Shown: in pieces, positions 1 to 37,661 of the stretch | How the letters are laid out: each line of letters opens with the position of its first letter | Numbering within the stretch: position 1 is the first letter of the stretch | NCBI GenBank assembly: GCA_964481355.1 | Contig: CAYZWQ010000003.1 | Coordinates: 1 to 37,661, forward strand | Source of the DNA: an uncultured Chitinophagales bacterium | GTDB lineage: Bacteria > Bacteroidota > Rhodothermia > Balneolales > CAYWCV01 | Reading direction: 5' to 3' | Length of the DNA: 37,661 nt | Position numbers and translations under genes: made by a program | Notes under the pieces: model-generated | Database searches by the model: none | What the model was told of the DNA's origin: nothing | Seen by the model: the letters and a program-made list of their open reading frames with translations, nothing else

Positions 1-113
1 CCTCCACGGCGCAGGGGTGGAGGGGACGGGGGAGGTGACATTAGCCTAAGGTGGTGGCATTAATCCGTTGGTGGAGCCTTGGGGTGGTGGCATATCTTCA
101 TATCTTTAAATCC

Positions 114-1319
114 ATGAACTCAATCATATCTCTCCTCCTCGCCCTGCTCCTGCTTCAAGCCTGCAGCAGCGATCACCCAACCCGACCCGTCATCCTCATC
201 TCGTTCGACGGATTCCGTCCCGACTACGTCGACACCTACGACACCCCGAACTTGGATGCAATCATTAGAAATGGCGTTCGTGCAGAGGGTATGATCCCTG
301 TGTTTCCGTCGAAGACCTTCCCCAACCATTATTCGATCGTAACCGGTCTGTACACCGAAAACACCGGGCTCATCGCCAATAACATGTTCGATGAGCAGAT
401 GAACGCGTTTTACAGCCTCGGAAACAGGGCTGCCGTTCAGAACGCAGCCTGGTATGGCGGCGAACCTGTCTGGGTGACGGCCGAGAAGCAGGGCAAAAGA
501 GCCGGCATCATGTTCTGGCCCGGCTCGGAGGCACCCATCAAGGGCACTTATGCCACCCACTGGAAGGTGTACGACCACGGCATGGATTACGACGCTCGGG
601 TCGACACCGTGATATCGTGGCTAACGAAGAAAGACAGCACCCGCGCTGACTTTGTCGCACTCTATTTTGATGCCGTCGACTCCTATGGCCACAACTACGG
701 CGTCGGTTCCGATTCGCTCGAGTTTTCTGTGAAATTGGTCGACTCCAAGCTGGGATATCTGATCCAGGAACTTGACCGCACCGGAATTTGGCCTAATGTG
801 GACATCATCATCACATCCGACCACGGCATGGCCAATGCCGACACCAGCCGCGTGATCCTGCTCGATCAACTCATCAACCTGGATGACGTGATGCTCACCG
901 ACTGGAGCCCTGTGGCCATGATTCGCTCAAAGGAGGGCAAGCACGAATCGGTGTACAAGGCGCTGAAGGACAAGGAGCAGAACTACACCGTCTTCAAAAA
1001 GGAGGAGCTCCCCGAGCGTTTCCGCATGAAGAACAACCCCAGGGTGCCCGACATCGTGGTGATGGCGGACTTGGGTTACTCCATAACGACCACTTCCCAA
1101 CTGAGGGAACGCGGAATTCCGCGTGGCGTTCACGGCTACGACAACAGTCTCCCCGAAATGCAGGCCATCTTCTACGCCGCCGGACCCTCCTTCCGGCAGG
1201 GTGTCACCATCCCGTCGTTCAGCAACGTGCATGTCTATGAGCTGCTCTGCACCCTGCTCGGACTCACTCCCTCCCCCAACGACGGATCGCCCGACGCCTT
1301 GCGAGGCATACTCCGATAG
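114..1319 (+). CDS. Ectonucleotide pyrophosphatase/phosphodiesterase (NPP, alkaline-phosphatase superfamily), exported/lipoprotein-like
   Basis: ORF 51..1319. Family motifs present: SFDGFRPDY, TFPNHYSIVTG, DSYGH, SDHGM. The ATG at 114 gives the signal peptide MNSIISLLLALLLLQAC with a lipobox-like Cys. The GTG-51 extension looks spurious. Confidence 0.85.
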   Translation: MNSIISLLLALLLLQACSSDHPTRPVILISFDGFRPDYVDTYDTPNLDAIIRNGVRAEGMIPVFPSKTFPNHYSIVTGLYTENTGLIANNMFDEQMNAFYSLGNRAAVQNAAWYGGEPVWVTAEKQGKRAGIMFWPGSEAPIKGTYATHWKVYDHGMDYDARVDTVISWLTKKDSTRADFVALYFDAVDSYGHNYGVGSDSLEFSVKLVDSKLGYLIQELDRTGIWPNVDIIITSDHGMANADTSRVILLDQLINLDDVMLTDWSPVAMIRSKEGKHESVYKALKDKEQNYTVFKKEELPERFRMKNNPRVPDIVVMADLGYSITTTSQLRERGIPRGVHGYDNSLPEMQAIFYAAGPSFRQGVTIPSFSNVHVYELLCTLLGLTPSPNDGSPDALRGILR

Positions 1320-1320
1320 C

Positions 1321-3339
1321 CTATCGCAACACGGTCATCTTCATGGTCTGGGTCTCGCCTCCCATGCGAGCCCGTATGAAGTACACACCCGAGCGCTGCG
1401 CCGTCGCATCCCACAGGATATGCTGCCGCCCTGGCTGCACCTGCGCCCGCAGGAGCCCCTGAACGACCCTTCCCTGCACATCGACCACATCGACGATGAG
1501 CAGCCCCGATTGCTCCACCGTCACAGGGATATACCCCGTTGGATTGAACGGATTGGGATATCCCGGCTCCATGGTGAACATCGACGGAATGTCCAGGTTC
1601 GAGTCATCGATCGAGGTCAACGACTCCTGACGGAACAGTAGGTTGACATTTGGATCGATCTCGATGTCGGTCCACGCAAATCCGGGCATGAGCTCGAAAG
1701 ACTGCGCACCCTCAGTCACATGAACCGTCATGACAGTGTCACGATCGGCCGACGATACTCTCACATCGAGAGGGAACTCGAACACGGGCACGGAGCTGTG
1801 AGATCCTGCGTGGCGGATGTCGAGACGGAGGCCGCCGGGGGATCCTGCGGCCGGGCGATAGTTCACATTCAGTATGGGGTAACCTTCGCCATACACCCAC
1901 TGATCAAAAAATCTGCCAAGCGCCACTCCGGATGCAGCCTCCATGACGCGCCGAAAATCGTCGGTTGATGCCGACGCATAGGCGTACGTTTCAAGGTAGG
2001 AGCGCAACCCGGCGAAGAAGCCCTCGTCGCCCACGTGCACGCGGAGCATGTTGAGCACCCAGGCGGCCTTTCGGTAGGTGAGACGGGTGTCGAACATGCG
2101 GCTCAGGTTACCGGCTGCGACCTCCGACTCCGGCAGGTACACGCTGCCACCGGGTTGGGCCAAGACCTGCTCACGGCGGACCCGCAGCCAATTCCGGAAA
2201 TCATCCTCACCCAAAAAGTACTTCAAAGGCAGACCCTCCGAGAGCGTGGCAATGCCCTCCTGAATCCAAAGATCGCTCCACGTCGCATTGGTCACTTTGT
2301 TTCCAAACCATTGGTGCGCCAACTCATGCGCCACCAAAAAGAATCCCAGGTTGGCCATCGAGCTGATGGTCTGGTGCTCCATACCGCCGGCACTCCTTCC
2401 GAACTGAGCGTGACCATAGCGTTCATCCCGAAACGGGTACGGTCCATACAGCTCCCAAAAAAGATCCATCAATCCAACAGTCTGCTGGGCATCCTGTAGC
2501 AGAGATTGCAGATCTTGCCCTTTGTACACATAGTTATCGATGGGAAATGAATCACCATCCGGTGACTGGTAGGGCAGCGTGAATACGTCATACTCGGCAA
2601 TGGCCATCGATATGAGGTAAACGGAGATAGAGTAACGATGTTTCCATGTGTAGGTGGAGTGATGATCGTCATCTTGTTTGGCAACAAGCAGTCCGTTCGA
2701 CACTGCCATGAGGGGCTTAGGCACTGTGATGCGCATGAGCAGACTGTCGAGCTTGTCGGCAGGGTCGTTCGTTGTGGGGAACCAATCCCTGGCTCCGAAC
2801 GGCTGGTTGAGCGTCCATACAATTGGTCCGTTGCCATTCGTCGAAAATGTGACACTGCCAAATCCGCTTGTAACAGGCTTGCCGGAGTAGGATATACGCA
2901 GTGTATGGTCACCCTCCGAGAACCCTCCTGACGGAGCGATCACCAACACGTCGGAACCTTGCCTTTGAAAGGGAACTTCGCTGCCTGACACGTCGCGGAT
3001 GTAAGCTATCTGAAGCGCGTCGGACAACTGCATCCGAATGGACTCGGTAGCATGCAACAAATGAATCCTCTTGACGGAGGTTGCGCTGATGGTGCCCGAG
3101 CCGGGGTCGACGGATATGTCGAGATCCATCGAGGTCACATCGAGCCCATTTTGTACGGCGGATGAACCGACTAGCATTTTTGTGGTAGCAATCCTAGATC
3201 GGGGCTCGGTGATGGACGGATCCTCGCCGAAATTCCGAATCTTTACCTGTGCTTGGGCCACAACGTGCGAGAATGCACAAAAAAAGAGGATGGGTGTCAA
3301 CAATACCCGAAAATAATTGGACGATATGTTCTCGCACAT
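1321..3339 (-). CDS. M1-family zinc aminopeptidase with C-terminal T9SS (Por) sorting domain
   Basis: GGMEH plus HELAHQWFGN...WIQEG form the gluzincin HExxH-X18-E signature. The ATG at 3339 gives the signal peptide ...ILFFCAFSHVVAQA (alternative ATG at 3381). The last ~80 aa (YPNPFNP...GVYFIRARMGGETQTMKMTVLR) look like a T9SS CTD. Confidence 0.85.
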   Translation of the reverse strand: MCENISSNYFRVLLTPILFFCAFSHVVAQAQVKIRNFGEDPSITEPRSRIATTKMLVGSSAVQNGLDVTSMDLDISVDPGSGTISATSVKRIHLLHATESIRMQLSDALQIAYIRDVSGSEVPFQRQGSDVLVIAPSGGFSEGDHTLRISYSGKPVTSGFGSVTFSTNGNGPIVWTLNQPFGARDWFPTTNDPADKLDSLLMRITVPKPLMAVSNGLLVAKQDDDHHSTYTWKHRYSISVYLISMAIAEYDVFTLPYQSPDGDSFPIDNYVYKGQDLQSLLQDAQQTVGLMDLFWELYGPYPFRDERYGHAQFGRSAGGMEHQTISSMANLGFFLVAHELAHQWFGNKVTNATWSDLWIQEGIATLSEGLPLKYFLGEDDFRNWLRVRREQVLAQPGGSVYLPESEVAAGNLSRMFDTRLTYRKAAWVLNMLRVHVGDEGFFAGLRSYLETYAYASASTDDFRRVMEAASGVALGRFFDQWVYGEGYPILNVNYRPAAGSPGGLRLDIRHAGSHSSVPVFEFPLDVRVSSADRDTVMTVHVTEGAQSFELMPGFAWTDIEIDPNVNLLFRQESLTSIDDSNLDIPSMFTMEPGYPNPFNPTGYIPVTVEQSGLLIVDVVDVQGRVVQGLLRAQVQPGRQHILWDATAQRSGVYFIRARMGGETQTMKMTVLR

Positions 3340-3421
3340 GGCCGTATAACGATGTTTTGACGAAGATACGTATATTATCATGCCTCAAATGGCATAATTC
3401 CCTATCACCGATGTATTTCGC

Positions 3422-4660
3422 ATGCAATATGATGTGACCGTGATCGGTGCCGGCATTGTCGGACTGTCAACGGCCTACAAGCTGGCGCTGGCCCAACCGG
3501 ATCTGCGCATACTCGTACTTGAAAAAGAATCGGGCGTAGCCGCCCATCAAACTGGAAACAACTCCGGCGTGATCCACTCGGGCATCTATTACAAGCCCGG
3601 GAGCTACAAGGCCAAGAATTGTGTGGATGGCCGGCGCGAGCTTGTGCGGTTCTGCCGTGACCATAACATCAAGCACGACGTGTGCGGCAAGATCATCGTT
3701 GCGACCGAGGCGTCCGAAATTCCACGCCTGAATGCGATCTATGAACGTGGAAGGCAGAACCAGATCGAGGGCATCCGACTGATCGATGATGTCGAAATCC
3801 GAGAGCTGGAGCCGTACGCAGCAGGTGTCAAGGCCATCCATGTTCCCTGCGCCGGTATCGTAGATTTCCATGGAGTCTGTGAAACGCTTCGTTCGTTGCT
3901 CGTAAAGCACGGCACCAACGTGCGCTTCAACGAGAAGGTGTCCAGCATCAATCAGGACAACGAAGGCTTGCATATTGCAGCCAGCTCCACCGTTTTTAAA
4001 TCGCGCTGGCTCATCAACTGTGCCGGTCTGCACAGCGACAAGGTGGCTGAGGCCGCCGGTCTGATGCCGCCGGTGCGCATCGTACCTTTCAGGGGCGAAT
4101 ATTTCGACCTCACTCCCGAGGCCGAGCATAAGGTGCGCAACCTCATCTACCCGATGCCGAACCCGGAATTCCCGTTCCTCGGGGTTCACTTCACACGGAT
4201 GGCCTATGGTGGCATCGAATGTGGACCGAATGCCGTATTCGCCTTCAAACGGGAGGGCTACACCAAGACCGCGTTCGACGTGTGCGACGCCGCCGAGACG
4301 CTGGCCTACCGTGGTTTCTGGAAGATGGCACAGCGCCATTGGAAGATGGGGCTCGACGAACTGTACCGCTCATTTTCGCGTGCAGCCTTCCTGAAAAATC
4401 TTCAGACCCTCGTGCCTTCACTCACGGAGGACGAGATTCGTCCGGCGCCCTCCGGCGTACGCGCCATGGCGCTCACGCCCAACGGCGACATCGTCGACGA
4501 TTTCATGATTTTGCGACACGGACGCGAGGTGCACGTGCTTAATGCACCGAGCCCTGCGGCAACGGCCGGGCTGTCGCTCGGGCGTCAGATTGCAAATACG
4601 GCCTTGGTTCATTTTGGGTACGAGAGCGACAGCGATGCATCGCGCATCATGACAGCCTGA
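3422..4660 (+). CDS. lhgO: L-2-hydroxyglutarate oxidase/dehydrogenase (FAD-dependent)
   Basis: N-terminal FAD fold VTVIGAGIVGLSTA. Long colinear matches to my recollection of E. coli LhgO, e.g. LEKES..AAHQTG.NSGVIH.G.YY.PGS.KA and PFRGEYF.L.PE......LIYP.P.P..PFLGVH.TR...G....GPNAV.AFKREGY. Confidence 0.9.
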   Translation: MQYDVTVIGAGIVGLSTAYKLALAQPDLRILVLEKESGVAAHQTGNNSGVIHSGIYYKPGSYKAKNCVDGRRELVRFCRDHNIKHDVCGKIIVATEASEIPRLNAIYERGRQNQIEGIRLIDDVEIRELEPYAAGVKAIHVPCAGIVDFHGVCETLRSLLVKHGTNVRFNEKVSSINQDNEGLHIAASSTVFKSRWLINCAGLHSDKVAEAAGLMPPVRIVPFRGEYFDLTPEAEHKVRNLIYPMPNPEFPFLGVHFTRMAYGGIECGPNAVFAFKREGYTKTAFDVCDAAETLAYRGFWKMAQRHWKMGLDELYRSFSRAAFLKNLQTLVPSLTEDEIRPAPSGVRAMALTPNGDIVDDFMILRHGREVHVLNAPSPAATAGLSLGRQIANTALVHFGYESDSDASRIMTA

Positions 4661-4694
4661 CCCAACATTTGCTCATTATTTAATTTCACGGTTT

Positions 4695-5126
4695 ATGAAC
4701 ATTCATGTTTCACGTGCATCGGATGCACCCTACCATTTCATAGCCACCAACGACACCGGCAACGAGGTTCACATCGATGGCTCACCCGACATCGGCGGCC
4801 AAAACTTGGGCCCCCGTCCCATGCAGATGTTGCTGATGTCGCTTGCAGGCTGCACCGGAATCGATGTGGTCATGATTCTTGACAAACAGCGCCAGCATTT
4901 TGACTCCTTCGACATGGATGTTCAGGGGCAGCGAGTGGAAGAGGCCCAAGCCAAGCCGTTTTCTCACATAACCGTCCATTTTTCATTCACGGGTGAGTTG
5001 GAGCCCGGCAAGGCACAGCGTGCCATCGAACTGAGCATGGAGAAGTACTGCTCGGTCGGGCTCACCATCAACAAGGCCGCCAAGATCGATTACACCCTCA
5101 CGGTGAACGGTGTGCGGCATGTCTGA
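4695..5126 (+). CDS. OsmC/Ohr-family (YhfA-like) redox protein
   Basis: 143 aa. Has the two-Cys OsmC pattern (LAGCTGID ... EKYCSV) and a typical PRPMQMLLMSLAGC core. Confidence 0.85.
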   Translation: MNIHVSRASDAPYHFIATNDTGNEVHIDGSPDIGGQNLGPRPMQMLLMSLAGCTGIDVVMILDKQRQHFDSFDMDVQGQRVEEAQAKPFSHITVHFSFTGELEPGKAQRAIELSMEKYCSVGLTINKAAKIDYTLTVNGVRHV

Positions 5127-6312
5127 TACCGAGCGTAGGTTCAAGCACGACGAGACGGCCGTCATTCGTGAGCGGGCAGATCGAAGCCAGCACGGCGAAC
5201 ATGCCACAAGCATCTACCTGACCTCCAGCTTTGAGTTCGACAACGCCGAGCATGCACGCGCCCTGTTCGCGAACGAGATGGAAGGCAATGTGTACTCGAG
5301 GTATTCGAACCCGAACAACGACGAGTTCGTGGCCCGCATGTGCGCCCTCGAGCGAACCGAAGACGGCATATCGGTGGCCTCGGGCATGTCGTCCATCTTC
5401 ACCTGCTTCGCCGCCTTGTTGCAGAGCGGCGACCACGTGGTCTCGTCGCGATCGGTGTTTGGCAGCACCCATCAGGTGCTCACCCAGCTGCTTCCCAAAT
5501 GGGGCATCACCTGCAGCTACGGCGACTTGGACGCATTCCCGGAAGGCTGGGAGGTGCTCGTCAGACCTGAAACGAAACTGTGTTATGTAGAGACGCCGAG
5601 CAACCCCGCCCTCGACTTGATCGATCTCGACGCACTGGCCACATTTTGCCAATCGAGGGGCATCATCCTCGTGGTGGACAATATCTTCGCGACGCCGATC
5701 CTGCAAAAACCGGCCGAATATGGCTCAGACATCGTGATCCACTCGGCCACGAAATACATCGATGGGCAAGGACGTGCCCTTGGCGGCGTCATTCTTGGAA
5801 AAAGCGAACTGATTGATAAGATTCGCTTATTTGCGCGCCACAGCGGTCCAAGTCTGTCGGCATTCAACGCATGGATGTTCAGCCGCAGCCTTGAGACGCT
5901 GCCCGTGCGCATGGACCGTCATTGCGACAATGCCGCAGCCATGGCCGACTGGTTGCATGGACGTGACGGTATCGCGTGGATGAAGTATCCGCACCACCCC
6001 TCTCACCCACAGTATGAGCTGGCGATGCGCCAGATGAAGCGCGGCGGTGGGATCGTGACCTTTGCTGTAGAAGGTGGCTACGACCGTGGCAGGCGCTTTC
6101 TCGACGCCCTTAAGATGTGTTCGCTCACGGCCAATTTGGGTGACGTCCGCACCATTGCAACCCATCCGGCAAGCACCACCCACAGCAAACTCAGCGAAGA
6201 GGAACGCCGAGCCGTCGGCATCGAGCCCGGACTCATTCGAATATCTGCAGGTCTTGAACATATTGACGATATTATTGGAGACATCCAACAGGCACTCGAC
6301 GCTTCGCTCTAG
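5119..6312 (+). CDS. metZ: O-succinylhomoserine sulfhydrylase / Cys-Met-metabolism PLP enzyme
   Basis: PLP-lysine motif SATKYIDGQGR. Also NLGDVRTIATHPASTTH and YSRYSNPN. The ATG at 5119 overlaps the osmC stop (ATGTCTGA). The ORF-track start at 5110 is a GTG. Confidence 0.85.
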   Translation: MSDTERRFKHDETAVIRERADRSQHGEHATSIYLTSSFEFDNAEHARALFANEMEGNVYSRYSNPNNDEFVARMCALERTEDGISVASGMSSIFTCFAALLQSGDHVVSSRSVFGSTHQVLTQLLPKWGITCSYGDLDAFPEGWEVLVRPETKLCYVETPSNPALDLIDLDALATFCQSRGIILVVDNIFATPILQKPAEYGSDIVIHSATKYIDGQGRALGGVILGKSELIDKIRLFARHSGPSLSAFNAWMFSRSLETLPVRMDRHCDNAAAMADWLHGRDGIAWMKYPHHPSHPQYELAMRQMKRGGGIVTFAVEGGYDRGRRFLDALKMCSLTANLGDVRTIATHPASTTHSKLSEEERRAVGIEPGLIRISAGLEHIDDIIGDIQQALDASL

Positions 6313-6315
6313 GCC

Positions 6316-9225
6316 ATGAAATCCATCGCATCCAACGCCCCGGAAATTCGGACCGACATCCTCACGCGCCGTCTTTTTGCAAACGACGCCTCCATGTACG
6401 AAGAGATGCCCAAGGCGGTGGCTTTTCCGAGAAATGCGGAGGATCTGCAATTTTTAGTACAGTGGGCAACAGATAAAAAGATGCCGATAACCGCCCGCGC
6501 GGCGGGCACCAGCCTGGCCGGGCAGACCACGGGCGGCGGACTCATCGTCGACACTTCGCGATACATGTCCGCCATCACCGACCTGGATGCGGAGAATAGC
6601 ACCATCTGGGTCGAACCCGGGGTCATCCGCGACAGCCTGAACGATTTCGTTGCCCCGTTCCAATTGCTGTACGGTCCCGACACGTCAACCACGAACCGTT
6701 GCATGGTGGGCGGCATGATCGGGAACAACAGCGCCGGCAACTTCTCGGTGAAGTACGGAAGCACCCGCGACCACGTGATAGCCATCGACGCCATCCTGAG
6801 CGACGGCAGCCGGGTGTTGTTCGGGCCGCTCAGCAATGAGGAAATCGAGCAAAAAATGCAGCTCCAATCCTTCGAGGGTCATATTTATCGCGAGATGGTG
6901 GCCATCATCCGTGAACACCGCGACACGATTCTCGAAAATAGTCCACACAGCGACATCAAAAGGCGCAATACGGGCTATGCGCTCGACCGACTGTGTGTGA
7001 TGGAACCCTTCGAGCCGGGGGGCGAACCCTTCAACCTGGCGAAGATGCTGTGCGGATCGGAAGGAACACTTGCCTTGACCGTCAAAGCCAAGGTAAACCT
7101 CGAACCGTTGCCGAAATACAATCTATTGGTCATTTCACAGTTCGACGATCTGTACGAGGCGCTTGAACTCACCGCATTGTGCGTGCAGCATAAGCCGGCC
7201 GCCGTCGAACTCGTCGACGACGTGGTGCTGAATGCGACCAAGGGCAACATCGCGCTCTCGCATAATCGCTTCTTCTTGAGGGGGGAACCAAGATGCATCC
7301 TTATCACGCAGCTCGACGGCGACGACTGGGATGATCTCATTGCACAAGGCGATGCGCTCATCGATGAGATTCGAGCAACAGGCAAAGGGTACCATCACAG
7401 CCTGATGACAGACCCCGACGAGAAGCGTCGTGTGTGGGACCTCCGCAAAGCCGGGCTCGGTCTGCTCATGGGATTGCTCACGGAGAACCGTTCACCCGAA
7501 TTTGTCGATGACACGGCTGTTCGTGTCGAAGATTTGCCAAATTATATACGTGATTTCGAGCAAATCATGCAGAAATATAAGACAAGCAGTGTCTATTACG
7601 CGCATGCATCGGTAGGTGAACTGCATCTGCGTCCGTCGATCGACGTGAAGTCGCAGGAAGGCCTCGACAAGATGAAGGCCATAGCCGGAGAGGTCGCCGA
7701 TATCATCCGTAGGTACCGTGGCAGCTTTTCGGGCGAACATGGCGACGGACGCATACGGGCGCCCTTCCTCGAGCAGGTTCTTGGTCGCGAAATGGTGGCC
7801 TTGTTCGAGCGGGTGAAGCAGGTTTGGGATCCGGCACACCTGCTCAACCCGAACAAGATCATCTTTCCGAAGCCGATGGACATCGACCTTAGGTTTGGTC
7901 CCGACTACCACATGGAAAAAGTCGACACCGTGTTCAAGTGGCGCAAGGAGGGCGGATTCGACATGGCCTTGGAGGCCTGCAACGGAGCCGGTGTGTGCCG
8001 CAAGCTGGTGGCAAGCGGAGGCACGATGTGCCCGTCGTACCGAGCCACCTTCGAGGAACGCGATGTAACCCGTGGACGCGCAAACATCTTCAGACAGCTA
8101 TTTGCCGGCCAGGCCGCCGACGCCTTTGGAAGCGATGAGCTCAAGGATGCGCTGTCACTGTGCCTCAGTTGCAAGGCATGCAAGAGTGAGTGTCCTGCCA
8201 ATGTGGACATGGCCCGGATGAAGGCCGAATTCTGGCACGGGTACCACCAACGCAAGGGTGTGCCAAGGTCGCACCAGTTCTTTGGCAATCCGGGCGTACT
8301 CTACCCCATGGCGATGCTGACCCCCGGGATATCGAACTCCGTTGCCGCCAGCCGCTTCGGGAAGGCGGTTTTGCGACGCTTGGTGGGTGTGCATCCCAAC
8401 CGCAGCCTTCCCAAATTTGCTTCCAAGAGCTTCCGTCATGCCTTCAAGAGCAGCCAAATCATCGGAAGTCCGGATTCTCGAGGGAAAGTCCTGCTCATGG
8501 TCGACCTCTTCAACGACGTGCACGACCCTGACGTCGCTATGGCGGCCAAACGGGTGCTCGAGCACATTGGTTATGAGGTGCTTGTTTCCGACCATTCCGA
8601 AGCCGGACGCACTCACATATCGAAAGGTTTACTCGACCAGGCAAAGGGGATCGCAGACCGGAACATCCATTACCTGAAGCCATTTGCCGAGCAGGGAATC
8701 GCGATTGTAGGGCTAGAACCTTCCGAGATTTTGACCTTACGGGACGAGTATCTCGACCTGTGCGACGTTTCTGATTTGGAGACGGCGAGGCTGGTGGCGA
8801 AACACAGCTTCATGCTCGAGGAATTTCTGCTTTCGGAGGCGAACCGTAGGTTGTTGAAGGAGGGCTTCGATGCGGGAGGAAGAAGCGTGATGATACATGG
8901 TCATTGCCACGCCAAGGCATTGGTGGGGATGGGTCCGATGATGGACGTTTTGTCGGAAGCCGGGTATCTTCCCATCGACAGCGGAGCTGGCTGCTGCGGA
9001 ATGGCAGGCAGTTTCGGCTATGAAGAGGATACCTACGAGGTTTCGATGCAGGTAGGCGAGCAGACGCTGTTCCCATCCGTGCGCGCCCTCGACCAAGGCA
9101 TGCTCATCTGTGCTCACGGCTTCAGCTGCCGCCATCAGATAGCCGACGGGACCGGTAGGAAGGCGGAGCATCCGGCAGTGTTGTTGCAAGCGGTGATTCG
9201 TGGTCGTCCTTTGGGACCAACGTGA
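6316..9225 (+). CDS. YdiJ-like FAD-binding plus (Fe-S)-binding oxidoreductase (GlcD-like FAD domain fused to a 4Fe-4S/CCG GlcF-like module); candidate D-2-hydroxyglutarate dehydrogenase
   Basis: 969 aa. N-terminal FAD-linked oxidase pattern (RAAGTSLAGQ..., VEPGVIRDSLN, STTNRCMVGGMIGNNSAG). Middle Cys clusters CNGAGVCRK...CPSY and CLSCKACKSECP. C-terminal CCGMAGSFG motif. Length and architecture match the E. coli YdiJ family. Confidence 0.8.
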   Translation: MKSIASNAPEIRTDILTRRLFANDASMYEEMPKAVAFPRNAEDLQFLVQWATDKKMPITARAAGTSLAGQTTGGGLIVDTSRYMSAITDLDAENSTIWVEPGVIRDSLNDFVAPFQLLYGPDTSTTNRCMVGGMIGNNSAGNFSVKYGSTRDHVIAIDAILSDGSRVLFGPLSNEEIEQKMQLQSFEGHIYREMVAIIREHRDTILENSPHSDIKRRNTGYALDRLCVMEPFEPGGEPFNLAKMLCGSEGTLALTVKAKVNLEPLPKYNLLVISQFDDLYEALELTALCVQHKPAAVELVDDVVLNATKGNIALSHNRFFLRGEPRCILITQLDGDDWDDLIAQGDALIDEIRATGKGYHHSLMTDPDEKRRVWDLRKAGLGLLMGLLTENRSPEFVDDTAVRVEDLPNYIRDFEQIMQKYKTSSVYYAHASVGELHLRPSIDVKSQEGLDKMKAIAGEVADIIRRYRGSFSGEHGDGRIRAPFLEQVLGREMVALFERVKQVWDPAHLLNPNKIIFPKPMDIDLRFGPDYHMEKVDTVFKWRKEGGFDMALEACNGAGVCRKLVASGGTMCPSYRATFEERDVTRGRANIFRQLFAGQAADAFGSDELKDALSLCLSCKACKSECPANVDMARMKAEFWHGYHQRKGVPRSHQFFGNPGVLYPMAMLTPGISNSVAASRFGKAVLRRLVGVHPNRSLPKFASKSFRHAFKSSQIIGSPDSRGKVLLMVDLFNDVHDPDVAMAAKRVLEHIGYEVLVSDHSEAGRTHISKGLLDQAKGIADRNIHYLKPFAEQGIAIVGLEPSEILTLRDEYLDLCDVSDLETARLVAKHSFMLEEFLLSEANRRLLKEGFDAGGRSVMIHGHCHAKALVGMGPMMDVLSEAGYLPIDSGAGCCGMAGSFGYEEDTYEVSMQVGEQTLFPSVRALDQGMLICAHGFSCRHQIADGTGRKAEHPAVLLQAVIRGRPLGPT

Positions 9226-9451
9226 TCGGAATAGGCCTCAGTCGATCGGACGGCGTGATGTAGTTTTATTTATTCGACGTGACTCAATAAGTATTGTGTC
9301 ATAATTTGCAAAAAACTGCTTTATATTCAAAAAAGTTGCTACAGGTGCGGATATTTGCACACTGTGGAATTGTTACTTATACTTGATATGTTATTTGCTT
9401 ATTATTTAAGGATGTCTGTATTTGTAAGGATCAGTGATATTGATTTTTCCG
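9226..9451 (+). promoter_or_regulatory. AT-rich ~225-bp intergenic island, presumed promoter/leader of the PAS histidine kinase gene
   Basis: Composition drops sharply relative to the flanking genes. Contains a near-direct repeat CAAAAAACTGC / CAAAAAAGTTGC and several TATTTG motifs. No promoter element could be assigned with confidence. Confidence 0.3.
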
Positions 9452-10666
9452 ATGGAAGAGAACATGCAAGATCATGGGAAGACGAAGGAGGAACTGCAGG
9501 CCGAACTTGACGAACTCAAGCGGGCTTATGATGAATTACGCATTAGAGAAGAACGACATCGCCTCCTGACGGACCATACCAGAGACGTCATTTGGACCAT
9601 GAAGATGGATGGCACGATCACCTACATCAGCCCGGCAATTGAGCAAGTCCGCGGGATCACCGTCGAGGAGGCCATGAATCAGACCATCGATCAGATCCAC
9701 CCTCCGGAATCGGCGGCCATCTCAGTGGGATATGTACAAGAATTGTATGCAGATTATATCGCAGGACGTCCTCTCAAAAGTTTTCGCGGGGAACTCGACT
9801 ATTACCGCAAGGATGGCTCCATCTTTCAATCTGAAGTCATTGTACACCCGATACCTGGCAATAGCATGGAGACATTGACGATTCTGGGTGTGACGCGCGA
9901 TATCTCGGAGCGAAAACAATTTGAAGCGAAGCTGCATGAACAAGCCAACATGCTCAAAGAGCTCAACGCCACCAAGGACAAGTTTTTCTCCATCATTGCC
10001 CATGATCTCAGAAGCCCCTTCAACGGAATTCTGGCACTCAGCATCTTGCTGAAGGATGAAGCACATGAACTCGACACGGAATCGGTCAAAGAGTGCGCCA
10101 ACAACATTTACACATCTGCACAGCAGGCGTTCGGATTGTTGGAGAACCTTCTGAACTGGGCGACCACCCAACAGGGCAGATTCCCGTTTTCGCCCGAGAG
10201 ATTTTGCCTGAACGATCTGTTATCCCGCGTGATAGGCCTCTTAAGAACGCTCGCAGAACAAAAGCACATTTCATTGGTTTCCGAAACAAATGATGAGCTC
10301 TTTATTGAGGCCGATAAAAATATGATGGAGACCGTCGTTCGGAACCTGATCTCAAATGCCATTAAATTCACGCACGCCGGCGGATCGATCACCGTACACG
10401 CAATGAAGGGTGTCGATGATGGCACCGAGATCGTAGTATCAGACACGGGCACAGGCATGAACAGGGATACCCTTGAAAATCTTTTCACAATTAAAAAGGG
10501 GCAGACCCTTCCTGGAACTCAAAGTGAGAAGGGCTCGGGTCTTGGTCTGATCATCTGCAAAGAGTTCGTTGAAAGGCACGGTGGGACCATATCGGTTGAC
10601 AGCGAACTGGGCAAGGGAAGCAGCTTCCGTGTTCTGTTGCCAGTGAAGCCAAGCGCTGCTAACTAA
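9452..10666 (+). CDS. PAS-domain sensor histidine kinase (orphan; no adjacent response regulator)
   Basis: N-terminal coiled-coil, then a PAS domain (DVIWTMKMDGTITYISPAIEQVRG...). H-box FFSIIAHDLRSP, N-box RNLISNAIKFT, G1 VSDTGTGM, G2 GSGLGL. ATG at 9452 (alternatives GTG 9434, ATG 9464). Confidence 0.85.
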   Translation: MEENMQDHGKTKEELQAELDELKRAYDELRIREERHRLLTDHTRDVIWTMKMDGTITYISPAIEQVRGITVEEAMNQTIDQIHPPESAAISVGYVQELYADYIAGRPLKSFRGELDYYRKDGSIFQSEVIVHPIPGNSMETLTILGVTRDISERKQFEAKLHEQANMLKELNATKDKFFSIIAHDLRSPFNGILALSILLKDEAHELDTESVKECANNIYTSAQQAFGLLENLLNWATTQQGRFPFSPERFCLNDLLSRVIGLLRTLAEQKHISLVSETNDELFIEADKNMMETVVRNLISNAIKFTHAGGSITVHAMKGVDDGTEIVVSDTGTGMNRDTLENLFTIKKGQTLPGTQSEKGSGLGLIICKEFVERHGGTISVDSELGKGSSFRVLLPVKPSAAN

Positions 10667-10726
10667 TTTATGCGTTTTCTGCCGACACTCCCTACCAGGG
10701 GGTCGGTCCAGATGTTATCTTTACGC

Positions 10727-11026
10727 ATGACGTCCGGCATCCAATACACATTCGCAGCAGAGCTATGGCAGCATGGCGCGCCCGGCGGGTGGCACTTTAT
10801 GTCACTGCCTGCACCAATCTCCAAAGAGATCCGGGACCTCCTGAAATCAAACGAAGAGGGATGGGGGCGGCTGAAAGCCACCGCAAATATCGGCGCCAGC
10901 ACCTGGATGACAGCGATCTGGTTCGACACAAAATTGGAAACGTACATCTTACCGGTCAAGGCCGACGTGCGCCAGGCAGAGGGACTTCGTTCCGGTATGG
11001 CGACGCAGGTCACGGTGTGGGTGTAG
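10727..11026 (+). CDS. DUF1905-family small protein
   Basis: MTSGIQYTFAAELWQHGAPGGWHFMSLP... with GRLKATANIG...WMTAIW and a ~100-aa length fit DUF1905. The longer ORF from 10670 would add an atypical N-terminus. Confidence 0.7.
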   Translation: MTSGIQYTFAAELWQHGAPGGWHFMSLPAPISKEIRDLLKSNEEGWGRLKATANIGASTWMTAIWFDTKLETYILPVKADVRQAEGLRSGMATQVTVWV

Positions 11027-11229
11027 CAGATCGGTGACAATGGTCACGGATGATGTCACCATATGGTGCGTACGTGCTTATATGTCTGAATTTTTTGATC
11101 GGCAGAGATCAGTATTGAATTGAACGATATGGCTGATGCTACAATGATTCGATCAGCTGGATCACCGTGAAAGTGCTCTGGTAACATCGTTGAACGCACG
11201 GCAATGGCGGGGGTGACGCCAATTCTCGA

Positions 11230-12912
11230 TCACCGGTCCCCGAACAGCATCTGCCGGGCGCTGGCCAACGCCGCCTCGGTGATCACGCTTCCGCTCATGA
11301 GCTCGGCGATTTCGTGGATGCGCTCGTCGCCCTCGAGCCGTCGGATACGCGTGAGGGTCCGGTCGGACTCCTCCACCTTTTCGACGCGGTAGTTGTGGTC
11401 GGCCTGGGCTGCAATCTGCGGCTGGTGGGTGATGGCCAGGATCTGGCACGTCTTCGAGAGCTTGCGCATGGATCGGCCCACCATTTCGGACACGCTGCCG
11501 CTGATGCCGGTGTCGATTTCGTCGAAGATCATGACGGGCATGTCATCGTCGAGGGCCAGTACCGATTTGAGCCCGAGCATCACCCGGCTGATTTCGCCAC
11601 CCGATGCGATGCGCGCGAGCGGCTTGAGCTCCTCCCCTTTGTTGGTGGAGATCAGGAAACGCACTGCCCCTGGTCCATGGTCGGCAAACCCTCCAACTGG
11701 GGCGGTATCAACCTCGCCGGGTTCGACGGCCACATGGAAGCGCACGTGGCCCATGCCGAGAAGCGACAGCTCTTGGAGCAGTCTGGCAGACAGCCGTTCG
11801 CCGGCATTTTGTCGGCTCAGGGTGAGCTGTCTGGCAGCCGACCGCAGTGCTTCAAGAGTGGCGGTGCGACGTTTTTCGAGTTTGGAGATCTCCAAGTCGA
11901 ACGACTCCGTCAACTGAAGCTCATCCCTCAACTGCTCACGCAGCATGATGAGCCCGTCCACATCAGTGAGGTACTTCTTTTGAAGCTTGTTGAGATCCGA
12001 CTGCCGCCGTCGGAGCTTCTCGAGCAACGTCGGATTGAAATCGATTCCTTCGGCATAATGGGATGCAAATTTCACGACTTCGTCCACACTCACCCTTGCG
12101 GCCTCAAGTTCGTCCCGATAACCGGCAAATTCGGGTTCGATGTGGGATATAGCCTCGACCTCCCGGATGATCTGCCGCAACAGGTCGACCACGTTGACCT
12201 CGCCCTCGCCGCCGAGGCTCACGATGGCGGCGGCATGCTCGGCGAGATCTTCGGCATGCTCCAGCTTGTTGAGCGATGCGCGTAGCTCCTCCTCTTCACC
12301 CTCCTTGAGGCCGGCTTCATCGAGTTCCTTGAGCTTGAACCGGTTCAGGTCGAGCCGTTCGCGCAGCTCGCGCTCGCGTTCGATGAGTACCCGAAGCTCC
12401 CGCTCGGCCGCAATGGCATCCTTTCGCGCCGACCTGTAAACCTCGATCAGATCGGGATGCTGCGCATACCGGTCGAGAAATATCCGGTGCTGATCTTCCT
12501 TCAACAACAACTGATGCTCGTGCTGGCCGTGAAGGTCCACCAGCATGTCGCCGACCTGGCGCAACACCCCTATGGGGACGGGATGGTCGTTGATAAACGC
12601 GCGGCTGCCATAATCACGCAATTCACGTCGAAGAATGACTATTTTATCGTCATGTTCGATCTCATTCTCTTTTAGAACAGCGCGGATGGCAGGATTCTTG
12701 CCGAGACCGATCACCGCCTCGACCACGGCTTTGGATGTTCCTTTGCGGATGAGGTCCTGATCGGCGCGCTCGCCCAGCACCATGTTCAGGGCCCCGATGA
12801 TGATGGACTTTCCGGCACCTGTCTGACCCGTCAGGATGGACAGTCCCTCGCTGAAGGACACTTCCAAGCGGTCGATGAGTGCGAAGTCCTGGATAAATAG
12901 TTGCTGTATCAC
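11230..12912 (-). CDS. recN: DNA repair protein RecN (SMC-like ATPase)
   Basis: Walker A GQTGAGKS, long coiled-coil middle, signature SGGEISR, Walker B MIFDEIDTGISG. The ORF-track start at 12930 is a TTG. The GTG at 12912 gives (M)IQQLFIQDFALI, the usual RecN N-terminus. Confidence 0.9.
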   Translation of the reverse strand: MIQQLFIQDFALIDRLEVSFSEGLSILTGQTGAGKSIIIGALNMVLGERADQDLIRKGTSKAVVEAVIGLGKNPAIRAVLKENEIEHDDKIVILRRELRDYGSRAFINDHPVPIGVLRQVGDMLVDLHGQHEHQLLLKEDQHRIFLDRYAQHPDLIEVYRSARKDAIAAERELRVLIERERELRERLDLNRFKLKELDEAGLKEGEEEELRASLNKLEHAEDLAEHAAAIVSLGGEGEVNVVDLLRQIIREVEAISHIEPEFAGYRDELEAARVSVDEVVKFASHYAEGIDFNPTLLEKLRRRQSDLNKLQKKYLTDVDGLIMLREQLRDELQLTESFDLEISKLEKRRTATLEALRSAARQLTLSRQNAGERLSARLLQELSLLGMGHVRFHVAVEPGEVDTAPVGGFADHGPGAVRFLISTNKGEELKPLARIASGGEISRVMLGLKSVLALDDDMPVMIFDEIDTGISGSVSEMVGRSMRKLSKTCQILAITHQPQIAAQADHNYRVEKVEESDRTLTRIRRLEGDERIHEIAELMSGSVITEAALASARQMLFGDR

Positions 12913-12919
12913 AGTTGTC

Positions 12920-12958
12920 GCATGTTGCAATGATGGGGGTAGTGGGCGGGCAACATGC
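12920..12958. promoter_or_regulatory. Perfect 9-bp inverted repeat GCATGTTGC-N21-GCAACATGC in the recN/lon divergent spacer (candidate operator or 5'-UTR hairpin)
   Basis: Arms at 12920-12928 and 12950-12958, read directly. The left arm lies 8 nt upstream of the probable recN GTG start. Confidence 0.3.
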
Positions 12959-13056
12959 TAAAGTACGGAACCGTCGGCGATTCAGAAAATCTGATTCCTC
13001 AGGAAATATCCGTATTTTGCCTGTTCGCCTATTGCGAATCTCCGACTAAGTTATCT

Positions 13057-15438
13057 ATGGAATTGATTGACCAAAGCCTGCTCCCACAAATGGCGGATCA
13101 GGAAGTTTCACTCGAATCGCTGCCCGATTCCGTACCCCTCTTGCCCTTGCGCGACTCGGTGGTTTTCCCCCACACTCTCTATCCGATACTGGTAGGGCGC
13201 GACGCAAGCGTGAAGGCCGTCGATGAGGCCATGAACGGCGACCGGCTTGTGATGCTGTGCGCCCAGTTCGACCCCACGTCGGATGAGCCGGGAGTCGACG
13301 ACATCCGCCAAATCGGGACCTTTGGGCAGATCGTTCAAGTGCTCAAACTCCCCAACAACCTAATGAAGGTGTTGGTACGTGGCCTTTCGGTGGCCACCAT
13401 CGAGAAAGTGACGCAGACCGAGCCCTATACGAGGGTAAAGGTGACCCTGCGCCCCACGAAGACGACGACCGGAAAGAAGCTCGACAACCTGATGCGGAAG
13501 GTGAAGGACCGTTTCGGTGCCTATGTGCTCACCAATACCGAGCTTCCCGAGGAGATCCTGCTCAGCTTCGACCATATGGAGGAGCCTGAGAGCCTTATCT
13601 ATTATGTGGCCTCCCACATGGATCTCGACATCACCCAACGGCAGTCGCTCCTTGAGATCTCGAACACGAGCGAACAGCTGGGCTTCCTGTTGGGAATGAT
13701 CAACAGCGAGCTCGAGCTGCTCACGATGACGCAGGAGATCACCGACCGTGTGCAGGAGGAAATGCAGGAAAACCAGCGCAAGTTCTTCATCCAGGAGCAG
13801 ATCAAGATGCTGCAGGACGAACTTGACGAGGATGACTTCGGCGATCCCGAGCAGGTCAAGATCAAGGAGTCGGTCGACAAGCTCGACCTCCCCGACCCCG
13901 TTCGTGCCAAAGCCATCGAGGAGCTAAACCGCCTAAAGAAAACACCGACCATGTCGCCCGAATACAGCGTATCGCGCAACTGGCTCGATTGGCTCATCAG
14001 CTTGCCATGGGGCACCTACACCAAGGACCGCCTCGACATCAAGACGGTCGAGGACGCCCTCAATGCCGAGCACTATGGCATCGAGAAAGCGAAGGAGCGC
14101 ATACTCGAACATATCGCGGTGCTCAACCTGGTACAATCGATGAAGGGGCAGATCCTGTGCTTCGTGGGTCCACCGGGAACAGGCAAGACCTCGCTTGCTA
14201 AGTCGATCGCCAACGCCATTGGCCGCAACATGGTGCGCATCGCACTGGGTGGCGTACACGACGAGGCCGAGATCCGCGGGCATCGTAAAACGTACATTGG
14301 CGCGATGCCGGGACGTATCATCCAGGCCATGAAAAAGTCGGGCAGCATGAATCCCGTGATCATCCTCGACGAAATCGACAAGCTGAGCAACAACTACCAC
14401 GGTGATCCGTCGTCGGCCGTGCTCGAGGTGCTCGATCCGGAACAGAACAACACCTTCGCTGACCATTATATGGACGTGGAGTTCGATTTGTCGCAGGTAA
14501 TGTTCATCACTACTGCCAACGTGGCCAGCGACATCCAGCCCGCCTTGCTCGACCGAATGGAACTCATCAGCCTGCCCGGCTACCTCGAGTACGACAAGCT
14601 GGAAATCGCCAAGAACCACCTTATTCCGAAGCTGTTGACTGCTCACGGCCTCAAGCCGACGCAGACCAAGTTCAAGGATGATGCCATCTTGAAGATCATC
14701 CGCGAGTACACGAGCGAAGCGGGGGTGCGTGCTCTTGAGCAGCAACTGGCCGCCTGTTGCCGCAAGTTGGCCAAGCGCATCGTGCTCGACCGGCAGCGGG
14801 GCGAGAAGACCCGCGCCGTTACCATCAATGCCGCGAAGGTCGTAGAGCTGCTGGGTGTGGAGAAATACCGCGACCGCACGCTCGATCGTCACGATAAAAT
14901 CGGCAGCGTAAATGGTCTCGCATGGACGAGCACCGGCGGAACCGTGCTCGAAATCGATGTGGCGCGCATGAGAGGCAAGAACAAATTCACCTTGACAGGC
15001 CAGCTTGGCGACGTGATGAAGGAATCCGCACAGGCTGCCCTCACCTACATCCGCGCACACAGCGACCATTTCGGGCTGGAGGAGGACTTCTTCGAGAAGA
15101 ATGAGCTCCACATCCATATCCCCGAGGGTGCCATCCCGAAAGATGGCCCGAGCGCCGGCTTGGCCATGGCACTTGCCATGATCTCACTGCTCCGAAACCG
15201 CAAAGTGCGCCACGACGTCGCCATGACCGGCGAAATCACCCTGCGTGGCGAGGTCTATGCCATCGGCGGACTCAACGAGAAGCTGCTCGCGGCACAGCGC
15301 AACAAAATCAAGACGGTGCTCATCCCGTACGACAATCTCAAGGATCTGATCGAAATACCCGAAAAAGTGAAGTCGGGGCTCGAAATCATAGGGGTGAAGA
15401 CCTTAGACGAGGCGATGCCGCATGTCTTCAGAAACTGA
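13057..15438 (+). CDS. lon: ATP-dependent Lon protease (LonA)
   Basis: LON N-domain (LPLLPLRDSVVFPH), AAA+ Walker A GPPGTGKTS, Walker B ILDEIDK, and protease Ser-Lys site KDGPSAG...K. The ATG at 13057 (MELIDQS) is preferred over the ORF-track start at 12955. Confidence 0.93.
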   Translation: MELIDQSLLPQMADQEVSLESLPDSVPLLPLRDSVVFPHTLYPILVGRDASVKAVDEAMNGDRLVMLCAQFDPTSDEPGVDDIRQIGTFGQIVQVLKLPNNLMKVLVRGLSVATIEKVTQTEPYTRVKVTLRPTKTTTGKKLDNLMRKVKDRFGAYVLTNTELPEEILLSFDHMEEPESLIYYVASHMDLDITQRQSLLEISNTSEQLGFLLGMINSELELLTMTQEITDRVQEEMQENQRKFFIQEQIKMLQDELDEDDFGDPEQVKIKESVDKLDLPDPVRAKAIEELNRLKKTPTMSPEYSVSRNWLDWLISLPWGTYTKDRLDIKTVEDALNAEHYGIEKAKERILEHIAVLNLVQSMKGQILCFVGPPGTGKTSLAKSIANAIGRNMVRIALGGVHDEAEIRGHRKTYIGAMPGRIIQAMKKSGSMNPVIILDEIDKLSNNYHGDPSSAVLEVLDPEQNNTFADHYMDVEFDLSQVMFITTANVASDIQPALLDRMELISLPGYLEYDKLEIAKNHLIPKLLTAHGLKPTQTKFKDDAILKIIREYTSEAGVRALEQQLAACCRKLAKRIVLDRQRGEKTRAVTINAAKVVELLGVEKYRDRTLDRHDKIGSVNGLAWTSTGGTVLEIDVARMRGKNKFTLTGQLGDVMKESAQAALTYIRAHSDHFGLEEDFFEKNELHIHIPEGAIPKDGPSAGLAMALAMISLLRNRKVRHDVAMTGEITLRGEVYAIGGLNEKLLAAQRNKIKTVLIPYDNLKDLIEIPEKVKSGLEIIGVKTLDEAMPHVFRN

Positions 15439-16435
15439 ACTTGGCGGCGCCCCTGCCAACACGGAAATGAGGCTCGATGTGCCGCCGGGTCACCGCGAGG
15501 GAACCCGACTGGATGCCTACATCACCCAGTTCGTGCAAAACGCCACCCGAAATAAAGTGCAGGAGGCGATCAAAGCGGGTCATGTAATGGTAAACGGCAG
15601 CATCGAGAAGGCATCCTACAAGGTTAAGGGAAGCGACCGCATCGACATCATGCTGCCCAAACCTCCTCCACCCGAGGCCGTGGCCGAAGACATCCCGCTC
15701 AACATCATCCACGAGGACGAGCATGTGGTGATCATCAACAAGGCCGCGGGCATGGTGGTGCACCCTGCTTTCGGCAACTGGAGCGGCACGCTGGTGAACG
15801 GCCTGATGCACCACCTCGACGACATGGACAGCTTCGACGACGAGGTGATGCGTCCTGGCATCGTTCACCGTCTCGACAAAGACACCAGCGGGATCTTGGT
15901 GGTGGCCAAAAACCCCGAGGTGCTCGCCAAATTGGGAGCCCAATTTGCAGACCACAGCATCGAACGCACCTACTGGTGCATCGTGTGGGGCCAGCCGAGC
16001 GCCGAAGGCACCGTCGATGCACCCATCGGACGCTCGAAACGAGATCGTAAAGTCATGGCCGTTGTAGGACCCGAGGAGGGCAAGCGGGCTGTAACGCACT
16101 ATAAAGTGCTCGAGTATTTCGACCACTTGGCTCTCGTCGAAGTCCGCCTCGAGACGGGCCGCACCCACCAGATTCGAGTCCACATGTCGCACATCAGCCA
16201 TCCCGTGCTGGGCGACACCGTGTACGGGGGCGACCGTATCCGTTATGGGTCGCCGGCTGGAAGCCGCAAGACCTTCTTCGAAAACATCTTTAAACATCTC
16301 GGACGGCAATGCCTGCACGCCAAGACGTTGGGGTTTGTTCACCCGGCGAGCGGCGAGTTCGTCCGTTTCGACAGCGAGCTGCCCGGAGATTTCCGCGATG
16401 CACTCGCCAAGCTACGACAACATTGCAAACCCTGA
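15422..16435 (+). CDS. rluD: RluA-family 23S rRNA pseudouridine synthase (RluD-like, S4 domain plus catalytic domain)
   Basis: S4-like N-terminus (RLDAYITQ...VMVNG), catalytic HRLDKDTSG, and GRTHQIRVH. The ATG at 15422 overlaps the lon 3' end by 17 nt (alternative ATG at 15467). Confidence 0.88.
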   Translation: MSSETELGGAPANTEMRLDVPPGHREGTRLDAYITQFVQNATRNKVQEAIKAGHVMVNGSIEKASYKVKGSDRIDIMLPKPPPPEAVAEDIPLNIIHEDEHVVIINKAAGMVVHPAFGNWSGTLVNGLMHHLDDMDSFDDEVMRPGIVHRLDKDTSGILVVAKNPEVLAKLGAQFADHSIERTYWCIVWGQPSAEGTVDAPIGRSKRDRKVMAVVGPEEGKRAVTHYKVLEYFDHLALVEVRLETGRTHQIRVHMSHISHPVLGDTVYGGDRIRYGSPAGSRKTFFENIFKHLGRQCLHAKTLGFVHPASGEFVRFDSELPGDFRDALAKLRQHCKP

Positions 16436-16439
16436 AACC

Positions 16440-16766
16440 ATGGCGACCAAAAACATCAAGATCACCGTCGAAACCGATGAGCAACATGTACCGTCCAGCA
16501 TCCTTTGGGAGGCCGACGACGCCAAAGGCTTCGACAAGGCCGAATGCCGGGCCATGTTGCTCGCGCTATGGGATCATAACAGCAAAGATACCCTGCGCCT
16601 CGACCTATGGACCCGCAAGATGACCGTCGATGAGATGAAGATCTTCATGCACCGCACCCTGCTCACCATGGCCGACACCATGGAGAAGTCGATCAATGAC
16701 GAGCGCATCGCCGGCGACATGCGCGACTTTTGCGAGTACTTCGCCGACAAGATGGGGATTAAGTAG
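16440..16766 (+). CDS. gldC: Gliding-motility protein GldC homologue
   Basis: 108 aa. LDLWTRKMTVDEMKIF...TLLTMADT...DFCEYFADKMG closely parallels my recollection of Flavobacterium GldC (DLWTKDMPVDEMK...FCDYFAEKL). The ORF-track extension back to 16245 overlaps rluD and is not credible. Confidence 0.8.
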   Translation: MATKNIKITVETDEQHVPSSILWEADDAKGFDKAECRAMLLALWDHNSKDTLRLDLWTRKMTVDEMKIFMHRTLLTMADTMEKSINDERIAGDMRDFCEYFADKMGIK

Positions 16767-17441
16767 CTATTCTTTGCACTTGCATTTCTGGCCAAACTGC
16801 TCACACACAGGGTGGTGTGATGGCTTGGCGAAGCGCGCCTTACAGGCCGCCCTCCCATGCAAAATGAGCAGGTGCGAAAAATTGGTCCACTCATCCTGAG
16901 GGATCAGTGCCATGAGGTCGCGCTCGATTAAGATGGGATTCTCCGACTTGGTGAGTCCGAACCTGTTGGCCAAGCGGTTCACATGGGTGTCGACCACCAC
17001 TCCCACATTAATGCCGTAGGCGTTGCCAAGAACCACATTGGCAGTCTTGCGCGCAGCACCTCTCAGGGTGAGCAGCTCTTCCATGGTGCGTGGCACCTCA
17101 CCCCCGAAACGCTCCATGACTGCTTTGGAGGTTTCGCTGATCGAAAGTGCCTTGTTCCGATAGAATCCGGTCGGCTTCACGATCTCCTCGAGTTCCTCGA
17201 CGGGCGCCTTCGCCATGCTTGCCGCATCAGGATATTCTCTGAACAGGGTCTTGGTGACCATGTTCACGCGCACATCGGTGCACTGCGCACTCAAGATGGT
17301 GGCAATGAGCAACTGAAAGGGCGTTTCGTAGTCGAGCTCGCAATGGGGATTCGGGTAGTACTGATACAGCAGATCGACCAGCTCCTTGGCCCGTTCCTTC
17401 TGCTTAGCGGTCTTCCTGGGCAGTGATTTTTTCTGCGCCAT
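16767..17441 (-). CDS. nth: Endonuclease III (DNA glycosylase/AP lyase)
   Basis: HhH-GPD pattern: LIATILSAQCTD.RVN, LRGAARKTANVVLG, VDTHV.R. The C-terminal Cys cluster has unusual spacing. Its stop codon abuts the gldC stop (TAGCTA). Confidence 0.9.
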   Translation of the reverse strand: MAQKKSLPRKTAKQKERAKELVDLLYQYYPNPHCELDYETPFQLLIATILSAQCTDVRVNMVTKTLFREYPDAASMAKAPVEELEEIVKPTGFYRNKALSISETSKAVMERFGGEVPRTMEELLTLRGAARKTANVVLGNAYGINVGVVVDTHVNRLANRFGLTKSENPILIERDLMALIPQDEWTNFSHLLILHGRAACKARFAKPSHHPVCEQFGQKCKCKE

Positions 17442-17443
17442 GA

Positions 17444-19609
17444 TCAGTTTGCCGGCCGATCGGTGCGAGGAACACGTCGAACATCCAATCCGGTGTGGCT
17501 GGCAATGAACGACAGCACGTCGGTGGCCTCGGCAATGACCATGGATGTCGGCTTACCGGCCCCGTGACCCGCATTGCTCTCGATCCGGATGATCATGGGA
17601 CGGTCTCCCGAATACTTGTTCTGTAACTCTGCGGCGAATTTGAAGCTGTGGGCCGGAACCACACGGTCGTCATGGTCGGCCGTGGTAACGAGTGTTGCTG
17701 GATACTCGACACCTTCCTTCACGTTGTGCAGCGGCGAGTACTTTATCAGGTATTCGAAGCCCTCAGGATCTTCACTGGTGCCGTAGTCGCTGGCCCAAGC
17801 CCAACCGATGGTGAACGTATGGTAGCGTAGCATGTCGAGCACGCCAACCGCAGGTATTGCGGCGGCAAATAGCTCCGGACGCTGCAACATCGTTGCTGCC
17901 ACCAACAAGCCACCGTTCGAACCGCCGCCGATGGCCAGATGTTCTGGCGATGTGTAGCCCGAATCGATCAGGAATTCGGCAGCCGCGATGAAATCGTCGA
18001 ACACGTTTTGCTTGCGTTCCTTCGTTCCGGCCAAGTGCCACTGTTCGCCGTACTCCCCTCCGCCGCGCAGGTTAGGCATGGCAAAGATGCCGCCCATCTC
18101 CATGAGCGCCAGGTGACTGACACTGAAAAACGGCGTCATGCTCACATTGAAGCCGCCGTATCCATATAGGAAGGTCGGATTGGAACCGTCTTTGACCAGC
18201 CCCTGCTTATAGGCGATAAACATGGGTACTTGTGTCCCATCCTTGCTGAAGTAGAAGTGTTGTTCCACGATGTACTCGTTGGGATTGAACGCGACTTCAG
18301 GTTGCCTGTAAACCGAACTCTGCTCAGTGGCAAAATCGTACCGAAACACGCTACTGGGGTAGTTGAAGGATGTGAAAGAGTAAAAGGTCTCCGTGTCGTT
18401 ACGGCTGCCAGTGAAACCGGCGGCAGTCCCAATTCCTGGCAATGCCAGCTCACCCCGTGGATTGCCCTCGAGGGTGTAGAAACGGATCTTCGAATACGCG
18501 TCCTTCAAGTAGGAAGCCACAAATTGGTTGTTAAGCATGCGAACCCACTGCAGGGTCTCCTCCGACTCGGGAATCAGCGTTTTCCACGATGAGGGCGACG
18601 GATTCGAAAGCTCGATGGCAACGAGCTTGTACTTCGGGGCATCCTTGTTGGTCACCACATAAAACAGGTCGCCGTCGTTGCCCACAATCGTGTAACTGGC
18701 ATCGAAGGCATCCAGGAACGGACGCACCTCAGCGTTCGGCCGACTCAGATCCTTCAAGAATACCCTCGACTTCGGGTCCGTGCCCTGCCAAATATTGATC
18801 ACCAAATAACGACCATCGAAGGTTACCATTGGACTAAATCCCCAATCGGGTTGATCGGGGCGCTCGTAGATGAGTACGTCTTCCGACTGATCGGTGCCTG
18901 CCACGTGGTACATGAGCATCGGATTGCGGTTCTGTCCGCTCAACTCCTGCCCTGCCACCGGCTCGGGATATCGCTGATAGAAGAACCCGCGGCTGTCCTT
19001 GGTCCAAGCACCACCCGAAAACTTGATATGCTTCAGGTGGTCGGCCAAGTCCTCGCCGGTTTCGATGTCGCGAATGAAAAACTCCGTCCAATCAGAACCG
19101 CTTCTAGATATGGCATACTGGATGTACTTGCCGTTGTCTGACACGCTCCACCCCCCCATGGCCACCGTGCCGTCGTCGCTCAGGGTGTTGGGGTCGATTA
19201 GCACACGAGCCTCACTGTCGAGGGCGTCCTGAACATATAGCACTGATTGGTTCTGAAGCCCGTCGTTGTAGGTGTAGAAGTATCGACCACCCGATTTCGT
19301 GGTGTTTCCAAAACGAGGGTAGTTCCAAAGCTCCGTAAGACGATCCTGGATGGCATCGCGCCCCTCTAACTGCTCGAGATACGGATAGGAAACGGCGTTT
19401 TGCGCCTGCACCCAGGCCTTCGTTTCGTCGGAATTGTCGTCCTCAAGCCAGCGGTAAGGATCGGCCACCAAGGTTCCGTGGTAGTTCTCGACAATCGAGT
19501 CCCTGCGCGTTTCGGGATAGGTGAGTCTGTCGGACTGTGGCGAGGTGCAAGACATAGGCAAGAGCAACGGCAAGAGCAAGAACAGGTGCCGGTTATTTAA
19601 TTTGAGCAT
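17444..19609 (-). CDS. Prolyl oligopeptidase (S9A serine peptidase), exported
   Basis: N-terminal beta-propeller region (YHG..V.DPYRWLED), catalytic GGSNGG, DHDDRV and GHGAG. Signal peptide MLKLNNRHLFLLLPLLLPMSC from the ATG at 19609. In-frame upstream ATGs at 19630 and 19651 lie inside a heptamer repeat array. The stop is 2 nt before the nth start. Confidence 0.9.
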   Translation of the reverse strand: MLKLNNRHLFLLLPLLLPMSCTSPQSDRLTYPETRRDSIVENYHGTLVADPYRWLEDDNSDETKAWVQAQNAVSYPYLEQLEGRDAIQDRLTELWNYPRFGNTTKSGGRYFYTYNDGLQNQSVLYVQDALDSEARVLIDPNTLSDDGTVAMGGWSVSDNGKYIQYAISRSGSDWTEFFIRDIETGEDLADHLKHIKFSGGAWTKDSRGFFYQRYPEPVAGQELSGQNRNPMLMYHVAGTDQSEDVLIYERPDQPDWGFSPMVTFDGRYLVINIWQGTDPKSRVFLKDLSRPNAEVRPFLDAFDASYTIVGNDGDLFYVVTNKDAPKYKLVAIELSNPSPSSWKTLIPESEETLQWVRMLNNQFVASYLKDAYSKIRFYTLEGNPRGELALPGIGTAAGFTGSRNDTETFYSFTSFNYPSSVFRYDFATEQSSVYRQPEVAFNPNEYIVEQHFYFSKDGTQVPMFIAYKQGLVKDGSNPTFLYGYGGFNVSMTPFFSVSHLALMEMGGIFAMPNLRGGGEYGEQWHLAGTKERKQNVFDDFIAAAEFLIDSGYTSPEHLAIGGGSNGGLLVAATMLQRPELFAAAIPAVGVLDMLRYHTFTIGWAWASDYGTSEDPEGFEYLIKYSPLHNVKEGVEYPATLVTTADHDDRVVPAHSFKFAAELQNKYSGDRPMIIRIESNAGHGAGKPTSMVIAEATDVLSFIASHTGLDVRRVPRTDRPAN

Positions 19610-19662
19610 AGGACGTTGAACACTGGACATTGGACATTGGACATTGGGCATTGGGCATTGGA
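19607..19662 (-). repeat. Heptanucleotide tandem array, 8 units (plus strand: catagga cgttgaa cactgga cattgga cattgga cattggg cattggg cattgga)
   Basis: Read directly. On the gene strand the unit is (T/C)CCAATG, giving an ATG every 7 nt across the 5' end of the prolyl oligopeptidase gene. Confidence 0.85.
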
Positions 19663-19750
19663 GCCCGAATTTATGAGATCTTACTGATCATGAGGTCATG
19701 GGAATATAGCAAATGATATGAATTCATTGAATATGACCCACACTGCCGGT

Positions 19751-19785
19751 CCCCGATCCCCGATCCCCGAACCCAGATCCGCAAC
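19751..19785. repeat. Heptanucleotide tandem array CCCCGAT CCCCGAT CCCCGAA CCCAGAT CCGCAAC
   Basis: Read directly in the divergent spacer between the prolyl oligopeptidase and methyltransferase genes. Confidence 0.75.
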
Positions 19786-19848
19786 TTCTTCCCCGTTTTT
19801 TCGAATGATATGCTATCTTACGAGGATGATCACCAGTATTGAACCAAC

Positions 19849-20436
19849 GTGAAGCACGTCGCTTTTTTTATCCGCAACATCCGCCATGTGGGAGCCGTGG
19901 CACCCAGCTCGCGATTCCTTACCAGCAGGATGGTGAAACCACTGCGCGATTTCGTCGAAGCTCCGGGTTCTGGTCCCGTCAGAGTGCTTGAGGTTGGTCC
20001 AGGCACCGGGGCTATGACGCAGTTCATACGCCCGCTCCTTCGGCCTGGCGACCATGCCGATGTGGTTGAGCTGAACCCAAAGCTTCACGAATATGTCAGC
20101 AGCAGGTACACGCACGAGGCCATCCATTTCCACAATGCGAACCTGCTCGACTTCGAAATCACCGAACCCTACGATTTCATTTTTTCGGGAGTGCCCTATG
20201 AGGCCCTCCCATCCGACGTGACCCGCATGCTGTGGCGCAAGAAGCTCGACGCCAGCCGAACCGGCACCGTCATCACCTATTTCAAGTACATCAACTTGGT
20301 CAACTTCCGCTCAAGGTATGAGCGACAAGTCGTCGACTGCTGCTGCGAAAAGGTGTCCTACGAGTTCCGCAACCTCCCCCCGGCTCGATTTTTCCGTCTC
20401 CGCGTGACCGACGAAGTGCGAAAAATGGTAGAGTGA
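19849..20436 (+). CDS. Class I SAM-dependent methyltransferase (COG3963/phospholipid N-methyltransferase-like)
   Basis: VGAVAPSS..L...M and motif I VLEVGPGTG. 195 aa, GTG start. Confidence 0.7.
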   Translation: MKHVAFFIRNIRHVGAVAPSSRFLTSRMVKPLRDFVEAPGSGPVRVLEVGPGTGAMTQFIRPLLRPGDHADVVELNPKLHEYVSSRYTHEAIHFHNANLLDFEITEPYDFIFSGVPYEALPSDVTRMLWRKKLDASRTGTVITYFKYINLVNFRSRYERQVVDCCCEKVSYEFRNLPPARFFRLRVTDEVRKMVE

Positions 20437-20508
20437 CCGCAGATCTATTTGATTTATGTGATCATTAGATCAGGAGAATTATTGAAGACAATTAATTGAT
20501 TCGGCTTG

Positions 20509-22926
20509 ATGTTCGCCAACATCGCATTCCCATCCCCCGTCAGGCAGCTGTTCACCTACAGGGTGCCCGACGACCTTCAGGGTGCCGTGACTCCCGGCAA
20601 AAGGGTCTGGGTTCCGCTAAGGGGACGGATGGCGATCGGCATGGTGATTCAGGTGCACGACACCGAGCCCGATTTCGAGTGCAGGCCCATCGTGCGCGTG
20701 CTCGACGCCGAGCCGGTGCTCGACGAGCACATGATCTGGCTGGTGCGCTGGATGCACCACTACTATTTCTGCAGCATCGGGGAAGCGGTGCAGGCCTCCT
20801 TGCCGGCAGGATACAACTTCATATCGGTGGGCTACCTTCAGCCAACGGGTAAAGAAGGCTTTCCAAAGAACTCGAAGGGCGCCCTGATCCTCGACGAAAT
20901 CCGCCACAGAGGCCGATACAACCTCAAAGAGGCCGAACGTCGCTGGGATGCCGAAAAGCGCCAGCTTAAAGACCTGATCCGGCAGGGATACCTCGAAATC
21001 TGGGAGGAGCCCGAACTGTCTGCCGACACGGGATCGGAGCTAGTATGGAACACCACCGACACCTTTACCGCCGAGAACGTGCTCGGCATCATCGAATCGT
21101 ACACCCACAAGAAAGCCCCCGCATGGGTTAAAGCCCTTAGCATCTTGCTCGAATGCGAGTTCCCCATCACCCAAGCCGAGGCTGCCACCCTTGGGCTCAC
21201 AACACCGCTGCTCAAGCGCATCGAAAAAGAGGGCATCATCCATTCGGCGAGCGAGGCGCTGCGATTCCGGATGAACATGAATGTGTCCCACGAACGACCT
21301 AAGACGCTCAATAAGACGCAGCTGCAAGCCCTCGAAAGCATCGAGGCGTCCATCCGGGCACGGCAACATAAATCATTCCTTTTGTTCGGTGTTACAGGCA
21401 GCGGCAAAACCGAGGTGTACATCCACGCCATACGGCAAGTGCTCGACCAAGGGCGATCGGCCATCGTATTGGTGCCGGAGATTGCCCTCACTCCGCAGAC
21501 GGTCCGCCGCTTCGCCGCAGTATTCGGCAACACCTTCGCCGTGCTTCACAGCCGCCTCTCAGACCGTGAGCGTATGCAGGCATGGACCGCCTTGCGAGAC
21601 GGGCACCTCAACCTTGTGATAGGAGCGCGTTCGGCCGTGTTTGCACCCGTCAAGAACTTGGGTATCGTGATCATCGACGAGGAGCACGACAGCAGCTATA
21701 AGCAGGAAGATCCCGCTCCACGATATCATGCCAGGGATGTGGCCATCATGAGGGCCCATCGAGAGGAAGCGGTGGTGCTCATGGGGTCGGCCACCCCTTC
21801 AATGGCTGCCTATAAGGCCGCACTTGAGAACAAATTCCAGTTGCTGGAGCTCCCAACGCGTCCCTTCTCTAACGTCCAGCCCGAGGTTCGGGTGCTCGAC
21901 CTTCGGCAGTATCGTTCCGCCATGCGTGGACCACTGGCTATACCGCTGTACAATGCCATCAAAGAACGGCTCGAGCGGGGCGAGCAGAGCCTTCTGCTGT
22001 ACAACAGGCGCGGATTTGCGAGCTATCTGCAGTGCCCGTCGTGTGGCGACATCCCGCAATGCCCATCCTGTTCGGTATCGCTCACCTATCACAAGCCCTT
22101 CAACCAACTCCGTTGCCATTATTGTGGATACTCGGTGCTGGCACATCGGAAGTGCACCAGTTGCGACTCCGGCGAGGAGCTCACGACGGCCGGATCGGGC
22201 ACTCAGCAGGTGGAGGACTCCATCATCGAGCTGTTCCCCGAGGCGCGGGTGCTCCGCATGGATCAGGACACCACCCGTGGCCGGTACGGGCACGAGCGGC
22301 TGCTCGGAGCCTTCGCCCGAGGCGAGGCAGATATCTTGGTGGGAACACAGCTCGTCGCGAAAGGGCTCGATTTCCCTAATCTGACACTTGCCGGAGTGGT
22401 GAATGCCGATACGGAGCTGGCGTTCCCCTCCTACCGCTCTGGCGAACGCATGTTCCAGCTGCTCACGCAGGTGTCTGGGCGCCCGGGAAGGGCCGAGAAA
22501 CCTGGCCTCGTGTATCTTCAGACCAAGCAGCCCGACCATCCGGCATTAATTTGGGCCAGCAAGCACGACTACAGGGGATTTGCCTCACAGGAGCTGCCCA
22601 TGCGTCGGGATTTGCTGTATCCACCGTATTCGAGGTTGATCACGGTCCTATTTCGTGCCGTCGATCCTAATGCGGTGCGCACTGCAGCGACGTTCTTCGG
22701 CATGGTGGTGAGGACCCATTACCCGAAGGTGCCGTTTTTGGGTCCGGCCCCATCCGTCATTGCCCGGTTGCACGGACAATTCCGCTGGGAGGCACAAATC
22801 AAGGCCGAGATGCACCGATACCGCGAAACCGAGCGCATGCTCGAAGTCATCGTAGCGACCTACGAACGCGACAAACCGAAGGAAGCGAACACCGTGAAGT
22901 ATGCCATCAACGTGGACGCCGTTTAG
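20509..22926 (+). CDS. priA: Primosomal replication-restart helicase PriA
   Basis: N-terminal 3'-DNA-binding domain. Walker A GVTGSGKTE, DEEH box IIDEEHD, and the Cys-rich Zn region CPSCGD..CPSCS...CHYCGY...CTSCDS. The ATG at 20509 sits one codon inside the TTG ORF-track start. Confidence 0.93.
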   Translation: MFANIAFPSPVRQLFTYRVPDDLQGAVTPGKRVWVPLRGRMAIGMVIQVHDTEPDFECRPIVRVLDAEPVLDEHMIWLVRWMHHYYFCSIGEAVQASLPAGYNFISVGYLQPTGKEGFPKNSKGALILDEIRHRGRYNLKEAERRWDAEKRQLKDLIRQGYLEIWEEPELSADTGSELVWNTTDTFTAENVLGIIESYTHKKAPAWVKALSILLECEFPITQAEAATLGLTTPLLKRIEKEGIIHSASEALRFRMNMNVSHERPKTLNKTQLQALESIEASIRARQHKSFLLFGVTGSGKTEVYIHAIRQVLDQGRSAIVLVPEIALTPQTVRRFAAVFGNTFAVLHSRLSDRERMQAWTALRDGHLNLVIGARSAVFAPVKNLGIVIIDEEHDSSYKQEDPAPRYHARDVAIMRAHREEAVVLMGSATPSMAAYKAALENKFQLLELPTRPFSNVQPEVRVLDLRQYRSAMRGPLAIPLYNAIKERLERGEQSLLLYNRRGFASYLQCPSCGDIPQCPSCSVSLTYHKPFNQLRCHYCGYSVLAHRKCTSCDSGEELTTAGSGTQQVEDSIIELFPEARVLRMDQDTTRGRYGHERLLGAFARGEADILVGTQLVAKGLDFPNLTLAGVVNADTELAFPSYRSGERMFQLLTQVSGRPGRAEKPGLVYLQTKQPDHPALIWASKHDYRGFASQELPMRRDLLYPPYSRLITVLFRAVDPNAVRTAATFFGMVVRTHYPKVPFLGPAPSVIARLHGQFRWEAQIKAEMHRYRETERMLEVIVATYERDKPKEANTVKYAINVDAV

Positions 22927-22981
22927 CCCCAGAATCGGATCGATTGTATAGGGGCATTGTAAAATTCCGTACCTTTAGCAC

Positions 22982-23650
22982 ATGCATTTCGACCCTGCAA
23001 AGTATGGTCCCTTTGATCCACGCGACATCCAGGATGCCGTGGAGGCGTTGATTTTTGCCTCGTCGGAACCCATGTCATCCAGTACCATTGTGTCTACGCT
23101 GCGTGAGGCAGACGAGCGTGTCGACCTTAACGACGCCGACATCGACCAACTCATCGACACGATCAACCAGGAGCTCTTGGAGCAACATCGCCCCTATGCC
23201 ATCGAAATGGTGGCCGGAGGCTATGCGTTCATGACGCGTTCGGAACAACACCGTTGGTTGCGTATCTTTCAACATCGCAATGCAGCGCGGCGGCTGTCGC
23301 CCTCGGCGCTAGAATCGTTGGCGGTGATTGCCTATAAGCAGCCCATCACCAAACCCGAGCTCGACATCATACGTGGGGTCGATTCTGGTTACGTAATCCG
23401 AAGCCTGCTCGAGAAGCACCTCATCGAGGTGGCAGGACGAGCTGAAACACCGGGGCGCCCGCTTTATTACCGTACATCCACTACATTCCTTGAACATTTT
23501 GGTCTGAATTCCGTATCCGAACTACCCAAGCCACGGGAGATTGAAGATATCCTCAAGGACGACGACATGGCCGAACACCGACAGCTCATGCTCGAACTCA
23601 AAGCCGAATTGGAACGGCAGCAGAATACGGCCAACACATCAGATTCCTGA
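22982..23650 (+). CDS. scpB: Segregation and condensation protein B (SMC-kleisin partner)
   Basis: EALIFAS.EP.S, two winged-helix repeats (LS.SALESLAVIAYKQPITK.E.D.IRGV), and GRPLYYRTS..FLE.FGL. Confidence 0.85.
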   Translation: MHFDPAKYGPFDPRDIQDAVEALIFASSEPMSSSTIVSTLREADERVDLNDADIDQLIDTINQELLEQHRPYAIEMVAGGYAFMTRSEQHRWLRIFQHRNAARRLSPSALESLAVIAYKQPITKPELDIIRGVDSGYVIRSLLEKHLIEVAGRAETPGRPLYYRTSTTFLEHFGLNSVSELPKPREIEDILKDDDMAEHRQLMLELKAELERQQNTANTSDS

Positions 23651-23658
23651 CATCCATT

Positions 23659-25368
23659 ATGAAATCCAAAGACAGAAACGCATCGTCCAGCGAGACGCCC
23701 AAGGACGACGCACCCCAAGAGCATAAGCGCAAGCAACGCATTCCCAAGAAGGGCTGGAGTCCGCCGCCGTTCGATGCCTTCGCCGAAGCCGACAGAAGCC
23801 GACCAAGAAACAGCGACCGACCTAAGCGTTCGTACGGCGACAAGCCTGCGTTCGGCGACAAACCCAAGCGCACCTTCGGCGACAAGCCCGCGTTCGGTGA
23901 CAAACCAAAGCGCTCCTATGGCGACAAACCCGCGTTCGGTGACAGACCAAAGCGCTCCTATGGCGACAAACCCGCGTTCGGTGACAGACCCAAGCGCACC
24001 TATGGCGACAAACCCGCGTTCGGTGACAGACCCAAGCGCACCTTCAACCGCGAGGATGCTGGTGCAGACCGGCCAAAGAGAAGCTTCAACCGTGAAGAGG
24101 CAGCACCAGAGCGTCCAAAGCGCAGCTTTGGCGACAAGCCCGCGTTCGGCGACCGTCCCAAGCGCACCTTCGGCGACAAGCCCGCGTTCGGCGACAGACC
24201 CAAGCGAACCTTTGGCGATAAACCCGCGTTCGGCGACCGTCCCAAGCGAACCTTCAACCGCGATGAATCGCGCAGTGGCCCATCCGATGAACCGCGTCGC
24301 AAATTTGGCCGTGGCGGTGTTCCGACCGAAGGAGCCGACAGCCCGTTTCCGCCTCGCAAGCGCCGTTCCGATAACGATGGACCGTCATTTGGCGACCGGC
24401 CAAAACGCCCGTTCAACAAAGACGGACCTGCCTTTGGCGACAAGCCGAAACGGGCCGGTTTTGGCGCTTCAAAACCCGGAACCCGCAAGCCCTTCGATCG
24501 GTCAGAGCGAAGCACTGGCGGCGATCGTCCGGCGCGCAAATCGGCACGTGACAACTTCAAAGGCTATGGACCCAAAGGCATTCGCAGCCGCGACGACGAG
24601 CCGACCCGAGGAGGCAAAGCCGAACCGAAGGCGAAAGTCGAGGAGGTGCGCCTGAACAAGTACATCGCCCACAGCGGGGTGTGCGCACGACGGGAGGCCG
24701 ACTCGCTCATCGAGACGGGCAAAGTGAAGGTCAACGGCAAGGTAGTGACCGAACTGGGCACCAAGGTAAAAACTACCGACAAGGTGATGGTCAACGACAT
24801 GACGATCCAGTTTGAGCCTTATAAATATGTGCTCATGCACAAGCCAAAGAATACCATCACCACAACAAGTGATGACAGAGGCCGTAAGACCGTAATGGAC
24901 ATCATCGAAAATGAGATCGGCGAGCGCTTGTACCCTGTCGGACGCCTCGACCGAAACACAACAGGAGTTTTATTGCTCACCAACGACGGTGATTTGGCCA
25001 ACCGCCTTATGCATCCGTCCTACAACGTCGGAAAGGTGTACCAAGCCGAAATCAACCGCGTACTTAACGATGACGAGCTCGACCAGCTTCGCAAAGGAAT
25101 CGAACTTGAAGATGGTCCTGCTAGGGCTTATAATGTAGTTCGTGGTTTGCTCGACCCCTATAGCATTGAGTTAGCCGTTCACGAGGGCAGAAATCACCTC
25201 GTTCGCAGGATGGTGGAAGCGTTGGGTGCCGAAATTATCAAACTTAAACGCAGCGAGTTCGCAGGTCTCGACCTTGACGACTTGCGCCCAGGTCGTTGGC
25301 GGTTTCTAAAAACTAGGGAAGTGAGCATCCTACGCACGAAAGTGAAGCTTCCCGATTTAAGAAAATAA
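23659..25368 (+). CDS. rluB: RsuA/RluB-family pseudouridine synthase with a ~330-aa basic repeat-rich N-terminal extension
   Basis: C-terminal 240 aa carry an S4 domain (RLNKYIAHSGVCARREAD) plus catalytic GRLDRNTTGVLLLTNDG. The N-terminus is low-complexity with 14-aa repeats D(R/K)PKR(S/T)(F/Y)GDKPAFG. Confidence 0.85.
   Translation: MKSKDRNASSSETPKDDAPQEHKRKQRIPKKGWSPPPFDAFAEADRSRPRNSDRPKRSYGDKPAFGDKPKRTFGDKPAFGDKPKRSYGDKPAFGDRPKRSYGDKPAFGDRPKRTYGDKPAFGDRPKRTFNREDAGADRPKRSFNREEAAPERPKRSFGDKPAFGDRPKRTFGDKPAFGDRPKRTFGDKPAFGDRPKRTFNRDESRSGPSDEPRRKFGRGGVPTEGADSPFPPRKRRSDNDGPSFGDRPKRPFNKDGPAFGDKPKRAGFGASKPGTRKPFDRSERSTGGDRPARKSARDNFKGYGPKGIRSRDDEPTRGGKAEPKAKVEEVRLNKYIAHSGVCARREADSLIETGKVKVNGKVVTELGTKVKTTDKVMVNDMTIQFEPYKYVLMHKPKNTITTTSDDRGRKTVMDIIENEIGERLYPVGRLDRNTTGVLLLTNDGDLANRLMHPSYNVGKVYQAEINRVLNDDELDQLRKGIELEDGPARAYNVVRGLLDPYSIELAVHEGRNHLVRRMVEALGAEIIKLKRSEFAGLDLDDLRPGRWRFLKTREVSILRTKVKLPDLRK
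23815..24276 (+). repeat. Eleven consecutive in-frame 42-bp tandem repeats inside rluB (14-aa unit D(R/K)PKR(S/T)(F/Y)GDKPAFG)
   Basis: Read directly: units start at 23815, 23857, 23899, 23941, 23983, 24025, 24067, 24109, 24151, 24193 and 24235. Several differ by only a few nucleotides. Units 6, 7 and 11 switch to a ...FNRE/D... tail. Confidence 0.9.
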
Positions 25369-25378
25369 GTTCATTGTC

Positions 25379-26248
25379 ATGAGTTTTGCTGTCAGAAAAG
25401 AAGATGGCTCCATCCTGTCTACCGAAGGATTGCCCATTCGCTACAACCTATACCTGCCACGTCCGGCCCAGGAGAACTTGCCCGTGGTTATTTTTGTGCA
25501 CGGCTTCATGGGCTTCAAAGACTGGGGGCCGTTCCCTGATGTCTGCTATGAGCTGGCCAGCCAAGGCTTCGCAGTGATCGGCATGGATTTTAGCCTCAAC
25601 GGCGTTTCGGGAGGATCCGACACCTTCGACCGACCCGATCTGCTTGAACGCGAGACGTTTACACAAGACCTCAACGACATCCGGTCTGTGATCGACGCCA
25701 TCATCTCGGGCGAGATCAAGGGTCCACAGGAAAACCTTGACCAATATCGCATCGGCATCATCGGCCATTCGCGTGGTGGCCACTGCGCCATCGTTGCCGC
25801 GGCCGAGTTCACCGAAATCGTGAGCATCGTCACATGGGCCGCCATAGCCGACTATACCCAACGGTGGGGCGAAAAACTCAAAAATGATTGGGACACCAAA
25901 GGCTACACCGAGGTAACCAACGAGCGCACCAAGCAAGTATTCAAAGTAGATCGAGTGGTTTACGATGACCTGCGTACCAACGCCGACCGCTTGCTAGCCA
26001 TCAACCGTGTGCGTGAACTCTACATCCCCTGCCTGTTTATCCATGGCAAGGACGACGAGTCGGTGCCCTATACCGAAGTGAACAGCCTATACGAAAACTG
26101 CCCAAGCTCCGACAAGAAACGGATCTTGATCGACGGCGGCACGCACACCTTCGGCGGCGTACACCCGTTCGTCGACGACGAACTGCCACCGAAGTTTCAG
26201 GAAGTGCTCGAACACACGACCTCGTGGTTTCGCGATACGATGAGGTGA
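25379..26248 (+). CDS. Alpha/beta hydrolase (dienelactone hydrolase/S9-like)
   Basis: Nucleophile elbow GHSRGG. Acid residue in IHGKDDESVP and His in GGTHTF. 10 nt downstream of rluB. Confidence 0.75.
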   Translation: MSFAVRKEDGSILSTEGLPIRYNLYLPRPAQENLPVVIFVHGFMGFKDWGPFPDVCYELASQGFAVIGMDFSLNGVSGGSDTFDRPDLLERETFTQDLNDIRSVIDAIISGEIKGPQENLDQYRIGIIGHSRGGHCAIVAAAEFTEIVSIVTWAAIADYTQRWGEKLKNDWDTKGYTEVTNERTKQVFKVDRVVYDDLRTNADRLLAINRVRELYIPCLFIHGKDDESVPYTEVNSLYENCPSSDKKRILIDGGTHTFGGVHPFVDDELPPKFQEVLEHTTSWFRDTMR

Positions 26249-26364
26249 GCGAGAAGCGAGAAAATGTTTATTTTGGGGTGATCTGTCAACATTTTTGACG
26301 ATTTATTTAAAGATTACTTGATCTGATGATCCTATTGATCAAATAGATCCGCGCTCAATCCTGT

Positions 26365-26406
26365 GCTCAATGTTCGATGCTCAATGCTCAATGCTCGATG
26401 TTTGAT
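26365..26406 (+). repeat. Heptanucleotide tandem array, 6 units (gctcaat gttcgat gctcaat gctcaat gctcgat gtttgat), plus an isolated copy at 26353-26359
   Basis: Read directly. ATG triplets form at the unit junctions (26370, 26377, 26384, 26391, 26398). Only 26384 is in frame with the downstream signal peptide. Confidence 0.85.
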
Positions 26407-27526
26407 ACTGCTCCTGCTTCTTCTGGCGCCGGTCCAGCTCAGCGCACAGAGCTACCTGTTTCGGGATGCGGCTTTCCTGAAGGTGGCACCGGCAGCCGTC
26501 GATTCGGTCTACAACCTCAAATTCGAATCGGGACGTAAGCTGGTTGAGCCTTGGGCAAAGGCACAGCCCGATCATCCGCTGTGGATTTTCTGGGACGGTC
26601 TGGAGCTATGGTGGAAGATCGTTCCGGACCTCGAGCAGACCACCTACGACCAGGAGTTCCTGCACACCTTTGGGCGGGTCGACTACGCTTGCACGCGGCT
26701 GTTGGCACGCGACGTCAACAACTTGGACGCCCTGCTCCTGAAAGCCCTCAGCAATGGCTTCATGGCACGCCTTCATGCCAACCGCGACAACTGGATACGA
26801 AGTCTGCACTATGGCAAGGCCGCTTCCGACGCACTGACCTTGGTCGAACAGCATTACCCGGACATCGTCGACACCAAGTTCGGCCGCGGGCTCTACCTCT
26901 ACTACGCCGAGGCATTGCCAGAGACCTACAGTTTCCTGAAAACCTTCAGTTGGATGTTCCCCGAAGGTTCAAAACAACGCGGTTTGGCGATGCTTGCCAA
27001 TGCGGCCCAAAACAGCACATTCCTCAGGGTTGAGTCGACCTACTTCTTGGGAAACATCCTGCTCAACTACGAGAAGAGGGACGATCAGGCACTTCCCTAT
27101 TACGACCAGCTTCACACTACCTATCCCGACAACGCCTTCTTCACGCGCCTATACGCGAGAATCCATTTCAACCAGACCGAGAACAGTGAGGCACTCGGCA
27201 TCATGGAAGGTCTGTTGCAGACGCTTAAACCAAACGCCCCCGTTCCACTCGCCGAGGAGCTTCATCTGCTAAAGGGGCGACTCCTGTTCCAGCAAGGACG
27301 CTACAACGAGGCCAGGAGGTCAATCGAAATCACGCGGGGCTTGGCAAAAAAAGCCGACGGTGGCAACAGCCGCAGCCAACAGGTGGTGGCAACCTACTAT
27401 CTTGCCGAAATCGAGCAGTTCTCAGGCAACAAAGATGCAGCAAGAGACCTCTACCGTGAGGTAAGTCGAGCCAAGCAACCTGAATGGGCCGTGAACAACG
27501 CCCGCGAACGTCTTCGTAATTACTAG
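26384..27526 (+). CDS. Secreted helical-repeat (TPR-like) protein of unknown function
   Basis: Signal peptide MLNARCLILLLLLLAPVQLSAQ from the ATG at 26384 (the ORF-track GTG 26363 lies inside a heptamer array). The C-terminal half has TPR-like A/Y/L periodicity. Function unknown. Confidence 0.6.
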   Translation: MLNARCLILLLLLLAPVQLSAQSYLFRDAAFLKVAPAAVDSVYNLKFESGRKLVEPWAKAQPDHPLWIFWDGLELWWKIVPDLEQTTYDQEFLHTFGRVDYACTRLLARDVNNLDALLLKALSNGFMARLHANRDNWIRSLHYGKAASDALTLVEQHYPDIVDTKFGRGLYLYYAEALPETYSFLKTFSWMFPEGSKQRGLAMLANAAQNSTFLRVESTYFLGNILLNYEKRDDQALPYYDQLHTTYPDNAFFTRLYARIHFNQTENSEALGIMEGLLQTLKPNAPVPLAEELHLLKGRLLFQQGRYNEARRSIEITRGLAKKADGGNSRSQQVVATYYLAEIEQFSGNKDAARDLYREVSRAKQPEWAVNNARERLRNY

Positions 27527-27535
27527 CCCGGCACC

Positions 27536-28270
27536 GTGACGTTCGAAGGACTCCCCGTAACCCTCATGCGCCGCCGTGGCCAACGCAAGCTGCGATTGGC
27601 CATCCGTAACGGCGTGATCACCGTTTCGGGTCCATGGTGGGTGAGCAATAAGGAGCTGACCACCTTTTTGGAGCATCAACGCGAATGGGTGCAATCTTCG
27701 CTGGCAAAAAGGGAGATGCGCACTCGCGAGCTGCTCGATAAAGCCGACGACGTCTTACCCGACTTGCTTTACCTGGGCACGGCTTACCCTGTGGTCATCA
27801 CCCACGACGCCTCGGTACGGGCAGGGCATACCCACATCGATATTGAGGGAACATCAGTTGTTATACGCTATCCCGAGTGGACACCCGACCACCTGCACGT
27901 CGAACAGAATCTAGCCGAAATTAAGCGTATCATCAGCCTTTGGCTGCTCGACAAAGCCAGAGGTCACCTTGCCAGACGCACCCATGAACTTGCCGGCGAA
28001 CACGGATTCCACTTTGAACGGCTATTCATTCGCAGCCAGACCACCAAATGGGGTACATGTTCCTCGAAAAAGAACCTGTCGCTGAATCGCAAGCTCATCC
28101 AGTGCCCCGAAATGGTGATCGACTACCTGATCATTCACGAGCTGTGCCACCTCAAAGAGATGAACCACAGCGCCCGCTATTGGGCGCATGTGGCAGAACA
28201 CTATCCGAACTACAGGGATGCCGAAGCCTGGCTCAAGCGGTACGGCAATGTGGTGTTTGGGAACTATTAG
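27536..28270 (+). CDS. YgjP-like (DUF45 / M48-related) zinc metallopeptidase
   Basis: HELCHLKEMNHS HExxH motif near the C-terminus. RKLRLAIRNGVITVSGPWWVS N-terminal pattern is typical of DUF45. GTG start. The stop overlaps the convergent secretin stop. Confidence 0.8.
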   Translation: MTFEGLPVTLMRRRGQRKLRLAIRNGVITVSGPWWVSNKELTTFLEHQREWVQSSLAKREMRTRELLDKADDVLPDLLYLGTAYPVVITHDASVRAGHTHIDIEGTSVVIRYPEWTPDHLHVEQNLAEIKRIISLWLLDKARGHLARRTHELAGEHGFHFERLFIRSQTTKWGTCSSKKNLSLNRKLIQCPEMVIDYLIIHELCHLKEMNHSARYWAHVAEHYPNYRDAEAWLKRYGNVVFGNY

Positions 28271-29544
28271 TCCTTGATGCGCTTCAGGTTCACTTCGCGG
28301 ATCACATTGCGCCCACGGTTAAGCTCATCTTCAAGCGGACTGAGCTTCATATCAAAACGCTCGCGAAGGGTAGGCACCAACGTTGCCTTGATCACAACTA
28401 CCAGCTCCTTCTCGCGATAGTCCTTCGAGTTGTAGCCGAACAGATAGCGCAGGCCAAAGAACCAGGGTGGAAGATCCTTCAGGAAGGGTATGCCACGACG
28501 GATGATGAGCTCCTCGGTTTCGTACAAGCCGGCAACGACCGTAGACTCTCCGCTGTACAGCAACACCTGGGTTGATGCCTGCTGCTTGTTGATGATGGTG
28601 CTCACCGGATCGGGCGCACCTGTCGAACGCTCGGCCTTGATGTTCAGTAGGATAAACGTCGTGTCGGAATAGGAGATCACGTTGGGCGTGACGGTCAGAA
28701 TCGTACCGGTCTTATAGAACTCGTCCGTCACGTTGCCGGCGAAGTCGCGCTGTTTGATCGAAATATCCTGACCAACCTGCACGTCTCCAGCCTGGCCGTC
28801 CATCACCTTGATACGGGGCGACGAGAGTATTTGACCTGCATTGTTGGCCTCGAGCGCACTTAAGAGGGCAGTAACCTCCCAGTCGCTGGTTCCCAAATCG
28901 GGTGTCACCCCGACAATGAAGTTCTCGAGGGTGACGCCACCGGCATTCAGATTCGTGACGGAAACGATTCCGTCGTTGATGACCGACCAGTCGATTCCAA
29001 TTTCGCGCAAAATTCGGCGGTTGCCCTCGAAAAAGATCGCGGAGATCTCCACCTCACGGGTGTCGAGGTCGGGGATGAAGTCGGCGGTCATGTTCGTCTG
29101 ACGGCGAACATCAACCGGCTCGATGCGAGCCGTTGGGGTTGTCGGGGTTGTGCGCGTGGTGTCAGCCCTGGGCGTATCGGTCGGCCGCAGTACGATCTCG
29201 ATCGACTGCGGATACTCCATTATCGCCAGATCATGTGCATTGGCGATGTACTCGAGCGCCTGACGCCAATGCATGTATGGGATGCTGAACCCGATCGGAC
29301 CCGTGCGATTCGTGCGGTCGATGAGGGGTTTCTCTGCAAAACGGCGCGAGAAGCCTCCCAAAATCTGCAACGCCTGCGGGAAGGTGGTCTCGGCGGCAAG
29401 CGTCACCATCTCGTCGGGGTTGGTGTACTCGCGAATCGGTGGGTTCACTTGGCCGTGCACCGGTGCCACGACTGCCAGCACTCCTGTCAGCGCCAGTGCA
29501 ACACAGATTCCTGAAATCGGTTTAAGCATCCTGTTCATATACAT
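28267..29544 (-). CDS. pilQ: Small secretin (PilQ/GspD family), 425 aa
   Basis: Signal peptide ...LAVVAPVHGQ. Secretin core begins EVEISAIFFEGNRRILREIGIDW, with LSALEANNAGQILSSPRIKVMDGQ. C-terminal GIPFLKDLP...LFGY....REKELVVVIKATLV. AAGGA SD upstream (the ATG at 29538 is also possible). Confidence 0.85.
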   Translation of the reverse strand: MYMNRMLKPISGICVALALTGVLAVVAPVHGQVNPPIREYTNPDEMVTLAAETTFPQALQILGGFSRRFAEKPLIDRTNRTGPIGFSIPYMHWRQALEYIANAHDLAIMEYPQSIEIVLRPTDTPRADTTRTTPTTPTARIEPVDVRRQTNMTADFIPDLDTREVEISAIFFEGNRRILREIGIDWSVINDGIVSVTNLNAGGVTLENFIVGVTPDLGTSDWEVTALLSALEANNAGQILSSPRIKVMDGQAGDVQVGQDISIKQRDFAGNVTDEFYKTGTILTVTPNVISYSDTTFILLNIKAERSTGAPDPVSTIINKQQASTQVLLYSGESTVVAGLYETEELIIRRGIPFLKDLPPWFFGLRYLFGYNSKDYREKELVVVIKATLVPTLRERFDMKLSPLEDELNRGRNVIREVNLKRIKD

Positions 29545-29551
29545 GTTCCTT

Positions 29552-30478
29552 TTAGTTTTCGCTGATCTGGAGTGTCACAAGCTCAGTTTGTCCACCCCGG
29601 GTGATACGAAACGTGGCCGTCTTGCGCGACAGGCTGATCTCGTCGAGCGTGCCCAAATAGACGCGCCCTCCAATTGGGATGTAAACGATTTGCCTCTGTT
29701 GATCCTCGAGGTACACCCCGCTACGAACCAAACCCACAAGGGTACTGCGGTTAATGTCTGGCAAACCTTCCGAATTCGGCGGCGGACCCGTGTTTGCACG
29801 AGATGTCGTTTCGTTATCCGTCAATATCGGTTCTGGCGACGAGCCTCTTGACGGTTCAAATCGAACCAGCGGATTAAACGGATTGTGGATGGCCCTCGGC
29901 GTGTCAAAATTGATCAACAGCGCCGGATTTTCAATGCTGGTAGCACGCGTGAAATAGAAATTTACGGTCGCCTCATACAATATGAACTCCGTACCCGAGT
30001 TGTCGGTCTGTGCCGATATGCGAAGATCCGTGATCTTTGTCATCGGCTTGCTCTGCTCAAGGATGCTCATGAAATTATAGAAGGCATCGTAGGTGCCACC
30101 GCCCGACAATTTGACGCGGATGATGCCGTATTGATCTTGCAGCACCGAATCGATGAGCGTGAAGTTCAGCGAGGTCTGCGCGGCCCCCGTGTTGATGGTG
30201 CGCAGATAATCGAACATCACGGCCACATTGTTGCTCGAGAAAAACTGTTTGGTGTGGTTCTCGTACTGGAAACGCACCGTGCGAAGCTGTTCCTCAACCG
30301 ACACGTACTGACCTGTTTTCTCCGTATAGGTCTCCAAATCGGCCCTTTTTTGTTCGATTTCGGCCTTTTGCTGAATAATGGGGTCCTCATAGAAATAGCG
30401 TATGAAGGCCCAACCTCCGGCGAAGAGCACGATGATGGTGGCCAATAGAATCAATGTGTTGCGAACGGCGTACGACAT
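29552..30478 (-). CDS. PilO-like/PilP-like fusion (type IV filament alignment-complex protein)
   Basis: N-terminal TM helix (LILLATIIVLFAGGWAF), coiled-coil and a PilO-type domain. A linker carrying NPFNP follows, then a PilP-like beta domain (LVGLVRSG...VYIPIGGRVYLGTLDEISL..ATFRI). ATG at 30478 is preceded by GGGAGAG, 2 nt after the upstream stop (the ORF-track GTG is at 30484). Confidence 0.65.
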   Translation of the reverse strand: MSYAVRNTLILLATIIVLFAGGWAFIRYFYEDPIIQQKAEIEQKRADLETYTEKTGQYVSVEEQLRTVRFQYENHTKQFFSSNNVAVMFDYLRTINTGAAQTSLNFTLIDSVLQDQYGIIRVKLSGGGTYDAFYNFMSILEQSKPMTKITDLRISAQTDNSGTEFILYEATVNFYFTRATSIENPALLINFDTPRAIHNPFNPLVRFEPSRGSSPEPILTDNETTSRANTGPPPNSEGLPDINRSTLVGLVRSGVYLEDQQRQIVYIPIGGRVYLGTLDEISLSRKTATFRITRGGQTELVTLQISEN

Positions 30479-30480
30479 AG

Positions 30481-32202
30481 TCACTCTCCCGGAATTTGGA
30501 TTGCGGTTGAGTCGACAGGCACAGCCAATGAATCAGCTGCTGCCGGGTCTTGATACACCGGTCGGGGCGGGTTGAAAATCGATTCGTCAAGAACGATCTT
30601 CGTGACCAGCAATGTGAAATCATACACCGTAGGACGACCGTCACGTTCCTGAACCGAGAGGATGACGGCATTCTCGAAGCTTTCGCTGATCATCGGGATG
30701 CGGTCGCGCGACAGACTTGAACCCTGGATGAGAATACCCCCGCCCGGTTGAGATGCCAGCGATCGTATCCAGATGCTGCGGATCTCCTGCGTGGACTCAT
30801 TGATGCCGGCCATGGTGGTCGACCACTTCCGGGTTTCGGCACTGAGCTCGTCGAGAAGCCCCAATCGGGCGCTGTAGTCGTTGAAGTCGGCCATGAACTG
30901 GTCGACAGCATCCGCGATCGGCTTGGTTTCAGAAATCTGTGCATCCAGAAAACCGATGGTCTGCTGATTGCTTTCGAACTCGCGGCTGATCTCCTGAAAC
31001 CTGTAATTGAAGATCAAAGGAAAAAGTGCAATGATGCCGAGCAGCACGTAACCATGCCAGCCCAGCTTGAACACCTGTTGGCGCAGCAGTACCCGCTCCG
31101 GAACAAAACTCAGGCCCGGGAAGTCGCTCTCGCTGCCCGCTCCTGCCGCCCACGCGACACCGATGGCCCTGAGGTGATCCTGAAGCTCGCCAATTTCGAT
31201 GGTTTCGTCGATTTCGAAAATGTCAGGGTTGAACTGAAATGCCTCGACGTCGATGTCGATGAACTGCTCGCGCAGATAGTTGCCCATCTGCTCGTCGGCC
31301 GTGTCAGAGGTGATAATCACCTGGTCGAGTGTTGGTATCTTGCCGCGGTCGATCTCGAAGAGAATCTTGCTGAATACCGTTCGTACAAACTTCGGATTGT
31401 TACGGCCTTCGTTGATGACCGGCAAGATGGTGTGCACCCTCTTGCCCTGCAGGAACAAGACCGCCGTGCGCGTATCCTCGGCATGGATGATACAGGTGAA
31501 CTGCTGATCCTGAAGCTTGTAATTGGCCCGCGTCAACCCCACCAAGACAGCCTCGTCGGGGATGATCTCACGAACGTTCACCTTGCCCGTGTAGATCGGC
31601 AGGGCGGAGTCGAGGATCTCGAGCGACTCGATGTTGTTGCCAATTGAGGCAACGAAGAGCGAGCCGTCATCACGGACGTAGTAACGCAACTGATCGTTGG
31701 TCACAACCTGACCGTAGTAGGCGTTCACACGCTCTTTAAGCTCTTTTAGGGTCTTCTTTTTGCCGAGCTTCTTGTGGTTGACGTCGCTCACCACTTGGAA
31801 ATAGGTGTCGCCAATTGGGATGTTCAGGGCGACATTCACCGACTTCGGATGCTCACCGCTCAGAATTTGCGCCATTTGGCTGGCGTTCGACTCCACGTCG
31901 ATGCCCTCGAGGGCAATGTCTTTGCCCATGTCGAAATCTGATTCCAACGATGGGATTGCAGGTTTCGCCGGACCAGGCCCCGTATCGTCGTCAAGGTCGA
32001 GCAAGAGCGACGACGGCTCGATCATTTCGTCGGTTACCGTCGGTTGCGCGCTTGCGACACCTTTTCGGACGGGCGTGACGAGGTCAACCGTGTTCAAGTG
32101 CATGACCCTCATCTTGCCTTTGTTGAAGGTCACCGTTGCGACACGCAGCTTGTCGTCCTCAAGCGATATCCCAGTAGTAAGTTTGGATTTTCGGTCAAAC
32201 AT
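30481..32202 (-). CDS. PilM-like/PilN-like fusion (GspL-like topology)
   Basis: About 390 aa of cytoplasmic actin-like PilM-type region (TTGISLEDDKLRVATV...). One TM helix (GWHGYVLLGIIALFPLIF), then a ~160-aa periplasmic PilN-like coiled-coil/ferredoxin-like region. Confidence 0.65.
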   Translation of the reverse strand: MFDRKSKLTTGISLEDDKLRVATVTFNKGKMRVMHLNTVDLVTPVRKGVASAQPTVTDEMIEPSSLLLDLDDDTGPGPAKPAIPSLESDFDMGKDIALEGIDVESNASQMAQILSGEHPKSVNVALNIPIGDTYFQVVSDVNHKKLGKKKTLKELKERVNAYYGQVVTNDQLRYYVRDDGSLFVASIGNNIESLEILDSALPIYTGKVNVREIIPDEAVLVGLTRANYKLQDQQFTCIIHAEDTRTAVLFLQGKRVHTILPVINEGRNNPKFVRTVFSKILFEIDRGKIPTLDQVIITSDTADEQMGNYLREQFIDIDVEAFQFNPDIFEIDETIEIGELQDHLRAIGVAWAAGAGSESDFPGLSFVPERVLLRQQVFKLGWHGYVLLGIIALFPLIFNYRFQEISREFESNQQTIGFLDAQISETKPIADAVDQFMADFNDYSARLGLLDELSAETRKWSTTMAGINESTQEIRSIWIRSLASQPGGGILIQGSSLSRDRIPMISESFENAVILSVQERDGRPTVYDFTLLVTKIVLDESIFNPPRPVYQDPAAADSLAVPVDSTAIQIPGE

Positions 32203-32213
32203 CTGTTCGCCTT

Positions 32214-33440
32214 TTATGATACCAAATCCTTGAAACGTTTCTTATTGTTGGCGTAATTATACGCCTCCTCCATCGAAATTACACCTTCTTTGTACAATCG
32301 TTTAAGATCCTGCTCAAGGGTGTGCATTCCGAAGCCGCTGCCCTCCATGATCATCTGGTAGATTTCACCCGTGTTGTTATTGCGGATGGCCGCCTTGACC
32401 GACGTGGTGGTGAGCAGCACCTCCTTCGCAAGCGTGCGCTTTCCGTCGATGGTTGGAACCAGCTTCTGCGAAATCACGCAGGTGAGGGTGTCGGCCAGGC
32501 GGTTGCGCACACGCTCCTGCTCGTGGGTAGGCACCTCGCCAATGATACGGTCGATGCTCTCCACGGCCGAGGCGGTGTGCAGGGTCGAAAAGGTCTTGTG
32601 GCCCGAGTCGGTGATCTCCAAGGCAGTGGTGATGGTCTCCGGATCTCGAAGCTCGCCGATCATGATGATGTCGGGATCCTGACGCAGCGACTCGATGGCT
32701 CCCGACTTGAACGACATGGTGTCGCGGCCCACTTCGCGGTGACGCACGATGCACTTGATGGGCTTGTGCACCATTTCGATCGGGGAGGCGATGATCACGA
32801 TGTGCGCCTCGACCGAGCGGTTGTTGGCGTCGATGATCGAGTCGAGGGTGGCCGACTTACCCGAACCGGTGATTCCCGTCACCAAGGTCATGCCGTACTT
32901 CAGGTTCTTGAGGCTGAGCGCGGAGGCGATGACCGGGTGGAAATTCAGCCCCTTGAACGGACGGATCGAGCTGTTGATGCGGCGCATGTTGAGCGCGATG
33001 GCGTCGAGGTCGAAATACATGTTGGCACGGTAACGCTTGCTCTCACCGTCGTCGGTGTCGATCACATACGAAAAGTCCAAGTTCTTCCGCTCCATGAAGA
33101 AGTTGAACTGGGCAGGCATCAGCACCGACAGCAGCAGCACGTTCATGTCTTTGGGGTTGATCTCAGGACCCTCCAGCCATGGCGCCTTGGTGCCGTAGAT
33201 GCGGTACCAGATGCGGTTTGCCGTTCCGTTCGAGCCCATGTCGATGTCGGAGGCGTCGATGTCGTCCATGCGTAGCAACCACGTGTCGAGCAAATTGCGC
33301 AGGTAGATCAAATGGTCGTCGGGCAACTGACGGATCTTCTCGTACATGGCACGAAAAAACTCCACGCCCGTAAGGTTGCGTGGCAGCGCGTTGCGCACCG
33401 GATCAATGATGGTTCTCAAGTCCTGCATAGAGTCTGACAA
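32214..33440 (-). CDS. pilT: PilT-family hexameric ATPase (retraction-type), divergent, with N-terminal extension
   Basis: Walker A GITGSGKSAT, Walker B DPDIIMIGELRD, His box GHKTFSTLHTASA, AIRN motif remnant. Start is TTG at 33440 or ATG at 33428. Confidence 0.85.
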   Translation of the reverse strand: MSDSMQDLRTIIDPVRNALPRNLTGVEFFRAMYEKIRQLPDDHLIYLRNLLDTWLLRMDDIDASDIDMGSNGTANRIWYRIYGTKAPWLEGPEINPKDMNVLLLSVLMPAQFNFFMERKNLDFSYVIDTDDGESKRYRANMYFDLDAIALNMRRINSSIRPFKGLNFHPVIASALSLKNLKYGMTLVTGITGSGKSATLDSIIDANNRSVEAHIVIIASPIEMVHKPIKCIVRHREVGRDTMSFKSGAIESLRQDPDIIMIGELRDPETITTALEITDSGHKTFSTLHTASAVESIDRIIGEVPTHEQERVRNRLADTLTCVISQKLVPTIDGKRTLAKEVLLTTTSVKAAIRNNNTGEIYQMIMEGSGFGMHTLEQDLKRLYKEGVISMEEAYNYANNKKRFKDLVS

Positions 33441-33468
33441 CGACGTTAAGATACTGTTCGTTAGGTGT

Positions 33469-34590
33469 TTAGTCTAATATATAGGTAATGTTTTGACGAA
33501 CCAATCCTGCCAATGCATCGATGTTCCGGAGGTTGGCTATTGTGGCACTGCTGTACTGGATCATAACGTTACCGTTAACGGTGATGTCGACCTCTTCGTC
33601 CACGATAAACTGTGGGAGTGGGGCTGTTGGATCTGGGGATGGTGTGTAAATGATGCCCCCAAAAATTTTTGGAATACCAGATGCGATATTAACTGTGCCC
33701 ATACCGATGATTAAACCGTGGAACTCAGGGTTTCCGGCAAGCTCCAATTCGCCACCGGGTTCAACGATAATTACACCCGCATGCGGACCCGAACTTAAGT
33801 TAAAATGCCCTCCAGCCTTGATGACCATGATCATTGGATCTGCAGGTGTACCTGGACTAAATTGTTTGTCACACACCGATGTACCGGCATTCCGGGGTTG
33901 TGTGCAGTTAAAGTCGGCATTGGCCGATGCAAAATTGATGAACTCAAGCAACTCGGCGTCGTTCATGTTCGGATCGTGCACCACGCTGGGTTCACTCGTG
34001 CCCGCACCGATGATATTATCGAGCTGTTGATTACCCAATACATCCAGCACACTCTCTTCCCCCTCAGCCGTACTTGTGGTGATACCGGGTAAGTGTTGTG
34101 CATACGTTGGCTCCGAGCCATCCGGATTTTTGTCAAATCCTGAAATCAAAAATGAGTTTCCCTTGAAATCGATGTCAATATTGGATCCATAGATGCCCAC
34201 GGCACCGTTTGCAGGTGGGATGCCGTCGGTCTGGTAAACCCTTGCGATCACACGTGCCGTCACACCGTCGCTGGTGCCGGTGCTGCGGATCTCCACATAA
34301 TCTTCAGGTATGTTGGCATCGTGCGTTTCGTCGAGCACGACCACCGTAGCCGAATTGTTGCCGAAGTTGTACGTCATCGGGCTGTTGGTCGCGACCCTCC
34401 ACTCCCTGTCGGCACCCAACGAAAGCATGGCACGCTCCAAGCCGCTGTTGGCCGCATTGCGAGCCTGCGACAAGTGCACATAGCTCACCGAAAGCTGGTC
34501 GATCTGTGTCTGACGGTTCATCACGCCGATCTGGGTCAGGCTGAAGACCAAGAACATGGATGTGACGATAATTAACATGCTGCGTCCCAT
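33469..34590 (-). CDS. PilX-like minor-pilin-like protein (PilX_N-type N-terminus plus large C-terminal domain)
   Basis: MGRSMLIIVTSMFLVFSLTQIGVMNRQ...ARNAANSGLERAMLSL fits the PilX N-domain pattern. C-terminal GVIIVEPGGELELAGNPEFHGLIIGMGTVNI..G.PKIFGGIIY motif is seen in PilX/TadG-like proteins. GAGG SD 7 nt upstream. Confidence 0.6.
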   Translation of the reverse strand: MGRSMLIIVTSMFLVFSLTQIGVMNRQTQIDQLSVSYVHLSQARNAANSGLERAMLSLGADREWRVATNSPMTYNFGNNSATVVVLDETHDANIPEDYVEIRSTGTSDGVTARVIARVYQTDGIPPANGAVGIYGSNIDIDFKGNSFLISGFDKNPDGSEPTYAQHLPGITTSTAEGEESVLDVLGNQQLDNIIGAGTSEPSVVHDPNMNDAELLEFINFASANADFNCTQPRNAGTSVCDKQFSPGTPADPMIMVIKAGGHFNLSSGPHAGVIIVEPGGELELAGNPEFHGLIIGMGTVNIASGIPKIFGGIIYTPSPDPTAPLPQFIVDEEVDITVNGNVMIQYSSATIANLRNIDALAGLVRQNITYILD

Positions 34591-34599
34591 AATGCTACC

Positions 34600-35145
34600 T
34601 CAGTTTTGTAAACCCCTGGGGGTAATATCTGTTTCCCAATACGACCGTGCCCATTCGTTCATGTACGACACGTTGCTCTCCACGATCATCCGCACACGAA
34701 TGCGGGTCACTTCCGACGGCGTGAGCGTCGAGTCGCCGTCGGCATCGAAATACCGATACCTAAAACTGACAATTCCACTTCCAAAATCGGTGGTGTCGCT
34801 GCCCGCAATTCGGTATAGCTTACGGTCGCGGGGGTTTGGCGATTCTGTGTCCTGTACATTCTGGTCCCAAACCCAACGCACGGTCTGAATGGTGCCGTTG
34901 ACGTCGGCCCTGCTGAACATCAGATTGTGTTCGGCGAGCTGCACGATCTGGCTGCCAGGAGCCACACCAGCCCCCACCTGCCTTAAGTCGGCAGTGACGT
35001 AGGCCGAAACCGCCTCCACTTTGGCCTTGGTGGCAAACTGCATCGTTTTGATACCGGCACTCTGTGTCACCCGCGTGTTCAGGCCGATCATCGCAAGCAT
35101 CAAAAGCCCGCCAATAATCGCACTGATAACTAAACTCATGTTCAT
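34600..35145 (-). CDS. PilW/GspJ-like minor-pilin-like protein lacking a canonical prepilin leader
   Basis: MNMSLVISAIIGGLLMLAMIGL... then VTADLRQVGAG, which parallels the PilW motif ...RDLRMAG. GGAGG SD 6 nt upstream. The start overlaps the upstream stop (ATGA). Confidence 0.6.
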   Translation of the reverse strand: MNMSLVISAIIGGLLMLAMIGLNTRVTQSAGIKTMQFATKAKVEAVSAYVTADLRQVGAGVAPGSQIVQLAEHNLMFSRADVNGTIQTVRWVWDQNVQDTESPNPRDRKLYRIAGSDTTDFGSGIVSFRYRYFDADGDSTLTPSEVTRIRVRMIVESNVSYMNEWARSYWETDITPRGLQN

Positions 35146-35654
35146 TCGAGACCTCCTGTGTGGTGCTCAAGAACCGACTTTTGGGCCCTGACGAAGGCAT
35201 TGGTCAAAACCCCGATACGGCGCTGTTGCAGATCGAGTATGTTTATAATAAAGATAGTAAAAAGCCGCTCCGGTTTGGAGCGGAAATAGTCCATCACGAT
35301 GGACCGTCGGAATTTGATCACCGTCGTCGGCTCTAGAGCAATCACACTGGCCATACGAGATCCTTTGCCGAACAGGAAGACCTCCTCGAGGAAGCTGCCC
35401 GGACCAAAAGTACCCAGGTTAATTCCATCGCGGCTCTGTGACACTTTGCCGTCGAGAATAAGAAACGCCGTTTCGCAGGTCGGGTCGATTTCGTCGATCA
35501 CCCGTTGGCTGCGTTCGAATTTCTCCACCTCTCCGGCATGCAGGAGCTCATTCAAATCTTCGTGGGGAAAATTCCTGAAGATGGGGGGCGACTGAGCCAG
35601 CACCTTGTTCAGCTGCATCATCACGTGGTCGTCGTGTAAGCTTAGGTTCATCAT
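35142..35654 (-). CDS. Stand-alone cyclic-nucleotide-binding (CAP effector domain) protein, no DNA-binding domain
   Basis: 170 aa. Pattern FRNFPHEDLNELLHAGEVEKFERSQRVIDE....AFLILDGKV...GTFGPGSFLEEVFLFGKGSRMASVIALEPTTVIKF matches a cNMP-binding beta-roll with the phosphate-binding-cassette Glu/Arg, followed by a C-helix. No HTH follows. Confidence 0.75.
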   Translation of the reverse strand: MMNLSLHDDHVMMQLNKVLAQSPPIFRNFPHEDLNELLHAGEVEKFERSQRVIDEIDPTCETAFLILDGKVSQSRDGINLGTFGPGSFLEEVFLFGKGSRMASVIALEPTTVIKFRRSIVMDYFRSKPERLFTIFIINILDLQQRRIGVLTNAFVRAQKSVLEHHTGGLE

Positions 35655-35663
35655 GGCTTCGTG

Positions 35664-36179
35664 TCAATAGTATGTTTTTACATAGCTCAGGGTTACCGGA
35701 CCCCTCATGTCGGGATGGTTCACGGTTACCTGAAGTCGTTTATGCGAAGTTTTCGTGTTCGCATTGGTGGTCGGCGATCCGGCCTGTACATAGAATACGG
35801 TCGCGGTGAGGATGTAGGTTCCATAACCTGTGGCCCTGGTGATGTTCAAGCCATTGTAGTCGTCAAAATCGTTGAATTCGGGATAGACTTCGCCGGCATC
35901 GGGTCCCAAGCTGTCGGGCGCAGTGAATCCGGATGGAATAAGTGCCGTAGGAATCCGTGGATCCCTTAGCCGGTCGATCCTGTAGTCGACACGCTTGTCG
36001 AATACACGCACCCTCGCCTCCTCGACGATGCTCTGGGCCATGCTGATGCCGTTGTATTCCACTTCCGACTCGACGGTCATCTCGGTGGTGTTAACCATGG
36101 AACGGTTGATGGTGTTGGCGAACAGCCCGAACACCAAAACCGCGGCAATCACATATAAAACGTCCGATATGTCATTCAT
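35664..36179 (-). CDS. PilV/GspI-like minor-pilin-like protein lacking a canonical prepilin leader
   Basis: MNDISDVLYVIAAVLVFGLF N-terminal helix. Has the FNDFDDYNG motif and the ...ATVFYV... pattern typical of PilV-type minor pilins. GGAG SD 6 nt upstream. Confidence 0.55.
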   Translation of the reverse strand: MNDISDVLYVIAAVLVFGLFANTINRSMVNTTEMTVESEVEYNGISMAQSIVEEARVRVFDKRVDYRIDRLRDPRIPTALIPSGFTAPDSLGPDAGEVYPEFNDFDDYNGLNITRATGYGTYILTATVFYVQAGSPTTNANTKTSHKRLQVTVNHPDMRGPVTLSYVKTYY

Positions 36180-36218
36180 GATCGTCTCCGATCGTTGTTT
36201 GTTTGACGCCGACCTGCG

Positions 36219-37661
36219 TCAGGCATCGATGGTGATCGCAATGATCTCCTCGATGGTGGTCAGACCCTCCTTGATACGCTCGCGTCCGCTGGCACGCATG
36301 GTGAGCATGCCGTTGCTTATGGCGATGTCTCGGATTTGGTCTTCATCGACATTTTCGCCGGCGTTAAAAATCGCATGTTTGATCTTCTTGTCGAAAAATA
36401 AGGCTTCCATGATCGCAATACGGCCCTTGTAGCCGTTGCGGCATTTGTTGCAGCCCACCGCCTTGTAAAATTTGGTTGAGGCAATCTCCTCGTCGGTGAA
36501 CCCGATCGATCGTGGCACGGCAGGTTCCATGTCGGTGATCTCTTCCTTGCACACATTGCATAATTTGCGCACCAATCGCTGGGCCATCACCAGATTGATG
36601 GCACTTGCAATAAGGAAGGGCTCGACACCCATCTTGAACAGACGGGAGATGGCGCTCGGCGCGTCGTTAGTGTGCAGGGTCGAAAACGTGAGGTGACCCG
36701 TGTTGGCCAACTTGATGGCAATTTCGGCGGTCTTCAAATCCCGGATCTCGCCCACGAGCACGATGTCGGGGTCATGCCGCAAAATGCCTCGCATGGCTTC
36801 GTCGAAGCTCATCTTCTCGGAGATCTTGAGCTGGCGCGCACCCTTGATAAGATATTCGACCGGCTCTTCGACCGTGAGTACGTTCACCTGGGGGTTGATC
36901 ACAGTGTACAGTGCGGCGACAAGGGTCGTCGACTTACCCGAACCGGTCGGACCGGTGATGATGATCATCCCCTGTGGCAGGTGGATGGCCTTCACGATTT
37001 GGGCCTGGGCCTGGTGCTGCAGACCCAGCAAGTTCAGGTCGGTGATGACCTTGCGATCGTCGAGGATCCGGATAACGATGGACTCGAGCTTGCGTTCGTA
37101 CTCCTGGCCCACAATCGGCATGATGGAGACGCGGAAACGCAGCTGGTGTTCGTCGATGCGCCGCTGGATGAAGCCGTCCTGAGACATGTCGCGGACGAAT
37201 CGGTCCACGTTGCGGGTCTTGTCTTTCACGACCGCCGACAGGGCCTCCGACTTCACGCCGGTCTGCGTGTGCCACAGCCCCAGCTTGCCGTCCTGGCGGA
37301 AGTAGATGTCGGTGGTGTTGCCCACGCCGGGTATGATGTGGATGTCGCTCACACCCTGACGCACGGCCTCGACCAGCATGCCCTCGACGAGGGAGTTGAG
37401 CATGCTCTGGTTGATTTCGGCGTCGATCTCGGCCTCGTCGATGCCTTCCTCTTCCTGCGATATAGTGCCAGTGTCGAACTCGATGTCCTCGAGCAAGTCG
37501 AGGAACTCGTTCTTCTTCTCGTACACCACACCGGTGATGGCATCGAACACGTCGAGACGCATGTAAGCCACCTCGTACGACTTGAGGTTCAGCGAGTTCG
37601 CGATTACCAAAATCTCTGGATCGGTCGGGTCGGCGGCACCGATGACGAGCGATCCCCTTTC
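36219..37661 (-). CDS. pilB: PilB/GspE-family assembly ATPase, 5'-truncated by the window edge
   Basis: Walker A GPTGSGKSTT, Asp box TVEEPVEY, Walker B DPDIVLVGEIRD, His box GHLTFSTLHTNDA, and tetracysteine CNVC...CNKC. The reading frame stays open from 37610 to 37661 (ERGSLVIGAADPTDPEI, T2SSE_N-like), so the real start lies beyond the window. Confidence 0.92.
   Translation of the reverse strand, partial: ERGSLVIGAADPTDPEILVIANSLNLKSYEVAYMRLDVFDAITGVVYEKKNEFLDLLEDIEFDTGTISQEEEGIDEAEIDAEINQSMLNSLVEGMLVEAVRQGVSDIHIIPGVGNTTDIYFRQDGKLGLWHTQTGVKSEALSAVVKDKTRNVDRFVRDMSQDGFIQRRIDEHQLRFRVSIMPIVGQEYERKLESIVIRILDDRKVITDLNLLGLQHQAQAQIVKAIHLPQGMIIITGPTGSGKSTTLVAALYTVINPQVNVLTVEEPVEYLIKGARQLKISEKMSFDEAMRGILRHDPDIVLVGEIRDLKTAEIAIKLANTGHLTFSTLHTNDAPSAISRLFKMGVEPFLIASAINLVMAQRLVRKLCNVCKEEITDMEPAVPRSIGFTDEEIASTKFYKAVGCNKCRNGYKGRIAIMEALFFDKKIKHAIFNAGENVDEDQIRDIAISNGMLTMRASGRERIKEGLTTIEEIIAITIDA

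What the first reader, a model, noticed from the sequence alone, without database searches (positions are those of the whole stretch)
33469..36179. Three minor-pilin-like proteins with no class III (prepilin) signal: no Gly-1, no Glu+5
SD motifs (GGAG, GGAGG, GAGG at 6-7 nt) define the three start codons well. The N-termini are MNDISD-VLYVIAAVLVFGLF, MNMS-LVISAIIGGLLMLAMIGL and MGRS-MLIIVTSMFLVFSLTQIG. Downstream regions resemble PilV (FNDFDDYNG), PilW (ADLRQVGAG) and PilX (ARNAANSGLERA...). None has the G|F/M-T-L-x-E processing and methylation motif, and the hydrophobic helix starts only 4-6 residues after Met. They are either unprocessed bitopic inner-membrane proteins that mimic a pilus-priming complex, or they are handled by a non-canonical peptidase. 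Leaderless pseudopilins would change how the filament tip or priming complex is extracted from the membrane.
Basis: partly seen in the sequence, partly recalled or inferred. Interest (0 to 1): 0.7.

Follow-up and report, generated by a model that had tools for sequence, protein, structure and literature searches.

The report
Leaderless minor pilins, divergent pilus
Three genes inside a type IV pilus operon encode the small "minor pilins" expected to start the filament, yet they and every other pilin found for this lineage's system have no room for the leader peptide that textbook type IV pilins need, so this pilus may be built without the usual processing enzyme.

Summary
They lie between a PilB-like ATPase gene and PilT, PilM/N-like, PilO-like and secretin genes. 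In-frame stops 14, 8 and 4 codons upstream, with no start codon between, make a leader impossible.

B models as a pilin; its best solved-structure matches are XcpW/GspJ. It is a full-length homologue of canonical N_methyl minor pilins that sit beside an A24 prepilin peptidase in deltaproteobacterial MAGs. C is homologous to PilX-like proteins with 13-20-residue leaders. A has pilin architecture and precedes B in 91/94 cases, but no detectable PilV/GspI homology.

The missing leader is lineage-wide. It holds for 144 B-family representatives, 89 A, 87 B and 44 C N-termini, and 22 putative major pilins ("MGQQQLLL…"). Named members are Balneolaceae and Ignavibacteriaceae. In 903 kb of linked DNA there is no canonical signal or A24-like motif.

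Two corrections: C keeps Met-Gly-Arg, and A has Asp6 at the column that carries Gln5 in relatives (possibly the Glu5 counterpart).

Most likely these are GspI/J/K-type priming pilins used without prepilin-peptidase cleavage. Cleavage of a 1-4-residue leader by a distant peptidase is not excluded.

The parts
36219..37661 (-). PilB/GspE-like assembly ATPase gene, cut by the window end (592 aa in relatives)
   Evidence: PF00437 T2SSE E 6.6e-99. TIGR02538 type_IV_pilB 398.8 bits, below that model's cut-off. The reading frame runs to the window edge. Full-length 592-aa orthologues are in L001 and L014.
35664..36179 (-). ORF A, 171 aa: pilin-like protein in the GspI/PilV gene position; N-terminus MNDISD followed by the hydrophobic helix
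   Evidence: GGAG lies 6 nt upstream and an in-frame stop 14 codons upstream. The AF2 model has pLDDT 80.9, with helix 3-56 followed by a 4-stranded sheet. There is no significant PDB fold match. 39 homologues were found by sequence search, and at least 256 relatives among the first 600 pattern matches in metagenomes. B follows A in 91/94 cases.
35142..35654 (-). cNMP-binding-domain protein, 170 aa, between A and B; its stop overlaps the B start by 4 nt
   Evidence: PF00027 E 3.8e-11. It is conserved at this position in L001, L005, L016, L025 and L027, and decayed to a 96-aa remnant in L014/L015.
34600..35145 (-). ORF B, 181 aa: GspJ/PilW-type minor pilin without a leader; N-terminus MNMS followed by the hydrophobic helix
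   Evidence: GGAGG lies 6 nt upstream and an in-frame stop 8 codons upstream. The AF2 model has pLDDT 86.2, helix 3-55 plus a beta-sheet. Foldseek top hits are a chain of the XcpGHIJK pseudopilus model (9a1f_S), XcpW (3nje_B), a chain of the XcpVWX complex (6utu_H) and Thermus pilin TTHA1219, E 7e-5 to 7.6e-4, prob 1.0. The family profile matches the canonical N_methyl protein L010 4753-5346 at E 1.4e-15 over profile positions 7-183. 827 cluster representatives match at E<=1e-3.
33469..34590 (-). ORF C, 373 aa: PilX/GspK-position protein; N-terminus MGRS followed by the hydrophobic helix and then a large C-terminal domain with two Cys
   Evidence: GAGG lies 7 nt upstream and an in-frame stop 4 codons upstream. 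17 homologues were found. The distant ones (P0015-17, E 3e-6 to 4.5e-5) and the loci L006-L013 carry 13-20-residue leaders ending in Gly and sit directly after PilW-like genes. PilX_N hits on the Rokubacteria relatives are weak only.
32214..33428 (-). PilT-family retraction ATPase gene
   Evidence: TIGR01420 pilT_fam 320.4 bits, above its 319.1 cut-off. The ATG at 33428 gives the 404-aa form seen in relatives.
30481..32202 (-). 573-aa PilM/PilN-like platform protein (assigned from position and conservation only)
   Evidence: No Pfam or NCBIfam family hits. It is conserved between PilT and the PilO-like gene in all full-length related loci.
29552..30484 (-). PilO/GspM-like protein, 310 aa
   Evidence: PF04350 PilO E 2.6e-4 (21.6 bits, just under the cut-off) and NF040576 GspM E 6e-8.
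28267..29544 (-). Short secretin, 425 aa
   Evidence: PF00263 Secretin E 9e-30. TIGR02515 PilQ E 3.2e-25.

Best explanation
A, B and C are the minor-pilin module of a divergent type IVa-like pilus. They correspond to GspI/J/K of type II secretion and to PilV/W/X of type IV pili. The machine is found in Balneolaceae, Ignavibacteriaceae and many unnamed metagenome lineages. Its full operon reads: major pilin(s), PilC, PilB, A, (cNMP-binding protein), B, C, PilT, PilM/N-like, PilO-like, secretin.

By analogy with GspI-J-K, the three proteins probably sit in the inner membrane through their N-terminal hydrophobic helix. There they would form the tip complex on which PilB and PilC polymerise the major pilin, and PilT would retract the filament.

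The unusual feature is that every pilin found for this system is translated with essentially no leader. The initiator Met falls within about 1-3 residues of the position where a canonical pilin is cut. In the best-anchored case, the B family aligned to canonical homologues, Met1 of the 'MSSLLD' type aligns with Gly-1 and Asp6 with Glu5. The window's B begins at the +2 position and has Ser in place of Glu5.

I infer that the proteins are used as made, after Met excision at most, without prepilin-peptidase cleavage or N-methylation. The Glu5/N-terminal-amine pair would then be replaced in many members by Gln5 or Asp/Glu6, or dropped entirely.

Shown: gene structure, absence of any possible leader, B's fold and homology, C's homology, synteny, and lineage-wide conservation.
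Inferred: tip-complex role, membrane topology, lack of processing.
For: - Gene structure and starts.
- No class III motif or N_methyl hit in the window.
- B has a pilin model whose best matches are XcpW/GspJ. B is a full-length homologue of an N_methyl-positive protein that lies next to a Peptidase_A24 gene, a GspH-like gene and a PilV-position gene in L010.
- C is homologous to proteins with PilX-type leaders located after PilW-like genes.
- A has a pilin-like model and precedes B in 91/94 cases.
- The operon is conserved in L001, L014, L016, L031, L036, L041, L066 and L101.
- Leaderless N-termini across the families:
  - 0 of 144 B-family representatives have a canonical motif, and 4 have K/R in the first six residues.
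  - 0 canonical motifs occur among 22 pilin, 89 A, 87 B and 44 C unique N-termini.
  - An in-frame stop lies within 10 codons of the hydrophobic core in 17/22, 53/89, 60/87 and 32/44 respectively.
- Register against canonical homologues.
- Gln or Glu sits at exactly position 5 in 62/89 A proteins and in 22/22 putative major pilins. In Gln5-type A proteins, position 4 is bulky or otherwise not small (V, I, F, M, Q, N) in 12/55, which does not fit a cleavage site.
- No A24-like motif occurs in 903 kb of linked DNA, whereas the same screen finds A24 and canonical pilins in the control loci L009-L012.
- The Melioribacter roseus genome paper reports pilT, pilQ, pilB and pilC but no pilA or pilD (PMC3534657).
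Against: - Gly is conserved in places that look like a vestigial or still functional cleavage site:
  - Gly2 in 22/22 pilins and 42/44 C proteins.
  - Gly2 followed by Phe or Tyr in 20 of 41 'MG' type B proteins.
  - Gly4 before Gln5 in 39/55 A proteins.
  - Ala/Ser/Gly at C position 4, after Arg/Lys, in 29/43.
- The whole genomes could not be searched, so a prepilin peptidase encoded elsewhere is not excluded. At least one Ignavibacteriales MAG is reported with a canonical pilin (PMC7399161).
- A has no significant structural or profile match to any solved pilin.
- C was not modelled.
- By my own reading of the sequence, B has no positive charge before the helix and a net +2 charge after it, so the positive-inside rule does not predict the N-in topology a pilin needs.
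- The register of the major pilin against Geobacter PilA and GspG (weak hits, E 0.1-0.8) places Leu8, not Gln5, at the Glu5 position.
- There are no experimental data for any member.
Confidence: 0.55

Rival explanations
1. The proteins are the same minor pilins, but they keep a minimal class III signal of 1-4 residues (Met-Gly in the major pilin and in many B proteins, Met-x-x-Gly in many A proteins, Met-Gly-Arg/Lys-Ala/Ser/Gly in C). A prepilin peptidase encoded elsewhere in the genome still removes it. Cleavage before Gln would give an N-terminal Gln able to cyclise to uncharged pyroglutamate, which would make Glu5 unnecessary. The window's own A and B, which have Ser where relatives have Gly, would be cut poorly or not at all.
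For: - Gly is conserved immediately before Gln (pilin 22/22; A 39/55 of the Gln5 type).
- Gly-Phe or Gly-Tyr occurs in 20/41 'MG' type B proteins.
- In C, Arg/Lys at position 3 is followed by Ala/Ser/Gly at position 4 in 29/43, resembling the R-G cleavage context of its long-leader homologues.
- A24 peptidases need not be linked to pilus operons.
- A canonical pilin is reported in one Ignavibacteriales MAG.
- Own knowledge: Gly-1 is the main determinant for PilD cleavage, and archaeal pilins with Gln+1 carry pyroglutamate.
Against: - No A24-like motif occurs in 903 kb around about 90 such loci, while the same screen finds it in 3 of 8 control loci.
- pilD is reported absent from M. roseus.
- 12/55 Gln5-type A proteins have V, I, F, M, Q or N at the putative -1 position.
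- The window's A and B have no Gly in the first 11 residues.
- N-terminal length in the B family varies from -1 to +3 residues relative to the canonical mature end, which argues against trimming to a common end.
- Leaders this short, and without charge, are not known substrates as far as I know.
Confidence: 0.3
2. The hydrophobic N-termini are ordinary Sec signal peptides or signal anchors. The proteins are periplasmic or bitopic accessory factors of the pilus machine (PilN/PilO/PilP-like), not filament subunits.
For: - No pilin Pfam or NCBIfam hit for A, B or C.
- A has no significant structural match to a pilin.
- C has a large non-pilin-looking C-terminal domain.
- A Ser/Ala-rich stretch follows the helix in the putative major pilins.
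Against: - B matches XcpW/GspJ with probability 1.0, and the next-best matches are non-significant (E >= 0.14) and unrelated.
- B is a full-length homologue of N_methyl minor pilins.
- AF2 predicts one continuous 53-54-residue helix in both A and B, as in pilins, not a cleavable signal peptide.
- Except in C, the hydrophobic segments are about 20 residues long and lack the positive n-region of Sec signal peptides.
- Separate PilM/N-like and PilO-like genes are already present.
- The only PDB hits of the major-pilin profile are type IV pilins.
Confidence: 0.07
3. The system is a decaying remnant. The pilins lost their leaders because the pilus is no longer made, consistent with the 'incomplete' type IV pilus gene set reported for Melioribacter.
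For: - The cNMP-binding gene inside the module is decayed in L014/L015.
- pilA and pilD are reported missing in M. roseus.
Against: - All nine genes are intact in the window and in many distant relatives, with the same order.
- The N-termini are among the best conserved parts of proteins that otherwise share only 25-50% identity.
- The major pilin is present in up to four tandem intact copies.
- 827 B-family clusters at 50% identity exist.
Confidence: 0.03

Closest known systems
GspI-GspJ-GspK (XcpV-W-X) pseudopilus tip complex of type II secretion, and the PilV-PilW-PilX core minor pilins of type IVa pili
   Same: - Three consecutive genes of increasing size (171, 181, 373 aa) next to the assembly ATPase gene.
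- The B model's best solved-structure matches are XcpW/GspJ and a chain of the XcpVWX complex.
- B and C are homologous to canonical PilW-like and PilX-like proteins that are adjacent in control loci.
- C, like GspK and PilX, has no acidic residue near position 5.
   Different: - No leader peptide and no Gly-Phe-Thr-Leu-x-Glu motif.
- No N_methyl, T2SSJ, PilW or PilX_N Pfam hit.
- A shows no detectable similarity to GspI or PilV.
- No GspH/FimU-like fourth minor pilin in the operon.
- A cNMP-binding gene is inserted between A and B.
Bacteroidetes 'T2SS' of Cytophaga hutchinsonii, which clusters with T4aP (PMC5553014; Denise et al. 2019, PMC6668835)
   Same: - Found in the same broad Bacteroidetes-related group of bacteria (T9SS sorting domain in the window).
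- T4aP-related ATPase, platform and secretin genes.
- Highly divergent minor pseudopilins and PilM/N/O-like proteins that escape Pfam.
   Different: - The Cytophaga cluster encodes a recognisable GspG (PF08334) and a Peptidase_A24 gene inside the cluster.
- None of the four t2s genes described for that cluster is a PilT-type retraction ATPase.
- The present system has PilT, no recognisable pilin domain, and no linked A24 gene.
'Incomplete' type IV pilus gene set of Melioribacter roseus (PMC3534657)
   Same: [quoted passage not shown] That is the picture standard annotation would give for the operon described here.
- B-family members occur in Ignavibacteriaceae MAGs.
   Different: - I could not fetch the M. 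roseus genome to confirm that it carries the A-B-C module or the MGQQQ pilin.
- The paper treats the set as incomplete rather than as a variant system.
Archaeal class III signal peptides (own knowledge, not tested here)
   Same: - Shorter and more variable leaders than in bacteria.
- Gly, Ala or Ser tolerated at -1.
- Frequent Gln at +1, which becomes pyroglutamate.
- Glu5 is not universal.
   Different: - Archaeal leaders still carry Lys or Arg at -2 and are several residues long.
- The machinery here (PilT, secretin, PilM/N/O-like) is bacterial T4aP-like.

Membership tests
Type IV pilin / class III signal (PF07963 N_methyl) | Short positively charged leader ending in Gly-1, cleaved by a prepilin peptidase | tested here: not met
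   - In-frame stops lie 14, 8 and 4 codons upstream of the three starts.
- A and B have no Gly in their first 11 residues.
- C has Met-Gly-Arg-Ser only.
- The PF07963 model does not hit, although it does hit the canonical B homologue in L010 at 28.9 bits.
Type IV pilin / class III signal (PF07963 N_methyl) | Glu at mature position 5 | tested here: inconclusive
   - B has Ser4 at the column aligned to Glu5 of canonical homologues.
- C has no acidic residue there, as in GspK and PilX.
- A has Asp6, at the column that holds D/E6 or Gln5 in most of its family (81/89 have D/E or Gln at position 5 or 6). The register against canonical pilins is inferred.
Type IV pilin / class III signal (PF07963 N_methyl) | About 50-residue N-terminal helix (hydrophobic first half) packed on an antiparallel beta-sheet | tested here: met
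   - AF2 models show helix 3-55 plus sheet in B (pLDDT 86.2).
- AF2 models show helix 3-56 plus 4 strands in A (pLDDT 80.9).
- C was not modelled.
GspJ / PilW minor pilins | GspJ-type fold and sequence homology to bona fide members | tested here: met
   - For B, the top Foldseek matches are a chain of the XcpGHIJK pseudopilus model (9a1f_S), XcpW (3nje_B) and a chain of the XcpVWX complex (6utu_H), at E 7e-5 to 7.6e-4, prob 1.0.
- The B profile hits L010 4753-5346 (N_methyl positive) at E 1.4e-15 over positions 7-183.
- No family-level Pfam model (T2SSJ, PilW, PpdB) hits the window protein.
PilX / GspK minor pilins | PilX_N-type N-terminus (PF14341), no Glu5, gene directly after pilW/gspJ | tested here: inconclusive
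   - PF14341 does not hit C. It hits its Rokubacteria relatives only weakly (E 0.001-0.008, below the cut-off).
- Gene position and absence of an acidic residue are as expected.
- Homology to long-leader PilX-like proteins: E 3e-6 to 4.5e-5 against the whole database.
- The fold was not predicted.
PilV / GspI minor pilins | Sequence or fold similarity to GspI/PilV | tested here: not met
   - For A, the best Foldseek match has E 0.27 and is unrelated.
- A profile search of PDB sequences found nothing relevant.
- hhalign against the PilV-position proteins of L010 and L011 gives probability 8%.
- Only gene position and a JGI 'PulG' label on one homologue point this way.
Type IVa pilus machine | PilB, PilC, PilT, PilM/N/O-type platform and secretin encoded together | tested here: met
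   - In the window: PilB-like, PilT (TIGR01420 above its cut-off), PilO/GspM-like and secretin.
- PilC (PF00482) and a putative major pilin lie just upstream in L001, L014 and L016.
Type IVa pilus machine | Dedicated prepilin peptidase (Peptidase_A24) in the genome | not testable with these tools
   - None in the 37.7-kb window.
- No A24-like motif in 903 kb of related loci.
- Whole genomes could not be fetched.
- pilD is reported absent in M. roseus.

The most novel reading that the evidence does not exclude
A widespread clade of bacterial type IV pili (Balneolaceae, Ignavibacteriaceae and many uncultured relatives) works with no prepilin peptidase at all. Its major pilin and its I/J/K-type minor pilins are translated 'born mature', and Gln5 (or no polar residue) replaces the Glu5/N-methyl-amine pair. 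This would be the first type IV filament system lacking the two features regarded as defining the superfamily: the class III signal peptide and its peptidase.
Probability: 0.45. Interest if true: 0.85.

Novelty: new variant of a known kind. Interest (0 to 1): 0.7.

Why it matters
By my own knowledge of the field, the class III signal peptide and its dedicated peptidase are treated as universal hallmarks of type IV filaments. Genome surveys find pilins by that motif.

The data here show a large, conserved set of pilus operons whose pilins cannot carry such a leader. This has three consequences:
- It would explain why annotation reports these organisms as having pilB, pilC, pilT and pilQ but no pilA or pilD (Melioribacter).
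- It shows that motif-based tools would miss whole families of pilins. No Pfam or NCBIfam pilin model recognises them.
- It gives a natural experiment on what the leader, N-methylation and Glu5 are actually for in membrane extraction and filament packing.

The question can be tested directly in cultured members such as Halalkalibaculum roseum.

Tried and rejected
- Pfam and NCBIfam scans of A, B and C gave nothing useful.
- Profile searches of A, B and C against PDB sequences gave nothing relevant.
- Foldseek of the A model gave no significant match.
- hhalign of the A family against the PilV-position proteins of the control loci gave probability 8%. The PilV label for A is therefore not adopted as membership.
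The A alignment was used instead.
- The idea that the Cytophaga/Bacteroidetes 'T2SS' is the same system was rejected. That cluster has a recognisable GspG and an A24 peptidase gene in the cluster.
- I considered that Gln5 of the major pilin is the exact Glu5 counterpart. The weak alignment to Geobacter PilA and GspG places Leu8 there instead, so this is left open.
- Literature searches for leaderless pilins and for Balneolales or Bacteroidota type IV pili found no description of this system.

Full report
**What is in the window**

All genes of interest are on the minus strand. In transcription order they are:
- A PilB/GspE-like ATPase gene that runs off the window end (36219-37661). PF00437 hits at E 6.6e-99.
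- ORF A (35664-36179, 171 aa).
- ORF B (34600-35145, 181 aa).
- ORF C (33469-34590, 373 aa).
- PilT. TIGR01420 scores 320.4 bits, above its cut-off.
- A 573-aa protein with no family hit, in the PilM/N position.
- A PilO/GspM-like protein.
- A short secretin (PF00263).

Gaps between consecutive genes are 39, 9, -4, 9 and 40 nt, which fits one operon. The rest of the window holds housekeeping genes and an M1 peptidase with a T9SS sorting domain. There is no Peptidase_A24.

**Checking the observation**

The quoted N-termini, internal motifs and Shine-Dalgarno sequences are all correct. The starts are not a matter of gene calling. In-frame stops lie 14, 8 and 4 codons upstream of A, B and C, with no ATG, GTG or TTG in between. 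A relaxed class III pattern finds nothing in any of the six frames of the window. Neither Pfam nor NCBIfam recognises A, B or C.

**What the three proteins are**

*ORF B.* The AlphaFold2 model (pLDDT 86.2) has a helix spanning residues 3-55 packed on a beta-sheet. Its only significant matches among solved structures are:
- a chain of the XcpGHIJK pseudopilus model (9a1f_S),
- XcpW, the GspJ of Pseudomonas (3nje_B),
- a chain of the XcpVWX complex (6utu_H),
- the Thermus pilin TTHA1219.

These have E 7e-5 to 7.6e-4 and probability 1.0. The next-best matches are non-significant (E >= 0.14) and unrelated.

A profile of the B family scored against 1.84 billion cluster representatives finds 827 proteins at E<=1e-3 and 539 at E<=1e-10. 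The same family profile hits a 198-aa protein in a deltaproteobacterial MAG (L010 4753-5346) at E 1.4e-15, across positions 7-183. That protein starts MQYCKLRNVAG|FTLTELMVAMG and scores 28.9 bits on PF07963 N_methyl. It lies just downstream of a Peptidase_A24 gene, a GspH-like gene and an N_methyl gene in the PilV position. B is therefore a GspJ/PilW-type minor pilin.

*ORF C.* It has only 17 detectable homologues in 5.8 billion proteins. The distant ones (P0015-17, E 3e-6 to 4.5e-5) and the loci found in genomes (L006-L013; Deltaproteobacteria, Rokubacteria) carry 13-20-residue leaders ending in Gly. They have no Glu5, and in the deltaproteobacterial loci they sit directly after PilW-like genes. 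PF14341 PilX_N hits the Rokubacteria relatives only weakly. C is therefore the PilX/GspK-position protein.

*ORF A.* It models (pLDDT 80.9) as a helix spanning residues 3-56 followed by a four-stranded sheet, which is pilin architecture. However, Foldseek, a PDB profile search and hhalign against PilV-position proteins give nothing significant. Its assignment rests on the model, on its position and on automatic labels. JGI names one homologue 'pseudopilin PulG', and UniProt names the Halalkalibaculum roseum homologue 'Type II secretion system protein'.

**The system and its distribution**

Related contigs give the part of the operon missing from the window. Upstream of PilB lie PilC (PF00482) and a 141-164-aa protein with an invariant start, MGQQQLLLVILVT…VGIATVVAINTF (L001, L014, L016).

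A metagenome scan seeded with the A family returned 80 further loci. I searched all held loci with local profile HMMs. The results were:
- A is followed by B in 91 of 94 testable cases.
- B is followed by a detectable C in 39 of 79 testable cases.
- 26 loci also hold the core machine in the same order.
- The MGQQQ protein is present in up to four tandem copies (L041, L066, L101).

A profile of that protein has only five PDB hits, all weak (E 0.1-3.5). All five are type IV pilins or pseudopilins: Geobacter PilA, GspG and PilE1. I take it to be the major pilin.

Named members of the families come from Halalkalibaculum roseum and other Balneolaceae, and from Ignavibacteriaceae MAGs. One close relative is labelled Chitinophagales.

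**The missing leader is lineage-wide**

Among 144 full-length B-family representatives:
- none has a canonical motif,
- four have Lys or Arg in the first six residues,
- the hydrophobic segment starts at residues 1-8 in 142.

The table below covers the loci, counted by unique N-termini and independently of gene calling.

| Family | Unique N-termini | In-frame stop within 10 codons of hydrophobic core | Canonical motif |
|---|---|---|---|
| Major pilin | 22 | 17 | 0 |
| A | 89 | 53 | 0 |
| B | 87 | 60 | 0 |
| C | 44 | 32 | 0 |

As an internal control, the same motif screens were applied to the deltaproteobacterial comparison loci. There they find canonical class III pilins and a Peptidase_A24 gene, confirmed by Pfam. 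In 903 kb of the other loci they find neither.

**Register and residual signal features**

Aligned to its canonical homologues, the 'MSSLLD' type of B places Met1 at Gly-1 and Asp6 at Glu5. The window's B starts at +2 and has Ser4 at the Glu5 column. The 'MGFSTLxD' type is about three residues longer.

In the A family:
- 55 of 89 N-termini have Gln at exactly position 5,
- 7 have Asp or Glu at position 5,
- 18 have Asp or Glu at position 6, including the window's MNDISD.

All 22 pilins have Gln at position 5. C proteins have no acidic or amide residue there, like GspK and PilX, but start Met-Gly-(Arg/Lys) almost invariably, with Ala, Ser or Gly at position 4 in 29 of 43.

**Mechanism**

*Shown.* This is a complete T4aP-like gene set with a retraction ATPase. 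It includes a conserved A-B-C module whose B and C members descend from, or share ancestry with, class III minor pilins. All pilins of the system lack room for a leader.

*Inferred.* A, B and C form the GspI-J-K-like priming and tip complex. They are used without prepilin-peptidase cleavage or N-methylation, after Met excision at most. Gln5 or Asp/Glu6 stands in for Glu5, or nothing does.

I give this reading a confidence of about 0.55. The supporting points are:
- the absence of linked A24 genes,
- the reported absence of pilA and pilD, despite pilB, pilC, pilT and pilQ, in the Melioribacter roseus genome (PMC3534657),
- the variable N-terminal length within the B family,
- the 22% of Gln5-type A proteins with a bulky or otherwise not small residue at the would-be -1 position.

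*Main rival (about 0.3).* A 1-4-residue leader is still removed by a peptidase encoded elsewhere. This is suggested by the conserved Gly before Gln or Phe, and by the Arg/Lys plus small-residue pair in C. It is not excluded, because whole genomes could not be searched and one Ignavibacteriales MAG is reported to have a canonical pilin (PMC7399161).

*Unexplained.* B has no N-terminal positive charge and a positively charged stretch after the helix. Its expected N-in topology therefore does not follow from the positive-inside rule.

**Comparison with what is known**

The closest functional analogue is the GspI-J-K / PilV-W-X tip complex.

The Bacteroidetes 'T2SS' of Cytophaga, which Denise et al. 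place with T4aP, is a different system. It has a recognisable GspG and an A24 peptidase gene inside the cluster.

I found no paper describing leaderless type IV pilins or this module. The families are 'hypothetical protein' in nearly all sources.

**Verdict**

I rate this as a new variant of a known kind: a type IV pilus lineage whose pilins are leaderless. Interest is 0.7. The decisive tests are an A24 search in complete genomes of carriers, and N-terminal analysis of the pilins from a cultured member.

Noticed in passing
window 35142-35654 (-): A stand-alone cNMP-binding-domain protein (170 aa) is encoded between minor pilin genes A and B, and its stop overlaps the B start by 4 nt. It is conserved at this position in several relatives but has decayed to a 96-aa remnant in L014/L015. 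It may link cyclic-nucleotide signalling to pilus assembly.
   Followed up: partly
L001 4402-4875; L014 4661-5155; L016 4711-5136; tandem copies in L041, L066, L101: The putative major pilin of the system lies just outside the window, upstream of PilC. It has an invariant N-terminus MGQQQLLL (22/22 unique sequences), no charged residue before the helix, two Cys near the C-terminus in L001 and L014, and up to four tandem paralogues. Its only PDB profile hits (weak) are type IV pilins.
   Followed up: partly
window 35850-35906 (-), residues about 92-110 of ORF A: The A family has a highly conserved acidic loop, LGPDAGEVYPxFNDFDDYNG, with Asp104, Asp106 and Asp107 invariant in 30 sequences. It looks like a possible metal (calcium) binding site. 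No known motif was matched.
   Followed up: no
P0146 (338 aa, JGI metagenome): This is a natural fusion protein. The B family matches its residues 157-335. Its N-terminus, MGHQELLLVLV, resembles the A and major-pilin N-termini and has Glu at position 5 counted from Met. The A-like assignment of the N-terminal half was not tested. It is consistent with A and B acting together.
   Followed up: no
L018 10001-20522 (Halalkalibaculum roseum YR4-1, JAALLT010000003.1): In this cultured Balneolaceae the A-B module is followed by three tandem C paralogues. Next come four small secreted proteins (two with weak DUF4402 hits), a 274-aa protein and a protein of more than 1100 aa. This arrangement resembles a chaperone-usher-type fibre cluster. 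No core pilus machine genes lie within 10 kb.
   Followed up: no
window 30481-32202 (-) and 29552-30484 (-): The 573-aa protein in the PilM/PilN position has no Pfam or NCBIfam hit at all. The PilO/GspM-like protein carries a C-terminal extension of about 130 residues. Both are conserved across the related operons.
   Followed up: no
window 1321-3381 (-): An M1-family peptidase carries a T9SS C-terminal sorting domain (Por_Secre_tail, E 2.4e-5, 24.9 bits, below the 27-bit cut-off). This suggests the organism belongs among the Bacteroidetes-related bacteria that use type IX secretion.
   Followed up: no
L021 8474-9832 and L022 621-1979: In an A-B-C locus that lacks core machine genes, a sigma-54-dependent response regulator (PilR-like) lies immediately upstream of A. 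This hints at sigma-54 control of the minor pilin module in some lineages.
   Followed up: no

What the first reader, a model, noticed from the sequence alone, without database searches (positions are those of the whole stretch)
35142..35654. Stand-alone cNMP-binding protein translationally coupled inside the minor-pilin block
This 170-aa protein consists only of a CAP-type effector domain (beta-roll with FLEEV...GSRMASVIA phosphate-binding-cassette-like Glu/Arg) plus a C-helix. It has no HTH or other output domain. It sits between the PilV-like and PilW-like genes. Its stop overlaps the PilW-like start (ATGA), and that start has a perfect GGAGG SD inside the cNMP gene. Known links between cyclic nucleotides and type IV pili act through transcription factors (Vfr, SYCRP1) or c-di-GMP receptors (PilZ, FimX, MshEN). 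A cytoplasmic cNMP sensor co-translated with pseudopilins suggests direct post-translational control of the machine, for example of the PilB/PilT switch or the cytoplasmic face of the PilM-N fusion.
Basis: partly seen in the sequence, partly recalled or inferred. Interest (0 to 1): 0.75.

Follow-up and report, generated by a model that had tools for sequence, protein, structure and literature searches.

The report
Cyclic-nucleotide-domain protein built into pilus operon
A small cytoplasmic protein consisting only of a cyclic-nucleotide-binding fold is a fixed, strongly conserved gene between the extension and retraction motor genes of a pilus-like machine in Balneolales bacteria and relatives, which suggests an undescribed way of controlling such machines, although this particular copy has an altered ligand pocket.

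Summary
Window 35142-35654 (minus strand) encodes a 170-aa protein whose only domain is PF00027. A confident AlphaFold model shows a beta-roll plus a long C-helix and no DNA-binding domain. Its stop overlaps the next gene's start (ATGA), with AGGAGG 6 nt upstream.

It is not a chance insertion. Every one of the 80 species-level genome loci that extends far enough places a homologue downstream of pilB and upstream of pilT. dN/dS is about 0.05. A sister family occupies the same slot in at least one other phylum (Latescibacterota).

- The constant neighbours are PilB and PilT. The three small membrane-protein genes are present in only 15 of 80 genome loci.
- Those genes match no pilin family, so "PilV/PilW-like" is unverified.
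- Most Balneolales members have a canonical phosphate-binding cassette (G-E...R-x-A), but this lineage has Gly to Glu, the position where G324D blocks cAMP binding in PKA RI-alpha. About half of the sister-family representatives have degenerate cassettes. The most conserved part is the C-helix.

Best reading: a machine-associated cytoplasmic regulator acting through protein contacts, cNMP-responsive in most members and uncertain here. No ligand or partner has been shown. I found no published description.

The parts
35142..35654 (-). Gene for a 170-aa stand-alone cyclic-nucleotide-binding-fold protein (N-terminal helices, beta-roll, long C-helix).
   Evidence: The ORF is. PF00027 scores E=3.8e-11, above the cut-off. 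The AF2 model has pLDDT 88.9. Foldseek top hits are PKG CNB-B, T. thermophilus CAP, GlxR and Mtb CRP. dN/dS is about 0.05.
35343..35393 (-). Phosphate-binding cassette, residues 88-104 (F-L-E90-E91-V-F-L-F-G-K97-G-S-R100-M-A102-S-V). Glu91, Arg100 and Ala102 are kept. The cassette Gly is replaced by Glu90.
   Evidence: HMMER alignments to PKG cassettes are.
35157..35285 (-). Hinge and long C-helix, residues 124-166. This is the most conserved part of the family (F124, R125, E129, L131, F132, N138, I139, Q143 and Q144 invariant, with 7-residue spacing). It is a probable dimerisation or partner-binding helix.
   Evidence: The motif ERLFK[IL]F..N is shared with the sister family.
35152..35157 (-). 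AGGAGG Shine-Dalgarno-like sequence for the downstream gene, inside the last codons (Gly-Gly) of the CNB gene. The ATGA stop/start overlap is at 35142-35145.
   Evidence: AGGAGG and ATGA are both kept in L008 and L009; L001 and L002 keep ATGA with a weaker GGGAGAG.
35664..36179 (-). 171-aa protein with one N-terminal hydrophobic helix ('p171'). No family assignment.
   Evidence: Homologues occupy the same position in L001, L003, L010-L017, L088, L089, L091 and L095.
34600..35145 (-). 181-aa protein with one N-terminal hydrophobic helix ('p181'), translationally coupled to the CNB gene. No family assignment.
   Evidence: It follows the CNB gene directly (overlap or a gap of at most 7 nt) in L001, L003, L088, L089, L094 and L095.
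33469..34590 (-). 373-aa protein with an N-terminal MGRxxLLIV hydrophobic helix ('p373'). No family assignment in the window copy.
   Evidence: The homologue in L045 hits DUF4900.
36219..37661 (-). PilB-type assembly ATPase. Its 5' end runs off the window.
   Evidence: PF00437 scores E=6.6e-99. The best NCBIfam hit is TIGR02538 PilB. The frame stays open to the window end. Orthologues are 590-596 aa.
32214..33440 (-). PilT/PilU-family retraction-type ATPase, 408 aa.
   Evidence: PF00437. TIGR01420 scores 320.4 bits against a cut-off of 319.1.
30481..32202 (-). 573-aa inner-membrane protein. The C-terminal part is PilN. The ~380-aa cytoplasmic N-terminal part has no recognisable family (PilM-like by position only).
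   Evidence: The profile hit to M. xanthus PilN (3JC8) scores E=3.1e-10 for residues 385-507. There are no Pfam or NCBIfam hits.
29552..30484 (-). PilO/GspM-like protein, 310 aa.
   Evidence: PF04350 scores 21.6 bits, just under the cut-off of 22. NF040576 GspM scores E=6e-8.
28267..29544 (-). Secretin, 425 aa. It is the last gene of the operon.
   Evidence: PF00263 scores E=9e-30. The best NCBIfam hit is PilQ.

Best explanation
The gene encodes a cytoplasmic protein, probably dimeric, made of one cyclic-nucleotide-binding (CNB) fold and a long C-terminal helix. It is a dedicated, lineage-specific accessory subunit or regulator of a type IVa-pilus-like machine found in Balneolales and related FCB-group bacteria.

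It most likely acts after translation, by binding a cytoplasmic part of the machine. The PilB and PilT motor ATPases are the leading candidates, followed by the cytoplasmic domain of the PilN-fusion protein or PilC. In this way it would bias assembly against retraction.

In most family members the phosphate-binding cassette is canonical, so the contact is probably gated by a cyclic mononucleotide. In the window's own lineage the cassette glycine is Glu, so the response to ligand may be weakened, changed or lost while the machine-binding role remains.

Shown: the fold, the absence of an output domain, purifying selection, invariant synteny with pilB and pilT, translational coupling, and the cassette pattern.

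Inferred: ligand binding, dimerisation, the partner, and the direction of the effect.
For: Fold and architecture:
- PF00027 is the only domain.
- The AF2 model (pLDDT 88.9) ends in a single long helix.
- Foldseek top hits are genuine cNMP receptors (PKG, CAP, GlxR, Mtb CRP), E about 1e-9 to 1e-10, TM 0.6-0.7.
- The family profile matches PKG CNB domains at E=5.6e-25 with G-E...R-x-A aligned.

Family and taxonomy:
- 311 members at E<=1e-3. The best 120 are about 150-174 aa (most 167) with PF00027 as the only precomputed Pfam domain, and every organism name given is Balneolales or an unresolved Bacteroidota label.

Synteny:
- 138 species genomes hold a relative.
- In the 80 loci kept, PilB is upstream in 77 and PilT downstream in 76. 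All exceptions are contig ends.
- An independent sample anchored on the PilN-fusion protein gives 7 of 7 Balneolales-type operons with the gene.
- The two more distant operons (23% identity) lack it and carry a receiver protein after the secretin, followed in L006 by a hybrid kinase.
- Sister-family genes (30-40% identical) sit in the same slot in a Latescibacterota MAG and three other contigs.

Selection:
- dN/dS is 0.05-0.11.
- Cassette residues E91 (invariant), R100 and A102 (about 0.9) and the C-helix stripe F124, R125, E129, L131, F132, N138, I139, Q143, Q144 (invariant) are the most conserved positions.
- 110 of 121 Balneolales members have the full G-E...R-x-A cassette.

Operon structure:
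- The operon is tightly packed, with gaps of -4 to 39 nt from pilB to the secretin.
- The CNB gene overlaps the next gene.

Fusions and precedent:
- Relatives of this CNB subfamily are fused to receiver domains (P0210, P0307; L094 10851-11711), which links it to signal transduction.
- Small signalling proteins that bind PilB or PilT directly are known: PilZ-FimX (PMC8389850), PlzR (PMC11461919) and DrdR (PMC13507683).
Against: - No binding or interaction data exist, and none could be computed here. No multimer prediction was available.
- The window's lineage has Glu (Asp in one member) in place of the cassette Gly. The same Gly to Asp change in PKA RI-alpha site B prevents cAMP binding (PMC3075275).
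- One close homologue has His at the Arg position (P0009).
- In the wider sister family, 13 of 26 representatives lack the cassette Arg or Glu, so the role in the operon does not depend on a canonical pocket.
- Gene order alone cannot say which machine component is contacted. Outside Balneolaceae the tightest coupling is to the 181-aa membrane protein, not to an ATPase.
- No cyclase gene was seen in any neighbourhood.
Confidence: 0.55

Rival explanations
1. It is a ligand-independent structural or assembly factor. The CNB fold is used only as a scaffold whose conserved C-helix docks onto the machine, and cyclic nucleotides play no part, at least in the window's lineage.
For: The cassette Gly is changed to Glu or Asp throughout the window clade. 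The equivalent G324D prevents cAMP binding in PKA RI-alpha. 13 of 26 sister-family representatives lack the cassette Arg or Glu yet keep the operon position and the ERLFK..F..N helix motif. The invariant positions cluster in the C-helix.
Against: E91 is invariant, and R100 and A102 are about 90% conserved across Balneolales, including the window clade. This is unexpected for an unused pocket. 110 of 121 members keep a textbook cassette. The profile resembles genuine cNMP receptors most closely.
Confidence: 0.28
2. It is a cytoplasmic partner or chaperone specifically for the co-translated 181-aa membrane protein. It would hold or target that protein before insertion and would not regulate the motors.
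For: ATGA overlap and an SD inside the CNB gene. Outside Balneolaceae the CNB gene is immediately followed by a p181 homologue in every locus examined: L088, L089, L091, L092, L094 and L095.
Against: 65 of 80 genome loci keep the CNB gene between pilB and pilT although no p181, p171 or p373 homologue was detected there. The protein p181 has only about 4 cytoplasmic residues before its hydrophobic helix.
Confidence: 0.08
3. It is an ordinary Crp/Fnr transcription factor, as some database records name it, with a DNA-binding domain that was missed or is supplied in trans.
For: Some sources name homologues 'Crp/Fnr family transcriptional regulator' or 'CRP-like cAMP-binding protein'. Foldseek hits include CRP-family effector domains.
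Against: The protein ends after the C-helix. There is no HTH Pfam hit even at E<=1. All listed members are about 150-174 aa. The next gene starts inside the stop codon. The C-helix is followed by only about 4 residues.
Confidence: 0.03
4. It is a chance insertion or a decaying passenger gene with no link to the pilus operon.
For: None were found.
Against: Synteny is invariant in all informative loci of 80 species genomes and in a second phylum. dN/dS is about 0.05.
Confidence: 0.01

Closest known systems
CNB domains of cGMP- and cAMP-dependent protein kinases (PKG CNB-A/B, PKA R subunits; e.g. PDB 4KU8, 3SHR, 5EZR)
   Same: They are the best sequence and profile matches (E=2.7e-10 for the single sequence, 5.6e-25 for the profile) and the top Foldseek hit. 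They share the beta-roll and the cassette layout G-E-x8-R-x-A seen in the family consensus.
   Different: This protein is bacterial and single-domain, with no kinase partner and a much longer C-helix. The window copy has Glu instead of the cassette Gly. The residue after Arg is Met, not the Thr or Ser (cGMP) or Ala (cAMP) typical of the kinases.
Effector domain plus dimerisation helix of CRP/FNR regulators (T. thermophilus CAP 4EV0, C. glutamicum GlxR, M. tuberculosis CRP; functionally Vfr and SYCRP1, which control type IV pili through transcription)
   Same: It has the same fold, including a long C-helix after the beta-roll (TM 0.64-0.70). In known systems cAMP is linked to pilus biology.
   Different: There is no winged-helix DNA-binding domain. 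The gene is embedded in the machine operon itself. Any action must go through protein contacts, not promoter binding.
c-di-GMP receptors that bind the pilus motor: PilZ-FimX-PilB (PMC8389850), the MshEN domain of MshE/PilB, PlzR (PMC11461919); also the receiver protein DrdR acting on PilB/PilT (PMC13507683)
   Same: They are small cytoplasmic signalling proteins or domains that control extension and retraction by direct contact with the ATPases. This is the working model proposed here.
   Different: The fold is different (CNB, not PilZ, MshEN or receiver) and the predicted ligand class is different (cyclic mononucleotide, not c-di-GMP). No interaction has been shown here.
Other stand-alone bacterial CNB proteins (e.g. 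the Brucella 'cyclic nucleotide-binding-like protein' 5D1I; P. aeruginosa CbpA, from my own knowledge)
   Same: They have a CNB-only architecture with no enzymatic or DNA-binding output.
   Different: None is known to be a fixed member of a pilus operon. Sequence similarity is only at the generic domain level (E=6e-4).
The atypical 'T2SS' of Bacteroidetes (Cytophaga), which clusters with T4aP in phylogenies and has very divergent pilins (Denise et al. 2019, PMC6668835)
   Same: It is an FCB-group type IV filament machine whose pilin-like proteins escape standard pilin models, as happens here.
   Different: That paper does not mention a cNMP component (no occurrence of 'cNMP'). Whether the Balneolales operon is orthologous to it was not tested. 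The operon here has a PilT-family ATPase.

Membership tests
Cyclic nucleotide-binding domain (Pfam PF00027 / CAP_ED) | Profile match above the curated threshold | tested here: met
   43.2 bits against a cut-off of 27.5, E=3.8e-11.
Cyclic nucleotide-binding domain (Pfam PF00027 / CAP_ED) | Eight-stranded beta-roll flanked by N-terminal helices and B/C helices | tested here: met
   The AF2 model has pLDDT 88.9 with the expected order of strands and helices. 627 PDB matches have E<=1e-3, and the top 50 listed are all CNB domains.
Cyclic nucleotide-binding domain (Pfam PF00027 / CAP_ED) | Intact phosphate-binding cassette: Gly-Glu ... Arg-x-Ala | tested here: not met
   The window protein has Glu90-Glu91...Arg100-Met-Ala102, so the Gly is replaced. 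The feature is met in 110 of 121 family members (FLGETFLFSKNNRMAK). Gly to Asp at this position prevents cAMP binding in PKA RI-alpha (PMC3075275).
Cyclic nucleotide-binding domain (Pfam PF00027 / CAP_ED) | Measured binding of cAMP or cGMP | not testable with these tools
   This needs ITC, DRaCALA or a co-crystal.
Crp/Fnr transcription factors | C-terminal winged helix-turn-helix DNA-binding domain | tested here: not met
   There is no HTH hit at E<=1. The protein ends 4 residues after the C-helix. The family is uniformly about 167 aa.
Crp/Fnr transcription factors | N-terminal CNB-type effector domain followed by a long dimerisation helix | tested here: met
   Dimerisation itself was not tested. 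The 7-residue spacing of invariant residues and the invariant Asn138 are consistent with it.
Second-messenger receptors of type IV pilus motors (PilZ, FimX, MshEN type) | PilZ, MshEN or degenerate GGDEF-EAL c-di-GMP-binding domain | tested here: not met
   Only PF00027 is found in the protein. A weak MshEN hit lies in the PilB of some relatives, not in this protein.
Second-messenger receptors of type IV pilus motors (PilZ, FimX, MshEN type) | Physical binding to PilB or PilT and an effect on extension or retraction | not testable with these tools
   Only gene adjacency is shown: it lies between pilB and pilT in all informative loci.
Type IVa pilus machine (context of the gene) | PilB-type and PilT-type ATPases, platform protein, PilN/PilO alignment proteins and a secretin in one locus | tested here: met
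   PilB: PF00437, best hit TIGR02538. PilT: TIGR01420 above the cut-off. Secretin: PF00263. PilO: PF04350, borderline. PilN: 3JC8 at E=3e-10. PilC: T2SSF lies upstream of PilB in relatives, outside this window.
Type IVa pilus machine (context of the gene) | Pilins with a class III signal peptide (G|F/M-T-L-x-E; N_methyl motif) | tested here: not met
   No N_methyl or pilin hit was found for p171, p181, p373 or the candidate major pilins (MGQQQLLLVILV...).
   Pfam at E<=1 on 17 p181 homologues gave nothing relevant. The PDB profile search gave nothing. NCBIfam gave nothing.
   The N-terminal sequences are and the operon positions. This is a resemblance only.

The most novel reading that the evidence does not exclude
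This family is a previously unrecognised class of pilus-motor regulator. A dimeric CNB protein would bind PilB and/or PilT directly and switch the machine between extension and retraction in response to cAMP or cGMP. It would be the cyclic-mononucleotide counterpart of the PilZ/FimX/MshEN c-di-GMP receptors, ancestral to a type IV filament lineage of the FCB group (Balneolota, Latescibacterota and relatives). Lineages such as the window's would have rewired or lost the ligand input.
Probability: 0.35. Interest if true: 0.8.

Novelty: new variant of a known kind. Interest (0 to 1): 0.6.

Why it matters
Known links between cyclic mononucleotides and type IV pili run through transcription factors (Vfr, SYCRP1, CRP). 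Direct control of the motors is known only for c-di-GMP receptors and a few receiver or adaptor proteins.

A CNB-only protein fixed between pilB and pilT in well over a hundred species, and present in a second phylum, would be a new input route into the machine if it works as proposed. It also comes with a natural comparison: canonical cassettes against cassettes with Gly to Glu or otherwise degenerate. That comparison can separate ligand sensing from machine binding.

Several carriers are cultured (Gracilimonas, Fodinibius, Aliifodinibius), so the idea can be tested. The finding also flags a poorly described FCB-group type IV filament system whose pilin-like proteins escape current models.

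Tried and rejected
- A first AlphaFold run with only 11 close homologues gave a poor model (pLDDT 64.9). It was replaced by the 121-sequence run.
- I looked for a missed DNA-binding domain using Pfam at E<=1, NCBIfam, the model's C-terminus and the downstream frame. None was found.
- I tried to verify the 'PilV/PilW-like' labels. Pfam and NCBIfam on the window copies and on homologues, a Pfam scan of 17 p181 homologues, and a PDB profile search all returned nothing relevant.
- I tried to verify the 'PilM' half of the fusion protein. Only the PilN half is detectable.
- The look-up of the window's own protein in the contig index failed.
A 6-sequence alignment then worked but gave only 3 loci.
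- A terminator-like hairpin inside the gene (35265-35283) is not conserved beyond close relatives, so I dismissed it as a by-product of codon choice.
- Literature searches for a cNMP-binding protein in pilus operons, and for pili in Balneolales, found nothing relevant.
- No cyclase gene appeared in any examined neighbourhood. A genome-wide search for cyclases was not possible with the scans that remained.
Full report
OBSERVATION

The ORF lies on the minus strand at 35142..35654 and encodes 170 aa. Its only Pfam match is PF00027, cNMP_binding (E=3.8e-11, 43.2 bits against a cut-off of 27.5, residues 44-125). NCBIfam has no model for it.

Searched against PDB sequences, it matches the CNB domains of PKG, PKA, CRP-family proteins, MlotiK1 and HCN (best E=2.7e-10). 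An AlphaFold2 run with 11 close homologues was poor (pLDDT 64.9). With 121 family members the model is confident (pLDDT 88.9, pTM 0.83). It shows N-terminal helices, a beta-roll, a short cassette helix and one long C-terminal helix (129-166), after which the protein ends. Foldseek against the PDB gives 627 hits at E<=1e-3. PKG CNB-B, T. thermophilus CAP, GlxR and M. tuberculosis CRP come first, with TM 0.6-0.7.

There is no HTH. The stop codon overlaps the start of the next gene (GA-ATGA at 35142-35145), and AGGAGG lies 6 nt upstream at 35152-35157. The operon is tightly packed. From pilB to the secretin the intergenic distances are 39, 9, -4, 9, 28, 11, -4 and 7 nt. dN/dS against three orthologues is 0.05, 0.055 and 0.11.

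CONTEXT IN THE WINDOW

All genes below are on the minus strand.

| Coordinates | Product | Evidence |
|---|---|---|
| 36219 to window end | PilB-type ATPase, cut by the window end | PF00437, best NCBIfam TIGR02538 |
| 35664-36179 | p171 | no family hit |
| 35142-35654 | CNB protein | PF00027 |
| 34600-35145 | p181 | no family hit |
| 33469-34590 | p373 | no family hit |
| 32214-33440 | PilT/PilU-family ATPase | TIGR01420, 320.4 against 319.1 |
| 30481-32202 | 573-aa membrane protein | residues 385-507 match M. xanthus PilN, 3JC8, E=3.1e-10; the N-terminal ~380 aa match nothing |
| 29552-30484 | PilO/GspM-like protein | |
| 28267-29544 | secretin | PF00263 |

The rest of the window is housekeeping: Lon, PriA, RecN, ScpB, peptidases and a PAS histidine kinase.

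p171, p181 and p373 each begin with a single hydrophobic helix. None has the G|FTLxE prepilin signature, and none hits a Pfam, NCBIfam or PDB family, even when 17 p181 homologues are scanned one by one. Calling them PilV-like or PilW-like is a resemblance, not a result.

RELATIVES AND SYNTENY

A word-indexed search with the single sequence found only 11 close homologues (62-100% identical, all 170-174 aa apart from one 96-aa fragment).

The PilN-fusion protein placed the operon in Balneolales: Gracilimonas, Rhodohalobacter, Cyclonatronaceae and Balneolales MAGs (taxonomy). I followed seven of those operons, with PilN-fusion identity from 72% down to 28%. All seven have a PF00027-only gene of 163-209 aa between pilB and pilT (L001, L003, L004, L005, L007, L088, L089). 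Two more distant operons (23% identity; L006, L090) have pilB directly followed by pilT. They carry a receiver protein after the secretin, followed in L006 by a hybrid histidine kinase.

A profile of the operon-borne CNB proteins then recovered 311 members. The best 120 are about 150-174 aa (most 167) with PF00027 as the only precomputed Pfam domain. Where an organism is named they are Balneolales (Balneola, Gracilimonas, Fodinibius, Aliifodinibius) or carry an unresolved Bacteroidota label. They are annotated 'cyclic nucleotide-binding domain-containing protein' or, wrongly, 'Crp/Fnr family transcriptional regulator'.

In the species-representative genome collection, 138 genomes encode a relative. 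Among the 80 loci returned:
- PilB is upstream in 77 and PilT downstream in 76. Every exception is a contig end.
- 65 of 80 have PilB-CNB-PilT with nothing between.
- 15 of 80 have the window's arrangement, PilB-p171-CNB-p181-p373-PilT. One variant has the CNB gene first.

The invariant neighbours are therefore the two motor ATPases, not the small membrane proteins.

BEYOND BALNEOLALES

An exhaustive HMMER search of 1.84 billion representatives found only 22 hits at E<=1e-30. It also found a tail of single-domain 148-181-aa proteins, down to E about 1e-17, that share the helix motif F-[FK]-x-x-[RK]-[PE]-E-R-L-F-K-[IL]-F-x-x-N.

One of them (P0220) is from a Candidatus Latescibacterota MAG. Its contig reads PilB / p171 homologue / CNB / p181 homologue / 408-aa protein with a p373-like N-terminus (below the tblastn threshold) / PilT (L091). 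Three other contexts show the same slot:
- L092 has two tandem CNB genes.
- L094 has an additional CNB-receiver fusion after pilT.
- L095 has the full pilC-to-secretin operon.

Outside Balneolaceae the CNB gene is always immediately followed by the p181 homologue, with an overlap or a gap of at most 7 nt. The p171-CNB-p181-p373 block is therefore probably the older arrangement. Most Balneolaceae have lost or moved the three membrane-protein genes from this locus and kept the CNB gene.

THE LIGAND POCKET

The Balneolales consensus cassette is F-L-G-E-T-F-L-F-S-K-N-N-R-M-A-K-V. It aligns residue for residue with the PKG and PKA cassettes (F-G-E-x-A-L-...-R-T-A). 110 of 121 members carry G-E...R-x-A. 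After down-weighting close relatives, E91, F93, L94, F95 and K97 are invariant, and R100 and A102 are about 0.9 conserved. That is the pattern of a pocket in use.

The window's clade (identity of at least 62%) differs. The glycine is Glu, or Asp in one member, giving L-E-E-V. One member has His-Arg in place of Arg-Met.

[quoted passage not shown] The mutagenic oligonucleotide in that paper places it at the G of G-E-I-A-L-L, which is my own mapping.

In the sister family, 13 of 26 representatives lack the cassette Arg or Glu. Ligand binding is therefore likely for most Balneolales members, uncertain for the window protein, and clearly dispensable in some lineages.

Nothing in the sequence identifies the nucleotide. 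The residue after Arg is Met, neither the Thr/Ser typical of cGMP sites nor the Ala of PKA.

THE C-HELIX

The most conserved stretch of the whole family is the hinge and C-helix. F124, R125, E129, L131, F132, N138, I139, Q143 and Q144 are invariant, and the pairs recur every seven residues (124/125, 131/132, 138/139). N138 is also invariant in the sister family.

In CRP-type proteins this helix forms the dimer coiled coil. The heptad stripe and the invariant Asn fit a parallel dimer, a partner-binding face, or both. This is inference.

MECHANISM

The protein is cytoplasmic and has no output domain. It is under strong constraint and sits within a single operon with the machine. The most economical model is a regulatory or accessory subunit that docks on a cytoplasmic component, with the docking gated by a cyclic mononucleotide where the cassette is intact.

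PilB and PilT are the prime candidates because they are the only invariant neighbours. Functional precedents are PilZ-FimX-PilB, PlzR and the receiver protein DrdR.

Two observations place this CNB subfamily in signal transduction rather than pure structure. Some relatives are fused to receiver domains. The nearest operons that lack it carry receiver genes (and in L006 a hybrid kinase) instead.

I put 0.55 on this model. I put 0.28 on a ligand-independent structural role, which for the window protein in particular is a serious alternative. I put 0.08 on a p181-specific chaperone role, 0.03 on a transcription factor and 0.01 on a passenger gene.

COMPARISON WITH KNOWN SYSTEMS, AND NOVELTY

By profile and fold it is a member of the CNB domain superfamily. 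It is not a Crp/Fnr regulator, because the defining DNA-binding domain is absent. It is not a PilZ, MshEN or FimX-type receptor. It may work like those receptors, but with a different fold and a different predicted messenger.

Full-text searches found no report of a cNMP-binding protein in a pilus operon and nothing on pili in Balneolales. The large survey of type IV filament systems does not mention one. It does note that Bacteroidetes systems are atypical, with very divergent pilins (PMC6668835).

I rate it a new variant of a known kind: a second-messenger-type accessory of a type IV filament machine, built on a CNB fold.

LIMITS

There are no biochemical data, no multimer modelling, no whole-genome view of cyclases, and no proof that the machine makes a pilus rather than secreting proteins.

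Noticed in passing
L001 5576-6052; L003 1882-2337 and 2392-2772; L006 344-724: Small genes upstream of pilC in related operons start MGQQQLLLVILVT... followed by about 110-140 residues. They look like the major filament subunits but have no Glu5, no G|F cleavage motif and no pilin Pfam hit. This may be a divergent pilin class of this FCB-group machine.
   Followed up: partly
L092 876-1463 and 1478-1981: The CNB gene is tandemly duplicated between the p171-like and p181-like genes in one metagenomic operon.
   Followed up: no
L094 10851-11711; proteins P0210 and P0307: Proteins fuse this CNB subfamily (with the ERLFK..F..N helix motif) to a response-regulator receiver domain, in either order. 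One is encoded just after pilT in the same operon as a stand-alone CNB gene.
   Followed up: no
L006 9114-13740; L090 7050-7969: The nearest operons that lack the CNB gene carry a single-domain receiver protein directly after the secretin. In L006 a 1182-aa hybrid histidine kinase and a second receiver protein follow it; the L090 contig ends in the next gene. This may be an alternative regulatory input.
   Followed up: no
window 35265-35283 (minus strand): A terminator-like hairpin (CCGCTCC-AAACC-GGAGCGG followed by CTTTTT) lies inside the CNB gene, on the codons of the conserved FRSKPERLF motif. It is kept only in close relatives and not in more distant orthologues, so it is probably a by-product of codon choice.
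   Followed up: yes
window 35343-35393 (residue K97): A lysine in the middle of the phosphate-binding cassette loop (F-S-K-N-N-R) is invariant across the Balneolales family, including the window clade. This position is not conserved in PKA, PKG or CRP. I have no explanation for it.
   Followed up: no
window 35146-35157: The otherwise variable C-terminal tail keeps Gly-Gly in most of the window clade. These codons form the AGGAGG ribosome-binding site of the downstream gene, so the conservation may act at the RNA level.
   Followed up: partly
window 23659-25368 (+): An RluB-type pseudouridine synthase (S4 and PseudoU_synth_2 domains at residues 330-521) is preceded by an N-terminal region of about 320 aa. 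That region is made of roughly 15 basic repeats of the type FGDKPKRSYGDKPA.
   Followed up: no
window 30481-32202 (minus strand): The 573-aa 'PilM-N fusion' is recognisable only in its PilN part (residues 385-507). The ~380-aa cytoplasmic N-terminal region has no detectable similarity to PilM or any other family.
   Followed up: partly
L008-L011 (record titles): The closest genomes (94% and 89% identical CNB protein in L008 and L009) are labelled 'uncultured Chitinophagales bacterium'. Every other named relative of the operon is Balneolales or an unresolved Bacteroidetes/Bacteroidota MAG, so those MAG labels are probably wrong.
   Followed up: no
L045 5667-6899; L095 7273-8601: The p373 homologue in L045 hits DUF4900 (E=4.9e-8). 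An extra 442-aa gene in the L095 block is recorded with PF23981 (DUF7305). These two domains of unknown function may belong to this filament system.
   Followed up: no
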